Source: an uncultured delta proteobacterium | Lineage (GTDB): Bacteria; Myxococcota_A; Polyangia; Haliangiales; Haliangiaceae | Direction: 5' to 3' | Length of the DNA: 64,000 nucleotides | Assembly: GCA_963848295.1 (NCBI GenBank) | Contig: CAWKDB010000011.1 | Coordinates: 288,001 to 352,000 of the forward strand | Part shown: in pieces, positions 1-64,000 of the stretch | Position numbering within the stretch: position 1 is the stretch's first letter | How the letters are laid out: each line of letters opens with the position of its first letter | The notes under the pieces: generated by a model | What the model was told of the DNA's origin: nothing | The model's input: only the letters and a program-made list of their open reading frames with translations | The model's database searches: none | Translations under genes and position numbers: made by a program

Positions 1-737
1 TCGCGGCGTTGCGACCGGGCGCGACGCGGCTCGTGTGGATCGAGACCCCGGCGAACCCGACGTGGGAGGTCACCGACATCGCGGCGGTCGCGACCGCGGC
101 GCACGCGGCCGGTGCGCGCGTCTATGTCGACTCGACGTGCGCGACGCCGGTCCACACGCGCGCGCTCGAGCTCGGCGCCGACCTCGTCCTGCACGCGGCG
201 ACGAAGTATCTCGCCGGCCACTCCGACGTCCTCGCCGGCGCGCTCGTCACCGCGAAGCCCGATGCCGAGTGGGCCGAGCTGGCGCAACTCCGGCGCGAAG
301 AAGGTCCGTGCCTCGGCCCGGTCGAGGCGTACTTGTTGTTGCGCGGGATGCGGACGCTGTTCGTGCGGGTCGCCAGGCAGAGCGCGACCGCGCTGTCGCT
401 CGCGCGCCGGTTGTCGGCGCTGCCCGGCGTCACCGTGCGCTATCCCGGGCTGCGATCGCATCCGCAGCACGCGATCGCCGCGCGCCAGATGACCGGCGGG
501 TTCGGCGGCATGCTGTCGATCGAGACCGGCGGTGGTGCGGCGCGCGCGCTCGCGGTGGTCGGCAAGCTGGAGATCTGGGTGCCGGCGACGTCGCTCGGCG
601 GTGTCGAGAGTCTGGTCGAGCATCGCGTCACGGTCGAAGGCCCCGCCAGCCCGACGCCAGCGGACTTGCTGCGGCTGTCGGTCGGGCTCGAGCACGAGGA
701 CGATCTCTACGACGATCTCGTCGCGGCGCTGTCGTGA
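1..737 (+). CDS. PLP-dependent trans-sulfuration enzyme (cystathionine gamma-synthase/lyase family), 5'-truncated by window edge
   Basis: Motifs WIETPANPT, VDST, HAATKYLAGHSDVLAG (PLP lysine), SLGGVESLVEH, LLRLSVGLE. Confidence 0.9.
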   Translation, partial: AALRPGATRLVWIETPANPTWEVTDIAAVATAAHAAGARVYVDSTCATPVHTRALELGADLVLHAATKYLAGHSDVLAGALVTAKPDAEWAELAQLRREEGPCLGPVEAYLLLRGMRTLFVRVARQSATALSLARRLSALPGVTVRYPGLRSHPQHAIAARQMTGGFGGMLSIETGGGAARALAVVGKLEIWVPATSLGGVESLVEHRVTVEGPASPTPADLLRLSVGLEHEDDLYDDLVAALS

Positions 738-1561
738 ACCTGAGGATCGCGACGTGCGCGGCGCTGCCCGAGGTCGACAACGACGCGGCGCCACTCGCCG
801 CCGCGCTCGCCGCCGCCGGCATCGCGGCGCCGGTCCTCGCGTGGGATGACCCGAGCGTCGACTGGGATGCGCCGATCCCGACCCTGCTGCGCTCGACGTG
901 GAACTACGCGCTGGACCCGCCCGCGTTCCTCGCGTGGATCGATCGCGCGAGCCGCGCCGCGCCGCTGTGGAACCCGCCGCACGTCGTGCGCGCGAACGTC
1001 CACAAGAGGTACCTGCTCGAGCTCGCCGCGCGCGGCGTGGCGACCGCAGCGACGACGCTGGTCGAGCGCGGTGGTGCGGCGGCGGCCGTCATCCCGGCCG
1101 GCAAGATCGTGATCAAGCCCGAGGTCGGCGCCGGCTCGCTCGGCGCGAAGGTGTTCGAGGACGACGACGCAGCCGCTCGCGCTCACCTCCGCGAGCTCAC
1201 CGCGTGCGGCGCGGCGCTGATCCAGCCATACATCGCCTCGGTCGACGACTACGGCGAGCGATCGCTGATCTGGGTCGACGGCGCGATCACGCACGCGATC
1301 CGCAAGACCCCGCGGTTCGCCGGCGATCCCGAACGCGTCGATGGTCCGATGGCGATCGCCGACGACGAACGCGCCGTCGCGATCGCCGCGGTCGCGCCGT
1401 TCGCCGCCGACATCCTCTACGCGCGGATCGACCTGGCGCGCGACCCGGCCGGCCGCCCGCTGGTCATGGAGCTCGAGATGATCGAGCCGTCTCTGTTCTT
1501 CACGTACGGCCCCGAGGCACTCGATCGGCTAGTTCGCCGGCTGCGCGAGCTGCTGCGCTAG
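734..1561 (+). CDS. ATP-grasp protein (RimK/glutathione synthetase-like)
   Basis: GTG at 734 overlaps upstream TGA; LLRSTWNY, HKRYL, VIKP, LIQPYI, YARIDL, MELEMIEPSLF. Confidence 0.8.
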   Translation: MNLRIATCAALPEVDNDAAPLAAALAAAGIAAPVLAWDDPSVDWDAPIPTLLRSTWNYALDPPAFLAWIDRASRAAPLWNPPHVVRANVHKRYLLELAARGVATAATTLVERGGAAAAVIPAGKIVIKPEVGAGSLGAKVFEDDDAAARAHLRELTACGAALIQPYIASVDDYGERSLIWVDGAITHAIRKTPRFAGDPERVDGPMAIADDERAVAIAAVAPFAADILYARIDLARDPAGRPLVMELEMIEPSLFFTYGPEALDRLVRRLRELLR

Positions 1562-2374
1562 CCGCGCGATCGCATCGATCGTCCACGCACCGTACCAGAA
1601 CAGATCCTTGCCGGACACGCGCACCACCCGCGCGCTCGGCGCCGCGGCGTGCAACACCGCTTCGTCCGCGGCGGAGAACCCGTGCGGCTCGTCGGGCAGC
1701 ACGATCAGCTCGGGGGCGCGGGCGCGCAGCTCGTCGAGCGTGATCCGGGGATAGCGCTGATCGCGTCCGCCCGGATCGATCGCCGCCGCCTTGCCGAGAT
1801 CGGCGGCGAGTGGATACAGCCGCTGGCGTTCGCCGAACGCGTTCGCGACCCCGGCATGGGCGAGCACGTCGGAGCCGAACGTGTCGGCGTTGATCGTCAT
1901 CAGCGGATCCATCCAGATCGGCACGAACGCGCGCGCGCGGGCCGGCGGCGGCTCCGCCGGGACCTCCAGGCTGCGCCGGATCAGGTCGCGCGCCGCCGGA
2001 TCGTCGGACACCCCGAGCGCGCGGGCCAGCCGCGCGAGATGAGCGAGCCCCTGCCCGACTCGGCGCGGCAACGACACCAGCAGCGGCACCCGACCGGCGA
2101 GCGCCTCGAGCGGCTTGCGCGCGTTCTCCTCTTGGTTCGCGATGACGAGATCGGGCGCGAGCGCGACGACCGCCTCGACGTCGACGTCCTTCGTGCCACC
2201 GACCGTCGCGACGCCGGGCGCCTCGCAGTAGGTCGTCACGCCGACCAGCCGCGAACGGGCCCCGAGCGCGATCACGCTATGCGTGTCGCTCGGCACGAGC
2301 GACACGACGCGCTCGGGCGGACGAGCGAAGCGCAGCGCGCGGCCGAGGTCGTCGGTGACAGTCGTCGTCGGCAC
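1529..2374 (-). CDS. Helical-backbone metal/cobalamin-binding protein (BtuF-like)
   Basis: DDLGR..PERVVSLVPS, LVGVTTYC, VGGTKD, PDLVIANQEEN, LPDEP, WYG; GTG start at 2374. Confidence 0.8.
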   Translation of the reverse strand: MPTTTVTDDLGRALRFARPPERVVSLVPSDTHSVIALGARSRLVGVTTYCEAPGVATVGGTKDVDVEAVVALAPDLVIANQEENARKPLEALAGRVPLLVSLPRRVGQGLAHLARLARALGVSDDPAARDLIRRSLEVPAEPPPARARAFVPIWMDPLMTINADTFGSDVLAHAGVANAFGERQRLYPLAADLGKAAAIDPGGRDQRYPRITLDELRARAPELIVLPDEPHGFSAADEAVLHAAAPSARVVRVSGKDLFWYGAWTIDAIARLAQQLAQPAN

Positions 2375-2407
2375 GTGCCGCGTATACCATCGTGCTAAGG
2401 TCGCGAC

Positions 2408-2761
2408 GTGGCGAAGTCCACCGAGGATCCCCTGGTCGCGCAGGCGTTCGACCGGCAGAAGCACGAGGACCTCGCGCGTGCGATCAAGGACCTGTCGGCC
2501 GACGAGGCGGAGTTCTTCCTGCGCAAGCTCGAAGCGGCGATCCGCAAGCGCAAGATCCAGATCACGGGCTACCTCGTCGCGATGGGGGTGTGGGCGATCG
2601 GCATGGTGTTCGCCCTCGCCTACTTCGGGATCGCGTCCGGGTTCGTCGGCTGGGCGTTCCTCGCGCCGTTTGGCGGGGTCGGGCTCGTGTTGTGGGCGTT
2701 CGGCAAGTGGGGCGAGCGCGTCGGACGCGCGGCCGATCTGAAGCCGCCTCCGAAGCCATAG
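2408..2761 (+). CDS. Small membrane protein, unknown function
   Basis: Charged N-terminal helix followed by two hydrophobic segments; typical codon usage. Confidence 0.7.
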   Translation: MAKSTEDPLVAQAFDRQKHEDLARAIKDLSADEAEFFLRKLEAAIRKRKIQITGYLVAMGVWAIGMVFALAYFGIASGFVGWAFLAPFGGVGLVLWAFGKWGERVGRAADLKPPPKP

Positions 2762-2891
2762 GCCGCTAGGAGCGGCACAAGGTGGGTCCCGACGCGCTGG
2801 GGGCTTCACCCACCTAGAACAAATCCGTGACATCGAGCGATGAAAAGCTCGAGTTCGGCAACCACGTCGTACGGTCTCTCCGCGAGAGCTC

Positions 2892-3818
2892 ATGCGCCGC
2901 GCCATCGTCATCGCTTCGTTCGCAATCGCCGGCTCGGCGACCGCTCAGCCGAGCCCGCCGCCGCACTGCGACGTCACGATCGCGCACGCACCCGACGAAG
3001 TCCGCGCCGAGATCGAAGGCTGGCTCGCCCAGGAGACGCGATGCAGCCTCGCCCTCGAAGTCCGAGTCGTGCCGAGCGAGGGCGGCTACTACCTGTTCGC
3101 GCGCGACGCACTCGGCCGGGTCCGCGAACGCGTCGTGCCCGACGCCGCGAGCGCCGGCGTGCTGGTCGCGAGCTGGGCCGCGTCGGACGGGTTCAGCGCG
3201 CCGACGCCGGTCGAGAGCCTGCCGCAGCCATCACCGACCACGTTCACGCCAGCGCCGCCATCCTCGCCGATCTACGTCGAGCGCGTGACGAGCTCGCGCA
3301 CCGCGTCGCCGCGCTGGGTCAGCGCGAGCGCGTTCACCTCGACGCTCAGCGGCCCGGGTGGTCGGCTCGATGTCGATGTCGCCCGCTGGGGCGCGTACGC
3401 GCTCGGCGCGGCGTTCGGAGCGTCGCACACCACGCGGTTCGAGATGCAGCTGCCGATCGACGGCATCATGACGACGACGAGCTTCGACGTACTCGTGATG
3501 GCGTCGGCGACGGCGACGTATCACGGTTGGCGATTGCGCGGCGGATTCGGCATCGGGGCGCGGGTCGAGCAGGCTGCGGTCAACGACTTCGGGCTCGACG
3601 CCGAGCCAAGCGATCTCAGCTCGAGCGGGGTTGCCGCCTTGGCGAGCGCGACGTTGTTCGTCGGCCGCGACGTCGGCGCTCATTGGGGCATCGACGCGGG
3701 TCTCATCGGGGCGATGTACGACGAGCAAATGCACGTGATCATCGGCGGCGCCGATCGCGTGTTCGACCTGCGCGGACCCGAGCTGTCATTCGCCGTCGCG
3801 CTCCGCCACACGATGTGA
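2892..3818 (+). CDS. Secreted/outer-membrane hypothetical protein (paralog 1)
   Basis: Signal peptide; 2-Cys N-domain shared with the next gene; Pro-rich linker; beta-strand-like C-terminal half. Confidence 0.7.
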   Translation: MRRAIVIASFAIAGSATAQPSPPPHCDVTIAHAPDEVRAEIEGWLAQETRCSLALEVRVVPSEGGYYLFARDALGRVRERVVPDAASAGVLVASWAASDGFSAPTPVESLPQPSPTTFTPAPPSSPIYVERVTSSRTASPRWVSASAFTSTLSGPGGRLDVDVARWGAYALGAAFGASHTTRFEMQLPIDGIMTTTSFDVLVMASATATYHGWRLRGGFGIGARVEQAAVNDFGLDAEPSDLSSSGVAALASATLFVGRDVGAHWGIDAGLIGAMYDEQMHVIIGGADRVFDLRGPELSFAVALRHTM

Positions 3819-3822
3819 CGCC

Positions 3823-4767
3823 ATGACCGAGCTCACCATCGCCCTCGCGCTCGCGCTCGCCGCCGGATCGGCGGGCGCCGATCCGATCAGCCACTGCGCG
3901 GTCACGATCGCGCGCGCTCCCGAGGCGATCCGCGGCGATGTCGAAGCGGCGCTCGCACGCGAGCGTACGTGCGCGATTCCGCTCGAGGTCCGGATCATCG
4001 AGACCGACGGTGGATATTACGTCTTCGCACGCGATCCGCGCGGTCGCGTCCGCGAGCACGTCGCACCCGACGCCAGGAGCATCGGCGTGCTGGTCGCGAG
4101 CTGGGCGGCCGACGACGACGTTGCCCCGACCGCTCAGCCCGCAGCGGATGTCCCGTTCCGCGCGCCGGCAGAGGCTCCTCCCGCGGTCGCGCTATCGAAC
4201 GCGCCGGCCGTCGCGGGTGCGCCGCCGCCCGCGCGCTGGCTCGCGTTCACGGTCGCGACCGGAGTCGTCGGTTACGGCGCTCGGCTCGATGTCGACCTAT
4301 GGCACCGCGGCGGGCTCGCGTTCGGTGCAGCGGGCGCGGTCGAGGATACGAAGATCGAGTACATCGGCGGCGACGACGTCTTGGCGATCCAGACCCACGA
4401 CTACCGCGGGCTCGCGACCGGCTCGTACTCGGCGACGTGGCACGGCTGGCGGGCGCGCGCCGAGCTCGCGGCCGGCTTCGCGGTGGTCGACGCGGCGCTC
4501 ACCTCGCTCGATCTCACCGGCGCGATGCCGACGACCACAGGCTCGACCGCGGTGTTCCCGACGATCGACGGTCAACTGTTGGTCGGCTACAACCTCAGCG
4601 ACCAGTGGGGGCTCGACATCGGCGTGATCTCGGAGCTCTACGCCCGGACCTATCACTTCGTCGGCAGCGACCTGCAGCTACCGCCTTGGGAGCTCGCGCC
4701 GGTCACCACGGTATCGACGCCGACGTTCGACTGGAAGCTCGCGGTGTCGTTGCGGCGGTCGCTGTGA
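3823..4767 (+). CDS. Secreted/outer-membrane hypothetical protein (paralog 2)
   Basis: Shares CxVTIAxAP..LEVR..GGYYxFARDxxGRVRExVxPDAxSxGVLVASWAA with 2892..3818. Confidence 0.7.
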   Translation: MTELTIALALALAAGSAGADPISHCAVTIARAPEAIRGDVEAALARERTCAIPLEVRIIETDGGYYVFARDPRGRVREHVAPDARSIGVLVASWAADDDVAPTAQPAADVPFRAPAEAPPAVALSNAPAVAGAPPPARWLAFTVATGVVGYGARLDVDLWHRGGLAFGAAGAVEDTKIEYIGGDDVLAIQTHDYRGLATGSYSATWHGWRARAELAAGFAVVDAALTSLDLTGAMPTTTGSTAVFPTIDGQLLVGYNLSDQWGLDIGVISELYARTYHFVGSDLQLPPWELAPVTTVSTPTFDWKLAVSLRRSL

Positions 4768-5348
4768 AGGCAGGCAAGCTGCTCCAGCTGCGGCCGGAGG
4801 CGCGCGCCGACTCGCTGTCCGATCAGCTGTCTGATGTCGGCATGGTCGCGGCGTGTGCAGCCGGCGATCGAGCGGCGCGCTCGCTGTTGTTCGAACGCCA
4901 CGCCGACGCGGTGCATCGCTTCGTCTCGCACATGCGCGGTGCGGACGCCGACGAGGTCGACGATCTCGTCCAGGTCACGTTCTTGCGCGCGTTCGATGCG
5001 GCGAAGCGGTTTCGCGGCGCGACCGCTCACTCGTGGCTGTTCGGCATCGCCGCGAACGTCGTGAAGGAGTACGCGCGCAAAGAGATCCGCCGCAAGCGGG
5101 CGCTGGGCTTGGTCGCCGAGGACCTCCCGGGTATCGCATCCCCGTGCGATCCGACGCTGGCTCGCCTGCCCGACGCGATCGCGGCGCTGCGCCACGAGTT
5201 GCGCGCGGCGTTCGTGCTCGTCGACCTCGAAGGCGAACGCGGCGTCGACGCGGCAGCCGCGCTCGGCATCCCGCAAGGCACGTTATGGCGACACGTGTTC
5301 GAGGCTCGGACCGCCTTGCGCCGCGAGCTCGCCGGAGACCAGTCATGA
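4764..5348 (+). CDS. ECF RNA polymerase sigma factor
   Basis: LFERHADAVHRF, DDLVQVTFLRA, SWLFGIAAN (region 2); FVLVDLEG..AAALGIPQGT (region 4); GTGA overlap. Confidence 0.9.
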   Translation: MKAGKLLQLRPEARADSLSDQLSDVGMVAACAAGDRAARSLLFERHADAVHRFVSHMRGADADEVDDLVQVTFLRAFDAAKRFRGATAHSWLFGIAANVVKEYARKEIRRKRALGLVAEDLPGIASPCDPTLARLPDAIAALRHELRAAFVLVDLEGERGVDAAAALGIPQGTLWRHVFEARTALRRELAGDQS

Positions 5349-6346
5349 CGTGCCCGAGCGCGCCAAGGCTCGCCGCCGCCGCGTCCGGCGAAGATCCACG
5401 CGCCGCACTCCACGCGATGCGCTGCACCCGTTGTCATCCGCTGCTCGATGCGCAGCTCGAAGTCATCGCGCTCGCCCGGCAGACGATCGCGCCGGCGCTC
5501 GTCGGCTCGCGCCGCGCACGGCTTGCGGCGTCGATCCTGTCCGACGCGCCCGCGTTCGAGGCCGCCCCGCGCGTTCGTCGCCGCTTCGCGTTCGCGGCGA
5601 TCGCCGCTGCCGCCGCCGCCGCGGTTGGCTTCTACCTGATGCGCGGCTCGGATCAGCCGGCGAGCGTAGTGTCGACGCCGACGATCGCGATCGCGCGTCG
5701 CGATCCTGCACCACCCGTTGCCGTCGCACCATCGGTGCCGAGCCCCCCGCGCGCGCCGAACCGCGCCCCGAGGGTCGCGTCGCCGCGCTCTGTCCCGCTG
5801 CCGCCGCCGGCCTCGCTCGCGGCTGGCGATGCTCAGCTCACGCGCAGCTCGATCGACGGCGTCGATACGATCGAGCTGCGCGACGGCACGATCGAGCTCG
5901 ATACCCGTGACCGAGCCCCGGCGACCGCCACCGCGAACGGCACGACGATCGCGATCGCGGGCCGCACCGAGATCGTGGCGCACGGCGGCGTCATCGTGTC
6001 GGCACGCGTGTTCGCGGGGACCGCCGAGATCCGCGCGGGCGGCGAGCGCACTTCGATCGAGACCGGCGAGATCTGGACGCCGCCGGCCGGTCCAGCGAGC
6101 TCGCTCGCCGCGTTCCGCGCGGGCTGGCAAGCGTTGCGCGCCGAGCGCTTCCCCGATGCGATCGCTGCGTTCGATCTCGCGATCGATCCGGTCGTGGTCG
6201 AGGACGCCGTGTTCTGGGCCGCCGTCGCAGCCGAACGTGCGGGGCTGCACGACGAGGCACGCCACCGTTACGCGGACTTCGTCACGCGCTTCGCGGGCTC
6301 GCCGCGCGTCGACGCCGCCCGCGCTGCGCTCGATCGCCTGCGCTGA
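5345..6346 (+). CDS. Membrane anti-sigma factor (ZAS-like HxxxCxxC, TM helix, FecR-like beta domain, C-terminal TPR)
   Basis: HAMRCTRC; hydrophobic helix; IELRDGTIEL..VFAGTAEIR; TPR-like end (EDAVFWAAVA..FAGSPRV); ATGA overlap with sigma gene. Confidence 0.75.
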   Translation: MTCPSAPRLAAAASGEDPRAALHAMRCTRCHPLLDAQLEVIALARQTIAPALVGSRRARLAASILSDAPAFEAAPRVRRRFAFAAIAAAAAAAVGFYLMRGSDQPASVVSTPTIAIARRDPAPPVAVAPSVPSPPRAPNRAPRVASPRSVPLPPPASLAAGDAQLTRSSIDGVDTIELRDGTIELDTRDRAPATATANGTTIAIAGRTEIVAHGGVIVSARVFAGTAEIRAGGERTSIETGEIWTPPAGPASSLAAFRAGWQALRAERFPDAIAAFDLAIDPVVVEDAVFWAAVAAERAGLHDEARHRYADFVTRFAGSPRVDAARAALDRLR

Positions 6347-6390
6347 GCGTTTTCGACGCAGCTCGCCGCGAGCCGGGGTATGCTCGCGCC

Positions 6391-7701
6391 ATGGGGAACT
6401 CCGCCCGCGTCGTCCGGATCGCGAGCCTCGTGCTGGGGCTCGGCGGGGTCACGGCGTGCAGCCACAAGAGCGGCGCGAAACAAGACGGCCCGAAGCCCGG
6501 TGACTCCGGTCCGACGGTCGACGGTCCCGCCGCGCTCGCCTGTACCACGACGTCCGGGACGACCATCTCGGTCCGCAAGATCGGCACCGTGCAGGGCCGC
6601 GCGCTGCTCGCGACCGCGCCGCCGAACGACGGCAGGCTCTTCGTGATCGAAGACGAAGGTCGGATCCGGATCTTCGACCAGGAGCAGCTAGAAGACGCTC
6701 CGTTCCTCGACATCTCGAGCAAGGTCGTGTCCGGCGGCGAGCAGGGCCTCCTGGGCCTCGCGTTCCATCCGCAGTACGGCACGAACCACAAGTTCTACGT
6801 CGACTACACCGCGACCAACCCGGACACCGCGGACACCCAAAACCCGTGGGTCGACGTGGTCGAGGAGTACACCGCGAGCGCGACCGACATCTCGACCGCG
6901 GATCCGGCGAGCGGCAAGATCCTCCTGTCGATCCCGGACTACGCGACGAACCATAACGCCGGCATGCTCGAGTTCGGCAGCGACGGCTTCCTCTACATCT
7001 CGACCGGCGACGGTGGCGCGGGTGGCGATCCGAACCACAACGGGCAGAACACGAACGCGCTGCTCGCGAAGATCCTGCGAATCGACGTCGACAACCCGGC
7101 GAACGGGAAACCGTATGGCATCCCGGCCGACAATCCGTTCGCGACCAGCGGCGGCGCGCCGGAAGTGTTCGTCGTGGGCGTGCGCAACCCGTGGCGCTGG
7201 TCGTTCGATCGCAAGACCGGTGACATGTGGATCGGCGACGTCGGCCAGGAGATCACCGAAGAGCTCGACGTGCTGCCGGCCGGGCTACAAGGCGGCGCGA
7301 ACCTCGGCTGGTCGATGTACGAAGCGAACTATTGCTGCCAGACCGACGATCCCGACCACTGCAACGACCAACCGGTCCAGGTCGCCTGCGACGCGACCGG
7401 CAAGACGTTCCCCCAGTTCACGCACGACCACACCAGCGGATGGAACGCGATCATCGGCGGCCAGGTCTATCGCGGGTCGTGCTATCCGGATCTCGATGGC
7501 ATCTACTTCTTCAGCGACAGCGGCGCCGGCGCGCTCGATGAAGCGGTGCTGAACGGCGACGGCTCGCTGACCGTGACCGACCTGCCGGCGCCGACCACCG
7601 GCTGGCCGCAATCGCCCTCGAGCATCCACGCCGATTCGCGCGGCGAGCTGTACGAGACGACGACGAGCGGCGACGTCTATCACATCGAGGCAGGCCCCTG
7701 A
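6391..7701 (+). CDS. PQQ-dependent sugar dehydrogenase (Gdh-B/YliI family) lipoprotein
   Basis: Lipobox VTAC; GEQGLLGLAFHP, NHNAG, LYISTGDGG, GVRNPWRWSFD, DVGQ. Confidence 0.9.
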   Translation: MGNSARVVRIASLVLGLGGVTACSHKSGAKQDGPKPGDSGPTVDGPAALACTTTSGTTISVRKIGTVQGRALLATAPPNDGRLFVIEDEGRIRIFDQEQLEDAPFLDISSKVVSGGEQGLLGLAFHPQYGTNHKFYVDYTATNPDTADTQNPWVDVVEEYTASATDISTADPASGKILLSIPDYATNHNAGMLEFGSDGFLYISTGDGGAGGDPNHNGQNTNALLAKILRIDVDNPANGKPYGIPADNPFATSGGAPEVFVVGVRNPWRWSFDRKTGDMWIGDVGQEITEELDVLPAGLQGGANLGWSMYEANYCCQTDDPDHCNDQPVQVACDATGKTFPQFTHDHTSGWNAIIGGQVYRGSCYPDLDGIYFFSDSGAGALDEAVLNGDGSLTVTDLPAPTTGWPQSPSSIHADSRGELYETTTSGDVYHIEAGP

Positions 7702-8543
7702 GAGTCCGCCGCCTCGGGCTCGCCACCGGGCTCACCTACAACGTCCTCGAGTGGAATGCGGATGCGCCGGGCGACACCACGTTCGTGATGGTGCACGGAT
7801 TTCTCGATCTCGCGTTCGGCTGGCACGAGGTCGCGCCGCGGCTCGGCGCGCACGTGATCGCACCCGATCTGCGCGGTCACGGCGACAGCGACTGGATCGG
7901 CGCGGGCGGCTACTACCACTACCTCGACTACATCGCCGATCTCGACGAGGTCGTGAACCGGCTCGCTCGCAAGCGGGTGATCGTCGTCGGCCATTCGATG
8001 GGCGGCGGAGTCTCGGCCTACTGGGCAGCGACTCGCGCGGACCGCCCGGCTGGGCTCGCCTTGCTCGAGGGTCTCGGCCCACCGGATCAAAGCGACGCGC
8101 CGCTGCCGAGTCGGACCGCACACTGGATCGACGGCTGGAAGATCGCGCGCAAGCCGCCCAAGCCGCTCGCGACCCTCGACGATGCCGCCGGTCGGCTGAT
8201 GCGCCACGATCCCTTGCTCGACAAGGAGCTCGCGATTCGCCTCGCCGCGGCCGGCACGCGAGAGATCGAAGGCGGGCTGACGTGGAAGCACGACCCGCTG
8301 CACGCGACGATGGGTCCGTATCCGTTCCGTCGCGACCACGCCGCGCGCTACTGGCGGGCGATCACGTGCCCAGTGCTCGCGATCGATGGCGATCGCAGCT
8401 CGCTCAACCTCGCCGAGGCCGAGCGGGCGGCGCGGCGCGCCGAGATCCCGCACTGCCGCCACGCGGTGCTCGCCGGCGCCGGCCACATGATGCAGCGCCA
8501 CCAACCCGGCGCGCTCGCCGATCTGCTACGAGGGCTCGCGTGA
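7698..8543 (+). CDS. Alpha/beta hydrolase
   Basis: VHGFLD, APDLRGHGDS, GHSMGG nucleophile elbow, GAGHMM; start uncertain (CTG 7698 or GTG 7785). Confidence 0.85.
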   Translation: MRVRRLGLATGLTYNVLEWNADAPGDTTFVMVHGFLDLAFGWHEVAPRLGAHVIAPDLRGHGDSDWIGAGGYYHYLDYIADLDEVVNRLARKRVIVVGHSMGGGVSAYWAATRADRPAGLALLEGLGPPDQSDAPLPSRTAHWIDGWKIARKPPKPLATLDDAAGRLMRHDPLLDKELAIRLAAAGTREIEGGLTWKHDPLHATMGPYPFRRDHAARYWRAITCPVLAIDGDRSSLNLAEAERAARRAEIPHCRHAVLAGAGHMMQRHQPGALADLLRGLA

Positions 8544-9385
8544 AGCCCGAACGGATCGACCGCATCGATGCCCTCGATCGCCGCGCGTTCCAGATCTTCG
8601 AGAAGGCCGACGAGCCGGTCGTGATCGTCGGCGGCGCCCGCGGTGATGCGCTCGATCGGTGGACGCCGGACTACCTGCGCGAGCGCTTCGGCGGCGTGTC
8701 GATCCGCTACAAGGTCTCGGCGACCGATCAGCATCCGAACTTTCACGCCGACTCGCTCAAGGAATCGTTCGCGACCCAGACCGGCACGTTCGGCGAGTTT
8801 CTCACCGCGATCACGACCGGCCCGCGCGAGGCGCGCTCGCACGCGCTGTTCACCGGCGACGAACAGTTCATCGTCCGCCGGCGCGACGGCGTCACGACCG
8901 AGCATCCCGAGCTCAAGGCGCTGCTCGACGATGTCGTCCAACCCGCGCTGTTCACGCCCGAGCAGCTCCACACGGTGTGGGCGTGGTTCTCCGGACCGGG
9001 CGTGCGCACGTGGTTGCACTACGACAACAACGGTTGCCACAACGTCAACCTCCAGCTCGTCGGCGACAAGACGTGCCACCTCTACGCACCCGACATGCTC
9101 GACGAGCTGCTGCCGTTCGAGCCCGGCGGTCGCAATCCGGCGCTCAACTGCAGCGCGATCGACTTCGACAAACCGCCGCCGGTGTTCGACGACCTGCTCG
9201 TGCTCGAGGCGAAGCTGCGCGCCGGCGATGCGCTGTTCATCCCCGCGTGGTGGTGGCACACGTTCCGCCACCACGGCGACTTCAACGCGAACGTGAACTA
9301 CTGGTGGAAGCCCGAGACCGAGCGCGACAACCCGACGTCGCGCCGGCAAGCCAAGCTCGAACAGTTCGGCCATCGCGCGACGTGA
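8540..9385 (+). CDS. JmjC/cupin-like (Cupin_8) 2OG-Fe(II) oxygenase
   Basis: WTPDYL, LHYD, QLVGDK, LRAGDALFIPAWWWHT, NVNYWW. Confidence 0.85.
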   Translation: MKPERIDRIDALDRRAFQIFEKADEPVVIVGGARGDALDRWTPDYLRERFGGVSIRYKVSATDQHPNFHADSLKESFATQTGTFGEFLTAITTGPREARSHALFTGDEQFIVRRRDGVTTEHPELKALLDDVVQPALFTPEQLHTVWAWFSGPGVRTWLHYDNNGCHNVNLQLVGDKTCHLYAPDMLDELLPFEPGGRNPALNCSAIDFDKPPPVFDDLLVLEAKLRAGDALFIPAWWWHTFRHHGDFNANVNYWWKPETERDNPTSRRQAKLEQFGHRAT

Positions 9386-10742
9386 TCAGGTCGCCGCGGC
9401 GCGCATCAGCCGACTGACGCGCCGGCCTCTCCAATCGAGCGGCACCACCACCTCGAACGTCGAGCCCTTGCCGACCACCGACTCGAGCTCGACCGTCGCG
9501 CCGAGGAGCTCGGTCAGCTTCGCGACCAGCGCGAGCCCGAGGCCGACGCCGCCGTAGCCGCGCTCGTCGCCGCTCGTCGCCTGGCGAAATGGCTCGAAGA
9601 TCTTCTCGCGATCCTCGGGCGCGATGCCGATCCCGGTGTCCTCGACCGACAGCGCGATCGCCTCGCCGCGCTGGACGGCACGCAGCGTGACCTTGCCGCC
9701 CTCGGGCGTGAACTTCACCGCGTTCGCGAGCAGGTTGACCAAGACGTGTGCGAGCCAGCGGTCGTCGGTCTGTGCGAACGGCAGATCGGGCGCGACCTCG
9801 GTCACCAGCTCGATCGGCTTGGTACCGATCATCCACGACACCGAAGCGGTGACGCGCTCGATCACCGCGGTGATATCGACCGGGCTCGGCCGCGCTTCGA
9901 TCCGACCGGCTTCCGCGCGCGTCAGGTTGAGCACGTCGTCGACGAGCCCGAGCAGCGACTGCGCGCTGCGCTTGATCGATGCGCACGCCTCGCGCTGCTT
10001 GTCGGTCACCGGGCCGTACACGCCCGCGGCGATCACGTCGGCGAGACCTTGGACGCCGTGGATCGGCGTGCGCAGCTCGTGGGTCATCGACGCGACGAAC
10101 TGGCTGCGCTGGGCATTGGCCGCGAGCAACTCCACGGTGCGCGCTTCGAGGTCGCGCTCTTTGACCCGCAGCGCGCGCAACACCGCGGCGGAGAACCAAG
10201 CGGGCACGCCGACGACGAGCGCGCAGTAGATCACCGCGGTCACCGCGTACCCGGCGCTCGGCGCTTGTCCGGGCGCACCCGGCACCGGCGTCGCCGGTAA
10301 CACGTGGCCGGCCATGAGCCCGAGCATCGCCGCGAACAAGACGACGATCAGCCCGGCCATCAGCAGCGTGATCGCGAGGTTCGACAGCAGCGACAACACC
10401 GCGATGACGATCACGTACGTCGGCAACAGCGGGCTGTACGGACCACCCGTGAAGTAGATCGCGCCGGTCAGCACGACGACATCCGCGATCGTGTTCAGCG
10501 CCTGGGTCGCGAGCACGCCGCGATCCTTCGCCAGCGCGATCCACGCCGCGCGTGTTCGTCACCAGCTTGCCGGCGACGAGCGCGACGTACGTCCAGCGCC
10601 ACGGCGTGATGTCGAACACCGAGGCGAGCAGCGCGAGCAACGCGAACCCGATGCTGATCGCGAACCCGCTCCAGATCCCGGTCCATAGCTTCGGCCGATT
10701 CGCGGGCGCCATCAGCTCCGCGAGGAACTCCGGCAGTGCCAC
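9386..10742 (-). CDS. Membrane sensor histidine kinase (one +1 frameshift near 10550, probably a sequencing error)
   Basis: N-terminal TM helices; SMTHELRTP, NLLANAVKFT, DTGIGI, GGVGLGL; N-terminal part is in a different frame. Confidence 0.85.
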
Positions 10743-11117
10743 CTAGCCCTCGCCGAGCAGCTCGCGAACCTGCGCGAGCAACTGTACGAGGTCGAACGGC
10801 TTGGACAAGTAGCCGTCGGCGAGCGTTCCGAGTTGGACGGTGCGCGTCGATTGGTCTTGGTCGGTGTAGACCGCGCTCATCAGCAAGACCGGGACGCGCT
10901 TCGTGCCGCGCGACCTGATCTCGCGCACGAGCTCGAAGCCGTTCTTGCGCGGCAGCTGGACATCGACCAGCAGCAGGTCCGGCGCCTCGCGATCGAAGCG
11001 CTCGATGCCCTCTGGCCCGGTCGACGCGCCGACCGTGTGGTAGCCGTTCGCGGCCAGAAAATCGATCAGGATCATCTGGTTGACCGGGTCATCCTCGACG
11101 ACCAGGATCTTCTTCAC
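10743..11117 (-). CDS. Single-domain response regulator (CheY-like)
   Basis: ILVVEDD, DLLLVDVQLPRKNG, LLMSA, YLSKPF. Confidence 0.9.
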   Translation of the reverse strand: MKKILVVEDDPVNQMILIDFLAANGYHTVGASTGPEGIERFDREAPDLLLVDVQLPRKNGFELVREIRSRGTKRVPVLLMSAVYTDQDQSTRTVQLGTLADGYLSKPFDLVQLLAQVRELLGEG

Positions 11118-11133
11118 GACGTGCTCGAGGGTA

Positions 11134-12382
11134 TCACTCGAACCGGTTCGACGCGACCGGCCCACCGGCGCGCAAGCGCGAACGTCGACCCGTCGCCGGC
11201 GGAGGCCACGCACGCGCGACCAGCGCGGCCCACTGGTCCGGCGCGTCGGGCGCGAGATCCTCGCCGGCCAGCGCCGGACTCGCGGCGAGCTCGGCCGCGA
11301 GGCCTTCGACCGTCGCGTCCGGGGTCTCGCCCCACGGCGGCACGACGAACTGCGCGAGCAGCGTCGTGACATCGGGCGCGATCGGCGCGTCTTGCGTCCA
11401 GCCGCGCGGCGTGCGCGAACACGAGTTGTTCCGGCCGGCGCTGAGACAGCCGCGCGGCGTCGTCGGCCGAGACCTCGCGCAGGTCGTAGAGCACGACGAG
11501 CCCGGGCGCCGGCACCCCGATCGCGGGCCACGGGGCGAGCGGTAGTCCGAGGCGCGCCGCCACGGCTGTCGCGAGGACTTCGTGGCTGCGCCCCGGCGGC
11601 GCGTAGACGCACGGCGCGCCGACCGCTCGAGCGAGCGGCGCGAGGCGATCGAGACCGAACGCGATCCGCTCGACCGAGTCCTTGAGCCAGCCATAGCGGC
11701 CGCGCATCGGCGCGTCGAACCCGAACGGCGAGTGGTGCGCGAGCAGGCTGCCGCTCAACACGTAGTGCCAGCCGCGAAGATCGCGCGCATCGAGCGGGAG
11801 CACGCCGCCGACGCGTTCGGCCCGTTCGACGATCGCCTCGATCGAGGCCGCCATGCCGACGCCGTCCTCGGAGTCGGGACGCAGCGACGGCAGCGCGTCG
11901 CGGACGATCGCGAGCTCGCCGGCCATCGCGGCATTGAACGCGTAGAGGTAACGGCACAAGAAGCTGCGCTCGCGCAGCCCTGGATGGTCCTCGAGGATCG
12001 CGAGACGCGTCGCGATAAGCGAGCGCGCTCTCGAGCGCGGACATCAGCTCGCACACCACCTCTTCGCTCTCGCCGACGAGCGCGAGGCAGCGCCACAGCA
12101 CGCTCGCGCCGATCGCGGGCACCCCGGCGTCGATCAGCGTGTAGCCGAGATCGTAGAGCTGATCCGGACTATCGATGTCGCGCGCGCCCGCCGCGGCGAG
12201 CTCGGCGAGCTCGGCGTGACCCTGCGGAGGCGACGAGCTCGGCGAACAGCCCGAGGTAGCGCGGCGAGCTCGGCCGGCGCCAGCTCGCGCCCGCGCGGCC
12301 AGCCGAGGCGCGCCCGCAATGCGGACAGCGCGCCGCGTTCGTCGCCCTTCCCGATCAGTGCGCTGATCTCTGCGTCGTCCAT
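11134..12382 (-). CDS. Hypothetical protein (TPR-like), split by several frameshifts
   Basis: Protein-like segments in successive frames: MDDAEISAL.., PAIGASVLWRCLALV.., LCRYLYAFNAAM.., WTQDAPIAPDVTTLL.. Confidence 0.5.
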
Positions 12383-12392
12383 GCGCTTCCGG

Positions 12393-13220
12393 TTACGCGA
12401 GGTTCGCGAGCCGCAGCGACGCGTCCCACAACGCCGCGCGCACCTTGCCGTCGCGCGCGGCAGCCGACGGCGGGGTCGCGACGCCGTCGCTGAAGTAGCT
12501 GCCCGACGGCTCGGTGATCGCCTCGGTACTGGCGAGCCGAACCGAAGTGCGAGCGCCGGCCTCGACCGAGCCGCCGGCGACCGGGCCGAAGCCGTCGCGC
12601 AACAGCTTCGTGCCGACCACGCCCGGATGCAGGCTGTAGGCGACGAGGTGCGCGGGATCCTGGCGCTCGGCGAGCGTGCTCGCGTGCATGACGTTCGCGA
12701 GCTTGCTCTGCGCGTACGCGGCGTAGCCGGTCCAACCGCGCTCGAGCTGGAGATCGTCGAGGTGGATCGTGCCGCGCGTGTGCGCGACCGACGCGACGTC
12801 GATCACGCGGGAGGCGATCGCCGCCGCTCGTGCGCTCGCGACGAGCCGCGGCAGCAGCAATTCGGTCATCAAGAATGGGCCGAGGTGATTGACCGCGAAG
12901 TCGAGCTCGAGCCCGTCATCGGTCACGACTCGCTCGGTCGCGAAGATGCCGGCGTTGTTGACGACGACATGGAGCTCCGGCGCGAGCGCGAGGATCTGCT
13001 CGGCGCCGCGGCGCACCGCGGTCAGCGAGCCGAGGTCGAACGCGACGCCGTCGAGCACCGCGCCCGGCAGCTCGCCGCGCAACGCCTCGAGCGTCTGGTC
13101 GACCTTCGCCTTGCTCCGGCCGTGCGCGATCACGCGCAGTCCAGCCGCGGCGAGCGCGCGCGCGGTCTGCCGACCGATCCCGTCGGTGGCCCCGGTGACC
13201 AAAACCACGCGCTGACTCAT
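12393..13220 (-). CDS. SDR oxidoreductase (retinol dehydrogenase-like)
   Basis: TGATDGIG, NNAG, VNHLGPF, YAQSK, LHPGVV. Confidence 0.9.
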   Translation of the reverse strand: MSQRVVLVTGATDGIGRQTARALAAAGLRVIAHGRSKAKVDQTLEALRGELPGAVLDGVAFDLGSLTAVRRGAEQILALAPELHVVVNNAGIFATERVVTDDGLELDFAVNHLGPFLMTELLLPRLVASARAAAIASRVIDVASVAHTRGTIHLDDLQLERGWTGYAAYAQSKLANVMHASTLAERQDPAHLVAYSLHPGVVGTKLLRDGFGPVAGGSVEAGARTSVRLASTEAITEPSGSYFSDGVATPPSAAARDGKVRAALWDASLRLANLA

Positions 13221-13235
13221 CGCGGGGAACTTACC

Positions 13236-14639
13236 TCAGTAACGGTGCGAGCGCAGCGCACGAAGCGCCGCCGGTGGCACGTGCGGCGTGGCGTGCCTCG
13301 GCGCCAGCCGGCCTTGCGGCAGCGATGCGGTGACGCCGGTCCACTGTTCGAGCTCGGCGATCGCGGCACCTTCGTCGGCGGTCGACAGCGTGGCGATGTC
13401 CGAAGCGTGCGTGCCCATCGGCGCGACCAGCTCCTGCGAATTCGTCGCGCTGCCGAGCGTGAACGCGCCGCCGGTCCACGGGTCCCACTGGCCGTAGATG
13501 AAGATCAGGTCGTCGCCCGCGCCTTGCACGTAGCTATCGATGTCGTGCATCGCGGCGCCACCGTCGAATGCGGGCAGCGCCACGCCGATCGGGAACGCGC
13601 CGTCGTAGTCGCTGTCGCTATAGATCTCGTACGGCGCGAGATAGTCGGTGCCGCCGTCGGGATAGCCGAGCTGGTAGTACGCCTGATAGACATAGGCCTC
13701 GAACTCCGCCGATTGCTCGTCGTCGCTGTCCGACACCGGCGAGATCGCGCCGAGGAACGCCCAGATGTCGGCGTCGCTCGCGGTGGTCGCCGGAACGTTC
13801 GGGCAGTCCGCGACGCCGTGATACTGCCAGAACGACCACTCGAGCTGGTCGACCGCGCTCTCGACCGCCGGACCGATCGCGATCCGGGTATAGCCGTAGC
13901 CTTGGTCCGCCGCTTCGGTCGCGGCCTGCGCTTCGAGCATCGCCCGCCGGTTCTGGAGCATCTCGACCGCCAGGTCGCGGACGGCTTGGTGACACGCGGG
14001 CGTGCCGACCGCCGCGACAAACGCCGGATAGCGCTCGTCGGGTGCGCCGAACGATAGCGGCGCGACGTACGGGACGGTCCCGACGACGTCGCTCGGGTAG
14101 AACCGGCGATGAAACGCCGCGGTCATCCCGCCCTTGCTGCCGCCGGTCGTGATGAACGGTCCGCGATAGATCGTCTGGAGCGCCGCGATGATCGCGTGCT
14201 CGTCCGCCGCCATCTGCGCGATCGTCAGCTTCGACCAATCCGCGGGATCGGGACGCGACGTGCCGAAGAACCGGTGCTCGATCGAGATCTGGTTCGCCGC
14301 GAACATCTGGGTCAGCTCGACCTCGTCGTCGAGGTAGTAGTCCCAGTAGCCCGAGGTGTGGACGATCATCGGCGCGCCGACGTCGCGATGGAGCAGCGAG
14401 ACCTCCTGCTGGAACGTCGCGCTGTTCGGATCGTCGTGGTCGACCGGCTGGGTGAACTCGAGCACGATGTACGTGACGCCCGGGTCCGCGGTCGGGACGG
14501 TCTGCGCGGTGACGCCGGGCAGCGCCTGGAGCGCGGCGAGGATCTGGTCGGGCCCGGGTGGCGCGTCGGGCTGCGCAGATCCGTGCTCGCCGCAGCCGGC
14601 GAGTGCCCAGGCTGCTGCCACCGCCGCTGCCAACCGCAT
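13236..14639 (-). CDS. S28/S37-type tripeptidyl aminopeptidase lipoprotein
   Basis: Lipobox LAGC; QPVDH, IEHRFFGTSRP, GGSKGG, DPW, GTH. Confidence 0.85.
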   Translation of the reverse strand: MRLAAAVAAAWALAGCGEHGSAQPDAPPGPDQILAALQALPGVTAQTVPTADPGVTYIVLEFTQPVDHDDPNSATFQQEVSLLHRDVGAPMIVHTSGYWDYYLDDEVELTQMFAANQISIEHRFFGTSRPDPADWSKLTIAQMAADEHAIIAALQTIYRGPFITTGGSKGGMTAAFHRRFYPSDVVGTVPYVAPLSFGAPDERYPAFVAAVGTPACHQAVRDLAVEMLQNRRAMLEAQAATEAADQGYGYTRIAIGPAVESAVDQLEWSFWQYHGVADCPNVPATTASDADIWAFLGAISPVSDSDDEQSAEFEAYVYQAYYQLGYPDGGTDYLAPYEIYSDSDYDGAFPIGVALPAFDGGAAMHDIDSYVQGAGDDLIFIYGQWDPWTGGAFTLGSATNSQELVAPMGTHASDIATLSTADEGAAIAELEQWTGVTASLPQGRLAPRHATPHVPPAALRALRSHRY

Positions 14640-14688
14640 GGGTCGAGCTTGCCACGCCGGCCGCCGCAGTGTGGTAGGCATGCGCCCC

Positions 14689-15780
<1,092 letters not shown>

Positions 15781-15784
<4 letters not shown>

Positions 15785-16638
15785 GAGCTCGCCGCGGGAT
15801 CGGATTCGTCGTCGCCGCGGCGATCACGTGGGGGACGTGGAGCTGTTTCGTCCGCCCGGCGGGCGTCTCGGTCCTGATCTCGGCGCCGATCGTGTTCGCG
15901 ATCATGGGGCTCGCGGCGCTGCCGCTCGCATGGCGCGAATCGAAGGCGCGGTGGGATCGCACGACAGCGTGGCTGCTCGTCGGCAACACGCTGTTCGACG
16001 CGCTCAATGTCGTGACGTTCTTCGCGGCGATGCAACACACGACGCTCGCGATCGCGGTGATGACGCACTACGCGGCCCCGGTGATCATCGCGATCGCCGC
16101 GCCGCGGATCGACAAGGTGCGAGTTGCTGGCGCGATTCCGGCGGCGCTCGTCGCCTTGGTCGGCCTCGCGATCGTGCTCGAGCCGTGGCGCGGCGGTCCG
16201 GCCGACGCTACGCACGACGCGTTCGTGGGTGGTGCGCTCGGGCTCGCGTCCGCGTTTTGCTATGCGGGCAACGTGTTCGTCGTGCGCCGGCTCGCCGAGC
16301 GGATCGGCAACGGCCGGGCGCTGGCGTTTCACTCGATCCTCGCGGCGCTCGTGCTCGCGCCGTTCGCGTGGCTCGCTTCCACCGGGCTGCGCGGGATCGC
16401 CAGCCTCGGCTTGCTGGCGATGGGCGCCGTGCTGTGTGGTACGGCGGCAGGCTACATCTACATCATCGGGCTGCGCGAGACCGGCAGCGCGCGCGCCGGC
16501 GTGCTCGCGTTCGCCGAGCCGATCGTGGTGGTCATCGTCGGCGCGCTGGTCTGGCACGAAGCGATCCATCCCGCGGCCGCGATCGGCGGCGTGCTCGTGC
16601 TCGCAGCCGGGATCCACGTCGCCCGCCAAGCGCGGTAA
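15781..16638 (+). CDS. DMT/EamA family transporter
   Basis: About 10 hydrophobic segments; THYAAPV, AFAEPIV; GTGA overlap with ychF stop. Confidence 0.85.
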
Positions 16639-16649
16639 GCTCGAGGACC

Positions 16650-17673
16650 ATGCCGCCGCGTGTCACGATCGCGATGCCCGCGTACAACGAGGAACGCTAC
16701 ATCGAGGCGTGCATCGCGAGCGTTCAGCACCAGGACTACCCGAAGGACCTGATCGAGATCCTGATCGCGGACGGTCGGTCGACCGATCGCACGCTCGAGA
16801 TCCTCGCGCAGCTCGCGGAGCGCGATCCGCGGATCAAGATCGTCGACAATCCCGATCGGCTGCAAGCCGCCGGACTCGTGCGGCTCGTCAAGCAGGCGCA
16901 CGGCGACATCATCGTGCGGATGGACGTGCACTGCGAGTACGCCGCGGACTATGTCCGCAAGTGTGTCGAGACGATCGAGCGCACCGGCGCCGACAACGTC
17001 GGCGGTGCCCAGCGCGCCAAGGCCAAGACGTTCTTCCAGCGCGCGTTGTGCGCCGCGCTCGCGAGCCCGCTCGGGGTCGGCGGCGCGAAGTATCGCTCGG
17101 CCGACGCCGACGGCTTCGTCGACACCGTGTTCCTCGGCGCGTTTCGTCGGCGCGTGTTCGAGACCGTCGGGATGTGGGACCCGCGCGCGATCACGAACGA
17201 GGATGCCGAGCTCAACCAGCGCATCCTCGAGTCCGGCGGCCAGATCTACTTGTCGCGCGACATCGTCGTGCACTACTTCCCGCGCGATTCGTACGCGACG
17301 CTCGCGAAACAATACTTCAAGTACGGTCGCGGTCGCGCGCGCACGCTTGATCAAGCTCGGCCGATTCCCCACGCTGCGCCCCGCCCTGCCGTTCCTGCTC
17401 GTTGCCGGCGCGGGCACGATCGCGCTGACGCCGCCGCTCTGGCCGGTCGGTCCGCTCGCATCCGCCGCCTACGCCCTCGCGACCGGCGCCGAGGCCGTCC
17501 GAGTCGGCGGCGCCCTCGGCCCCCGATCGATCGCGGCCGTGTGGGCCATGTTCCCGGTCCTCCACATCTCGCACGGCATCGGCTTCGCAGCCGGCCTCTG
17601 GCAATACCTCCGCCACCCCGACTGGCCCAAAGACCCGGAGCGCCTGCGCAAAGCCGTCCTACGCGCCGTGTAA
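16650..17673 (+). CDS. Glycosyltransferase family 2 (ExoA-like; +1 frameshift near 17347)
   Basis: MPAYNEE, DGRSTD, RMDVH, NEDAELN, QYFKYG; C-terminal TM helices in the next frame. Confidence 0.88.
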
Positions 17674-17677
17674 TGGT

Positions 17678-17779
17678 GACGCTGTCTCTTTTGTCAACTT
17701 GCCGGAGCGCGCGTGTCTCCCAACACCCTGTAATCATCTAGCTTCCGTGAGGGACGCTGTCTCTTTTGTCAACTTGCCG
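17678..17779. repeat. Two identical 27-bp direct repeats GACGCTGTCTCTTTTGTCAACTTGCCG separated by 48 bp
   Basis: Copies at 17678-17704 and 17753-17779, in the gap between convergent genes. Confidence 0.9.
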
Positions 17780-17782
17780 CCC

Positions 17783-20700
17783 TCAGCTCAAGACGTGCGC
17801 TCGGCCGGCTTCGATCGCGATGAGCTCGCGCGCTTGCGCCAGCTGGACCCCGCGGGCGACCCGCTCGGTGACTCGCGAATCGATCCGGCCGTAGCCGAGC
17901 AATCGGGCCGCATCGCGCACGAGGTCGGCGCTCGAGATGCCACCCGCGCGCTCGACGACGACGCGCGCCGCCGCGGCTAGCTCGGACAGCGGGACCTCGG
18001 CGATATCGCGCCGCGTGCCGGGCGCGCTGCTCGCGACGCGAACGCCGGGCAGCGTCGCCGGATCTTGATCGACGCGCCACACCACGCCCTGCTCGTCACC
18101 GAGTCGGCCGCGACCGGTGATCGCCGCCTTCACTTGGGCGGAGACCTCGGGAGTCATTCGACCGACGCCGAAGTACGCACCGACTCGCCGCGCGAGCAGA
18201 TCGACGTGCATCGGCGCTTCGGCGGCGAGCACTTGCTCGACGACCTTGCCGAGCTCGGCGCCGTGGCGCGCTGCGAACATGTCGTCGGGGGCGCGCCGGC
18301 CGGCTGGAATCGCGGCGGCGACGTACGGCGCGATCGCGATCGCACCGCGGGCCAGCCGCATCGGCGTGGTCTGTGCGTTGTCGATCGAACCGCACAGCGG
18401 CGCGGGCCCGGATCCCGACGCGAGCTCGGCCGTAACCGCGGTCGGTCGCGAACCGCGAGCCGGCACCGTGCCGCGTGCGAACCGCGGAGCCGCGGTCGGT
18501 CCGGTCGCGACCCGTTTCTGGCGCAGCGCCGCGATCGCTGCGACGATCGCGCCGTGGGCGCGCTGGATCTCGCGCTCGGAGTCGTACCACCAGTCGAACG
18601 ACCAGATCCGATGCGTCCGCCAGCCGAGCTGCGCGAGCTGCTGCGCGCGCAACCGGTCGCGATCGCGCGCCGACCCCGCCGACGCGTAGCCCTCGCCGTC
18701 GTGCTCGATCGCGAGCACGAACCGCGCATCGTCGTCGGGATCGACGACCGCGAGATCGAGCTTGTACGGTCCGACCCCGACGCGATGGCGCAGCGTCCAG
18801 CCTCGATCCATCAGCGCGCGCGCGATCGCTGCGGTGATCGGGCTCGCCGGCGCCGCGCCCGCGGAGCACCCGACGCCGCCACCCGCGCGCGCGAACCGCA
18901 ATAGCTCGGCGAGCTCGCGATGGGCGGGCGCGTCACCGAGAGCGTCGCCGAGCTCGTCGCCGAGCGCGGCCGGATCGTGCGGCGACACGACGACCAGCTG
19001 ATCTCTCGCGCGCGTGACCGCGACGTTGAGCCAGCTCTCTCCCTGCGGCATCGCGAGCGCGTCGAACGGCCCGTAGGCGGCGAGGACGATGACGTCGCGC
19101 TCGTCGCCCATCATGCGATCCGGGGTCGCGACCAAGACGTGCTCGACCCGGGCCGCTTCGAGCTTGGCTTCGAGCTCGCCGCGGATCTCCGCGGATAGCG
19201 CGACGATCGCGACCGATCGGCCGCGTCTCACGGCCTCGCCGATCGCGGCGTCGCTCGTTCCGTCGCGCCAGGAGACGCCGCGCTCGCCCGTGCGTTGCGC
19301 GGCCGGCAGCACCTGGATACGACCCGCGTACGTGCGCGTCGCGGGCAGCGCGAACAGATCCTCGTGCCGGCTGCGATAGTGAGCGCCGAGCAGCAGCACC
19401 GGCAACCCGGCGGCGATCGCGTCCGCGTAGAGCCCGGGGCCGCGCGCCGGCGAGAGCTGACGATCGTCGCCGATCACGATGACCGCGTTCGCGCGAGCGA
19501 GCGCTCCGAGCGCCGCTCCCGTCGGTAACCGCGACGCCTCGTCGAAGATCACGACATCGAACGGTGGCCGCACCGGATCGAGATGCGCAGCGACCGCCGC
19601 CGGTGTCGCGAGCACGCACGCAGCGGTTCGAGCGGCCAACGCGCGCGCGCGACCGAGCGCGAGCGTGCTGCGTTCGAGCTCGCCGAACGAGGTGATCCGC
19701 GCGTGGTGCGCCGCGCCGTCGAAGCGAGCGAGGGCCGGCCACCGCGCGAGCTCGCTATCCGCCCACCCGAGCAACGTCGCGCGCTCCCACGTCGCGGCGA
19801 GCTCGGCGGCAGCAACCTCGCCGCGATCGATCGCCGCGATCGCCGCGTGGATGCTCGCATCGACCGCCGCGCGGCGCGCGAGCTGGTAACGCACCCAGTC
19901 GGCGAGCGCTGGCGCCAGCGGCGACAACAGCTCTAGTTGGTCGCGCAGCTGGACGAGGTGATCGGCGCCGGAGCCGAGCGCCGATTCGGCGATGCCGGTC
20001 GCGGCGGCGAGCGCGGCGAGCGCGGCGCGCCAGCGCACGGTGGCAGCCGCCAGGGTCGCGAATGCGGTGAGCTCTGTGCCGGTCTCGCCCGTCGTCGCGG
20101 CGACCTGCGCGACCAACGCGCGCCACGCCGCTTGCTTCGCGGTCTCGCCGCCGTGCACGGTCACTTGATCGAACGCGCGCCGCAGCTCGCCGGCCCACGT
20201 CACCGCGGTCTCGAGGCTGCCGAGCGACGCCGCGAGCAGATCCGCGGATACCAGGTCGCCGAACCACCGCCGCGCCGGCTCGGATGCCGCGAGCAACGCC
20301 GCCCGGCACGCGCGCTCCGCGATCACCGCCTCGAGCGCGGTGACCATGGCCGCGTCGCTCTCGAGGTGACCGGCGGCGCGGACCTGCGCTCGCGCGGTGC
20401 GCAGCGCGAGGTAGCGCACTGGCGCGGCGCTGTGCGACCAGCGGCGGAGTTGCGTCCACAACGCGGACGCGTCGAGCGTCTCGCACGGGGCGACGTCGCC
20501 GAACGTCGACTCGACCTCGGTCACGAGCGCGCGATGACGCGTCGCGATCGCGAGAAACGCGGTCGGATCGCGGGGCACGTCGAGCGTGCCGACGCCGCGC
20601 GCGCGAAGCAGCGCGATCTTCTCGTCGAGATCGTCCTTCGCGCTGCGTACGGTCGTCAGCAACTCGGCGCCGGGTCGCGCCGACGCGGCAGCGAGCCGAG

Positions 20701-22237
20701 CGAGCTCGCCGAGCGCGACGAGCTGTTCGGGCGTCCGCGACATCAGACCGGGGACGAGCGCGGCGACCTCCGCGAGCGCGGCGGCGAGCTCGTCGACCGC
20801 GATGCGCGCTTCGCCCAACGCGGCGCTGGCCGTCGTGACGCACGCGTCGCTATCGGCGTTCAGCCGATCGACGTTCGCGGCCCGCCACGGGTGAGTCGCG
20901 ACCGGCTCGACCGCAGCGGCAGCGGTCGCGAGCTCGGTGACCGCGCGCCTGCGGCGTTCGAACGTGTGGCGATCGAGCGACGGCGCATCGGCCTCGGCGA
21001 GGGCAGCGCACGGCGCGGTGCGCAGCTCGACCAGCCGACCGAGCGCGGCGTGCATCGACATGCCGAAGCCGCCAACCGCGTGCAACGCGCGAGCATAATC
21101 GTCGAGGGCGGTGCGAGCTTCGCCGAGCCGAGCCGGATCGCGCGGGCCGCGCGGTGGCTGCGCCGGGCGAGTGACTCGAGCGAGCGCCGCCGCCGGCACA
21201 GGAGCTTTGTCGAGGTTGACGCACAGGTCGCCGAGCCCGATCGCGGCGAGCCGGTCGTGCACGACGTCGAGCGCGAGCGTGCGATCGCTGACCACGAGCG
21301 CGGTCTTGCCGAGCGCCGCGCAATGCGCGATCGCGTTCGCGATCGTCTGCGACTTTCCGCTGCCCGGCGGCCCCGCAAGCACGAAGCTCTCGCCGGCGCC
21401 GATCGCGGCGATCGCGGCGATCTGACTCGCATCGGCGTCGAGCGGTGCGGTCACGCTGTCGAGCTCGGTCGGCGCCGTAAACGTCGGCCCCTCGGCCTGA
21501 GGAGTCGACCGTCCTTCGCTTCGCGCGGACAGCCGATCGATCGATCGGCCTCGGGGCGCGAGCGCTGGCGGAGTCGCGTCGCCGCACAGCCACGCGATCG
21601 GCGCGCGATCGAGCGCGGCATCATCGAGGCTATCGAGATCGCGCCGCAGGTCGTGAGCGGCAAACGACAGCGCGACCAGCCGAGCCGCGCGGTCGAGCGT
21701 CCACCCCGGCTGGGCTTCGGCGAGCGCAGCGGCCGCATCGAGTAGCGTCGCGAGATCGCCGTCGGCGCCGAGCACGTGGCCGCGTTCGGCGAGCGCTTCG
21801 ACGAGCGGCTGATTGATTCGCGGCAACGCGCCGGTCGCGGCGACGAGCCTGAGCCCACCCGGCGCGCGTTGCAGCTCGACCGGCATCAGCCACAGCGGCG
21901 CGAGGGCTCCGCCGTCCCAGCCGAGCAAGCCCGCCGCGAGCCACAAGCCGTGGCTGCCTTCGGCGCGGGCATCGTCGGCGGCGCGGCGCAGCGCGCGCAG
22001 CTCGCGGGCGAGGTCGTCGGCGGCCATCGCGATCCGCAGCCGGCCGACCTCGAGCGCGCCGGCCTCCCCGGCCTCGACGACATAGCCCGAGCCCGCGGCG
22101 AGCGCGAACGAGATCCGGATCGGATCGACGCCGGCGAGCGCGAGCCCGTGGTCGCGGAGCTCGACCAGCGAGTCGCTGGCGGGATCGAGGAGTGACTGCG
22201 TCCAGGTTGCGATGCGCGCGCGCGCGGCGGGGGTCAC
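17783..22237 (-). CDS. DUF4011 - SF1 helicase - Vsr/MTES_1575-like nuclease - DUF3320 protein (Hhe-like architecture)
   Basis: WTQSLLD and LWLAAGLLGW..APLWLMPVEL (DUF4011-like); DADASQ, GPPGSGKSQTIAN, FDVVIFDEAS, HYRSRHEDL, LNVAVTRAR; IEHDG..ARDRDRLR..LGWRTHRIWS. Confidence 0.85.
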   Translation of the reverse strand: MTPAARARIATWTQSLLDPASDSLVELRDHGLALAGVDPIRISFALAAGSGYVVEAGEAGALEVGRLRIAMAADDLARELRALRRAADDARAEGSHGLWLAAGLLGWDGGALAPLWLMPVELQRAPGGLRLVAATGALPRINQPLVEALAERGHVLGADGDLATLLDAAAALAEAQPGWTLDRAARLVALSFAAHDLRRDLDSLDDAALDRAPIAWLCGDATPPALAPRGRSIDRLSARSEGRSTPQAEGPTFTAPTELDSVTAPLDADASQIAAIAAIGAGESFVLAGPPGSGKSQTIANAIAHCAALGKTALVVSDRTLALDVVHDRLAAIGLGDLCVNLDKAPVPAAALARVTRPAQPPRGPRDPARLGEARTALDDYARALHAVGGFGMSMHAALGRLVELRTAPCAALAEADAPSLDRHTFERRRRAVTELATAAAAVEPVATHPWRAANVDRLNADSDACVTTASAALGEARIAVDELAAALAEVAALVPGLMSRTPEQLVALGELARLAAASARPGAELLTTVRSAKDDLDEKIALLRARGVGTLDVPRDPTAFLAIATRHRALVTEVESTFGDVAPCETLDASALWTQLRRWSHSAAPVRYLALRTARAQVRAAGHLESDAAMVTALEAVIAERACRAALLAASEPARRWFGDLVSADLLAASLGSLETAVTWAGELRRAFDQVTVHGGETAKQAAWRALVAQVAATTGETGTELTAFATLAAATVRWRAALAALAAATGIAESALGSGADHLVQLRDQLELLSPLAPALADWVRYQLARRAAVDASIHAAIAAIDRGEVAAAELAATWERATLLGWADSELARWPALARFDGAAHHARITSFGELERSTLALGRARALAARTAACVLATPAAVAAHLDPVRPPFDVVIFDEASRLPTGAALGALARANAVIVIGDDRQLSPARGPGLYADAIAAGLPVLLLGAHYRSRHEDLFALPATRTYAGRIQVLPAAQRTGERGVSWRDGTSDAAIGEAVRRGRSVAIVALSAEIRGELEAKLEAARVEHVLVATPDRMMGDERDVIVLAAYGPFDALAMPQGESWLNVAVTRARDQLVVVSPHDPAALGDELGDALGDAPAHRELAELLRFARAGGGVGCSAGAAPASPITAAIARALMDRGWTLRHRVGVGPYKLDLAVVDPDDDARFVLAIEHDGEGYASAGSARDRDRLRAQQLAQLGWRTHRIWSFDWWYDSEREIQRAHGAIVAAIAALRQKRVATGPTAAPRFARGTVPARGSRPTAVTAELASGSGPAPLCGSIDNAQTTPMRLARGAIAIAPYVAAAIPAGRRAPDDMFAARHGAELGKVVEQVLAAEAPMHVDLLARRVGAYFGVGRMTPEVSAQVKAAITGRGRLGDEQGVVWRVDQDPATLPGVRVASSAPGTRRDIAEVPLSELAAAARVVVERAGGISSADLVRDAARLLGYGRIDSRVTERVARGVQLAQARELIAIEAGRAHVLS

Positions 22238-22394
22238 TGCCCCAATCTGATCCTATGGGCGCGTAGCTCCAAGAATTTGGCGGTCGCCGACGAGATCCCG
22301 GTCGACGCCAGGGCGCGACGCTCCCCGGCCCCGCCGATTCGGCCGCCGGTCACCATCCGCGGTCCCGGCTCGCACTCGCTGATACGCTCGGGCG

Positions 22395-23573
22395 GTGACC
22401 CTCGATCGCTGGGCGCTCTCCGCCGACGTGGTGCATCTGAACCACGGCTCGTACGGCGGAGTACCGCGCGACGTGCTCGCCACCGCAACCGGATGGCGGG
22501 CTCGACTCGAAGCGGCGCCGATGAGGTTCTACGTGCTCGACTGGCAACCCGAGCTCGATCGGGCGCGCGCCGTGCTCGCCGAGTTTGTCCGGGCGCCGGA
22601 CAGCCAGCTCGTGTTCGCACCGAACGCGACGACCGCGATCGCGACCGTGCTCGCGAGCCTTCGCGACCGGCTCGCCGCCGGCGACGAGCTGCTCACGACC
22701 AGCCACGCCTATCGCGCGGTCAAGAACCAGCTAGATCGCCTCGCCGGGGCGACCGGCGCACGGGTCGTGGTCGCGCCGATCGCGCTGCCGTACGATCCCG
22801 AGCAGACCGCCGCCGCGATCCTCGCCGCCGCGACGCCGCGCACGAAGCTCGCGGTGCTCGATCACATCACGTCGCCGACCGCGCTGCGCCTCCCGATCGA
22901 GCAGCTCGCGCCGGCGCTGTCCGCGCGCGGCATCGCGGTGCTGATCGACGGCGCGCACGCTCCGGGCCAGATCGAGCTCGACCTCGGCGCGCTGCTCGCG
23001 AGCGGGGTCAGCTGGTACGCCGGCAACAACCACAAGTGGCTGTGCGCGCCGAAAGCGAGCGGCTTCCTCGTCGCCGCGACGCCGGTCGCGCCGATCGTGA
23101 CGTCGCACGGCGCGAGCCCGGAGTACGGTCCGGCAAATCGATGGCACGCCGAGCTCGACTGGGCCGGCACGCACGATCCGTGCGTTCACCTCACGGTGCC
23201 GACGGCCATCGCGAGCATCGCGGCGCTCGGCGGTGGCTGGCCGGACGTGATCGCGCGCAACCACGCCGCCGCGCTCGACCTGCGCGATCGCGTGATCGAC
23301 GGTCTCGGTGGCACGCCGCATCGCTACCGCCTCGCGGATGATGCGTCGACCGGCGCGATGGCGGCGATCGAGATCGCCTTGCCCACCGACCTGACCCCGT
23401 TCGCGCTGCAACGCGCGCTGCTCGAGGACGGCTGGGAGGTCGCGATCGTCGACTTCGCGGCGGGACCGCTCGTCCGCATCAGTACGCACCTCTATAACGA
23501 GGCCGCCCAGGGCGATCTGCTCGCGCGCGAGCTGCATCGCCGGGGCGTGCGGCTACGCGCCGCGGTGCGCTGA
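22395..23573 (+). CDS. Class V PLP aminotransferase (isopenicillin N epimerase/hercynylcysteine lyase-like)
   Basis: LNHGSYG, NAT, DHITSPTA, DGAHAPG, NNHKWLCAPK. Confidence 0.88.
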   Translation: MTLDRWALSADVVHLNHGSYGGVPRDVLATATGWRARLEAAPMRFYVLDWQPELDRARAVLAEFVRAPDSQLVFAPNATTAIATVLASLRDRLAAGDELLTTSHAYRAVKNQLDRLAGATGARVVVAPIALPYDPEQTAAAILAAATPRTKLAVLDHITSPTALRLPIEQLAPALSARGIAVLIDGAHAPGQIELDLGALLASGVSWYAGNNHKWLCAPKASGFLVAATPVAPIVTSHGASPEYGPANRWHAELDWAGTHDPCVHLTVPTAIASIAALGGGWPDVIARNHAAALDLRDRVIDGLGGTPHRYRLADDASTGAMAAIEIALPTDLTPFALQRALLEDGWEVAIVDFAAGPLVRISTHLYNEAAQGDLLARELHRRGVRLRAAVR

Positions 23574-23576
23574 GGC

Positions 23577-25223
23577 TCAGGGAGCTCTCAGGCCGCGCAC
23601 CTTGAAGATCTGCACCGCCTGCTCGCGACCCTTGACGTGGATCTCCCCGAACGCCTCGCCTTCGATCACGCCCTTCGCGAGCTCGTGAGTCGCTTCGGAG
23701 ATCAGGATGTCGGTACCGAGCTCCTTGGTCTTGGTCTCGAGCCGCGACGCGAGGTTCACCGCATCGCCGATCACCGTGTACTCCATGCGCTTCGCGCTGC
23801 CGATGTTGCCGGCGACGACCTCGCCGGTATGCAGCCCGATGCCGAACCGGAGCGTCGGTAGGCCGCGCGGCGCGAGTCGTTCGTTGAGCTTCGCGAGCGC
23901 GGCGCGCATCGCTACCGCGGCACGTGTCGCGTGGATCGCGTCGTCGCGGCGCGACACCGGCGCGCCGAACACCGCCATGATGTTGTCGCCGATGTACTTG
24001 TCGACCACGCCACCCTCGGCGATCACGCAGTCGACCATCTCGGTGAAGTACTCGTTGAGCAGGCCGACGATCTCCTGCGCGTTGCGCTTCTCGGACAGCG
24101 ACGTGAAGTCGCGCAGGTCGCAGAACAGGATCGTGACCTCGAGCGTCTTGCCGCCGAGCTCGACCTCGCCTGCGAGCAGGTGAGCGACGACCGCTTCGGT
24201 CATGTACTTGCCCATCGTGGTGCGCAACTTGTCGCGCTCCTGCAGGCCGACGACCATCGCGTTGAACCCCTCGGCGAGGTCCTCGAGCTCGTCGCCGGTC
24301 TTGACCACGTCGACCTTGACGTACTCTTGCTTCTCGAGCTTGCTCATCGCGTGGTTGACGCGGGACAGCGCGCGCGACATCCGCGATGCGAGTCGCCAGC
24401 CGAACGCGATCGAGAGCAACGTCGTCGCGCTGAGGATCGCGAGCGCGAACAGCGTGTGATTACGCACGATCGTCTTGATGTCGGTGACGTCGAGCGCGGC
24501 GGTAAACCGCAGCGTGGTGTCGCCCTTCGGCATGCGCGGCGGGATGAAGCTCGCGATCGCCCAGGTGTCACCGCGAGACGACACGATCTCACCCGCGGGG
24601 GTCGCCTCGGCGAGATCGTATTTCGGGAAGCTCTCGGTCGAATAGATCAGCTGCCCGCTCTGCTGTAGCGCGAGCTCGAGCCCGAGCTTCTGCTTCGCGT
24701 TCGTGAAGTACGCGGCGTCGAGCGGCAGACACACGAGCACCGAGCCCGCCGCGCCGACCGCGCGCACGACGCCGACCGCAGGTGGTGCCGCGGGATCGGC
24801 CTCGCACCCGTGTGGCATCACCGTCCGGTGATGGGGCGGCATCGCCGGCAGCGCGGGCTGCGGATGATCGCAACCGACCGATGCGACGACCGCCCCGGTG
24901 ACGTCGTAGAACACGATGTCGATGTCCGGATAGGCCTCGTGAAACGGCGCGGACAACCGGACCAGCGCCGCGGTGTCCTTCGCGAGCAGCGCCGGCTCGG
25001 TCGGGCCGAGCTCGGACAACGCACGCGAGGTCACGCGCAAGTCGAGCATGTCGTCGGCGAGCTCCTGGTCGAAGCCGTGGATCGCTTGCGGGACGCGATC
25101 ATCGACCTCGTCGACGAGCTGGCGGTGCATGAAGTACGACAGCACCGGGATCACGACGAGCGCCGCGATCGCCGAGAACGCGACCAGCGCGGTCAGCTTC
25201 CGGCGAACCGTGCCTAACAGCAC
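23577..25223 (-). CDS. Membrane class III adenylate/guanylate cyclase with HAMP domain
   Basis: Two TM helices; GDELEDLAEGFNAM; ILFCDLRDFT, DKYIGDNIMA, GNIGS..EYTVIGDAVNLASRLE. Confidence 0.92.
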   Translation of the reverse strand: MLLGTVRRKLTALVAFSAIAALVVIPVLSYFMHRQLVDEVDDRVPQAIHGFDQELADDMLDLRVTSRALSELGPTEPALLAKDTAALVRLSAPFHEAYPDIDIVFYDVTGAVVASVGCDHPQPALPAMPPHHRTVMPHGCEADPAAPPAVGVVRAVGAAGSVLVCLPLDAAYFTNAKQKLGLELALQQSGQLIYSTESFPKYDLAEATPAGEIVSSRGDTWAIASFIPPRMPKGDTTLRFTAALDVTDIKTIVRNHTLFALAILSATTLLSIAFGWRLASRMSRALSRVNHAMSKLEKQEYVKVDVVKTGDELEDLAEGFNAMVVGLQERDKLRTTMGKYMTEAVVAHLLAGEVELGGKTLEVTILFCDLRDFTSLSEKRNAQEIVGLLNEYFTEMVDCVIAEGGVVDKYIGDNIMAVFGAPVSRRDDAIHATRAAVAMRAALAKLNERLAPRGLPTLRFGIGLHTGEVVAGNIGSAKRMEYTVIGDAVNLASRLETKTKELGTDILISEATHELAKGVIEGEAFGEIHVKGREQAVQIFKVRGLRAP

Positions 25224-25226
25224 GCG

Positions 25227-26706
25227 CTAGATCTTCTTGTTGCGACGCTGCTGGAAACTGTACGGGCGATGCGACGATGTGCCCTTGTCGCCGCCGTCTC
25301 CGCCCTCGCCTTCGACCGGCGTCCCCGCGAGCGCCTCTTCGGCGCCGGGGCGGAACTTGATCGACGACAGCGGGCTCTCGGCGACGAGCACTTGGTTCTG
25401 CCGGCCGAGCACGGTCTCGGTGCCTTCGAGCTTGTCGATGTCGTCGAGGATGTCGTCGACCGTCGCGTAGCGCTCGCCGCGCGAGTCGCGGGTCATACGA
25501 TCGAAGATGTCGTCGATGCCGTGCGGCAGCGTCGGGTTGATCTGCGACGGCATCGGCGAGCGCCGGCCTGGCAGCTTGCGCGTCAACAGCTCGTAGAAGA
25601 TGATGCCGAGTCGCGTAGATATCGCCCTGCGGTCCCGCCGCCATCGGGTCGGAGTACAGCTCCGGCGCCATGTACGCGACGTTGCCCATCCCGACGTAGA
25701 TCTGGCGAATCACCGCGTGATCGCGCTCGACGATGCGGGTGAACCCGAAGTCCGAGACCTTGACGTTGCCGTACGCGTCGATCAGCAGCTGCTCCGGCTT
25801 CATGCCCCGGTGGTAGACGCGTTGCGCGTGCGCGGCCTTGAGCGCGTGCAGCGTCTGGAGCAGATACTTGAACGCGAGCTCGACCGGAATCTCCTCGGCG
25901 TCGTTGATCAACCGGCGCGCCGAGCCGTTCGGCGCGAGCTCGGTGACGAGGAACGGATACTCGACCCACAGGTTGACGTCGTGGATCGGCAGGATGTTCG
26001 GGTGCGCGAGGTTGCCCCACGCGCGCACGACATCGGTGAACCGGCGCACGATCTCGTTGCGCTGATCCTCGCTGAAGAACCCGAACAGATCGCGAATCTC
26101 TTTGAGCGCGACCTCGCGATTCAACGCGACCTGGCGGGCGCGATAGACCGTGCCCATGCCGCCCGAGCCGATCGTCGCGAGCTTCTCGTAGCGAACTTCG
26201 CCCGCGGCCATCTCGATGTCGCCGGCGACCACCGCCGACGGCCGTCCGCCCGACGTCGCGACCTTTGCGCCCGGATCTTTGCGCGGCAGGCCCTGGCTCA
26301 CCGAGCCTTCACGCGGATCGCGCGGCATCGCGCTCGACTGCACGCCGGACTGGCTGCCCATCGGCACCGCGGCGGCCGGCACGGCCATCGCCCGACTCTG
26401 GCGCAGCTTCTTGAAGTGACTGACCGCGCGCTCGGTAAACTCGGCGAGGTTACCGCCGTTCACGACGGTCTCGCCCTCGGGCGAGACCTCGAGGCTCTCG
26501 CTCGATCGGTCGTGGCGCAGGTATCCGGACTTCTCCAGGAACCCGACGTACTCCGCGAACGGGATCGAGACCGCGCCTTCACAGACGCGGCGGATATCGT
26601 CGTAGCGGTTTTGGCGGCCATAGCGCGCCTCGGCCATGACGTTCGCGAGGATGAAGCGAGCCTCTTCGCAGAGGACTTCCTTCGTGACCTTGGCACGGCC
26701 TTCCAT
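25227..26706 (-). CDS. Hanks-type Ser/Thr kinase-like protein with N-terminal wHTH-like domain (+1 frameshift near 25611)
   Basis: IGSGGMGTVY, VALKE, HPNIL, HRGMKPEQ, SDFG, YMAPE; C-lobe continues in frame 25227..25586. Confidence 0.85.
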
Positions 26707-26739
26707 ACGACGGATTGTAGGCATCCCAGCTCGGTATAA

Positions 26740-27153
26740 TCAAATGGGCGGGCCCTCGGCGATGAGACGATCGACCAACGGGCGATCGGCGGCCAAGATC
26801 GGTTTTTGGTCGAGCTCGTCGCTTGCGAGCCACGCGAGGTCGGCAACCTCGACGGCGCGAGCGACCTCGCCCGGCAGGAGCCGGCACGCGTAGACGAGCA
26901 TGACGAGGTCGAACGCCGGATAGGCGTGGAACAACACGTCCCAGATCCGGCCGACCTCGACCGCGATGCCGAGCTCCTCGTGCAGCTCGCGGGCGAGTGC
27001 GGCGGCGGGAGCTTCGCCGGCCTCGACCTTGCCACCCGGGAATTCCCACTCGAGCGGCAGCGCTTGATCGGCGCGGCGCTGCGAGATCAACACGCGGCGA
27101 TCGGGCCCGACGATCAACCCGGCGACGACGAGCACGCGCTTGCGATCGGTCAC
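26740..27153 (-). CDS. Nudix (MutT/NudG-like) dNTP pyrophosphohydrolase
   Basis: WEFPGGKVEAGEAPAAALARELHEELG Nudix box. Confidence 0.9.
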   Translation of the reverse strand: MTDRKRVLVVAGLIVGPDRRVLISQRRADQALPLEWEFPGGKVEAGEAPAAALARELHEELGIAVEVGRIWDVLFHAYPAFDLVMLVYACRLLPGEVARAVEVADLAWLASDELDQKPILAADRPLVDRLIAEGPPI

Positions 27154-27938
27154 GCTGACTCCAGCGCGGTGATGTCGCGATACGGCGTGACGTCGGGAGC
27201 GCCATCGGCGAACAGATAGTGAGCCACGCGCCCGCGTTCGATCGCCGCGATCGTCGAGCTGCGGGTGCCATAGGTCGGGCTGTAGATGCAGGTGGCGGTC
27301 AGCTCTCGCGCCAGCTCATGCGGTAGGTGTGACGGCGGGACCTGGTCGATCGGAGAGCGTTCGCGATTGCCGAGCGCGGTGCGCAGGCGGCTCTCGAGCA
27401 TCGCCCAGCCGCGGCCGCCCGGGAGCGCGAGCACCTGATCGATCGCCGCGCGCAACCGGTCGCCGCCCGGGAAGCCGGGGGACCCGAGCCGATCGTTCGC
27501 GAGCACGTGCACGCCGTGCGCTAGCGCCGCGGTGTCGAGCGCGCCGGCCTCGCGCCGCGTGTACGCGACCGACACGCGATCGGCGTCGCCCCACACGAGG
27601 TTCATGCTCGCATACGCGCGCGGATCGAGCGCGGCGATGTAACCATCGGGATCGTCGGTGATCGCGAGCTCGCGCACGACCGTGCCGCGCGACTTCAAGC
27701 TAGCCGGACGGTCGGCCCCGATGGAGCGATGATTTGTCACCGCCGCGAACCGCCCATCGGCCCGGATCGCGAGCCACGTACCGCCGGCTTGTACGTCGAT
27801 GCCACCGACGACCGCGCCGTGTGACGTGTGGGCGAGCACTTCAGGTCCACGCGTCGGTCGCGCGTACAGCTCGTCGCGATTCGCGGCGAGTACGACCGGT
27901 GATTCGGCGACTCCGAACAGGATGGCGATCGTGCACAT
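27150..27938 (-). CDS. NRDE (TANGO2) family protein
   Basis: MC start; AANRDE, GGTWL, VTN, SRG, YGTRSST. Confidence 0.92.
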   Translation of the reverse strand: MCTIAILFGVAESPVVLAANRDELYARPTRGPEVLAHTSHGAVVGGIDVQAGGTWLAIRADGRFAAVTNHRSIGADRPASLKSRGTVVRELAITDDPDGYIAALDPRAYASMNLVWGDADRVSVAYTRREAGALDTAALAHGVHVLANDRLGSPGFPGGDRLRAAIDQVLALPGGRGWAMLESRLRTALGNRERSPIDQVPPSHLPHELARELTATCIYSPTYGTRSSTIAAIERGRVAHYLFADGAPDVTPYRDITALESA

Positions 27939-27976
27939 GCGACGAAGAAAGTATGGGAGGTAACGTGCGGCGCGCC

Positions 27977-28005
27977 TTGCATGTAGCGCCTGCGGAACCT
28001 ACAGT
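27977..28005 (+). promoter_or_regulatory. Sigma70-type promoter for the DUF507 gene
   Basis: TTGCAT-N17-TACAGT, ending 9 nt before the ATG at 28015. Confidence 0.55.
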
Positions 28006-28014
28006 GCCGCGGAG

Positions 28015-28530
28015 ATGAGACTGTATCCAGGGAAGGTCGATAGCATCGCCTCCGAGATCATCACTACGCTCACGACAGCCGGTGATATCGAGGTCAGCGA
28101 TGCGAACGAGGCACAGCTCGACATCGCCGCGGTGCTTAAAGAGTACATCCGCGTCGAAAAAGAACTGACCGAGCGGGCCAAAGACATCCTGGAGATCCGC
28201 GGGCTTCCCTACAGCCACCTCGGTCGCACCAAGCGTCAGCTCGCCGAGCAGAAGGAATTCGGCCTGGGCGAAGAGGGCCTGACCTGGATCGCGAGCCAGA
28301 TGCTCGAGGCGTTCATGTCATCGCGCCACGTCGACGAGGTGTTCGCCGACGACGCGATCTTGCGCCGGAAGATCAAGGATATCTGCAAGAAGCATATGCA
28401 GGTCGACGAGGCGATCGACCAAGAAGTGCGCGACCGGATCAAGAACCTCGAAGAAGGTACGCAAGCGTGGGACATCGAGTACGGCAAGGTGCTCGAGCAG
28501 GTCAAAGGCAAGCACGGAATCAAGGAGTAG
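28015..28530 (+). CDS. DUF507 family protein
   Basis: MRLYPGKV..; DEVFADD..LRRKI; EIDQEVR-like and EEGT..WDIEY C-terminus. Confidence 0.75.
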   Translation: MRLYPGKVDSIASEIITTLTTAGDIEVSDANEAQLDIAAVLKEYIRVEKELTERAKDILEIRGLPYSHLGRTKRQLAEQKEFGLGEEGLTWIASQMLEAFMSSRHVDEVFADDAILRRKIKDICKKHMQVDEAIDQEVRDRIKNLEEGTQAWDIEYGKVLEQVKGKHGIKE

Positions 28531-28591
28531 TAGCGGCGGTCACGCTAGAGCTGACGCTTGCTCTTACTCGCGACGGGAGCATCCTTGAAGG

Positions 28592-28993
28592 ATGGGGGCT
28601 CGCGCCATTTGCACCGACTGCATCACCGCCCCGGTGATGGTGTGCGGGCGCTGCCTGGTGACGCTGTGCGAACGTCACGCGCTGGCGCCGAACGAGCGTT
28701 GCGCCGCGTGCGAGCGCGACTGGGGCTGTGACGCATCGACGCGACGCGCGGCGAAGATGATCTTCGCGCCGCCGATCGCGCTGCTGTCGGGCGGGCTGCT
28801 GTTCGGGTTGTTGCTGCCGGTCTCGATCGGGGGAGCGATCGGCGCCGCGGTGATGTGCACGCTCGCGTGCGGTACGGGTGTCAGCGCGGGAGCCGGCGCG
28901 TGCCGGCTGTTCGATCGATCGGCGCGTTCGGTGTTCTTGCGCGAGCGCACGCTGGGCTTACCGCCCGCGCGGCTGTTGCCGAAGCACCGCTGA
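28592..28993 (+). CDS. Hypothetical protein with N-terminal Cys/His zinc-finger-like cluster and two TM helices
   Basis: CxxC..CxxC..CxxH..CxxC followed by hydrophobic segments. Confidence 0.6.
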   Translation: MGARAICTDCITAPVMVCGRCLVTLCERHALAPNERCAACERDWGCDASTRRAAKMIFAPPIALLSGGLLFGLLLPVSIGGAIGAAVMCTLACGTGVSAGAGACRLFDRSARSVFLRERTLGLPPARLLPKHR

Positions 28994-29079
28994 CCGTCAG
29001 TGGAATCGGATCTCCGGCCGCTTCGGCTTCGGCTCGTTTGAATCCGGCGAAGGGTGCCGGAATCATCTCCGGCGCGCGC

Positions 29080-29400
29080 TCACCGCGTGAGCCGGAACAG
29101 CATCGCGCGCACGCGATCGAGTGGCGCCTCGATCGCGGCGAAGTCGTCGGCGGTGATGTAGCCGCGCGCCTTGGCGATCATGAGCGCCGTCGACAGCTCG
29201 CGCGCGCTGCCGAAGGCGCGGCGGAACATGTCGGGCCGGTCGAGGCCGGCGCGTGCGCTCGCCTCGGCGATGTTGAGCGCGATGCTCTCGGCGGCGCGGC
29301 CGATCTCGTCGGCGAGCGACTTGCGCCGCGATCGGAGCTTCGGCTCGATCGGAGCGAGCTGTTCGAGGACGGTGAGCGACTGAGCGAGGACGTCGAGCAT
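29080..29400 (-). CDS. Four-helix-bundle protein (23S rRNA-IVP/TIGR02436, Avd-like fold), copy A
   Basis: LADEIGRAAESIALNIAEA..FRRAFGSARELSTALMIA..GYI. Confidence 0.88.
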   Translation of the reverse strand: MLDVLAQSLTVLEQLAPIEPKLRSRRKSLADEIGRAAESIALNIAEASARAGLDRPDMFRRAFGSARELSTALMIAKARGYITADDFAAIEAPLDRVRAMLFRLTR

Positions 29401-29430
29401 TGGCGTTGCCTTTCGTGGATGAGCGGCGCA

Positions 29431-29616
29431 CCGATCGCCGGGGCCGTCTCGCCCGTCGCGCCGCACTCGCGCCGGCGCCGTGACGAGCGCGGGCACAGAT
29501 CTCCGCACGCGTCGGTCGATCCAACTCTGCGGCGGCCGCTCGCAGGCGTCGGTGGTCTCGGCGCTCGGCGCGGTGCTGGCGCGAAGCGGCGCAGGGCGAC
29601 GGCCACGGCGAATCGG
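29431..29616 (-). ncRNA. Putative structured rod-like hairpin element upstream of four-helix-bundle gene A
   Basis: Self-complementary ends; about 150 nt of the core is homologous (in inverted orientation) to 29913..30107. Confidence 0.6.
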
Positions 29617-29638
29617 AAGCCGCGGGTGCGAAAGGTGG

Positions 29639-29883
29639 CGGCATCGGCATCGGCTGCGGCGACGGCTGCGGCTGCGGCGACGGCGGCGGCTGCGGCGACG
29701 GCACCGGCTTCGGCTGCGGCGACGGCGGCGGCTGCGGCGACGGCACCGGCTTCGGCTGCGGCTGCGGCGACGGCTACGGCTGCGGCGGCGGCTGCGGCTG
29801 CGGCGACGGCGACGGCGACGGCGGCGGCTGCGGCGACGGCGACGGCTGCGGCTTCGGCGACGGCGACGGCGACGGCGACGGCC
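29639..29883. repeat. Degenerate hexamer tandem tract (CGGCNN)n, about 40 units
   Basis: cggcat cggcat cggctg cggcga cggctg ... between the two hairpin elements. Confidence 0.9.
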
Positions 29884-29912
29884 TTGGAACACTCGACGCT
29901 CCTTCGCTCGCG

Positions 29913-30107
29913 CCGATGGGCGGAACGTCTCTCTCGCCCTGCGCCGCTTCGCGCTTGTCCCGCGCCGAGCGCCGAGTGCGCCGGCGTGTGAGAGCGACCG
30001 CCGCGGAGTTGATCGGCCGGCGAGTGCGGTGGTCAGCGCCCGCGCTCGTCACGGGACCCGCGCGAGTGCGGCGCGACGGGCGAGAGAGAGACGTTCCTAC
30101 CCATCGG
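29913..30107 (+). ncRNA. Putative structured rod-like hairpin element upstream of four-helix-bundle gene B
   Basis: CCGATGGG-C-GGAACGTCTCTCTCGCCC pairs with GGGCGAGAGAGAGACGTTCC-TA-CCCATCGG; inner stems GCGCCGC/GCGGCGC, GTCCCG/CGGGAC, CGAGCGC/GCGCTCG. Confidence 0.65.
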
Positions 30108-30129
30108 CCACTCACCTCGGAGGATCTTC

Positions 30130-30453
30130 ATGTCGTTCTACGCCCTCGACTTCGCCCTCGCCGTCCTGCACCAGCTCGCCCCGATCGAGGCCAAGGTCCG
30201 CCGCACGCGCAAGTCACTCGCCGACGAGATCGTCCGCGCCGGCGAGAGCGTCGCGCTCAACCTCAGCGAGGGCCGCATGCGTGTCGGGCTCGATCGCCCC
30301 GACTTCTATCGCCGCGCCGCCGGCAGCGCGAGCGAGCTCACGACCGCCCTCCTGATCGCGCGCGCCCGCGGCATCATCTCCGCCGAGGACTTCGCCGCGG
30401 TCGACGAGCCGCTCGACCACGTGCGCGCGATCCTCTGGCGGCTCACGCACTAG
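30130..30453 (+). CDS. Four-helix-bundle protein, copy B
   Basis: LADEIVRAGESVALNLSEG..YRRAAGSASELTTALLIA; GGAGG RBS; clear paralog of 29080..29400. Confidence 0.9.
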   Translation: MSFYALDFALAVLHQLAPIEAKVRRTRKSLADEIVRAGESVALNLSEGRMRVGLDRPDFYRRAAGSASELTTALLIARARGIISAEDFAAVDEPLDHVRAILWRLTH

Positions 30454-30633
30454 CGCTTGCGCCGGCCGCCGCGCCGGCGAAACCGATTTCGGCGCCCTTC
30501 GCGCAAGGCAACAACAACCCGGAGCGCCTGGAGCGCCGAGCACCCAAGCGGCGCGGGGTGTCAGCAAGAGAACGTCGCCTCGTTAGCAGCAGGAGCTGAT
30601 AGATGTGTCGCCGATGTCTCGAGCAGTTCGCGA

Positions 30634-30775
30634 CGGCGACGGCGACGGCGACGGTATCGGTATCGGCATCGGCATCGGCGTCGGCGACGGCGTCGGCTTC
30701 GGCGACGGCGTCGGCTTCGGCGACGGCGTCGGCTTCGGCGACGGCTCCGGCGACGGCTTCGGCGACGGCTTCCGG
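30634..30775. repeat. Second degenerate hexamer tract (CGGYNN)n, about 24 units
   Basis: cggcga cggcga ... cggtat cggcat cggcgt cggctt; same strand orientation as the 29639 tract. Confidence 0.9.
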
Positions 30776-31540
30776 TCACGCGACGGGCTTGATGCCCATC
30801 GCCTCGAGGATCTCGCCGACCACCATCTCGCCGAGGCGTTGGATCTGCTGCTCGCCCTCGGCGACCGAGGCCGCGGCCGGATCGCCGGCGTACGCGAGCT
30901 CCATGCCCATCGCCTGAAACGTCGTGACGCCGGCCCCGAGCTGATCGCTCAAGCTGATCGGCACCGGCGCCAGCACGCCGCGCATCGAGTCGTTCACGAA
31001 CTCGGGAGCCGCGGCCATCATGATCGAGGTCTCGTAGCGCCCGGCGTGACACTGGCCGCTCTTGAATTCGGCAGATAGCGTACGCGCCCAGCGCTTCGTC
31101 AACGGGCACGCGACGATGACCTTGCTGCCGCGACCCTCGAGCACCGCGCGCACTGCGGCGTCGTGCGCTGGCTCGAGGTGGTTGTTGACGAGGCACACGT
31201 GGCGAAGCCCGCTCGCGAGCAGGCCGTCGCACACCGCCGCGAGGTACGCGGTCAACACCGTCGCAGGAATCGACACCGCGCCGGCAAACCCGGTCGCGCA
31301 CTCGGTGACGCCGTAGCTGACCGCGGGCGCGATCACGCCGACCATCGTGCCGCGCTTCTCCAGCAACTCGGCCGCTCGCAGGCAAGCCGCGGCCGAGATC
31401 ACGACGTCGGTGCCGAGCCCCAGGTGCGGGCCGTGCGGCTCCGTCGATCCGATCGGCACGAGCGCGATGACGCCGCGCTTGCCGCCTACCAAGTCGGTCA
31501 GGCTCGCGGTGGTGTGGCGAGCCAGGAACTTTTCGGTCAC
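30776..31540 (-). CDS. Creatininase family amidohydrolase
   Basis: [32 protein letters not shown]. Confidence 0.9.
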
Positions 31541-33209
31541 CGCAGCTCTCCTCGTGCTTCGCGCTCGATCAGCAGCTTCTTGTCGACCTTGCCGCGATCG
31601 TTCTTCGGCAGATCGTCGACGAACACGATCCAGCGCGGGTACTTGTGCTTCGACAGCTTCGTTTGCACGAAGCTCTTTAGCTCGGTTTCGAGTGCCGCGC
31701 GATCACCTCGGCGCGCTTCCGGGCGCAACACGATCACCGCCTTGGGCTTGGTCAGGCCGGCGTCGTCCGCCGGAATCACCGCCGCGACCGACACCGCCGG
31801 GTGGGCGAGCAGGCACTCTTCGACCTCGCGCGGCGCGACGAAGATGCCGCCGACCTTGAACAGATCGTCGGCGCGGCCCGAAAAGTACAGGTAGCCGCGC
31901 GCGTCGATCGAGAACAGATCGCCGGTGCGGCACCAATGGCCGTGAAACGTGGTCCAGCTCTTGTCGCGGTCTTGGAAGTAGCCGTGCGCGACGCTGTCGC
32001 CCTTGACCCATAACACGCCGATCTCGCCGGGCGGCAGCTCCGGTGCGCCCGGGCCTTCGGCATCCTCGGCGAGGACCTTCAGCGTGTAGCCTTCGACCGC
32101 TCGGCCGAGCGAGCCAGGTTGAACGTCGCCCGGACGGTTCGAGCAGTAGATGTGGAACATCTCGGCCGAGCCGATGCCGTCGTAGATATTCGGCGGCTTG
32201 CCGGCGCCGAACCGTTCGGTGAACCGGCGGAGCAGCGGCTCCGGCAACGCCTCGCCGGCGGACAGCTGGAACCGCACCGACGAGAAATCCAAGCCCGGTT
32301 TGCCTTGTGCGCGCCGCTCGTCGTCGAGATCGAGCAGCTTGCCGAGCATGGTCGGCACGTTCGTGACGATCGTCGCGCGATAACGTTTGATCGCCTCGGA
32401 CACGCTCTCCGGCGTCGGCCGCTCGGAGAATAGCCCTACCGTCGCGCCGACCGCAAACGGGAACCACAGGTTCGTCCCGGTCGCGTAGCCGAAGAACAGC
32501 CGCGGCACGCTGACCGACACGTCGGACTCGCGATAGCCGACGGTCTGCTTCGCGTACACCTCGGTGTTGAACGCGAAGTCGCGGTGGCTGTGCATCGCGG
32601 CCTTCGGCCGACCGGTCGAGCCCGACGTGAACAGCCAGATCGCGGGATCGTCGCGGCGAATCCTCGGCAGTGCGACGATGCGCGACCGACCGATCGCGAT
32701 CGTTCGCGCCAGCGAGACGCAGCGCGGCAAGCCGTCGACCGCGGGGCAATCTTGCTCGGGATCGTCGCCGGTCGCGGCATCGGGCGACAGCAACACGAGC
32801 TTGAGGTTCGCCGCCTTCGGGTTCGCCGGCCCGAAGTGCGAGGCGAGCTGCTTGCCGACCGCAGGCGTCGTGATCAGCACTGCGGCGCGGACATACTCGA
32901 CGACGTACGCGAGGTCCTCGATCGGCGCGTGCGGGTTGCCCATCGTGACGACCCCACCGGCGGCGAGCGTGCCGAAGATGCTCCACGCGAACGCCGGCGT
33001 ATCGGGCAACACGATGTAGACGCGCTGTTCGGGCACGAGGCCGCCCGCGACGAGTGCTCCCGCGAGCGCGCGCGACCGCTCCGCGACCTCGCCATAGCTC
33101 CACTGGCGATCGCCAAACCGCAGCGCGATGTTGCCGGCCTTGCCCTCGCGCTCGCGCGCGAACAAGAAGTAGTCCGCGAGATCGAAGTCTTCCGGGAACG
33201 TCACCGCGG

Positions 33210-33213
<4 letters not shown>
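31537..33213 (-). CDS. Benzoate-CoA ligase family (aminobenzoate-CoA ligase-like)
   Basis: WLFTSGSTGRPK, LFFGYATG, SAGEALP, DGIGSAEMFHIY, RTGD, GRADDLFKVGG. Confidence 0.9.
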
Positions 33214-34385
<1,172 letters not shown>

Positions 34386-34389
34386 CGCG

Positions 34390-35214
34390 TCAGTCCGGTT
34401 TCGTAGGAGCGCCGGCGAATCGCGCCGGTCGATTCGCTTTGAACGCTGCGTGCGCTTCTGCAAAGTCGCCGTGCTGCATGCACAACGCCTGCGCTTGGGC
34501 CTCGGCCTCGATCGCATCGCCGAGCGCCATCGCGTGCTCGCTCTCGAGCATCTGCTTGGTCATCGCATGCGCGAACGCCGGCCCGGCCGCGAGCTGATCC
34601 GCCCACTGCCGGGCGAGCGCGACCGCTGCGTCTGCATCGTCGACCACCCGGTTGACGAACCCGATGCGCAACGCGTGCGCCGCGTCGATCACCTCACCGA
34701 ACATCAGCAACTCGGTCGCGTGGCCGAGGCCGACGATCCGCGGGAGCAAGTACGTCACGCCCATGTCGGCGCCGGACAACCCGACTTTCGGGAAGATGAA
34801 GCCGAACTGCGCGGCCGCCGCCGCGATCCGCAGATCGCACGCGCACGCGATCACCGCGCCGGCTCCAACCGCGACGCCGTTGATCGCCGCGATCACCGGT
34901 CGGCGACAGCGTCGGATCGCCGCGATCAGTCGACCGGTTGCACGCGTGAACGCGAGCAGCTCGGGCGTCGAGCGTCCCAACAGGTGATGGATGATGTCGT
35001 CCTGATCGCCACCCGAGCAGAACCCGCGCCCGGCCCCGGTCACGATCACCGCGCGCACGTCATCCACGCGATCGAGCTGTTCGAACGTCTCGGCGAGCTC
35101 GCGATAGCTCTCGAACGTGAGCGCGTTGAGCCGCTTGGGCCGATCGAGCGTGATCAGAGCGACGCCCGCGGCGAGCTCGAGCTTGAACGTCGCGGGCGCG
35201 GGCAGCGTGCTCAT
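34390..35214 (-). CDS. Enoyl-CoA hydratase/isomerase family
   Basis: DRPKRLNAL, FCSGGD, AAINGVAVGAG, GADMG. Confidence 0.9.
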   Translation of the reverse strand: MSTLPAPATFKLELAAGVALITLDRPKRLNALTFESYRELAETFEQLDRVDDVRAVIVTGAGRGFCSGGDQDDIIHHLLGRSTPELLAFTRATGRLIAAIRRCRRPVIAAINGVAVGAGAVIACACDLRIAAAAAQFGFIFPKVGLSGADMGVTYLLPRIVGLGHATELLMFGEVIDAAHALRIGFVNRVVDDADAAVALARQWADQLAAGPAFAHAMTKQMLESEHAMALGDAIEAEAQAQALCMQHGDFAEAHAAFKANRPARFAGAPTKPD

Positions 35215-35612
35215 TCTTCGTGCTCCAGGTACGCGACCACTTGGATCTCGACGAGCGCCTCGGGCTCGACCAGCGCGGTCACGCCGACCAGTGCCATCGC
35301 GGGGAAGTACGTGCCCAGCCGCTCGCGCCAGACCGCGCCAATGGCTTTGCGCGCGGCGCGATACGCGGCGATGTCGGTGACGTAGACCGTCATCGCCGCG
35401 ATGTCCGTCGGATGCGCGTGCACCGCCCGGAGCACCGCGAGCACGTTATCGAGCGTCTGCGCGAACTGCCCGACCAGGTCCGTGGCGACGAACACTTGCT
35501 GCGCGTTCCACCCGATCTGTCCGGCGACGTGCAGCACCTTACCGTGGCCGATCCGGCCATCGGCGTAGCCCTTCGGCGTGACACCTTCGAGCAACACCAG
35601 CTCCGTGCTCAT
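35211..35612 (-). CDS. RidA/YjgF family protein
   Basis: KGYADG, VAGQIGW, YFPAMALVGV..LVEI. Confidence 0.88.
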   Translation of the reverse strand: MSTELVLLEGVTPKGYADGRIGHGKVLHVAGQIGWNAQQVFVATDLVGQFAQTLDNVLAVLRAVHAHPTDIAAMTVYVTDIAAYRAARKAIGAVWRERLGTYFPAMALVGVTALVEPEALVEIQVVAYLEHEE

Positions 35613-36373
35613 TTCAGGATCGCTCCTCCATCGATGACGATGGTCTGGCCGTGGATGCCGCGCGCGCCGTGCTCGCACAACGAGACGACCGCGTGCGCGA
35701 CCTCATCGGGCTCGATCATGCGCTTCTGCGGGCTCATCGCCTCGAGCGTGGCCCGCGCGTCTGCGACGCTGCGCTTGGTCTTCTCCGCGATCCGCGCGAC
35801 CGCATCGCCGGCGAGCTGCGTGTCGACCCACCCCGGGCACACCGCGTTGATCGTCACGCCGGTGCGCGCGAGCTCGATCGCGAGCGCACGAGTCATCCCG
35901 ACCAACGCGTGCTTTGCGGCGCAGTACGCGGTCGAATAGGCGTAGCCCGAGACACCGGCGTTCGAGGCGATGTTGATGATCCGGCCCCACTTGGCCGCGG
36001 TCATCGCCGGCGCGAGCGCCCGAATCAACCGGAACGGCGCGGTCGCATCGAGCTCGAGGATGCGATCCCAGATCGCATCGGTCGTGCGATCGAGCGCCGC
36101 GCTCTCCGCGATCCCCGCGTTGTTGACGAGGATGTCGACGCGACCGTGCGCGGCGAGCTCGGCGACGAGCCGATCGGTCGCCCGCCGATCGCCGAGATCG
36201 GCGACGAGCGCGACGCCCCCGACCGCGTTCGCGACCGCCTGCAAGTCAGCCGAGCCGCGCCCACACACGACAGCCTTCGCACCCGCCGCCGCCAGCGCGC
36301 GCGCACACGCGGCGCCGATGCCTCGGCCACCACCGGTGACGAGCGCTAGCCTACCAGCGAGCGGCGGACTCAC
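35609..36373 (-). CDS. SDR oxidoreductase (3-hydroxyacyl-CoA/3-hydroxybutyrate dehydrogenase-like)
   Basis: TGGGRGIG, NNAG, YCAAK, NAVCPG. Confidence 0.9.
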   Translation of the reverse strand: MSPPLAGRLALVTGGGRGIGAACARALAAAGAKAVVCGRGSADLQAVANAVGGVALVADLGDRRATDRLVAELAAHGRVDILVNNAGIAESAALDRTTDAIWDRILELDATAPFRLIRALAPAMTAAKWGRIINIASNAGVSGYAYSTAYCAAKHALVGMTRALAIELARTGVTINAVCPGWVDTQLAGDAVARIAEKTKRSVADARATLEAMSPQKRMIEPDEVAHAVVSLCEHGARGIHGQTIVIDGGAILK

Positions 36374-36385
36374 GCCCGGGGCATA

Positions 36386-37207
36386 TCACGGCGGCGCTGG
36401 CTTGAGGGCGAGCATGATGCCGGTCCACCCGTAGAGGTTCTCGTTCGTCGTCGTCACCGTCTGATCGGCGACCGGACCCGCGGTCGATTGCGCGAGCGAG
36501 CCGGCGAGGAAGTTCTCCGACATCGTGATATCGGAGAGGACGTTGTAGATCGTGGTGAACCCCGCGGGCCCGCTCTGCGTGCTCGGACCGGTGACATCGG
36601 CGTCGTTGTTATCGCCGTACAAGAGCACGATCAGATCGCCATCGGAGGTCGTGGTTAACCCTGGAACGTCTTGCAGCTGTGGCGTGAGATCGATCGTGCA
36701 GGCATCGGTCTCGTTCGTCGTACCGGCGACACCGATCGCGTCGAACGGCGTATTCGGATCGACGCCTCGAAACGAGATGATCGTGGCGTTGCAGTACCCG
36801 CTGCACGTCGCTTGCGGCGCCGGCATCATGCTCAGGTCGGCCGCGAACAGCATGTACACCGCCGACCCCGAGCTCGCGCATTTCGGGTCGGTCCATGGCG
36901 CGACGACCGGTGTCCAGCTCCCGAACACCGGACCGATCCACGATCCGAGATTCTCCGCCCACGTCGCGTGCATCACCATCAGGTCGCCATCGATCGTGCC
37001 GGCGGGAACCGCCACCGCGAGCGACGCGTTCGAGGTGTTGATCCAGCTCGTGTACGCGCCGGCGGCGACGACCGCGATCGCGCCGGAGCTCGCATCCGGC
37101 GATCTGCCGTCACTACCCGGACCCCCGTCGCCGCCCGCCGAACCGAGCGCGAAGTCGATCCGTCCGCACGCGCAGAGTGCGAGCAATGCTAGTCGCGAAC
37201 CGCCCAC
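36386..37207 (-). CDS. Hypothetical lipoprotein with extracellular beta-sandwich-like domain
   Basis: LLALCACGRIDF lipobox; Gly/Asp linker; FRGVD..GDLIV..ALKP pattern; Thr/Ser-rich. Confidence 0.65.
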   Translation of the reverse strand: MGGSRLALLALCACGRIDFALGSAGGDGGPGSDGRSPDASSGAIAVVAAGAYTSWINTSNASLAVAVPAGTIDGDLMVMHATWAENLGSWIGPVFGSWTPVVAPWTDPKCASSGSAVYMLFAADLSMMPAPQATCSGYCNATIISFRGVDPNTPFDAIGVAGTTNETDACTIDLTPQLQDVPGLTTTSDGDLIVLLYGDNNDADVTGPSTQSGPAGFTTIYNVLSDITMSENFLAGSLAQSTAGPVADQTVTTTNENLYGWTGIMLALKPAPP

Positions 37208-37271
37208 ATCCCGCACGGTACGGGCCGGCGGTTCGCGCGTCAAACACCGGTTTCGTCTACGCTCGCGCCCG

Positions 37272-38705
37272 ATGGAGCTCTCCACTCTGGACGCGACCGC
37301 GCAGGCCGAGCTCGTTGCGACGCGTCAGATTTCGCCGCGCGAGCTCGTCGACGCCGCGATCGACCGGATCGAACGCCACAACCCGGAGCTCGGCGCGGTG
37401 ATCCTCCCGCTCTACGACGAAGCGCGCAAGACCGCGGACGCGGCAGTCGACGGTCCGTTTCGCGGTGTGCCGATCTTGATCAAAGACATCGGCGCGACGA
37501 TCGGAGGCGTGCTCTACACCGCTGGCTTGGTCCCGCTTAAGCAGATCGGCTATACGCCCCCGCACGACGCGCACCTCGTCACCCAGCTCAAGCGCGCGGG
37601 CTTCGTGATCGTCGGCAAGAGCAACTGCTCCGAGCTCGGCATCGTGCCCGCCGCGGAACCGCCGGCGTGGCCGCCGACTCACAACCCCTACGATCTCTCG
37701 CGCGGGTCGGGAGGCTCGAGTGGTGGTTCGGCGTGTGCGGTCGCGACAGGGATGGTCCCGATCGCGCATGCGAACGACGGCGGCGGCTCGATCCGGATTC
37801 CGGCGAGCTGCTGCGGCTTGTTCGGGCTCAAGCCGAGTCGCGGCCGCGTCTCGCTCGCGCCGGACCTCGGCGACGTCAACGGCGGGTTGACCTGCGATCA
37901 CGTCGTGACGCGCTCGGTCCGCGATTCGGCGGCGGTGCTCGATCTACTCGCCGGCATGCAACCGGGCGATCCGTATTGCGCGCCGCCCCAGCTCACGCCG
38001 TATCTCGCGGAGGTCGGCGCACCGCCCGGTAGGCTGCGCATCGGCTTCGCGAGCCGACACTTGAGCCTCGACGGCGGCCTGCACGACTCGCATCCCGATT
38101 GCGTCGCCGCGGTCGATCACGCCGCGAAGCTGTGCGAGTCGCTCGGCCATCACGTCGAAGAAGCCGACCTGTCGTCGCTCACCGATCCGGCGTGGGTGCC
38201 GAGCTTCCTGGCGATCTGGGTCGTCGGCGTCGCGACCGAGCTGCGCGAGCTCGCCACGCTGATCGATCGCCCGGTGGTCGAGAGCGATGTCGAGCCGCTG
38301 ACCTGGGCGCTCGGCGAGCTCGGCAAGCTCGTCAACGGCCCGGGCTACGTCGGAGCGTGGCGCTGGATCCAGCGCGCGACGCGACGGATCGCCGGCCTGT
38401 GGCAACGCTACGACGTCTTGCTGACGCCGACCGTGACGTCGCCGCCGGTGCCGCTCGGCACGTTCAAGTCGACGCCCGACGATCCGCTCAGCGGCATCTT
38501 TCGCGCGGGCGATTTCGCGCCGTTCACCGCGGTGTTCAACGGCACCGGGCAACCGGCTGCCTCGATCCCGCTGTATCGCAGCGCGAGCGGACTACCGATC
38601 GGCGTCCAGCTCGCGGGCGCGTATGGCCGCGAAGATCTGTTGATCCGATTGGCGTCGCAGCTCGAAGCCGCGCAACCGTTCGTCCATGCCGCGACGCGCG
38701 CGTAG
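37272..38705 (+). CDS. Amidase signature family protein
   Basis: [41 protein letters not shown]. Confidence 0.93.
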
Positions 38706-39293
38706 CTACGGCAGCTGCTTGCGGATGTTCGCGATCACTTCGGCGTAGCTCGTGCTCTCGACGACCTCCGCCATCTCGGCGGTGTAGCGCGACACCAGAT
38801 CTTCGCGACCGCGATCGATCGCATCGCGCCGCGCGTTATGGAGCGTTAGAAACGCGCGCTCGGCATTCGAGAAGTACTGCACGGCGGCGAGCACGGCCCG
38901 CGCGGTCGACATCGTGATCGAGCGCGACGCATCGCCGAACGAGAACCGCCGGCCCTCGGAGTTCGTGATGTCGAGCGTGACCTTGCCGACAGCGTCGACG
39001 CCATGCATCGCCTTCTTGGTCTCGATGTCGGCGGCCAGGTGAAACCCGGTGAGCTGTAGCGTCCTGAGCGATTGATACTCGCGCGCGTAGCGAGCGAGTA
39101 AGCCCGAGTACAGCGCGTCGACCACGCCGACGCCTTTGCCCTCGACCTCGACCGGGGTCTCGCCTTCGAGCACGGTGATCTTCGCGGCGCAACCATCGGC
39201 GGTCTCGTCGATGGCGAGCCTGGCGACCGACAGCGCGAGGAAGTTCGCGCCGAGGACTCGACGGATCAGAGGATCGTGCTCCAAGGTGATCAC
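38706..39293 (-). CDS. Hypothetical protein with LeuA allosteric (dimerisation) domain-like region
   Basis: EGKGVGVVDALY, L.GF, VTL, S..ITMSTARAVLAAV resemble the LeuA C-terminal domain. Confidence 0.5.
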   Translation of the reverse strand: MITLEHDPLIRRVLGANFLALSVARLAIDETADGCAAKITVLEGETPVEVEGKGVGVVDALYSGLLARYAREYQSLRTLQLTGFHLAADIETKKAMHGVDAVGKVTLDITNSEGRRFSFGDASRSITMSTARAVLAAVQYFSNAERAFLTLHNARRDAIDRGREDLVSRYTAEMAEVVESTSYAEVIANIRKQLP

Positions 39294-39438
39294 ACGGTCA
39301 GTTTACCCCCGTCGTCGCCGGTGCGCCGGTGCGATCCTGCGTCGCAGGGATCATATGGCCGAGGTTGCGTGCAGTTGGCCGAACTCCCGGTCGTGCGTGC
39401 GTCACACGGCTTACATGCACGTGGCATAGTTTGCCGCC

Positions 39439-40074
39439 GTGTCGCTCGTCCAGCTCCGCCGTCACGTCGCCCACTTGCGGGCGTGCACTGCCTGCCCCGA
39501 AATGATCGGGCCGGTCGTGACCGGTGAACCCGTGCTCTCGCCGGTGATGCTCGTCGGGCAGGCGCCGGGGACCCACGAAGGCCCGGCCGGCAAACCGTTC
39601 GCTTGGACCGCCGGCAAGACGATGTTCGCGTGGTTCGCGAGCATCGGTCTGCCCGAAGCGGAGTTTCGCCGCCACATCTATATGGCCGCAGTATGTCGCT
39701 GCTTCCCGGGCAAGGCGGCGAGCGGCGGCGATCGCGTACCGTCGCCCGCCGAGGTCGAGCGCTGCAGCGTGCATCTCCGCGCGGAGGTCGAGCTGCTCGA
39801 GCCCGAGCTGATCATTCCCGTGGGCAAGCTCGCGATCGCCCAGCTCGCGCCCGACACCGACAAGCTGGTCGACATCGTCGGCCAGACCCGGCGCGCGACG
39901 ATCGCCGGCGTCGCGACCGACGTGATCGCCTTGCCGCATCCGTCGGGCGCCTCGACCTGGCATCGCACCGAACCCGGCAAGTCACTGCTCGCGCGAGCGC
40001 TGCAAGCGATCGGTAAGCATCCGGCGTGGCAGCGTGTGGTCGCGAACGCGAGCGAGCATAGGATGTCGTCGTGA
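39439..40074 (+). CDS. Uracil-DNA glycosylase family protein (Fe-S type)
   Basis: CTACP, VGQAPG, CRCFPG, LPHPSGAS. Confidence 0.9.
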   Translation: MSLVQLRRHVAHLRACTACPEMIGPVVTGEPVLSPVMLVGQAPGTHEGPAGKPFAWTAGKTMFAWFASIGLPEAEFRRHIYMAAVCRCFPGKAASGGDRVPSPAEVERCSVHLRAEVELLEPELIIPVGKLAIAQLAPDTDKLVDIVGQTRRATIAGVATDVIALPHPSGASTWHRTEPGKSLLARALQAIGKHPAWQRVVANASEHRMSS

Positions 40075-41156
40075 GTCGCGTCGCCGAATTGCTCGCCGAG
40101 CTCGTCGCGCTGCCGACCCAGCAAGCCGGCAGCGATGGCCAGCCAGGCAACGAGCTCGCGCTGTGCGAGCACCTCGCGCCGATGCTGCGTGCCCGCGGCG
40201 CCGACGAGGTCGTCGTGCAAGCCGCGCCGCGCACGGATGGCAGCCCCGGCGCCTTCGTGTTCGCGCGCTGGGGCTCGCCGACGCGGATCATCAATGCGCA
40301 CGTCGACACCGTGCCCGCGAACGCCGGCTGGTCGCGCGATCCGTGGCAGCCCGCGATCGTCGGCGATCGGCTCTACGGCCTCGGCTCGTGCGACACCAAG
40401 GGTGCGATCGCCGCGACGCTCGTCGCACTCGACGCGGGCCAGCCGCGCGATCGCGGCGTGCTGTTCTCGGGCGACGAAGAAGCGGGCAGCGCGATCATCG
40501 ACGCGTTCCTCGCATCGCGCCATGCGACGGGCATCCGCGAAGCGATCGTGTGCGAGCCGACCGCACGCGCCGCAGGCATCGCCCATCGCGGCATCCTCGG
40601 CCAACGCGCGACGCTCGTCGGCACTGGCGGTCATTCGTCGAAGGCCGACTTCATGCCGCGCCCGCTCGCTCAGCTCGCGCGGCTCGCGGTCGCGATCGAT
40701 GACCTCGGGCGCGCGCAGCTCCATGCCGGCCCGCCCGGCATGACCGGCCTGTGCCTCAACATCGCCGCCCTGACCGGCGGTGTCGCGTTCAACGTCGTGC
40801 CGGCGCGCGGCGAGCTCGAGTGGTCGCTGCGCCCCTATCCCGGCTTCGATGCCGCGGCGTGGAACGCACAGATCGTCGAGCTCGCGCGCTCGATCGATCC
40901 GGCGATCGCGGTGAGCGCGGCGATCGAGCACGTGCCGTTCTCCTGCGACCGCCTCGCCGCGGTGGTCAAGCCGTTCGTCCGCGCGCCGGTGGCCTTGGAC
41001 TTCTGGACCGAAGCGGCGGTGTTCGCGCAGCACGGTATCGACGCGATCGTGGTCGGCCCCGGCGACATCGCGCAGGCGCACTCGGGCGACGAGTTCGTCG
41101 CGCTCGCCGATCTCGATTGGGCCGTCGACCTCTACCGCGCGATGCTCGGCGACTGA
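40071..41156 (+). CDS. argE: Acetylornithine deacetylase (M20 family)
   Basis: NAHVDTVP, YGLGSCDTKG, DEE, CEPT, GHSS, FWTEA, GPGDIAQAH. Confidence 0.8.
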   Translation: MSRVAELLAELVALPTQQAGSDGQPGNELALCEHLAPMLRARGADEVVVQAAPRTDGSPGAFVFARWGSPTRIINAHVDTVPANAGWSRDPWQPAIVGDRLYGLGSCDTKGAIAATLVALDAGQPRDRGVLFSGDEEAGSAIIDAFLASRHATGIREAIVCEPTARAAGIAHRGILGQRATLVGTGGHSSKADFMPRPLAQLARLAVAIDDLGRAQLHAGPPGMTGLCLNIAALTGGVAFNVVPARGELEWSLRPYPGFDAAAWNAQIVELARSIDPAIAVSAAIEHVPFSCDRLAAVVKPFVRAPVALDFWTEAAVFAQHGIDAIVVGPGDIAQAHSGDEFVALADLDWAVDLYRAMLGD

Positions 41157-41485
41157 TGCGGGTCGCGATCGCGGCGCTCGTCGTGTGTGCGGCGGCTTGG
41201 GCGCACGCCGACCGCACCTGGGACCTTCGAATGCCGCCCGGCACGCACCATGACGCGTCCGGCGAGCTCGTCGCGGGCCGCGGCCTGCGCGACACGACCG
41301 ACTTCATCGCGAAGGAGCTGGCTAGGCGCGGGATCGCCGCCGACCAGGTCGGGCCGTACAGCGTCCGCGGCGTCGAGCTCACCCGGTTCATCAGCAGGAC
41401 GGCGCAGACCGCCTGGCTGGCGGTCCACGTCATGCGGGTCGCCGGCAAGACCGTGATCTTCTTCGTCGCCCGCCCCGGCCCTTGA
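41156..41485 (+). CDS. Small exported hypothetical protein
   Basis: TGATG overlap; signal peptide ending AHA; typical codon usage. Confidence 0.6.
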   Translation: MRVAIAALVVCAAAWAHADRTWDLRMPPGTHHDASGELVAGRGLRDTTDFIAKELARRGIAADQVGPYSVRGVELTRFISRTAQTAWLAVHVMRVAGKTVIFFVARPGP

Positions 41486-41526
41486 CGGCATCGCCCCGCT
41501 ACCGTTAATCAATGGGCCGCCGTCAC

Positions 41527-41600
41527 TCGGGGATCGTCTAATGGCAGGACGCCAGACTCTGACTCTGGCTATCTAGGTTCGAATCCTAGTCCCCGAACCA
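41527..41600 (+). tRNA. tRNA-Gln(CTG)
   Basis: Acceptor stem TCGGGGA/TCCCCGA, anticodon arm CCAGA-CTCTGAC-TCTGG, GGTTCGAATCC T-arm, encoded CCA. Confidence 0.96.
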
Positions 41601-41604
41601 ACGC

Positions 41605-41633
41605 TTGACCGTGCATCACCCCTCTTGTAGAAC
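41605..41633 (+). promoter_or_regulatory. Sigma70-type promoter for tRNA-Glu
   Basis: TTGACC-N17-TAGAAC. Confidence 0.65.
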
Positions 41634-41646
41634 CTCCGCTCCTTCC

Positions 41647-43009
<1,363 letters not shown>

Positions 43010-43011
43010 AG

Positions 43012-43230
43012 CTATACCTTTCTCGACGAGCTTCGCGCGCTCGCCGCGTCGCACACGTTGCGGATCCAGTCCGAGAGTCCGAGCCCTGCCGCCTTCGCAG
43101 CTCGCTCGTACGCCGCGCGTTCGCGGTCGGTCGCGCGTAGCCCGATGATCGCGGTTGGACGGTCCGCGCGCAGCGGTCGGCCGATTCGCGGAGCCTTGCT
43201 CGACTTCGTTCGCGCTCGCACTGTGACCAT
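43012..43230 (-). CDS. Small ribbon-helix-helix-like DNA-binding protein
   Basis: IGLRATDRERAAYERAAKAAGLGLSDWIR. Confidence 0.7.
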   Translation of the reverse strand: MVTVRARTKSSKAPRIGRPLRADRPTAIIGLRATDRERAAYERAAKAAGLGLSDWIRNVCDAASARSSSRKV

Positions 43231-43269
43231 CTTGCTGTTTCCGTTTAACGAATGCAAGTGCCCTCCGAA

Positions 43270-43857
43270 TTACCAAACGCGCTCGCGTAGTTTCGGCTCA
43301 GGCCCGTACCGCGTCGGCTCGTGCAGATCCGATCTCGCCACGCCGAGCCGCGCACCGGGCAACGCTCGTTTGACGCGCCGAAACGCCTTCGCCTCGATTT
43401 GGCGGATCCTTTCGCGAGTCACGTTGAGGCGCTCTCCGACCTCTTCGAGCGTGACCGCACCGCGATCGGCGATATCGAGCGAACACGAGCCCCATCGCTG
43501 AATTTGCTCGGCGAGCGCATCGGCGGCGGCTTCGAGATCGGCTTCCGATGGATCGGCCGGCACGTCGTGCGTGCCGATGGTGAGACCACCACGGAACCCG
43601 ACGTCGACGGAGAACATGTGGTGACGACACGAAATGAATGGGCATCCCGAGGCGGGACGCTTGCCGTGCAGAGGATCGCAGTCACCACGCGTTCGTGGTC
43701 GGTGCGGCTGCGCGTCACTCGTGCTCGTAAAGTCGGCGACCGGATCTGTGTTCGCGAGCACCGCGAGAGCTGCGACACGCTTCATCGCGAGCGCCTCAGC
43801 TTCACTAGCGCCGTGGCACTCGTCATCGTCCGTGCTCGCGTAGGACGTCGTCGACAA
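43270..43857 (-). CDS. Sigma70 region-4-type HTH protein with Cys/His motif
   Basis: RPRTRGDC..CPFISCRHH..CSLDIADRGAVTLEEVGERLNVTRERIRQIE; start uncertain. Confidence 0.75.
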   Translation of the reverse strand: MSTTSYASTDDDECHGASEAEALAMKRVAALAVLANTDPVADFTSTSDAQPHRPRTRGDCDPLHGKRPASGCPFISCRHHMFSVDVGFRGGLTIGTHDVPADPSEADLEAAADALAEQIQRWGSCSLDIADRGAVTLEEVGERLNVTRERIRQIEAKAFRRVKRALPGARLGVARSDLHEPTRYGPEPKLRERVW

Positions 43858-44086
43858 CCTTCGCGAGCGGTTGACGCCGGTCTCGCTTCAGCGACCTGGC
43901 GACCTGACGGCGGATCCACTCCCCCAGCGACAGCGGTTTCCCGTTGGCGCCCCTCGCCGCACTCGCGCGCCGTTTCCAGTCCCTGAACGTCGCGTCGTCG
44001 AGCCAGATCCCCGCGTTGTTACGCGCGCGCTCCGCGGCGGGCTTCGCGGGTCTGCCCGGATCTCCGAATGTTGGTCGTCGTGACAT
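43823..44086 (-). CDS. Small RHH-like hypothetical protein
   Basis: GIWLDDATFRDWKRRA..LSLGEWIRRQV; GGAG RBS. Confidence 0.55.
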   Translation of the reverse strand: MSRRPTFGDPGRPAKPAAERARNNAGIWLDDATFRDWKRRASAARGANGKPLSLGEWIRRQVARSLKRDRRQPLAKVVDDVLREHGR

Positions 44087-44209
44087 CAGTCGACTCCTGC
44101 TGTTTCAAGGAAAACAAGCCCCCCGGTCGAGGCGATTTTTCGTGGGAACGATGCCCGGGCTGAGTAGCCGCCTGTGATCATTCTGCGACCACTGCGCCAT
44201 CGGTTCCTG

Positions 44210-44944
44210 TCATCGCGAGGACGCTGCGACGTCGGCCGGACGCCACACGCCGAGCACACGCGTGACCGTGACGGCCTCGACCGCCTCGGGCTGACCGTTC
44301 GACGCGTTTGCCGCGATGTAGCTGTGCAGTCGACGAAGCCAGAACACGCGGAGCCACTCGCCACGCTGCACGCTTTCGGCGTGTGCGGCAGCGACGCGCC
44401 TACCGAGGTCGACCGTCTCGACCCCGATGCTTTTCGCAAGCTCGGCGGCCCAGGTCGAGTCGCACGTGACGAACGCCGACAGCGGCGACACGGTCGGCAG
44501 CGGGAACACGCGCTCGTCCTCCGCGGTGAGCGGCATGATCGGTCCCAGCGCTCGGATCGCGAACGCGACCTCCGCAGTGGCCACACCGGCCGCGTAGCCT
44601 TCCGCTACAACGCGTGCGGGCTCACGGATGGCGGCGAGGATGCCGGCGTTCAAAAGCTCGGCAGAAGCGAACCCGTTGGGCTCTGACGGCACGCCGAGCG
44701 CTCGGTCGAGCGTGAGCCGGATCGGAGGGATCAACGGAATCGGCGGCGGGTTTCGTGCCTCGCGAAGTTCTTGCTCTGCGCGATCGGCGTGGAGTGTGGC
44801 GCTCGCCAAGTCGTCGGCGATCGCGAGACGCTTGGCGGCCGCGACGAATTCGGGCGCGCGGCCCACGGGACCGCCGGCGGCGATTGAACCGGCGATCGCG
44901 GCGAGACGGTTTTCGAGAGCGCGAGTTTGATGGACGATGTTCAC
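44210..44944 (-). CDS. Hypothetical protein, possibly a divergent or reduced HK97-type capsid protein
   Basis: N-terminal coiled coil; ARVVAEG..GPIMPLTAE and VTVTRVLGVWRPADV resemble capsid motifs by eye; AAAGG upstream. Confidence 0.45.
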   Translation of the reverse strand: MNIVHQTRALENRLAAIAGSIAAGGPVGRAPEFVAAAKRLAIADDLASATLHADRAEQELREARNPPPIPLIPPIRLTLDRALGVPSEPNGFASAELLNAGILAAIREPARVVAEGYAAGVATAEVAFAIRALGPIMPLTAEDERVFPLPTVSPLSAFVTCDSTWAAELAKSIGVETVDLGRRVAAAHAESVQRGEWLRVFWLRRLHSYIAANASNGQPEAVEAVTVTRVLGVWRPADVAASSR

Positions 44945-45057
44945 GGTCGAGGCCTTTCGTTGTGGTCGAGAAAGCGGCTCCGCGCGACCGCGCTCCACGC
45001 CGCGAACCGGGTAGCGGTGCGGCGCATCGGAACGACGCGATGCGCGGAGCCAAAGAG

Positions 45058-45264
45058 TTAGCGGGCGAGCAGAGTCCTCGCGGCGGCGTGCGCGTCGCCG
45101 TTCTTCGCGAGGCTACGCGCGAGATCGCTGAGCGTGCACCCGGCGAGCTTGAGCTTGCGCCAGAGATCGGGGTGCTCGCTGCACGCGCGCACGGCGGCGG
45201 CGAGTTCGGTTTGGCTCGGCTCGGCAGCGAGCCCCATGGTGTGGTGTGCAGTCGGATCGCTCAT
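45058..45264 (-). CDS. Small hypothetical protein
   Basis: GAAAGG RBS; 68-aa helical ORF co-oriented with the island genes. Confidence 0.5.
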   Translation of the reverse strand: MSDPTAHHTMGLAAEPSQTELAAAVRACSEHPDLWRKLKLAGCTLSDLARSLAKNGDAHAAARTLLAR

Positions 45265-45370
45265 GACGGTGACCTTTCGTATCGGTGCTGAACGCCGCAC
45301 GCGGGATGCGCGAGGCGAATCGGTTTCTTGATCCTCGGACGTGTTCGTTCGCCGGGTTCCAGTGCTCGGT

Positions 45371-45558
45371 GTGTCCCGCCCCAATCTCTTAGGGGCGGAC
45401 ACGCCTGGACCCGGCTGTGTCCCAAGGTTCGGGACACGCACGGGACACACGGGACACACGTCGGTCGCTCCGACGACAACCGCGTGTCCCAAGGCTCCGG
45501 ACACGTTGATAGGCTGGGAGCGTGTCCCGGCGCTCGCGGAAACAACATGTCCGGACAC
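45371..45558. repeat. Iteron cluster, putative replication origin
   Basis: Ten exact GGACAC/GTGTCC copies in both orientations, directly after the helicase stop. Confidence 0.8.
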
Positions 45559-45565
45559 GCTCCGA

Positions 45566-47116
45566 TCACGGTGTCACTGCCTTCCAATTGCCGCCGTGGA
45601 TCCGCGTGATCCGCCCCGCGGTCTCTAGCCGAATAGCGGCAGCGTCGACCCTGGCGGGACGGACCCCAGTACCTCGCTTGTCCTTCACGCGGCCGATCGC
45701 GGCGTCGCGAAGATCGCGGCTACCGATCCCGATGTCGGGCGACGCCGCCACGACCGCGAGCACGATCGGATCGAGAAGCGCCGACTCCTGCGATGCGCGC
45801 GCGTTCTGGAGCGAGCCCGCGCGCTCGTGCCGGACGTACTTGCGGCCTTCGTCGTCGGCGCCAAAGCGGCGCACGATCACGAACGGCTCGACGTCAATCT
45901 CGTGGTTCGACTCGACGCTAACGACGACTTGGTGCTCGCTCGGACCACGCTCGATGCCGACCGCGTGACGCGTTGTGGCCCCGATCAAGCTCGATCCGCG
46001 AGCCCGCTGAAGCACGCCGGTGCCGGTCGCCGGCGCGTCGCCCGTCCCCTTGCGGAAGTGGTGCACGATTGGGATTGCCGTCGACGTTTCGAGCGAAAGA
46101 TCGCGCCACCGATTCATAATCGGCGCCATCCGCTCGACGCTGTTCTCGTCGGCGTTGTGGACCGTCGACAGCGAGTCGATCGCGCAGATGTCGTAGTCGC
46201 CGAGCTGCGACTTGAGCCGGGCAACGTGGCTCGGATCGTCGAGGTACAGGGCGCTCGTCGCGTCGATGTCGAGATGGTCGGCGAGTTCCCATAGCTCGAT
46301 GGTCGCGCCGCGGGCGAGCTGATGTAGCCGTCGCCGGGTCGTGCGGACCGAGTCTTCGCGCAGAAAGAGCAACACGCGACAACGCCGGTTCAGCCTCACG
46401 CCACACCACTCCTTGCGGCCGGCCGCGAGGTGCAGCATGAGATCCTCGACGAGGAACGTCTTCCCGACCTTCGGATCGCCGATAAACAAGCTCGGTTCGC
46501 CGCGGACGATCAGACCGTGCGCCTCGAACACGTCAGCCGGATTGTCGTCGGGCTCGTCGCCCACAAACTCGATGAAGGGTCGGCCGTAGCGCGGCGCCCC
46601 GTCGCTGCGTTTCAAGACCTCGCGGTAGCGTTCGTTGAACTGCTCGATCTGTCGAATCGCGTCGGCGCTGTACTCGTCCGGATCGTCGTCGCCGCGAGCA
46701 GCACAGCGAGCGATCTGATCGAGGATGATCGACAACCCGCGCTTGTACGCGGCATCTCGAACGATCGCGACGTACGCGACGACGTTGTCCGCGGTCGGGA
46801 CGCGGAGCGCCAGTTCACCGAGGAACGCGATACCCCCGACCGCGTCGAGCTTGCCGGCCCTCTCGATCTCGGCTTCGAGCGTAACGACGTCGATCGGGGC
46901 GCCGGCCGCTTCGAGGTTCCGCATCCCAGCGAACACGATCCGGTGTTGCGGCGCGTAGAAATCGCTCGGCTCCAACTGTGGCAGCGACGCGAGCTGGGCG
47001 TTGTCGAGGATAACGCCGCCGAGGATCGATGCTTCGGCGTCGAGGTTGTGCGGCAGCGACGTCGCGATCGCGCGCACCGACTGAGCGCGGCCGTTGTTAT
47101 GTGCGATCGAATTCAT
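45566..47116 (-). CDS. DnaB N-terminal domain fused to AAA_25 (RepA-like RecA-fold) helicase
   Basis: PHNLDAEASILGGVIL, DFYAPQHRIVF, PIDVVTL, GGIAFLGEL (DnaB-N); GDPKVGKT, ED, IDSL, DEN, VHHFRK, RARGSS (AAA_25). Confidence 0.88.
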   Translation of the reverse strand: MNSIAHNNGRAQSVRAIATSLPHNLDAEASILGGVILDNAQLASLPQLEPSDFYAPQHRIVFAGMRNLEAAGAPIDVVTLEAEIERAGKLDAVGGIAFLGELALRVPTADNVVAYVAIVRDAAYKRGLSIILDQIARCAARGDDDPDEYSADAIRQIEQFNERYREVLKRSDGAPRYGRPFIEFVGDEPDDNPADVFEAHGLIVRGEPSLFIGDPKVGKTFLVEDLMLHLAAGRKEWCGVRLNRRCRVLLFLREDSVRTTRRRLHQLARGATIELWELADHLDIDATSALYLDDPSHVARLKSQLGDYDICAIDSLSTVHNADENSVERMAPIMNRWRDLSLETSTAIPIVHHFRKGTGDAPATGTGVLQRARGSSLIGATTRHAVGIERGPSEHQVVVSVESNHEIDVEPFVIVRRFGADDEGRKYVRHERAGSLQNARASQESALLDPIVLAVVAASPDIGIGSRDLRDAAIGRVKDKRGTGVRPARVDAAAIRLETAGRITRIHGGNWKAVTP

Positions 47117-47118
47117 GT

Positions 47119-47304
47119 TCAGTCGATCAGTCGGCGCTCGGTGTGGGTCGGTGCGGAACGAACGTCGTCGAGCAGGCGAAGTTTGCGATCGAGTTCGAAG
47201 AGTTTTTGACGGTCCAGCCGCGCGCGATCTTCGAGACGTGCGAGGCGTGCCGCTACACGTTCGCGATCGGCGATCAATTGCGAGCGAGACCGCGCGCGCG
47301 TCAT
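47119..47304 (-). CDS. Small coiled-coil hypothetical protein
   Basis: Overlapping, translationally coupled ORF just before the helicase. Confidence 0.5.
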   Translation of the reverse strand: MTRARSRSQLIADRERVAARLARLEDRARLDRQKLFELDRKLRLLDDVRSAPTHTERRLID

Positions 47305-47615
47305 CGGCCGCGACCCCGATTCGTCGGCGACGACAGCGGCTGCGCGCCGAGCAAGACTGCCTCGATCATCGAGACCCTTCCGAGCCAGCCGCGTCCGACC
47401 TTGCGAAGCGCGCCCGCACCGACCAGCGACGGAATGAGATCGGTGAGCCAGATCCGGCGCGTCGTACCGGGAACCGCTTCGACGAGCGTCGCGACGGTCC
47501 AGCGCCGCACGGGGTCACTCGGCGCCACTGTTGCCGCACGAGGTCCGCGCGATGTCACCGGCTCCGCACCAACCGGCGCGGTCGATTCGTCGACGACACG
47601 AAGCGGCGTGATCAT
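47301..47615 (-). CDS. Hypothetical protein
   Basis: ATGA overlaps on both sides within the operon. Confidence 0.5.
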   Translation of the reverse strand: MITPLRVVDESTAPVGAEPVTSRGPRAATVAPSDPVRRWTVATLVEAVPGTTRRIWLTDLIPSLVGAGALRKVGRGWLGRVSMIEAVLLGAQPLSSPTNRGRGR

Positions 47616-47938
47616 GACGCCCGCCGTGGATCGGGATCCGCCATCGAGTGACCGGCTATGTTGCGTACCGGCCGCGCAGCGCTGATCGGGATGATCGGCG
47701 TCGCATCAGGTTCGCGCTCGTCGCCGATGTGACGCCGCGCCATCCACGCTCGCAGCTCGGCGATCTTGAAGCGTACGAGTCTCGGACCGAGACGATAGTG
47801 CGGGATGGTGCCGCGCGACACCCAAGCGCGCACGGTCCCGACGCGTACACCGAGCAGCCGGGCCGCGCCTTCGTAGTCGATCGGTTCCGCCGTGATGTCG
47901 TCGTGCGATGGCGGCGTCGTCGTTCGGTGATCTCGCAT
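47612..47938 (-). CDS. Excisionase/AlpA-like HTH_17 DNA-binding protein
   Basis: DYEGAARLLGVRVGTVRAWVSRGTIPHYRLGPRLVRF..ELRAWM. Confidence 0.85.
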   Translation of the reverse strand: MRDHRTTTPPSHDDITAEPIDYEGAARLLGVRVGTVRAWVSRGTIPHYRLGPRLVRFKIAELRAWMARRHIGDEREPDATPIIPISAARPVRNIAGHSMADPDPRRAS

Positions 47939-47996
47939 TTGAGATACCGATAGCGCCGTTCACCGCGCGCAATACCCTACGTCAGATGGCAGGTGA

Positions 47997-48734
47997 TCAC
48001 GCTGGGTTGCGGGATGCGCGGTATCCCGCTCGACGTAGCCGCTGCCAGCGCGCGTCTGCAACGTCCGCGTGACGTCGATCGAGATTCACCGCCTCAGTCG
48101 CCTGATCGTCGACGACCGGCCGAACGGCAGCATCGAGTGCACGGTCGAGCTTGCCGTGATCGTGCGAGCCGGGTCCGAGCCATTCGGCTGCCGCGAACAC
48201 GCGCCCGATTTCGTGGTCGGCGAGTACCGAGCGCGCAAGCACGTGCCATGCAGCGTCGATCGAGCCGGTCGGCAGTTGCCCGAGCCCGGCACGTGCGGCG
48301 TCGCGCATCCTTGCGGCGATCGTGATGGCGATGCCCATGATCTCCGTGAGCCGTCGCGGACTCCGCGGTCCGCGGCGATACGCACGTCGCACGCTGTCCA
48401 CCATCGCACGCTCGATCTCGCCGTCGAGCTGCGCGTGGATCGCCGCGACCGTTTCCTCGTCGAGGCCGTCGAGCTTACCCGCCCCCTTCACGCGCACCGC
48501 GTGATCGATCCGGCTCCACGATTGCTGAGCTGCGTGCATGTCGCGGCGGGTTCCACTGCGCTCGCGATCGGCATCGCGGAGTACGACCAGCTCGGCGAGT
48601 AGCCACCGCATCACAACGCGGCGTTCCTCGATACGGAGGTTCACTCGCGCGTGTCGTCGCGGATGCAACCCCGGCGCGTTCGAGGCCGCGGCGGACTTCG
48701 CATTGCGCTCGGCGGCTCGTCGCGTGCTGCTCAT
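47997..48734 (-). CDS. Hypothetical island protein
   Basis: 245-aa helical ORF co-oriented with the island core. Confidence 0.55.
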   Translation of the reverse strand: MSSTRRAAERNAKSAAASNAPGLHPRRHARVNLRIEERRVVMRWLLAELVVLRDADRERSGTRRDMHAAQQSWSRIDHAVRVKGAGKLDGLDEETVAAIHAQLDGEIERAMVDSVRRAYRRGPRSPRRLTEIMGIAITIAARMRDAARAGLGQLPTGSIDAAWHVLARSVLADHEIGRVFAAAEWLGPGSHDHGKLDRALDAAVRPVVDDQATEAVNLDRRHADVADARWQRLRRAGYRASRNPA

Positions 48735-49013
48735 GGTCCGTCTTCGTTCCCTGGTCCGCGTGCATCGAAAGGGAACCCGCCGAGCGCACGCTACGGACCA
48801 GAGACGTGCTACCGGGTGCCCCCGGTCGGCGGTGCAGCTCGAAGCTGCGAGCCCATCCTCGCGATCGAAACGTTCGCAGTCAACCGGAACGAAGCGCGGG
48901 TCCGCGATCGAGCCGCCAGTGATCGACCCGAAAGGTCAAGGCACCGTCGTGGATAACCCCCCGAGATCGTACTGTTCACGCCGAATCGCGCGGGGTCGTG
49001 GTACGCCACCGGC

Positions 49014-49754
49014 ATGCCGGGCCCGTTGCTTCCGAAAGCGCCCATCGACGAGGTGGTGTTCGGCTTCATACTCAGCACGCCGCTCGGCCCCGATGCGGTG
49101 GACGCGGGTCGCTACTTCGCGGACCGCCGGGACCGGTTCACGAAGCATGAAATCAAAGAGCCGATCCTTTCGGAGCCGGGCTGGGTCGAATCACCGGGCC
49201 CGGTGCGCGTGTGGCTTTCGTCGGAGGACGAGAGTTGGCTTGTGCAGCTGCAACAGGACCGCTTCCACGCAAACTGGCGTCGGAGGGGCGAAGCCGTCTA
49301 CCCTGGTTTCACGCGCGCCGGCGGGGCAATGCATTTCGCTCTCGATGAATTCCGGCGTTTCCAGGATTTCTGCGAGCGACTACGTGGCGAACGACCGACG
49401 GTAGCGGCGATCGATGTGTCGAAGATCGACGTGCTGGTCCAGGCGCGCCACTGGGATGACCTCGCCGATGCACTGCACCTCGTCCCCAGCCTCCGTGCGA
49501 TCTCCGAGATTACAACCGCGCCGACACCGGTCATGTCGCTCGGCTACCAGGAGTCGCTCAACGGCATGACGGTTTCCGTCTCGATCATGCCTGCCAAAAC
49601 AAAGGCCCCACCGTCGGTGTCCGCGTTCAGGTTAGAATTTCGGGCGGCCCAACCCGCAGGCGACGACCTGGAGGCGCAGTTTGTGGCGATGAACGTTGTG
49701 CTGAACGAAGCGTTTGTGCGCGCCGTACCCAATCACGAGACGAGGTTCTCGTGA
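49014..49754 (+). CDS. TIGR04255-like family protein
   Basis: LPKAPIDEVVFGF, RVWLSSEDESWLVQLQQDRFHANWRR, YPGF. Confidence 0.8.
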   Translation: MPGPLLPKAPIDEVVFGFILSTPLGPDAVDAGRYFADRRDRFTKHEIKEPILSEPGWVESPGPVRVWLSSEDESWLVQLQQDRFHANWRRRGEAVYPGFTRAGGAMHFALDEFRRFQDFCERLRGERPTVAAIDVSKIDVLVQARHWDDLADALHLVPSLRAISEITTAPTPVMSLGYQESLNGMTVSVSIMPAKTKAPPSVSAFRLEFRAAQPAGDDLEAQFVAMNVVLNEAFVRAVPNHETRFS

Positions 49755-50254
49755 GCTTCGACGGGAGTTCCAGTTCGTCGACGGTGGACGATGTCGTTGA
49801 AGCGATTCCGATCGGCCGTCCGCGTTCGCCGATGGTTCGGCGGCGCGCGACGCAGAAGCAGGACGCGACCACGGGGGACGGCAATCTCCACCGTGGGACC
49901 GTAGATGCCGGCGAGGGGTCAGGACTCGACAGTGTCGAGATGACGGCGAAGCCGTTCGTCGTCGAAGGCGATCTGCGAGCGTTCGTTCGATGGGTCGAGC
50001 AACGCAAGCTGACCTTCATCGTCAACTACGTCGCTGAAATTCTTCGAGAGATTCTTCACTCGTCGGTCGTGACAGCCAGCCTCGATACAGAGCCCGACGA
50101 TCCCGAGGTAAGCCGGGTGATGCTCGTCGCTACGGTGCGCGTGGACGACGAGCAGGCGCTAGACCACCTGTTCGGCTTCACCGGTATGCCGTGGTGGCTG
50201 GGCATCGTTCGCTCGACGCGGAATGCAGTCGTAGTCGACATCCAACGCGGGTAG
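49751..50254 (+). CDS. Hypothetical protein, putative antitoxin partner of the HEPN gene
   Basis: GTGA overlap; low-complexity N-terminus; C-domain DPE..VMLV..EQALDHL..WWL..VVVDI. Confidence 0.6.
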   Translation: MSFDGSSSSSTVDDVVEAIPIGRPRSPMVRRRATQKQDATTGDGNLHRGTVDAGEGSGLDSVEMTAKPFVVEGDLRAFVRWVEQRKLTFIVNYVAEILREILHSSVVTASLDTEPDDPEVSRVMLVATVRVDDEQALDHLFGFTGMPWWLGIVRSTRNAVVVDIQRG

Positions 50255-50259
50255 CAGCC

Positions 50260-50655
50260 GTGAACGATTGGGCCGGCTTTCTCGCGCTTGCCAAGACACT
50301 CGCGCAAGCCCTTCCAGCGGAGGGCGCCAGCCTTCGTTCAGCGATCTCGCGCGCCTACTACTCGGCGTACAATGACGCGAGGCAATACCTTCGCTCGAAG
50401 GACTTGAACTACAACCTGTCGAGAAACGACTCACAGCACGAGAAGGTGTGGACCTGGTTCTCGTCTCAGTATGGGAGGGTGACCCAAGTCGCGACGCTCG
50501 GCGAGGCGCTGCGTAAGAAGCGGAACAACGCAGACTACGAATCAACGTTTCCGAATCTCAAGTACGAGGCAGGTGACAGCGTGCAGAAGGCCCAGCGGAT
50601 CCTCGTGCTGCTCGCCGACGCGCGCACGCCGCCTGTGCGTCCACCGTCGCGATAG
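50260..50655 (+). CDS. HEPN domain protein (putative RNase toxin)
   Basis: RSAISRAYYSAY, H, LRKKRNNADY. Confidence 0.85.
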   Translation: MNDWAGFLALAKTLAQALPAEGASLRSAISRAYYSAYNDARQYLRSKDLNYNLSRNDSQHEKVWTWFSSQYGRVTQVATLGEALRKKRNNADYESTFPNLKYEAGDSVQKAQRILVLLADARTPPVRPPSR

Positions 50656-50747
50656 CTTCGACATCGGTCCCTTGGCGCTCGGTTGGCAGGGTCCACCGAT
50701 CGCGCGCTCCTACGCGAAGCTATGAGGCGACCGCGGCCGACGATCCT

Positions 50748-50763
50748 GGGGTCCACTGGGGGT
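50748..50763 (+). promoter_or_regulatory. Putative integrase arm-type site (right)
   Basis: Identical 16-mer to 41779-41794. Confidence 0.7.
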
Positions 50764-50909
50764 ACAGCTGAACGTGCACGAAGCGAATCGAGCGATCGCG
50801 AGCGTTATCGATTGTCTCTATCGCTTCGCGTGAATCCTCGACGGAGAATCGTGGTTTTCGGGAGCTTCGTCCGCGATCTCGCTCGCTTGCTCGTCGACCG
50901 CTGAAACCC

Positions 50910-50933
50910 GTTCAAGTCCCGACGGGGTCACCA
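50910..50933 (+). repeat. att core, distal copy (displaced tRNA-Glu 3' end with CCA)
   Basis: GTTCAAGTCCCGACGGGGTCAC followed by CA. Confidence 0.93.
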
Positions 50934-51118
50934 ATCTGAACGGAACGATGTCGCCGGCTTCGGCGTCGTTCGGGCCATCCATCCCGGCGTTGTAGCGCGG
51001 GTCAGCCGGTCGTGACGACGTGCTACTCGCGTCACCGCCACCAGGCCATGCGCTCCTCACGTTCGTCTCTCGTTGTCCGCACACAACCCGCCGGTCGAAG
51101 TTGCATAGGATGGTGGCA

Positions 51119-51660
51119 ATGCGCATCCGATCATGGGGTGTCGCGGTGCTCGTCGTCGCGCTCTCGGCTGTTCGTCGAAGTCGAACATGGCCGGCAGCGA
51201 CCGCGGCCGCAGTGACGGCGGCGACGGCGACAGCGGCCCCGCGTGCGGGACCTGCGCGATATCGACACCGACCTGCGGCGTGTACGAAGCGTGTGGCCAA
51301 CTCGTCAACTGCGGCATGTGCGCGTTCGACTCCTCGGCGCTGCCGTACCAGAGCCAGAGCGCGTTCGCGGCGAGCGCGCCGGGAGGCGCGATCGAGCTCG
51401 CTTATCTCTCGCAGGCCGACTTCACGGTGCACGTCGCGCTACGCCGGAGGCTCGTGGAGCGACAAGGTCGCCGTCTCGCGCCCGGTGAACGACACGCCGA
51501 CCAACCCCCCAGCCCGCGATCGCGCCCGACGGCACGCGCTGGCTGGAGTAGCGCTGACGAACATCGCGTACAAGCGAGGCGACGCGAACGATATCGGCAT
51601 CGACTCGCGCACGAAGCATGGAAGATCTACCAGACCAAGACGCCGTCAATGACGTCAGTT
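51119..51660 (+). pseudogene. Degraded lipoprotein gene fragment
   Basis: MRIRSWGVAVLVVAL, then after a frameshift LGCSS with Cys-rich CGTC..CGQLVNCGMC; further frameshifts and truncation. Confidence 0.45.
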
Positions 51661-51725
51661 AGCACCGCGGCAAACGCATGGACGTGCGCGCCGGAACGCG
51701 ATGATGATCTGGACTAAGATAGGCC

Positions 51726-54700
51726 GTGGTGGACCACGACGCGCTGTGCGGCCGGGCGCTCGGCGAGTTCGTGCTGCGCGAACGCATCGGCGAGGGCGGG
51801 TTCGGCGCGGTGTATCGCTGCGAACAGCCGCTGCTCGGACGCGAGGCGGTCATCAAGGTCCTGCACCACGGCCTGCGCGAGAGCGAGATCGTGCTGCAGC
51901 GGTTCATGCGCGAAGCCCAGCTCGCGTCGCGGCTCGATCATCCCTACGCCGCTCACATCTACGCGTTCGGGGTCGAGAAGGATGACGGCCTGTTCTGGAT
52001 CGCGATGGAGCTGGTCCAAGGTACCGGGCTCGATCGATGGCTGCGCGATCGCGGACCGCTGCCGCTCGTCCAGCTCGTGCCGTTCTTCGAGCGGGTCGCC
52101 GAAGTCGTCCAGACCGCGCACGAGCGCGGCATCGTCCATCGCGATCTCAAGCCATCGAACATCATGGTCGTCGAGCGCGCCGGCCGGCTGCTGCCGAAGC
52201 TGCTCGACTTCGGGATCGCAAAGATGTTCGGCCCGAGCACGGCGCCGAGCGGTCCGACAACACGCCGGAGGCTCAGCTCGGTCGCGGCCGACGCCGCGAC
52301 CGAATCGCCCGAGCTGGTAACCCATGCGCCGGTGGCGGTCTCGCCGCCGTTGCGTGCGCCGAAGCCGTCGGAGATCGCGACGGTCGCTCCCACGACCGAG
52401 AAGGTGGCCGAGGACGCGCATGGCGCACCACTGACCCAAGCGAACGCGACGATCGGATCGCCGCCGTACATGTCGCCCGAGCAATGGACCGACGCGACGA
52501 CCGTGGGGCCGAGCGCCGATCTCTATGCCCTCGCGGTGGTCGCGTTCGAGGCGATCACCGGGCGCCGGCCGTTCTCGGCGCCGACGGTGACGGCGTTCGC
52601 GTACCTGCACTGCAACGAAGCGGTCCCGTCGCTCGGCAACGGCTTTCCGGCGGCCCTCGATCGGTTCTTCGCTCGCGCGATGGCCAAGCGCCCGGACGAT
52701 CGCCCGGCCACCGCGCTCGAGCTCGCGGCGACGTTACGCGTCGCAGCCGGATTCGGCTCGGTCCCCGAGGATCTACCGCGCCTCGACGAGGCGGTGCGCG
52801 ATACCTGGCTGTCCGAGGCGCCGCAGAGTCTCGCCGAGGGTGTCGGCGCGCTCGATGGTGCGCGGAACCCGCACCAGGCGCGTGATGCCGCGCGAGACCT
52901 GTTTCGCGGCTTGATCCGCTACCTGCTCGTGATCGCGCTTTCGGCGCGGGCGCAAGTCAGGAGCGAACGCGACGACCCGAGCGTGCGCGAGCTCCTCCGC
53001 GCGCTTCGCGTTCGCGAGCTCGACGAGGACGAACGGATCAAGCTACTGCGCCTGCTCGTCCGCCCATTCAGCGGGCGACCCGGCGTTCACCCGGTGCCGG
53101 AGCTCGTCGAGCTGCTCGCGGTGCACGTCGATTCCGGGGATGACGCGCTCGATGCCGTGCTCCGGATGCGGCCGTCGAGCGACCACGCCGGCTCCGAGGA
53201 CGTCGTGCGATCGCAACTCGCGCAGCTCGTCGCGGGCCTTTCGAAGTTGATGCGCGCGGCGACATTCATTCTCGACTACGCGCTCGTCGTGCCGCGAGAC
53301 GGGGTCCCCGAGCGTTGGATGGGGCTACGCCGTCAGCACCGCGCATTGGCGGTGGTCCGCGAGGTCAAGTTGGTCGAGGCGCAGCCGCTGCTCGTCGACC
53401 GCGAAGGCCGATTCGCGCTCGCGTTGTTTCCGCTGCTCCAGGTAGCGGCTCCGTCGGTGGGCGTCGACCTCGAGCTGTTCGCATTCGAAGGCAAGGGCCG
53501 CCACGGTGCGCGACTCAGCGCCGCGCCCGCGAGCTTCGATCACCACGACCCGGGAGTCTGGGATTGGTTCGGCGACAACGTGCTCGGCGAGCTCGATCGC
53601 GACAGCGAGCACGGCCAAGATGATCGCCCACCGTTCCTCGGGCTCGCGTCGTTCGCGACCGAGGACGCCGACCGCTTCGTGGGTCGCGAGCACGAGATCG
53701 ACGCGTTCATCAATCGCCTGCGTCGCCAAGCGCTGCAGATCGTCGTCGGGCCATCGGGCGCAGGCAAGAGCTCGTTCATCCACGCGGGGGTGATTCCCGG
53801 ACTCCCCGTGGGGTGGCGCGCGGTCTCGCTCAGACCGGGCGTGGCGCCGCTGACCGTGCTCGCCGCGAAGCTCGCGAGCGCGGGCCATGCCGCCGACGAG
53901 CTCCGCGCACTGTTCGCGCTCGCACCGGATGCAGCGGCGGTATCGGTGGCGAGAGCGGAAGCCCGCGAGACGGTCATCGTCGTCGATCAACTCGAAGAGC
54001 TCTTCACGTTGTGCGATAACGCCGCCGAGCGGCTGCGGTTCGCGACTGCGCTCGCACGATTATCATCGGCGCCCGATGGCTCGACCCGGGTCGTGTGTAC
54101 GGTGCGCGACGACTTCTTGATGCACGTCGAAGCGCTCGCCCCGCTGAGGCCGATGCTGTCGCCCGCGCTGTTCCTGCTCGGCAACCCATCGCGCGACGAC
54201 CTCGTCCGCACGGTGGTCGAGCCCGCTCGCCGCGCCGGCTACGCGTTGTCCGATGACGAGCTCGCGCGCGACATGGTCGGCGTCGTCGCCGATCGCCCAG
54301 GTGCGCTCGCCTTGTTGTCGTTTACGGCCTCGCGGCTGTGGGAGCTGCGCGATCGGCGGTTTCGCCAGCTGACTCGGAAGGCGTACGACGCGATGGGCGG
54401 CGTCGCCGGCGCGCTCGGCCAGCACGCCGAGGCCACGTTCTCGTCACTGCTCCACGACGATCAGCGGATCGCGCGAGAAGCATTTCGCCACCTCGTGACC
54501 GCCGACAAGACCCGCGCGGTGATGGCGGTCGACGAGCTTCGCCAGCGACTCGCGAGCTCGCGCGCGGACTCGGTGATCGATCGGCTGGTCGCCGCGCGTT
54601 TGCTCGCGGTCATCGATGGCGAAGCGCAGTCTCACATCGAGATCGTCCACGAGGCGCTGATCTCGGCGTGGCCGAGGCTCCTGCAATGGACGCGAGAGAA

Positions 54701-57170
54701 CACCGCGGACACTCGCACGCGCGAGCAAGCGTCCGCCGCCGCGAAGCAGTGGGACGAGCGGCGTCGCCCGCGCGAGTTGTTGTGGCGCGGCGATCTGCTC
54801 GCGGAGCTCGAGCGCCTGCGCGCGCGTGCTCAGCTCACCGAGCTCGAGCTCGCGTTCGCGAACGCGAGCCGCGACGAGGCCGCCCGCGGTCGGCGGATCC
54901 GCCGCGCGATCTTGACCGCGATGCTCGTGATCGCGGCCGTGTTCGTCGTCGGGCTGTGGCGCGCCAACCGCGCCGCGCAAGAGGCGGCCGAGTCACGCGA
55001 GGCGGTGCTCCGTGACTCGATCTTCGACCAAGGCCGGCTCCGCATGCTCCAAGGCGACAAGCTCGGCGCCCTGCCCTATCTTGAGAAGGCGTACGCGATG
55101 GGCGAGACCGGCGCCGCGAACCGGCTGCTGATCGAGGAGGCGCGCCGACCGACGCGCGCGCGGGTCGCGACCCTCGAAGGGCACACCGACAAGCTGTGGA
55201 GCGTCGTCTACAGCCCCGATGGCAAGCGGATCGCGACCGCGAGCGCCGACGGCACCGCGCGGATCTGGGACGCCGCGACGAGCAAGACGCTCGACGTGAT
55301 CCAGCTCGAGGGGACGGTCAACGCGGTCGCGTTCAGCCCGGATGGCGCGCTGCTGGCGATCGGTGGCCGCGACGCCGCGGTCCGGCTGTGGGATGTCGCG
55401 GGCCGGCGTCAGATCGCGGCGCTCGCCGTGACGATGCGGATCGGGCACCTGGCGTTCAGTCCCGATGGGACGCGGTTGCTGGCGACCGGCAACGATGAAC
55501 ACGGGCCGTCGTTGGTCCGGATCTGGAGCATTCCGGATGGTCGTCCGGTCCTCGATCTCCCCGGGCACCGCGGTGAGGTCGGTGCGCGGTTCTCCGCCGA
55601 CGGCGGACGGCTGGGGACGTGGGATGACCACGGCCATGCGGCGCTGTGGGACGGCCACAGCTTCATCGAGCAGGCGCATTACGACTCGTCGTCGTCGGTT
55701 TTTGACGCCGGGGATCTCGATCGCTCGGGCTCGCTGTTCGCGCTCGGCACCGCGTCCGGGCAGCTCGACCTGATGCACCTCGATGGGACGATCGAGTCGC
55801 ACCCGGCCATCCATAGCAAAGCGATCCGCTCGATCGCGATCGCACCCGATGGCGCGACGATCGCGACCGCGACCGCGGATGCCACCGCCGAGCTGTGGGA
55901 CGTTCGCTCGCAGCGGTCGCGCGCCAGCCTCGCGGGCCACGGCGCGGCGGTCACGGTCGCGCGGTTCTCGCCCGATGGCCGGCTCGTCCTCACCGCGTGC
56001 GCGGACGGCGGCGTGCGGATCTGGACCGCGTCGACCGGGATCCTGCTCGGCGAGCTCGCCGGCCACACCAACGACGTGGACGCGGCGGCGTTCTCGCCGG
56101 ACGGGGCACGCGCAGTGACCGCGTCCTGGGACCATCAGGCGATCGTGTGGGACCTCGCCGCCGCGCAGCAGTTCCGCCCGGTGGAGACGCCGCTCGTCGA
56201 CACTCAGGCTCCGAACAGCGCCGTGAAGTACGGCCCTGACGGCCACACGATCGCGATGATCAGCGCGGATCGAGGGCTCGTCGTCTCCGATGCAAGCGCG
56301 ATCATGTGCCGCACTCGCGATCACCTCGCGATCCACGACTTCGCGTGGAGTCGTGACGGCGCTTGGATCGCGACGATCGACGGCGTTAATCCGCTCGTCC
56401 GGGTATGGAATGCTCGCACGTGCGAGCTCATGCACGAGCTGACGCAGTCCTCGGTCGCGTGGAGCATCGCGACCGGACCGAACGGCGTGCTCGCCGTCGG
56501 AGGCGACGACTCGATCTGGTTGTGGGGCGTTGCGCGCGAGCATCTCGACGCCACGTACGATCAGCTGCCGGGGAGCGTTTATGTCATCGAGTTTGCGCCC
56601 GGCGGCGATCGTCTGTTCGCGACGACGTACGAAACGTCTGGGTCGAGCGTCGTCGTTCAGGAGCTCGCCGACGCCCGCGCACGCCGGACCTTCCCGGCCG
56701 GCAAGCTGCCCCTGACAGCCCTCGAGCTCGACGCCAAGCACGGCTGGCTACTCGCGTCGAGCTTCGACCAGCACGTGCGGATCTGGGATCTCCGCTCGGG
56801 CGCGTTGGTCGATAACCTCGAAGGAACCGGCCCGTTGTTCGGATTGCGCGAGAGCCGCGATGGCGCGCTGATCATCGGCATCGGCGGCACGTCGCCGGCG
56901 GTCTGGGACGCGGCCACGCGCTCGCGGATCGGCATGCTCGAAGGCCACTCCGATCTCGTGATTCGCGGAGCGTTCCTCGACGACCGGTTATTCGTGACCG
57001 CGAGCCGAGATGGTACCGCGCGGGTATGGGACGTCTCGACCTTGCGCCCGCTGCTCGTGTTCGGAGCTACCGAGGCGGTCGATGGCAACGCCGCCGGTAC
57101 GGCATGGGTGCTGTCCGATGTAGGTGGCGCGCGCGAATGGTCGCCTGCGCTGCCAGAGCCGCGCGAATGA
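51726..57170 (+). CDS. Ser/Thr kinase - nSTAND1 NTPase - TM - WD40 repeat protein
   Basis: IGEGGFGAVY, HRDLKPSN, LLDFGIA, YMSPEQ; PFLGLASF..FVGRE, GPSGAGKSS, VDQLEELFT, VHEALI; many GH..WD repeats. Confidence 0.92.
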   Translation: MVDHDALCGRALGEFVLRERIGEGGFGAVYRCEQPLLGREAVIKVLHHGLRESEIVLQRFMREAQLASRLDHPYAAHIYAFGVEKDDGLFWIAMELVQGTGLDRWLRDRGPLPLVQLVPFFERVAEVVQTAHERGIVHRDLKPSNIMVVERAGRLLPKLLDFGIAKMFGPSTAPSGPTTRRRLSSVAADAATESPELVTHAPVAVSPPLRAPKPSEIATVAPTTEKVAEDAHGAPLTQANATIGSPPYMSPEQWTDATTVGPSADLYALAVVAFEAITGRRPFSAPTVTAFAYLHCNEAVPSLGNGFPAALDRFFARAMAKRPDDRPATALELAATLRVAAGFGSVPEDLPRLDEAVRDTWLSEAPQSLAEGVGALDGARNPHQARDAARDLFRGLIRYLLVIALSARAQVRSERDDPSVRELLRALRVRELDEDERIKLLRLLVRPFSGRPGVHPVPELVELLAVHVDSGDDALDAVLRMRPSSDHAGSEDVVRSQLAQLVAGLSKLMRAATFILDYALVVPRDGVPERWMGLRRQHRALAVVREVKLVEAQPLLVDREGRFALALFPLLQVAAPSVGVDLELFAFEGKGRHGARLSAAPASFDHHDPGVWDWFGDNVLGELDRDSEHGQDDRPPFLGLASFATEDADRFVGREHEIDAFINRLRRQALQIVVGPSGAGKSSFIHAGVIPGLPVGWRAVSLRPGVAPLTVLAAKLASAGHAADELRALFALAPDAAAVSVARAEARETVIVVDQLEELFTLCDNAAERLRFATALARLSSAPDGSTRVVCTVRDDFLMHVEALAPLRPMLSPALFLLGNPSRDDLVRTVVEPARRAGYALSDDELARDMVGVVADRPGALALLSFTASRLWELRDRRFRQLTRKAYDAMGGVAGALGQHAEATFSSLLHDDQRIAREAFRHLVTADKTRAVMAVDELRQRLASSRADSVIDRLVAARLLAVIDGEAQSHIEIVHEALISAWPRLLQWTRENTADTRTREQASAAAKQWDERRRPRELLWRGDLLAELERLRARAQLTELELAFANASRDEAARGRRIRRAILTAMLVIAAVFVVGLWRANRAAQEAAESREAVLRDSIFDQGRLRMLQGDKLGALPYLEKAYAMGETGAANRLLIEEARRPTRARVATLEGHTDKLWSVVYSPDGKRIATASADGTARIWDAATSKTLDVIQLEGTVNAVAFSPDGALLAIGGRDAAVRLWDVAGRRQIAALAVTMRIGHLAFSPDGTRLLATGNDEHGPSLVRIWSIPDGRPVLDLPGHRGEVGARFSADGGRLGTWDDHGHAALWDGHSFIEQAHYDSSSSVFDAGDLDRSGSLFALGTASGQLDLMHLDGTIESHPAIHSKAIRSIAIAPDGATIATATADATAELWDVRSQRSRASLAGHGAAVTVARFSPDGRLVLTACADGGVRIWTASTGILLGELAGHTNDVDAAAFSPDGARAVTASWDHQAIVWDLAAAQQFRPVETPLVDTQAPNSAVKYGPDGHTIAMISADRGLVVSDASAIMCRTRDHLAIHDFAWSRDGAWIATIDGVNPLVRVWNARTCELMHELTQSSVAWSIATGPNGVLAVGGDDSIWLWGVAREHLDATYDQLPGSVYVIEFAPGGDRLFATTYETSGSSVVVQELADARARRTFPAGKLPLTALELDAKHGWLLASSFDQHVRIWDLRSGALVDNLEGTGPLFGLRESRDGALIIGIGGTSPAVWDAATRSRIGMLEGHSDLVIRGAFLDDRLFVTASRDGTARVWDVSTLRPLLVFGATEAVDGNAAGTAWVLSDVGGAREWSPALPEPRE

Positions 57171-57184
57171 CGTCGCGGAACCTG

Positions 57185-57201
57185 CTTGCAGAAACTGCAA
57201 G
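57185..57201. promoter_or_regulatory. Perfect inverted repeat, putative enhancer (UAS)
   Basis: CTTGCAG-AAA-CTGCAAG about 70 bp upstream of a sigma54 -24 box. Confidence 0.55.
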
Positions 57202-57270
57202 GCTTCACGGATAGCGCAGCGCCTGCGGAGGCAAACGTGCTGATTTGCTGGGTCGAGTCCGAGCGCGCAC

Positions 57271-57286
57271 TGGCCTAGCGCTTGCT
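57271..57286 (+). promoter_or_regulatory. Sigma54 (-24/-12) promoter
   Basis: TGGCCT-N5-TTGCT, 12 nt before the ATG at 57299. Confidence 0.7.
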
Positions 57287-57298
57287 CATCGGGAACAC

Positions 57299-57457
57299 AT
57301 GAAGAAACGACAGGCGAACCGCAAGCTGCAGCTGATGGTGAAGGTTATCCGCGATCTCAAGCCGTCCGAGGGTCGAAATGCCGCGGGCGGTTCAAACAAC
57401 CGCCCACCGCCGGACTGCACGTCGATCACCCACTGCGGCCAGACCTACGGCGAATAG
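57299..57457 (+). CDS. 52-aa peptide with double-glycine-type leader (putative RiPP/signal precursor)
   Basis: MKKRQANRKLQLMVKVIRDLKPSEGRNAAGG | SNNRPPPDCTSITHCGQTYGE. Confidence 0.65.
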   Translation: MKKRQANRKLQLMVKVIRDLKPSEGRNAAGGSNNRPPPDCTSITHCGQTYGE

Positions 57458-57474
57458 CTGGCCCGCGCAGCCGC

Positions 57475-59277
57475 TCAACCCTCGCCGGTCGAGTCGCGCT
57501 TCTTCTTCGGCGTCAGGCCGTACTGCTTGGCCTTCTCGAAGAACGTACGCACCGGCATCGCGAGCAGGCCCGCCGCCCGCGTCTGATTGCCGCCGGTCGC
57601 GTCGAGCGCTTCGCGAATCCGCGTGATCTCGAGCTCGCGCAGCTCGTCGCCGAGTGGCCGGAACTGCGAGGGCGCGACCACCACCGGCGCGATTCGTCCG
57701 GTCACCCGCGAGCTCCGCGACAGCCGCTCGGCGACATGCTCGGCGGTGAGCGCATCGCCGAGATGTGCCGCCGCGACGTACTGCATGAAGTTCTTGAGCT
57801 CGCGGACATTGCCAGGCCAGGCGTACGCGAGCAACGCGGTCATGGCGGCGTCGGAGATCGCCATCATCGCCCGCCCGCTGCGCCGGCACGCATCGTCGAG
57901 AAATGACGCGGCGAGCAGCGGCAGCTCGCGCGCACGTTGGCGCAGTGGCGGCAGGTGCAAGGTCGCGCCCGACAGCCGGAAGTAGAGATCTTCGCGGAAT
58001 CGGCCGGCCGCGATGTCGGCCTCGAGATCGCGGTTGGTCGCGGCGACGATCCGGACGTCGACCGCTCGCTCGCGCACGTCACCGACGCGCGTCACCCGCT
58101 GGGTCTCGAGCACGCGCAGCAGCTTCGCTTGCGTGGCCGGCGCGAGCTCGCCGACCTCGTCGAGAAACAGCGTCGAGCCCGATGCGGCCTCGATCAGCCC
58201 GCTCTTGGAGCCCACCGCGCCGGAGAACGCGCCCTTCTCGTGACCGAATAGCTCGCTCTCGACGAGCGTATCTTGGATCGCCGCACAGTTGAGCGACACG
58301 AGCTGGTGGGCATGCCGCCGCGATAGCTGGTGGATCGCGGTCGCCGCGAGCTCCTTGCCGCAGCCGGTCTCACCTGTGATCAGCACCGCGAGATCGACCG
58401 GCGCGAGCCGTTCGATCAAGGCGTAGAGCCGAACGACCGACGGGTCGGCGACGATCACGCGCTGCGTCCCGATCGTCAGCGTCTGGTACGAGCGCGTCGT
58501 GCCTCCGATCTCGCCGGGGGCGATGCTGAGCGCGGCGTTGTGCGCGCTGGCGAGCAGCGCATCGGCGTCGTACCCGTCGAACGGACACGTGACGTGACCG
58601 ATCCGCAGCGCGGTGGTGCCGAGCTTGGCGCGAATCCTTCCGGCGATCGTCAACGCCTCGTCTTGCGAGGCTTCAGCAAGCAGCACGTGAAGCGCGTTGT
58701 CGCTGTCGGACCACGCCGCGGCGTCGATCCGGCGCAGCTGGTCGGCGACCATGTTTTCGGTGACTCGCCGGTCCGCGATCGTGCCGGGCCAGAGCAGGCA
58801 CAGCACCGAGAACGCGCGCTCGTAGCGGACTGCGCGATCGCTCTCGTCCTCGACCCGTTGCCGAAACGCGGGGCGGTCGAGCACCATCGCCGACGTCAGT
58901 GCCGCGGCGGTCGCGTGCAAGATCAGCGTCGTCTTGTTGATCGTGATGACGTCGTTGGCGCTCAGCATTTGCTCGCCGACGATCCGGACACCGTTGACGT
59001 ACGTCCCACGCTGCGACCCTTGATCGGCGACGGTCACGTGTCCATCCACGATCGTCAGCATCGCGTGCTGCCGCGAGATCGCCGCGTCGTCGATTCGAAG
59101 GTCGGCCGCTTCGGACCGCCCGACCATCACGCGCCCGGTCGTCGGGAGCTGATACATCCACGACGACGAGCCGCTGAACACCAACAAGTGCCGGCGCTCG
59201 ATGCTCGGGGTGGCCGACACCTCATCGCGCGGCGCGGCGGTATCGCTCTGCGTGGCTCCCCTGGGCGTCTTTTCCAT
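57475..59277 (-). CDS. FHA - degenerate GGDEF-like - sigma54 AAA+ enhancer-binding protein - HTH
   Basis: [19 protein letters not shown] (FHA); [46 protein letters not shown]. Confidence 0.92.
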
Positions 59278-59540
59278 AGGGACGAGTCGCTGCTGCGATC
59301 CACCGACGATTCTCGGCGGATCGCCAGGAACTTACAAGCGGCAGGCCGCCAGCGTCGGCGGCGGCCGTCATCCGCTCTTCATCTAAGGCTGCGTGAACCC
59401 CGGTTCGCCGAGCCGCAAAGCGCGCGTAAATCGACCGCGCAACATCATCGCTTGTTCCCCTGCCTCCACGAGGGTTCGCGCACCACTTGCGCGGCCGGAG
59501 ATCACGACGCATGCAGTGCGCGATCAGCGCCGGTTCTTCC

Positions 59541-59556
59541 AGGCACGGCTCTTGAT
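59541..59556 (+). promoter_or_regulatory. Sigma54-like promoter upstream of hemN
   Basis: AGGCAC-N5-TTGAT. Confidence 0.45.
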
Positions 59557-59568
59557 GGCTGTGTGGGC

Positions 59569-60927
59569 ATGCAGCTCACCGCCGAGCGCCTTGCCGAGAT
59601 GTCGAGTCGTGGCCCACGCTACACGAGTTACCCACCGGCAACCGAGTTCGCGGCGCTCGATCCCGAGGTCGTGGACCGCGAGCTCGACACGATGCGCCGG
59701 CACCCCACCGCCGGTTCGCTCTACGTTCATGTCCCGTTCTGTCGCAGCTTGTGCGCCTACTGCGGCTGTAACGTGATCCCGACGCGGGACGTCTCCAAGG
59801 GCGAGCGCTACATCGACGCGCTCGCGACCGAGGCCGCGATCCTGGCGGGCAAGCTGGGCTCGGCGTACCCGGTCGCCGAGATCGCGATCGGCGGCGGATC
59901 GCCGAACTTCTTGTCGCCTCGCTCGCTGAGAACGCTGATGACCTCGTTGCTGCGCAGCTTCGCGGTGGCAGACGATGCGCGGTTGTCGGTCGAGCTCGAT
60001 CCGCGCGACACGACGTTCGCGCAGGTCGACGCGTTCGCCGCTGCGGGGTTTCGCGCGCTGTCGGTCGGCATCCAGGACTTCTCGCCCGATGTCCAGGATG
60101 CGATCCGTCGCCACCAGACGATCGCGCAGACCGGGTGGTTGATCGAGCGTGCCCGCAAGGCGGGGTTCACCGACATCAACGCCGACATCGTCTACGGGCT
60201 CCCGCGCCAGAACGAGGCGTCGTTCGCCGCGACGCTGGACGCGGTCATCGGCCTGGGGCCCGAACGCATCGCGCTGTTCGGGTATGCGCACCTGCCCGAT
60301 CGCCTGCCGCACCAGCGTCTGGTCGAACGCGCCGGGCGGGTCCTCGACCGCTACGAGCGCGCGCAGCTGCTGCTGCTCGCGATCGAACAGCTATCGCGCG
60401 CGGGCTATCTCCGGCTGGGCCTCGATCACTTCGCGAAGCCGGGCTCCGCGCTCGCCCATGCCGCGGCGGGCGGACGCATGACGCGTACGTTCCAGGGCTA
60501 CGTCGAACGCAAAGCGGACGCGATCCTCGGCCTCGGCGTCTCGGCGATCTCGTCGACGCCGCACGTGTTCTGGCAGAATCACCCCGACCTCGCGTCTTAC
60601 GAGCGTGCGCTCGCCGCGGCCGAGCTACCGATCACGCGCGGCAAGGCCTTGGACGGCGATGACGAGGTCCGGCGCGCGCTGATCGAGCACCTCATGTGCA
60701 ACGGTGAGGTCGATCTCGAGCAACTCGGGGAGCGCTACGCGATCGACGCGGAGACGTACTTCGCGACCGAGCTCGGCTCGCTCGTACGGCAGCCGGAGCT
60801 AGCGGTCTACGACGCCGAGGCTCGCGTGATCCGGACTACCGAGCTCGGCACCCTGCTCGTGCGCAACGTGTGCATGCTGTTCGATCGCTATGACCACGCT
60901 GCCGGGCGATTCTCGATGACGGTCTGA
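59569..60927 (+). CDS. hemN: Oxygen-independent coproporphyrinogen III oxidase
   Basis: GPRYTSYP, YVHVPFCRSLCAYCGC (radical SAM), GGGSP, GLDHF, FQGY. Confidence 0.92.
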   Translation: MQLTAERLAEMSSRGPRYTSYPPATEFAALDPEVVDRELDTMRRHPTAGSLYVHVPFCRSLCAYCGCNVIPTRDVSKGERYIDALATEAAILAGKLGSAYPVAEIAIGGGSPNFLSPRSLRTLMTSLLRSFAVADDARLSVELDPRDTTFAQVDAFAAAGFRALSVGIQDFSPDVQDAIRRHQTIAQTGWLIERARKAGFTDINADIVYGLPRQNEASFAATLDAVIGLGPERIALFGYAHLPDRLPHQRLVERAGRVLDRYERAQLLLLAIEQLSRAGYLRLGLDHFAKPGSALAHAAAGGRMTRTFQGYVERKADAILGLGVSAISSTPHVFWQNHPDLASYERALAAAELPITRGKALDGDDEVRRALIEHLMCNGEVDLEQLGERYAIDAETYFATELGSLVRQPELAVYDAEARVIRTTELGTLLVRNVCMLFDRYDHAAGRFSMTV

Positions 60928-60930
60928 CGG

Positions 60931-61038
60931 TCAGTGCATCAGCAGCACGACCATCACCATGATCACGCCACACAAGATCGTGGTCCACATCAGCACGTGC
61001 AACGGGATGGTCCACGCTTCGTCTTTGGGGATCGCCAT
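60931..61038 (-). CDS. 35-aa single-TM peptide
   Basis: [35 protein letters not shown], preceded by a sigma54-like site. Confidence 0.5.
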
Positions 61039-61050
61039 GGCTGACGATCG

Positions 61051-61066
61051 AGCACGCGCCATGCCA
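61051..61066 (-). promoter_or_regulatory. Sigma54-like promoter for the small TM peptide
   Basis: TGGCAT-N5-GTGCT on the minus strand. Confidence 0.5.
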
Positions 61067-61173
61067 TGCCGCGCGCGGCGAGCCATCGCGCATCGATCAC
61101 GCAGACGCTGCATCGGCCGAGTCGAGCGACGCAGGGCTTGCGCGCGTTCGGTCGCCAAACAGCGCGGGAAGTG

Positions 61174-61189
61174 CGGCACGCGAGTTGCG
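61174..61189 (+). promoter_or_regulatory. Sigma54-like promoter for the cco operon
   Basis: CGGCAC-N5-TTGCG. Confidence 0.55.
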
Positions 61190-61202
61190 AACGGTGTGCG
61201 CC

Positions 61203-63387
61203 GTGCCGAACGAAACGATCCGTTATGACGACGCGATAGTACGACGTTTTCTGACCGCGACGCTCGTATGGGGTGCGGTCGGCATGTTGGTCGGATTGTG
61301 GTGCGCGCTGCAGCTCGCGGCGCCGTCGCTGAACTTCGCGCCGTACTTCACGTTCGGTCGGCTACGCCCGCTCCATACGAATGCCGTGATCTTCGCGTTC
61401 GCGGGCAACGCGATCTTTGCGGCGGTGTACTACTCGTCGCAGCGGCTGCTGAAGGCGCGACCGCTCGCGACCCTGTCCAAGATCCACTTCTGGGGGTGGC
61501 AGTCGATCATCGTCGCGGCAGCGATCACGCTCCCGCTCGGGTTCACGCAGGCTAAAGAATACGCCGAGCTCGAGTGGCCGATCGATCTCGCGATCGCGGT
61601 CGTGTGGGTCACGTTCGCCGTGAACTTCTTTGCGATGGTACGGAACCGGCGCGAGAAGCATCTCTACGTCGCGCTGTGGTTCTACATCGCGACGATCATC
61701 ACGGTCGCGATCCTCCACATCTTCAACAACCTCGCGCTTCCGGTCGGTGCGTTCAAGAGCTACTCGATCTACGCCGGCGTCCAAGACGCGTTCATGCAGT
61801 GGTGGTACGGGCACAACGCGGTCGCGTTCTTCCTGACGACGCCGTTCCTCGGCCTCATGTACTACTTCTTGCCGAAGGCGGCCGAGCGCCCGATCTATAG
61901 CTACCGCCTCTCGATCCTGCACTTCTGGTCGCTCGTCTTCATCTACATCTGGGCCGGGCCGCACCACCTCCACTACACCGCGCTGCCGCAATGGGCGTCG
62001 ACGCTCGGCATGGTGTTCAGCGTGATGCTGTGGATGCCGTCGTGGGGCGGCATGATCAACGGCCTGCTCACGCTGCGCGGCGCATGGGGACGCGTCGCCG
62101 AAGATCCGGTCCTCAAGTTCTTCGTCGTCGGGATCACGTTCTACGGCATGGCGACGTTCGAGGGCCCGATGCTCTCGGTCAAGAGCGTCAACGCGCTGTC
62201 GCATTACACCGATTGGAACATCGCGCACGTCCACGGCGGCGCACTCGGCTGGGTCGGTTTCATGATCGTTCGGCATGACGTACTGGCTCGTGCCGCGGCT
62301 CTATCAAGCGAAGCTGTACTCGAAGAAGCTCGCGACGACGCACTTCTGGCTCGCAACGATCGGCATCGTGCTCTACGTCGTCGCGATGTGGGCGTCGGGC
62401 ATCACCCAAGGCCTGATGTGGCGCGCGTTCGACTCGACCGGTCGGCTGCAGTATCCCGACTTCCTCGAGACCGTTACCCGGCTCGTGCCGATGTACTGGA
62501 TGCGCGCGTTTGGCGGCGCGATGTACATCACCGGGCTCGGCGTCGGCGTTTACAACATCTACAAGACCTGGCGAGCGCGGCCCGCGACCTACGACGAGCC
62601 CGAGATCTCGGTGCCGCCGATGATCCGCGCGGCGAGGCAAGTCGAACAGAAGCAGCGAGTCCTCGAACGCGCGACCGAGAAGCCGGTCCACTGGCATCGC
62701 CGGTGGGAGGGATTGCCCGCGCTGTTCACGGTGCTGGTCGCGCTGGCGGTGATCGTCGCGTCGCTATTCGAGATCCTGCCGACGTTCCTGATCGGCAGCA
62801 ACGTGCCGACGATCAAGACCGTGCAACCGTACACGCCGCTCGAGCTCTACGGCCGCGATATCTATCTACGCGAGGGTTGCTACAACTGCCACTCGCAGAT
62901 GATCCGGCCGTTCATCGACGAGACCGTGCGCTACGGCTCGAACGGCAAGCCGGCGGAGTATTCGAAGCCGGGCGAGTTCATCTACGACCACCCGTTCCAA
63001 TGGGGCAGCAAACGAACCGGACCGGATCTCGCGCGCGAAGGCGGCAAGCGCGATGAGCTCTGGCTGCTGCGCCACTTCGACGACCCGCGTTCGACGTCGC
63101 CGGGGTCGGTCATGCCGGACTACCCGGACCTCCTGACCGACACGATCCCGTGGGACACGATCCAGGCGCACGTCGATGGCATGGCGAAGCTCGGCGTGCC
63201 GTACGGCCCGACGGCGCTGGCGCACGCGGACGCCCTCGCGAAGACCCAGGCCCTCACACTCGCCGCGATGCTCGAGGCCGAAGGCGGCCCACCGCAGATG
63301 AACGACAAGGAAGTCATCGCGCTGATCGCGTACATGCAGCGCCTCGGCAAGGACATTCGGCTCGACAGCGACGGAGGTTCCAAGTGA
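61203..63387 (+). CDS. ccoN: cbb3-type cytochrome c oxidase fused subunit I/II (CcoN-CcoO; +1 frameshift near 62268)
   Basis: [28 protein letters not shown]; then [26 protein letters not shown]. Confidence 0.93.
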
Positions 63388-63566
63388 TTCGCTTATCCGA
63401 GCTCATCTCAGCGCTGACTCCGGCCGAATACGCGGAGCTCTCGCTCGTCTTGTTCCTCGCGGTGTTCGCGGCGATCGCCTTCCGACATGGTGGAAAGCGG
63501 CGCAGGGCCGAGCACGACGAGTGCGCGCGCATGCCGCTGTGCGACGACGCGGGGGAGCCGCGATGA
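63384..63566 (+). CDS. ccoQ: cbb3 oxidase subunit CcoQ-like
   Basis: Single TM (LVLFLAVFAAI), ARMPL.DD; located between ccoO and ccoP. Confidence 0.75.
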   Translation: MIRLSELISALTPAEYAELSLVLFLAVFAAIAFRHGGKRRRAEHDECARMPLCDDAGEPR

Positions 63567-64000
63567 GTCCCGCGACCGCGCAGTCGCGTGACGCCGAAGT
63601 CACCGCCTCGGCGGGCGAGCAGGAGCTCGAGCCCCACCTCATGGATCACTCGTACGACGGGATCCAGGAGTACGACAACCCGTTGCCCGGGTGGTGGCGC
63701 GCGATCTTCTACGCGTCGATCGTGTTCGCGTTCGGGTACTTCACGTATTACGAGATCGCCGGTCTCGGCCGCAACGCGGACCAAGCGTATCGCGCCGCGC
63801 TCGCCGACTACGACAGCAAGCGCGCGTTGCGCGACGCCGCCGATGCCGCGAACGTCACCGAGGCGATGCTCGCGACCGGCGCCGCGAATTCGGAGTTGAC
63901 CGAGCGAGGCCGGACGATCTTCGCGACGCGCTGCGCTACGTGCCACACCGCCGATGGTCACGGCTTGATCGGGCCGAACCTCACCGACGAGTTTCAGATC
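63563..64000 (+). CDS. ccoP: cbb3 oxidase subunit III (3'-truncated by window edge)
   Basis: HSYDGIQEYDNPLPGWW, CATCH, GLIGPNLTD. Confidence 0.9.
   Translation, partial: MSPATAQSRDAEVTASAGEQELEPHLMDHSYDGIQEYDNPLPGWWRAIFYASIVFAFGYFTYYEIAGLGRNADQAYRAALADYDSKRALRDAADAANVTEAMLATGAANSELTERGRTIFATRCATCHTADGHGLIGPNLTDEFQI

Follow-up and report, generated by a model that had tools for sequence, protein, structure and literature searches.

The locus described here is one of ten near-identical twin cassettes in the genome of a soil myxobacterium (G000), and we give an even chance to the reading that it is a selfish element with a leader predicted to lock the ribosome binding site and a protein that recognizes its own bulged stem. 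It was analyzed within a stretch of 64,000 nt (the window, to which all coordinates without a contig name refer). A cassette unit consists of a hexamer array, a rod hairpin, a gene and a small 3' hairpin, and the window contains two diverged units arranged back to back (Table 1). An earlier note, made from the letters of the window, had proposed a small selfish module without a reverse transcriptase (RT) or transposase of its own; the multiple copies, empty sites and relics reported below support this.

Table 1. Features of the twin cassette and its flanking genes in the window.
Feature	Position	Strand	Basis
Left host gene, encodes a Cys-rich protein of 133 aa without a Pfam match, converges on the cassette; flank, outside the element	28592..28993	+	
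Short left hexamer run; other copies carry longer arrays at the same position	29015..29036	+	
3' trailer of A, small GC-rich hairpins, kept among copies	29037..29079	-	
Gene A, four-helix-bundle protein (PF05635/TIGR02436), 106 aa	29080..29400	-	ORF list, profile matches
Shine-Dalgarno-like motif of A, predicted pairing partner 29630-29635 at the distal end of the leader	29409..29414	-	sequence, arm alignment, P=0.99
Rod hairpin A, with covarying stems, a conserved C.T mismatch motif, bulges at fixed places and a variable apical segment of ~70 nt	29431..29616	-	
Central (CGGNNN)n hexamer array; units and length vary from copy to copy	29639..29884	+	
Rod hairpin B, homologue of hairpin A with another outer stem	29913..30107	+	
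Shine-Dalgarno-like motif of B, predicted long-range pairing with ~29899-29902	30119..30124	+	sequence, P=0.99
Gene B, four-helix-bundle protein, 107 aa; AlphaFold pLDDT 94.8; fold as 2GSC, 2RLD and Avd	30130..30453	+	
3' trailer of B, with a small hairpin at 30460-30479 followed by semi-conserved sequence (almost) confined to cassette copies	30454..30632	+	
Right (CGGNNN)n array, same direction as the central array, abuts the stop codon of the creatininase-family gene	30634..30771	+	
Right host gene, creatininase family, converges on the cassette; flank, outside the element	30776..31540	-	

Elsewhere in the window, a Ser/Thr-kinase-like ORF (25099-26724, minus strand) turns Arg/Ala-rich past about residue 370 and is overlapped by another ORF (25227-25586), a possible frameshift.

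The encoded proteins

The 23S-IVP family of four-helix-bundle proteins is widespread and structures of members have been solved; to our knowledge, no function has been assigned to it except in the case of DGR Avd. Both cassette proteins exceed the cut-offs of the Pfam profile PF05635 (A, 53.9 and B, 45.1 bits; cut-off 33.8) and of TIGR02436 (50.8 and 45.6; cut-off 24), and they are 63-67% identical to each other. The AlphaFold model of B forms four helices and in structure comparison best matches 2GSC and 2RLD, followed by Avd (TM 0.79-0.84), to which sequence identity is 11%; a sequence-profile search retrieves 2GSC and 2RLD only. The description of the locus as two divergent paralogous genes of IVP/Avd-like fold therefore stands. 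With 17 and 15 K+R residues against 14 D+E in each, A and B are barely basic and near neutral, which weakens the analogy to Avd. PMC10053308 mentions no more than the homology of Avd and PF05635.

Fold and covariation of the leader hairpins

Each gene is preceded by a leader that folds more stably than its shuffled versions, as the earlier note had expected: leader A (29421-29626, minus strand) reaches an MFE of -132.5 (z -5.06) and leader B (29903-30130, plus strand) one of -143.6 (z -6.07), and 0 of 200 shuffles were as stable in either case. The closing and inner stems of the two leaders differ in sequence and still pair, and arm-to-arm alignments agree with the pairs originally quoted. Of the claim that each leader is one long hairpin, the stems hold; the apical segment of about 70 nt, taken for a conserved continuation of the rod, does not, as RNAalifold assigns it no pairs and no consistent covarying helix was found within it. 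At its base, the stem extends outward beyond the limits first given and is predicted to pair the Shine-Dalgarno (SD) motif of each gene (P=0.99 in both). No Rfam family fits: a search of Rfam 15 returned no family at gathering score and only mir-598 (29.3 bits against a cut-off of 69), located on the right hexamer array.

Covariation was assessed in leaders carrying the core motif, 46 in number, of which 33 were less than 85% identical and 32 were aligned (the G010 leader was dropped); as the leaders were picked by this motif, invariant core columns carry no weight. In these 32 non-redundant leaders, 91.9% of the cells of the stated structure pair and both partners have changed in 13 of 30 pairs, a level reached by 0 of 500 shuffles, while slid controls were 24-59% paired. 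Since such a count is inflated by kinship, changes were recounted on a tree built from the loop columns only. The pairs 44-151, 45-150 and 46-149 then change together at 0.75-0.88, whereas the mean of the null, taken over 1359 column pairs, is 0.18 (at most 0.0007 of the null pairs score as high); the other five testable pairs are weaker, with 0.02-0.6 of the null pairs scoring as high.

Several features of the hairpin are fixed, namely a C.T mismatch, an adjacent C.A or T-A position, a one-base bulge in the 5' arm and extra bases in the 3' arm, among them a 2-nt bulge. Bulged bases number 568 versus 215, in line with the extra bases of the 3' arm. The span enclosed by the mismatch was measured in the 50 leaders, out of 68, in which the motif was found, and is 82-88 nt long in 41 of them, 51-59 nt in seven and 39-41 nt in two; in another family (G355), the same stem closes a loop of 6-8 nt. 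A strong inverted repeat is missing in 8 of the 68 leaders. Helical phasing of the loop lengths (about 40, 51 and 84 nt) was considered and dropped, given the form with a 6-8-nt loop and a conservation autocorrelation of at most 0.2. A covariance model finds matches in 8 of 141 genomes of the class, all within the family of the host, a count that does not give the range of the hairpin family because the model misses short-loop forms.

Among the copies in G000, the inner arms diverge by 0-0.022 and the loops by 0.10-0.11, compared with 0.16 at four-fold sites and 0.004-0.016 at second codon positions of the genes. As judged from these values, the protein copies are under strong purifying selection. 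Comparison of the leaders indicates that the pairing and the places of mismatch and bulges are kept while the paired letters turn over. The proposal that selection acts on the structure is thus upheld by the covariation together with inner arms that are 0-2% divergent against 16% at four-fold sites. A purely mechanical origin of the covariation, by template switching that copies one arm of the inverted repeat onto the other without any selection for shape, appears very improbable. It would account for outer stems that are exchanged as a whole for near-perfect complements and contain hardly any wobble, but such copy-correction would erase mismatches and bulges, and these are fixed while neighboring pairs change. 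Moreover, the arms diverge far less than the four-fold sites, and the stem motif persists around the short loop of the G355 family.

Copies of the cassette in the genome

Searches with tblastn and blastn located the A/B twin at ten sites in G000, one of them with a truncated A, and the leaders of these copies are 90-100% identical. Beyond the ten twins, the genome holds one diverged twin, one single unit and one deletion relic. A leader profile (nhmmer, E < 1e-6) gives 24 matches in G000, all of them at cassette loci with a gene or relic adjoining. The copies are centered on (CGGNNN)n arrays and mostly flanked by them too, with units that differ per copy. Within 700 bp of family genes lie 27 of the 59 hexamer arrays of the genome; the remaining arrays that were inspected are mostly coding low-complexity linkers. 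In nine of ten two-sided cases, the arrays to the left and right share one direction (the exception is without a hairpin), and the unit therefore differs from the IVS type, in which a stem encloses the ORF.

According to rough ORF calls, the host genes at the flanks are unrelated from site to site and often converge on the cassette, and no conserved gene neighborhood was found across the cassette sites. The two four-helix-bundle ORFs are the only ones that the copies have in common, with no IS-type transposase or recombinase, and no mobilizing enzyme was found beside any cassette locus examined. The substitution spectrum in loops and genes is mixed. Incompatible site pairs are more frequent among distant sites (477 of 750 in A, 442 of 796 in B) than among near ones (18 of 57 and 17 of 74), a pattern that points to recombination between copies or to assembly mixing.

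Two further repeat types were observed in G000. Approximately 5.6 tandem branched-hairpin units of 188-194 nt, 98-99% identical, were found directly downstream of the single cassette (C10:1111591-1112644, L317) and at no other genomic position. The genome also carries a second, canonical four-helix-bundle family, whose MITE-like unit has both terminal inverted repeats and hexamer runs in inverted orientation (C2:271k, C2:797k, C2:436k, C10:2647k, C10:3467k, C10:4056k and C10:3175k), and several of its copies are interrupted by group II intron-like sequence.

Empty sites, relics and rearrangements in relatives

Related genomes provide the empty sites that the earlier note had pointed to as a check. 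At the loci of 29 relatives that correspond to the window site, no match to gene B was found within 1.5 kb downstream of the creatininase gene, and in seven relatives the two host genes are only 27-89 bp apart (an eighth case rests on the unpublished genome G010 and was left out). The closest relative, G104, retains a relic of A that is 179 bp long and marked by several internal deletions. Four further sites were compared with G104: the first is empty, with abutting stop codons; the second is also empty, with overlapping convergent stop codons, and the insert of G000 is bounded there by a 6-bp direct repeat; the third has two other genes next to a deleted A unit; and at the fourth the flanks are joined differently. 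One empty site contains no hexamer array at all. The 6-bp target-site-like repeat, seen at one site relative to G104, is not evident at the other junctions viewed.

The flanks also suggest an exchange. In G104, the left flank of copy E2 is continuous with the right flank of E1, and in G062 and G068 E1-left is continuous with E2-right, from which it follows that G000 carries a reciprocal swap at two copies (C11:441k and C2:610k; L307 and L308). The swap is either real ectopic recombination or an assembly swap, and both the mosaicism and the flank swap could in part be assembly artifacts at repeats. An 'array-only' site in G104 was rejected as a deletion scar, being the coding low-complexity tail of a host gene. 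Two loci in relatives were recorded in passing: in G104 (C187:4400-6700; L323, L326), aspartyl-protease-like and lipoprotein-like ORFs, named by eye, replace the B unit between hexamer runs, and in G102 (C91:1733-1895; L364) a leader hairpin with a shortened 3' outer arm has no four-helix-bundle gene downstream and is a probable relic.

The close subfamily is present in 26 of 91 genomes of the genus in a patchy manner, and twins of two diverged paralogues, divergent or convergent, recur in G084, G127 and G073. To judge by record titles, homologous loci belong mostly to Kofleriaceae/Haliangiales. A metagenome scan with the core motif gave 120 loci, none with a gene nearby, and two weak leader-profile matches; consequently, these are treated as chance matches. 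Three DNA contig sets contained no usable joint.

These distributions bear on a quite unlikely alternative, a host-useful family that is conditionally translated, for example under stress or phage attack, and passively amplified by recombination between hexamer arrays, with the hairpin serving as a regulatory leader only. Such a family would fit the strong purifying selection among copies already 16% apart at four-fold sites, the arrays of equal direction on both sides (9/10) and the proximity of 27/59 arrays to these genes. It is harder to reconcile with the patchy presence, the element's loss and decay in G104, expansions that arose independently in separate genomes, the absence of a conserved gene neighborhood across sites and the empty site devoid of any array.

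RNA or DNA as the functional form

Two lines of evidence lead in different directions. An SD-like motif paired more than 100 nt upstream (P>0.5) was predicted for 39 of the 57 scorable non-redundant leaders, out of 68, compared with 4 of 24 control genes; the long-range lock is missing in the other 18 of the 57. In the more distant genomes G364 and G374, unrelated plain perfect hairpins likewise cover the SD. In these predicted folds, the SD lock points to mRNA as the functional form. A consensus site was found neither for a single-strand promoter nor for an internal sigma-70 promoter. In IS200, an inverted repeat sequesters the SD and silences the transposase (PMC4513863), and PMC4990558 states that the native context of the Coxiella IVS does not yield its protein.

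The composition of the stems points to DNA, or to function of both strands, insofar as G-U wobble is scarce. The stems of 60 leaders contain 113 GT and 139 AC mismatches among 4141 Watson-Crick pairs, a total that includes L003, an array-derived false hairpin rich in GT. In the set of 32 leaders, GT occurs 24 times versus 43 for AC, 24 of the latter at a single fixed position, and tRNA stems of the same genome have 57 GT and 0 AC. Of the two strands, the antisense one has the lower fold in 19 of 32 leaders when computed as RNA and in 25 of 32 as DNA.

The hairpin might accordingly be read as folded single-stranded DNA or a cruciform that provides an enzyme acting in trans with a shape-coded site for recombination or cleavage, much as attC or REPINs do, with the SD lock being secondary; we regard this as rather unlikely. 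It would explain the nearly pure Watson-Crick stems in which GT is no commoner than AC, the lower antisense DNA folds (25/32), and the extrahelical bases and mismatch at fixed places. On the other side, the attC R-box consensus is not evident by eye, no integrase-like ORF was noticed among the listed ORFs of the window, and in leaders of very different kinds the stem terminates on or just at the SD or start codon. The apical length classes (41/50 at 82-88 nt) recall the spacer classes of REPINs described in PMC3337134, but, unlike REPINs, the hairpin is almost never found without a gene. Nine Y1/RAYT-like HUH genes in G000 also speak for it, and a Y1_Tnp match is present in 88 of 91 genomes; against this, none was found in G084 (93% complete) or G102 (98% complete), both of which are rich in the element (24 and 13 hits).

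The nine HUH genes are located at C10:3806926, C2:330154, C10:3657655, C2:1374309, C10:1439500, C10:4550601, C10:261800, C10:3445968 and C10:3040575, and six of them have a common upstream element of about 130 nt.

Proposed mode of action and implications

In the reading we favor, that of a selfish element with a locked leader and a stem-recognizing protein, the stem is predicted to bury the SD, and often the start codon, in host read-through transcripts, leaving the gene nearly silent as in IS200. By analogy to Avd, an oligomer of the protein would hold on to bases that flip out of the stem and would work in cis; this would account for purifying selection on the copies. The enzyme that makes new copies would be provided in trans, and copies would then recombine with each other, as suggested by mosaic alleles and the flank swap, or decay by deletion.

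A bolder reading, which we put forward tentatively and hold to be doubtful, is that the Avd-fold protein and the shape-coded rod hairpin constitute a new minimal mobile element, a nucleoprotein that acts in cis and recruits copying machinery. It is similarly speculative that this machinery would be a host polymerase, a recombinase or a borrowed reverse transcriptase, which would copy the element to new sites and over old copies. If true, this new minimal element would for the first time assign a function to the very large family of 23S-IVP proteins and offer a mechanism by which such genes spread. The family is here tied to a covarying nucleic-acid structure, the invariant mismatch and bulges of which define exact test mutations, so that the old question of what the family binds and how its genes spread becomes a direct binding or reporter experiment. 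Empty sites and relics suggest movement without an encoded transposase, and the copies may act as rearrangement points in myxobacterial genomes.

Comparison with known systems

In the literature searched, which included few subscription papers, no earlier description of the leader hairpin was found. One system close to the cassette is the ORF-bearing 23S rRNA intervening sequence. The Coxiella S23p IVS (PMC4990558) shares with the cassette the PF05635 family with 2GSC and 2RLD as best matches, a selfish appearance, a structured RNA context, short tandem repeats near the start of the ORF, and an ORF that is poorly expressed natively. The 23S IVS, however, lies in rRNA, whereas the cassette is intergenic between protein genes with dispersed copies, and no rRNA match was found within 28500-31000. 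The IVS encloses its ORF in the loop of an excised stem, while the ORF of the cassette begins past the 3' arm, downstream of the hairpin. According to PMC4990558, the SD of the Coxiella IVS is cut off by RNase III and its ORF is decaying, in contrast to a predicted paired SD and an ORF under apparent purifying selection in the cassette.

DGR Avd, which acts with a stem-loop of the Sp RNA, has the same fold (TM 0.79-0.84), and the cassette hairpin keeps bulges at fixed places; 10.1101/2023.10.23.563531 describes a stem-loop whose flipped-out bases are inserted by Avd between its protomers. The stem in that system is 11 bp long, compared with a cassette hairpin of about 190 nt, and the proteins share 11% identity. 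Avd is described as positively charged, unlike the barely basic A and B. Neither an RT nor a TR/VR pair was found at the cassette locus, and the four RVT_1 matches of the genome, three full and group II intron-like and one weak, are all far from cassette loci. DGR-type mutagenesis of the loop was rejected, as variation among copies is not adenine-focused. A retron (msDNA-like) reading was likewise discarded on the grounds that the three full RTs are group II intron-like and no retron-like RT was recovered, although in a genome that is 85% complete this is not proof of absence. RTs are present in 5 of 5 element-bearing relatives and are uninformative.

In attC sites, a single ORF lies next to covarying stems whose extrahelical bases are fixed, and the cassette likewise combines a covarying stem of this kind with a single ORF. 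According to PMC3337134, REPINs resemble the cassette hairpins as intergenic, multi-copy imperfect hairpins with spacer length classes. Both differ from the cassette in that its hairpin is always tied to, and upstream of, one gene family, and no cognate RAYT or integrase was found. The tnpA leader of IS200 is alike in its inverted repeat that sequesters the SD and in small hairpins at the end of the element (PMC4513863); IS200, however, encodes an HUH transposase, which the cassette protein is not, and the cassette has a far longer stem, fixed bulges and flanking hexamer arrays. By the tests listed, the element is not a 23S IVS, DGR, REPIN or IS. Instead, by analogy to these systems, it would work like a hybrid, with an IVS-type cargo behind an IS200-type locked leader.

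Follow-up and report, generated by a model that had tools for sequence, protein, structure and literature searches.

We found that a three-gene operon, borne as cargo by an island integrated at a tRNA gene, represents a cassette that recurs in three phyla. The operon lies in the window, by which we mean the whole 64,000-nucleotide stretch of DNA analysed, from an uncultured delta proteobacterium. It encodes a protein related to the TIGR04255 family (gene 1), a small protein with a Ser/Thr-rich N-terminal tail (gene 2) and a HEPN protein (gene 3), and the three genes are coupled. In other genomes, gene 1 stood before many unrelated gene pairs, the gene 2 N-termini were enriched in Ser and Thr, tail-less two-gene versions occurred and, in one locus, the pair had been swapped while the tail was kept. 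Judged from these comparisons, gene 1 and the tail of gene 2 together make up the constant part of the cassette and the HEPN pair is exchangeable cargo, a point that an earlier note on this DNA had missed. By our analysis, the cassette is real, conserved and different from the known toxin-antitoxin-chaperone (TAC) systems, by analogy with which its mechanism is read, and we infer an anti-phage function from its context. We put at slightly below even the likelihood that the cassette works like a TAC system in reversed order, with a chaperone that is not recognisably SecB.

The 246-aa gene 1 (49014..49754, + strand) is followed by the 167-aa gene 2 (49751..50254, +), whose GTG start overlaps the gene 1 TGA stop as GTGA, while the 131-aa gene 3 (50260..50655, +) begins with a GTG placed 5 nt past the gene 2 TAG. 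The ORFs, the overlap and the gap described in the earlier note were all recovered, as was the low GC content that it had remarked on. The operon showed 62.5% GC, lower than both the genome (68.1%) and the island core (66.7%), and a value as low as that of the operon was reached by just 1.9% of 4731 equal-sized genome windows. The island spans 9.2 kb, from a tRNA-Glu gene that serves as integration site (41647..41719, +), the last 22 bp of which constitute the left att (41698-41719), to the right att (50910..50931, +), where 22 bp of the tRNA-Glu 3′ end are repeated exactly. The next nucleotides after this repeat are CA, completing CCA. The island core lies on the - strand and comprises a tyrosine integrase (41681..43276, -; PF00589, PF22022), a sigma70 region 4 HTH protein, a replication protein with DnaB N-terminal and AAA_25 domain matches (45566..47116, -) and an excisionase-like HTH_17 protein (47612..47938, -; TIGR01764 above cut-off). 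The trio is encoded on the opposite strand (+) and is separated from the distal att by ~255 nt, in agreement with the orientation and position first reported. A PADLOC scan of the window genes gave no full match to a defence system, as had been anticipated, and the best match was PDC-M05B (E=0.017). No match to a sigma-70 promoter or an intrinsic terminator was found and no RNA holder was listed.

Several minor features of the island were also recorded. A 195-aa island protein encoded at 43270-43857 has a sigma70 region 4 domain at its C-terminus as well as Cys/His motifs. The called integrase ORF overlaps the 3′ end of the opposite-strand tRNA-Glu gene (41681-41719). The resident tRNA-Glu gene does not encode its CCA, and the distal att copy ends in CCA. 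An imperfect 26-nt repeat with a GGGGTCCACTGGGGGT core lies just inside both island ends (41772-41797 and 50741-50766); these repeats are possibly integrase arm sites.

Profile comparisons place gene 1 as a divergent relative of TIGR04255. Its own match to the family, at 23 bits (E=5.8e-5), falls under the 30-bit cut-off, yet 143 out of 150 aligned homologues matched TIGR04255 and homologues reached E=2e-17, which supports the family likeness proposed in the earlier note. Comparison of gene 1 with Pfam, PADLOC and PDB sequences gave no match at a meaningful level. At E<=0.001, its relatives formed 2368 clusters at 50% identity, and 32 out of 401 sampled genomes of one proteobacterial phylum contained TIGR04255 relatives. 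The close homologues of gene 1 were Kofleriaceae by source label. Its distribution was patchy (4 out of 138 genomes of the family, 14 out of 401 of the phylum and, for a second family in the class, 30 out of 301), a pattern that fits mobile cargo. Viral contigs yielded one gene 1 relative with the alignment used.

The AlphaFold2 model of gene 1 had a pLDDT of 95.8, and the predicted secondary structure consisted of two beta-alpha-beta-beta-beta-alpha halves, between which no internal repeat was detected at the sequence level. The best structural matches of this model were weak, McsB/guanido kinase leading the wide VIA search with Z 7.9, rmsd 4.9 and 183 aligned residues. Guanido kinases scored Z 7.7-7.9 overall, and the top VIA folds were ATP:guanido phosphotransferase and glutamine synthetase-like (Z 7.9, 7.8 and 7.7). 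These folds, taken with the Ser/Thr-rich composition of the gene 2 tails, would suit a gene 1 product that acts on the tail as an enzyme or as a modification reader (e.g. phosphorylation), thereby switching the antitoxin. We regard such an activity as quite improbable, given that the Z values stayed below 8 at 5-8% identity and that the RxExR-like pattern seen in the last strand within the gene 1 clade of the window does not hold across the wider family.

AdoMetDC and TBP reached Z values of about 6 in the VIA search (TBP Z 6.0), and a viral structure library returned TBP-like proteins along with the unnamed viral protein A0A515MGR4 (TM 0.47/0.55). The recurrence of TBP and TBP-like proteins in both the Foldseek and the VIA matches (target TM-scores about 0.3-0.45), and the presence of conserved polar or basic residues (E13, R65, Q78, Q80, R83, N87 and R89) in or beside predicted strands, are consistent with another role, in which gene 1 would be a nucleic-acid sensor or transcriptional regulator with a TBP-like saddle that governs the toxin-antitoxin pair in some other way, and the gene 2 tail only a linker, degron or autoregulatory arm. 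The TBP-like matches are, however, weak (Foldseek rmsd 9-12; VIA Z 6 or less) and within the range of common arrangements, and we judge this role unlikely. Turning to the chaperone reading that we prefer, gene 1 did not match a SecB profile, whole or by halves, when a shallow 5-sequence SecB alignment was used, and SecB was absent from the Foldseek matches listed and from the 50 best hits of the wide VIA search, an absence that does not exclude a SecB fold.

The AlphaFold2 model of gene 2 agreed with the disordered-looking N-terminus and small alpha/beta domain that had been described. Residues 1-65 (49751..49945, +) were predicted to be disordered, with pLDDT<50 at residues 7-22, 30-36 and 38-65, while residues 70-166 were predicted to fold confidently as alpha-alpha-beta-beta-alpha-alpha-beta. 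Within the tail, S10-T11, T41 and L46 were nearly invariant. All 27 full-length gene 2 homologues carried 2-3 (S/A)-T-hydrophobic motifs in their first 70 aa and 0-1 in the remainder, the pattern having been picked after inspection of the alignment. The tail repeats read (S/A)-T-(L/I/V) and the only conserved aromatics were F3 and F69. The near-invariant residues and the motifs repeated in 27/27 homologues argue that the tail is not a random linker, and we propose that it represents a chaperone-addiction-like element.

Residues 66-167 of gene 2 (49946..50254, +) constitute a small alpha/beta 'DPE...WW' domain, the likely antitoxin, which shows an MNT-like topology without the catalytic motif. 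This core matched a profile of 21 proteins preceding related HEPNs (Prob 85.8, E=5.4e-6). The GSX10DXD motif was absent in 22/22 gene 2-type proteins and present in a true MNT recovered by the same search and used as control (L213), bearing out the earlier remark that gene 2 has no clear MNT motif. Likewise, gene 2 showed no profile match to the canonical MNT of L213. Its structural matches were middling (Z 5-6), with KH-II/OsmC-type folds tied with pol-beta NTase folds, including Pol X 3au2 (Z 5.5, rmsd 3.0, 75 aligned residues) and GrpB (Z 5.1).

The HEPN nature of gene 3, which the earlier note had recognised from an SRAYY..H..R-NNADY pattern, was supported through its relatives. Gene 3 alone gave no HEPN family match, and gene 3 together with 6 close relatives did not match PF05168. 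A profile of 7 gene 3 sequences retrieved the PDB entries 9xbd (E=0.0076) and 9xbc (E=0.036), both named 'HEPN domain-containing protein', and tblastn with gene 3 led to plasmid-borne proteins of Gloeothece and Thermus that are annotated as HEPN. The PF05168 cut-off was passed by two of the three tblastn homologues scanned (Thermus and Gloeothece; 27-33% identity). The invariant stretches of gene 3 include S30-R-A-Y-Y, H60 and R88-x2-A-D-Y93, and R31, Y33, Y34, H60, R88, D92 and Y93 were invariant in 8/8 aligned sequences. Neither RX4H nor RX4HXY is present in gene 3, which reads R88-N-N-A-D-Y93 instead. We therefore classify gene 3 as a probable class II-type (PF05168-like) HEPN and likely toxin, its toxicity being suggested by the cassette slot that it occupies, given that RX4H is missing. 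According to a 2020 report (PMC7641770), class II (PF05168) HEPNs lack the RNase motif and were biochemically unstudied at that time, so the 'HEPN RNase effector' of the earlier note is not established. The same features would accommodate a HEPN that is not a toxic RNase, in a cassette serving stress or regulation and unrelated to phage defence. We consider this very improbable, since other loci fill the gene 3 slot with PemK/MazF, HNH or PDC-M32B-like proteins and the seven residues listed above are invariant.

The trio was conserved across genomes. Thirteen metagenomic loci were examined, 9 of which have a gene 1 with 46-59% identity over its length, and the same gene 2 and HEPN followed in 8 of these 9. 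Among these 8 close trios, the HEPN gene is interrupted by the contig end in L002 and L007 and shortened in L010. The search was also run from the toxin side, yielding 3 new loci from 147 genomes, 4 out of 8 plasmid records and, from 573 genomes in three further phyla, 17 loci; 21 loci were left after L207, which is broken, L211, a large fusion, and L213, a true MNT, had been set aside. A TIGR04255 protein, a tailed gene 2 and a HEPN were found in this way on plasmid pTB1 of Thermus brockianus. The same trio was present in 4 out of 7 HEPN matches from 191 genomes of Chloroflexota, the phylum of genome G1216, the seed locus of which was labelled Anaerolineaceae. Conservation across the close loci, Thermus and the four Chloroflexota genomes, together with the toxin swaps, the tail-less cores and the position as island cargo, gives good support to the three-part anatomy behind the sensor/chaperone-antitoxin-toxin system put forward in the earlier note.

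We then compared the gene 2 N-terminus with the upstream gene in the 21 HEPN loci. Five of them had TIGR04255 upstream (by HMM or annotation), and all 5 carried gene 2 extensions of 51-86 aa. Another five were tail-less (9-19 aa) and none of these had TIGR04255; in one of them, L194, an unrelated 99-aa gene is located 54 nt upstream. In 8 loci, an extended gene 2 followed some other coupled gene (DUF6941 in 1, no family assignment in 7), and the remaining 3 presented other N-terminal fusions and no such upstream gene. With HMM-confirmed partners only, the association between tail and TIGR04255 was not significant (Fisher p=0.28); it reached p=0.003 once all coupled upstream genes were counted, 8 of them added by eye and the relatives not being independent. 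The strict result, and the finding of this gene 2 core with its HEPN as two-gene units in the 5 tail-less loci and the 3 with other fusions, could mean that genes 2 and 3 form an ordinary toxin-antitoxin pair, sufficient in itself, which stabilises the island, and that gene 1 is an accessory that accompanies such pairs and is dispensable for their control. We regard this as improbable on account of the gene 1-gene 2 coupling, which extends over 24 toxin clusters and would be unlikely for a passenger, as the gene 1-first survey below documents.

Three observations from the HEPN loci concern individual plasmids and upstream genes. In the Thermus brockianus pTB1 locus (L195:690-2400), the HEPN gene is unannotated, the annotated start of gene 2 lies ~39 codons late, and the trio sits between a VapC gene and cas6. 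On an Enterococcus faecium plasmid (L196:1177-2372), a DUF6941 gene fills the gene 1 slot and is followed by a gene 2-like protein with a tail and by a HEPN; DUF6941 is perhaps another guard family. Genes of 105-310 aa with no family assignment are coupled before an extended gene 2 and HEPN in L197:196-867, L200, L201, L208, L212, L190 and L192.

The survey of gene 1 neighbourhoods comprised 161 entries with a gene 1 of >=200 aa, including the window and L010, which was added by hand. Two coupled ORFs lay downstream of gene 1 in 144 out of 161 loci, one in 8 and none in 9, 4 of which end at the locus edge; L154, L155 and L164, at least, have no coupled gene 2. The median distance between gene 1 and gene 2 was -3 nt, and in 92% of 143 loci they lay within 6 nt. 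The cargo fell into 30 clusters of gene 2 C-termini and 24 clusters of gene 3, although the survey was clade-biased, with 80 loci being the best 80 of 295 from one scan, near-duplicates present and 73 toxins belonging to one cluster. Gene calls were automatic, on GC-rich DNA and without a shuffled control. Named partners included PemK/MazF (PF02452, E=1e-18), HNH (PF01844), HTH_3, HEAT and PDC-M32A/B-like proteins. Other cargo was labelled by eye as presumably 'ADP-ribosyltransferase-like' or 'papain-like', and clusters 1 and 6 as 'PemK-like'. Ser and Thr together made up 19.6% of gene 2 residues 2-51, as against 12.3% of the last 70 aa (n=146, p=1e-21); their share in gene 3 N-termini was 12.0%. 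A separate observation from this survey is a very large cassette group (L034-L113), consisting of TIGR04255, a 'WDSYG' domain protein and a small toxin-like protein, which is related to the PADLOC candidate PDC-M32 and spans Acidobacteriota, Planctomycetota, Nitrospirota and others.

A natural swap was identified in L009, whose gene 1 nests within the window's gene 1 clade in a FastTree tree. The gene 2 C-terminus and the toxin of this locus belong to the PDC-M32-like group and are unrelated to the window's pair, while its tail keeps three motifs in register with the HEPN-type tails (profile E=1.7e-5). With shuffle Z values of 9.7 and 9.3, two of its pairings outscored all others among 2780 cross-cargo pairs. 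This pattern, a single event, is what a tail matched to gene 1, and not to the toxin, would be expected to give. Across different-cargo pairs, tail similarity did not correlate with gene 1 identity (rho -0.01, p=0.58). A gene 1 acting as nucleic-acid sensor or regulator would leave unexplained both the tail kept with gene 1 in L009 and the tail-less gene 2 found without gene 1.

The known systems closest to our preferred reading are the TAC systems. As described in two reports (bioRxiv 10.1101/2024.02.24.581848; PMC11618068), the antitoxin of these systems carries a modular disordered tail and is unstable as long as the tail is not bound by a SecB-like chaperone encoded in the same system, for which phage proteins are competitors. 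The known chaperone-addiction tails are C-terminal and aromatic, according to the first report (bioRxiv 10.1101/2024.02.24.581848). Measured against HigBAC, MqsRAC and CmdTAC as presented there, the cassette is alike in having three genes, a long disordered antitoxin tail encoded beside the third gene, repeated short tail motifs, interchangeable toxin types and a location on mobile elements. It differs in that the chaperone candidate of the window is of TIGR04255 type (246 aa), with no SecB kinship detected, in that the gene order is reversed, and in that the tail lies at the N-terminus and is Ser/Thr-hydrophobic, instead of being C-terminal with aromatic anchors. Because tail polarity and chemistry differ and SecB kinship was undetected, we did not class the cassette as TAC. 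By analogy with TAC, the gene 1 protein, as tail-binding chaperone or sensor, would bind the disordered gene 2 tail and stabilise the antitoxin, and an unguarded tail would lead to aggregation or proteolysis of the antitoxin. Gene 2 would block the HEPN by binding and not by AMPylation, and the toxic gene 3 product would be held blocked until the guard is lost. A phage protein would act as the trigger by drawing the gene 1 guard away.

The cassette was also compared with other defence systems. With the class II HEPN/MNT pairs (PF05168/PF01909) and the type VII HepT/MntA pair described in PMC7641770, the operon has in common a HEPN of probable class II type that contains a conserved tyrosine and, immediately before it, a small alpha/beta protein of MNT-like topology. 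It differs in that gene 2 lacks GSX10DXD, gene 3 lacks RX4HXY, and a tail and a third gene are added; since both motifs are absent, it is not a type VII HepT/MntA pair. According to PMC13092281, DS-42 (PRO1) is a validated E. coli prophage defence system. As documented there and at locus L115, DS-42 shares with the window a coupled 238-aa protein and a 190-aa protein with a Ser/Thr-rich N-terminus, followed by an effector, which is an MBL hydrolase in DS-42 and a HEPN in the window. DS-42 protein 1 could not be tied to gene 1 or to TIGR04255 by HHalign, HMM or sequence comparisons, in which only 4 DS-42-type sequences were used. The upstream genes of L197 and L200 (215-232 aa) looked like DS-42 protein 1 by eye, but their score of 3.2 bits lay below the shuffled maximum of 15.4. 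PDC-M32, a two-gene PADLOC candidate, is related to the commonest TIGR04255 cargo pair, which matched the C-terminus of PDC-M32A in 4/4 cases tested and PDC-M32B in 3/9; in contrast, the window genes match neither, and two gene 1 relatives tested do not match PDC-M32A. With respect to the NCBIfam family TIGR04255, gene 1 is divergent and under cut-off, and NCBIfam gives no function for the family, for which one is proposed here. No named system matched the cassette, consistent with the earlier note, which had not recognised it as one.

A search of the literature (titles and abstract beginnings) returned nothing describing this cassette. TIGR04255 was named in no main text found, in a search that did not extend to subscription papers and bioRxiv supplements. 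No papers were found under IPR026349/CHP04255, which we take to be identifiers for TIGR04255. The paper on PDC-M32 in the literature searched concerned detection only; none was found for DUF6941, and the one found for DUF3467 was unrelated. The supplement of PMC13586616 contains no TIGR04255, PDC-M32 or DS-42. At least two TIGR04255 proteins are given as predicted novel defence genes in the DefensePredictor tables, where the family also appears as a neighbour feature (PMC13092281, Table file 5).

On a wider scale, TIGR04255 might be a second, SecB-independent family of phage-sensing addiction chaperones which, by means of a portable Ser/Thr tail at the N-terminus, would make triggerable defence systems out of six or more unrelated toxin-antitoxin pairs (HEPN, PemK/MazF, HNH, PDC-M32-like and others) in many phyla; we hold this to be possible, if somewhat doubtful. 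DS-42 and the cassettes headed by DUF6941 or by other genes without a family may follow the same plan. Should gene 1 prove to be a guard that binds the tail, the whole common TIGR04255 family would gain a function, chaperone addiction would have emerged on a second fold with the tail polarity reversed, the unannotated pairs downstream, dozens in number, would count as candidate defence toxins, and the cassette would constitute a new kind of tripwire against viruses. The locus is also a direct test case of whether class II HEPNs without the usual RNase motif are toxins, and the natural tail-less versions are ready controls.

Finally, two other arrangements were seen among relatives of gene 1. 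The upstream genes of other tailed gene 2 proteins showed no tie to TIGR04255 save in L138, where tandem TIGR04255-like genes are followed by a short Ser/Thr-tailed helical protein and the second gene matched the canonical TIGR04255 profile with Prob 70.9. P0164 (447 aa) carries a TIGR04255-like domain in frame with a tail and a HEAT-like domain, and represents either a natural fusion or an assembly frameshift.
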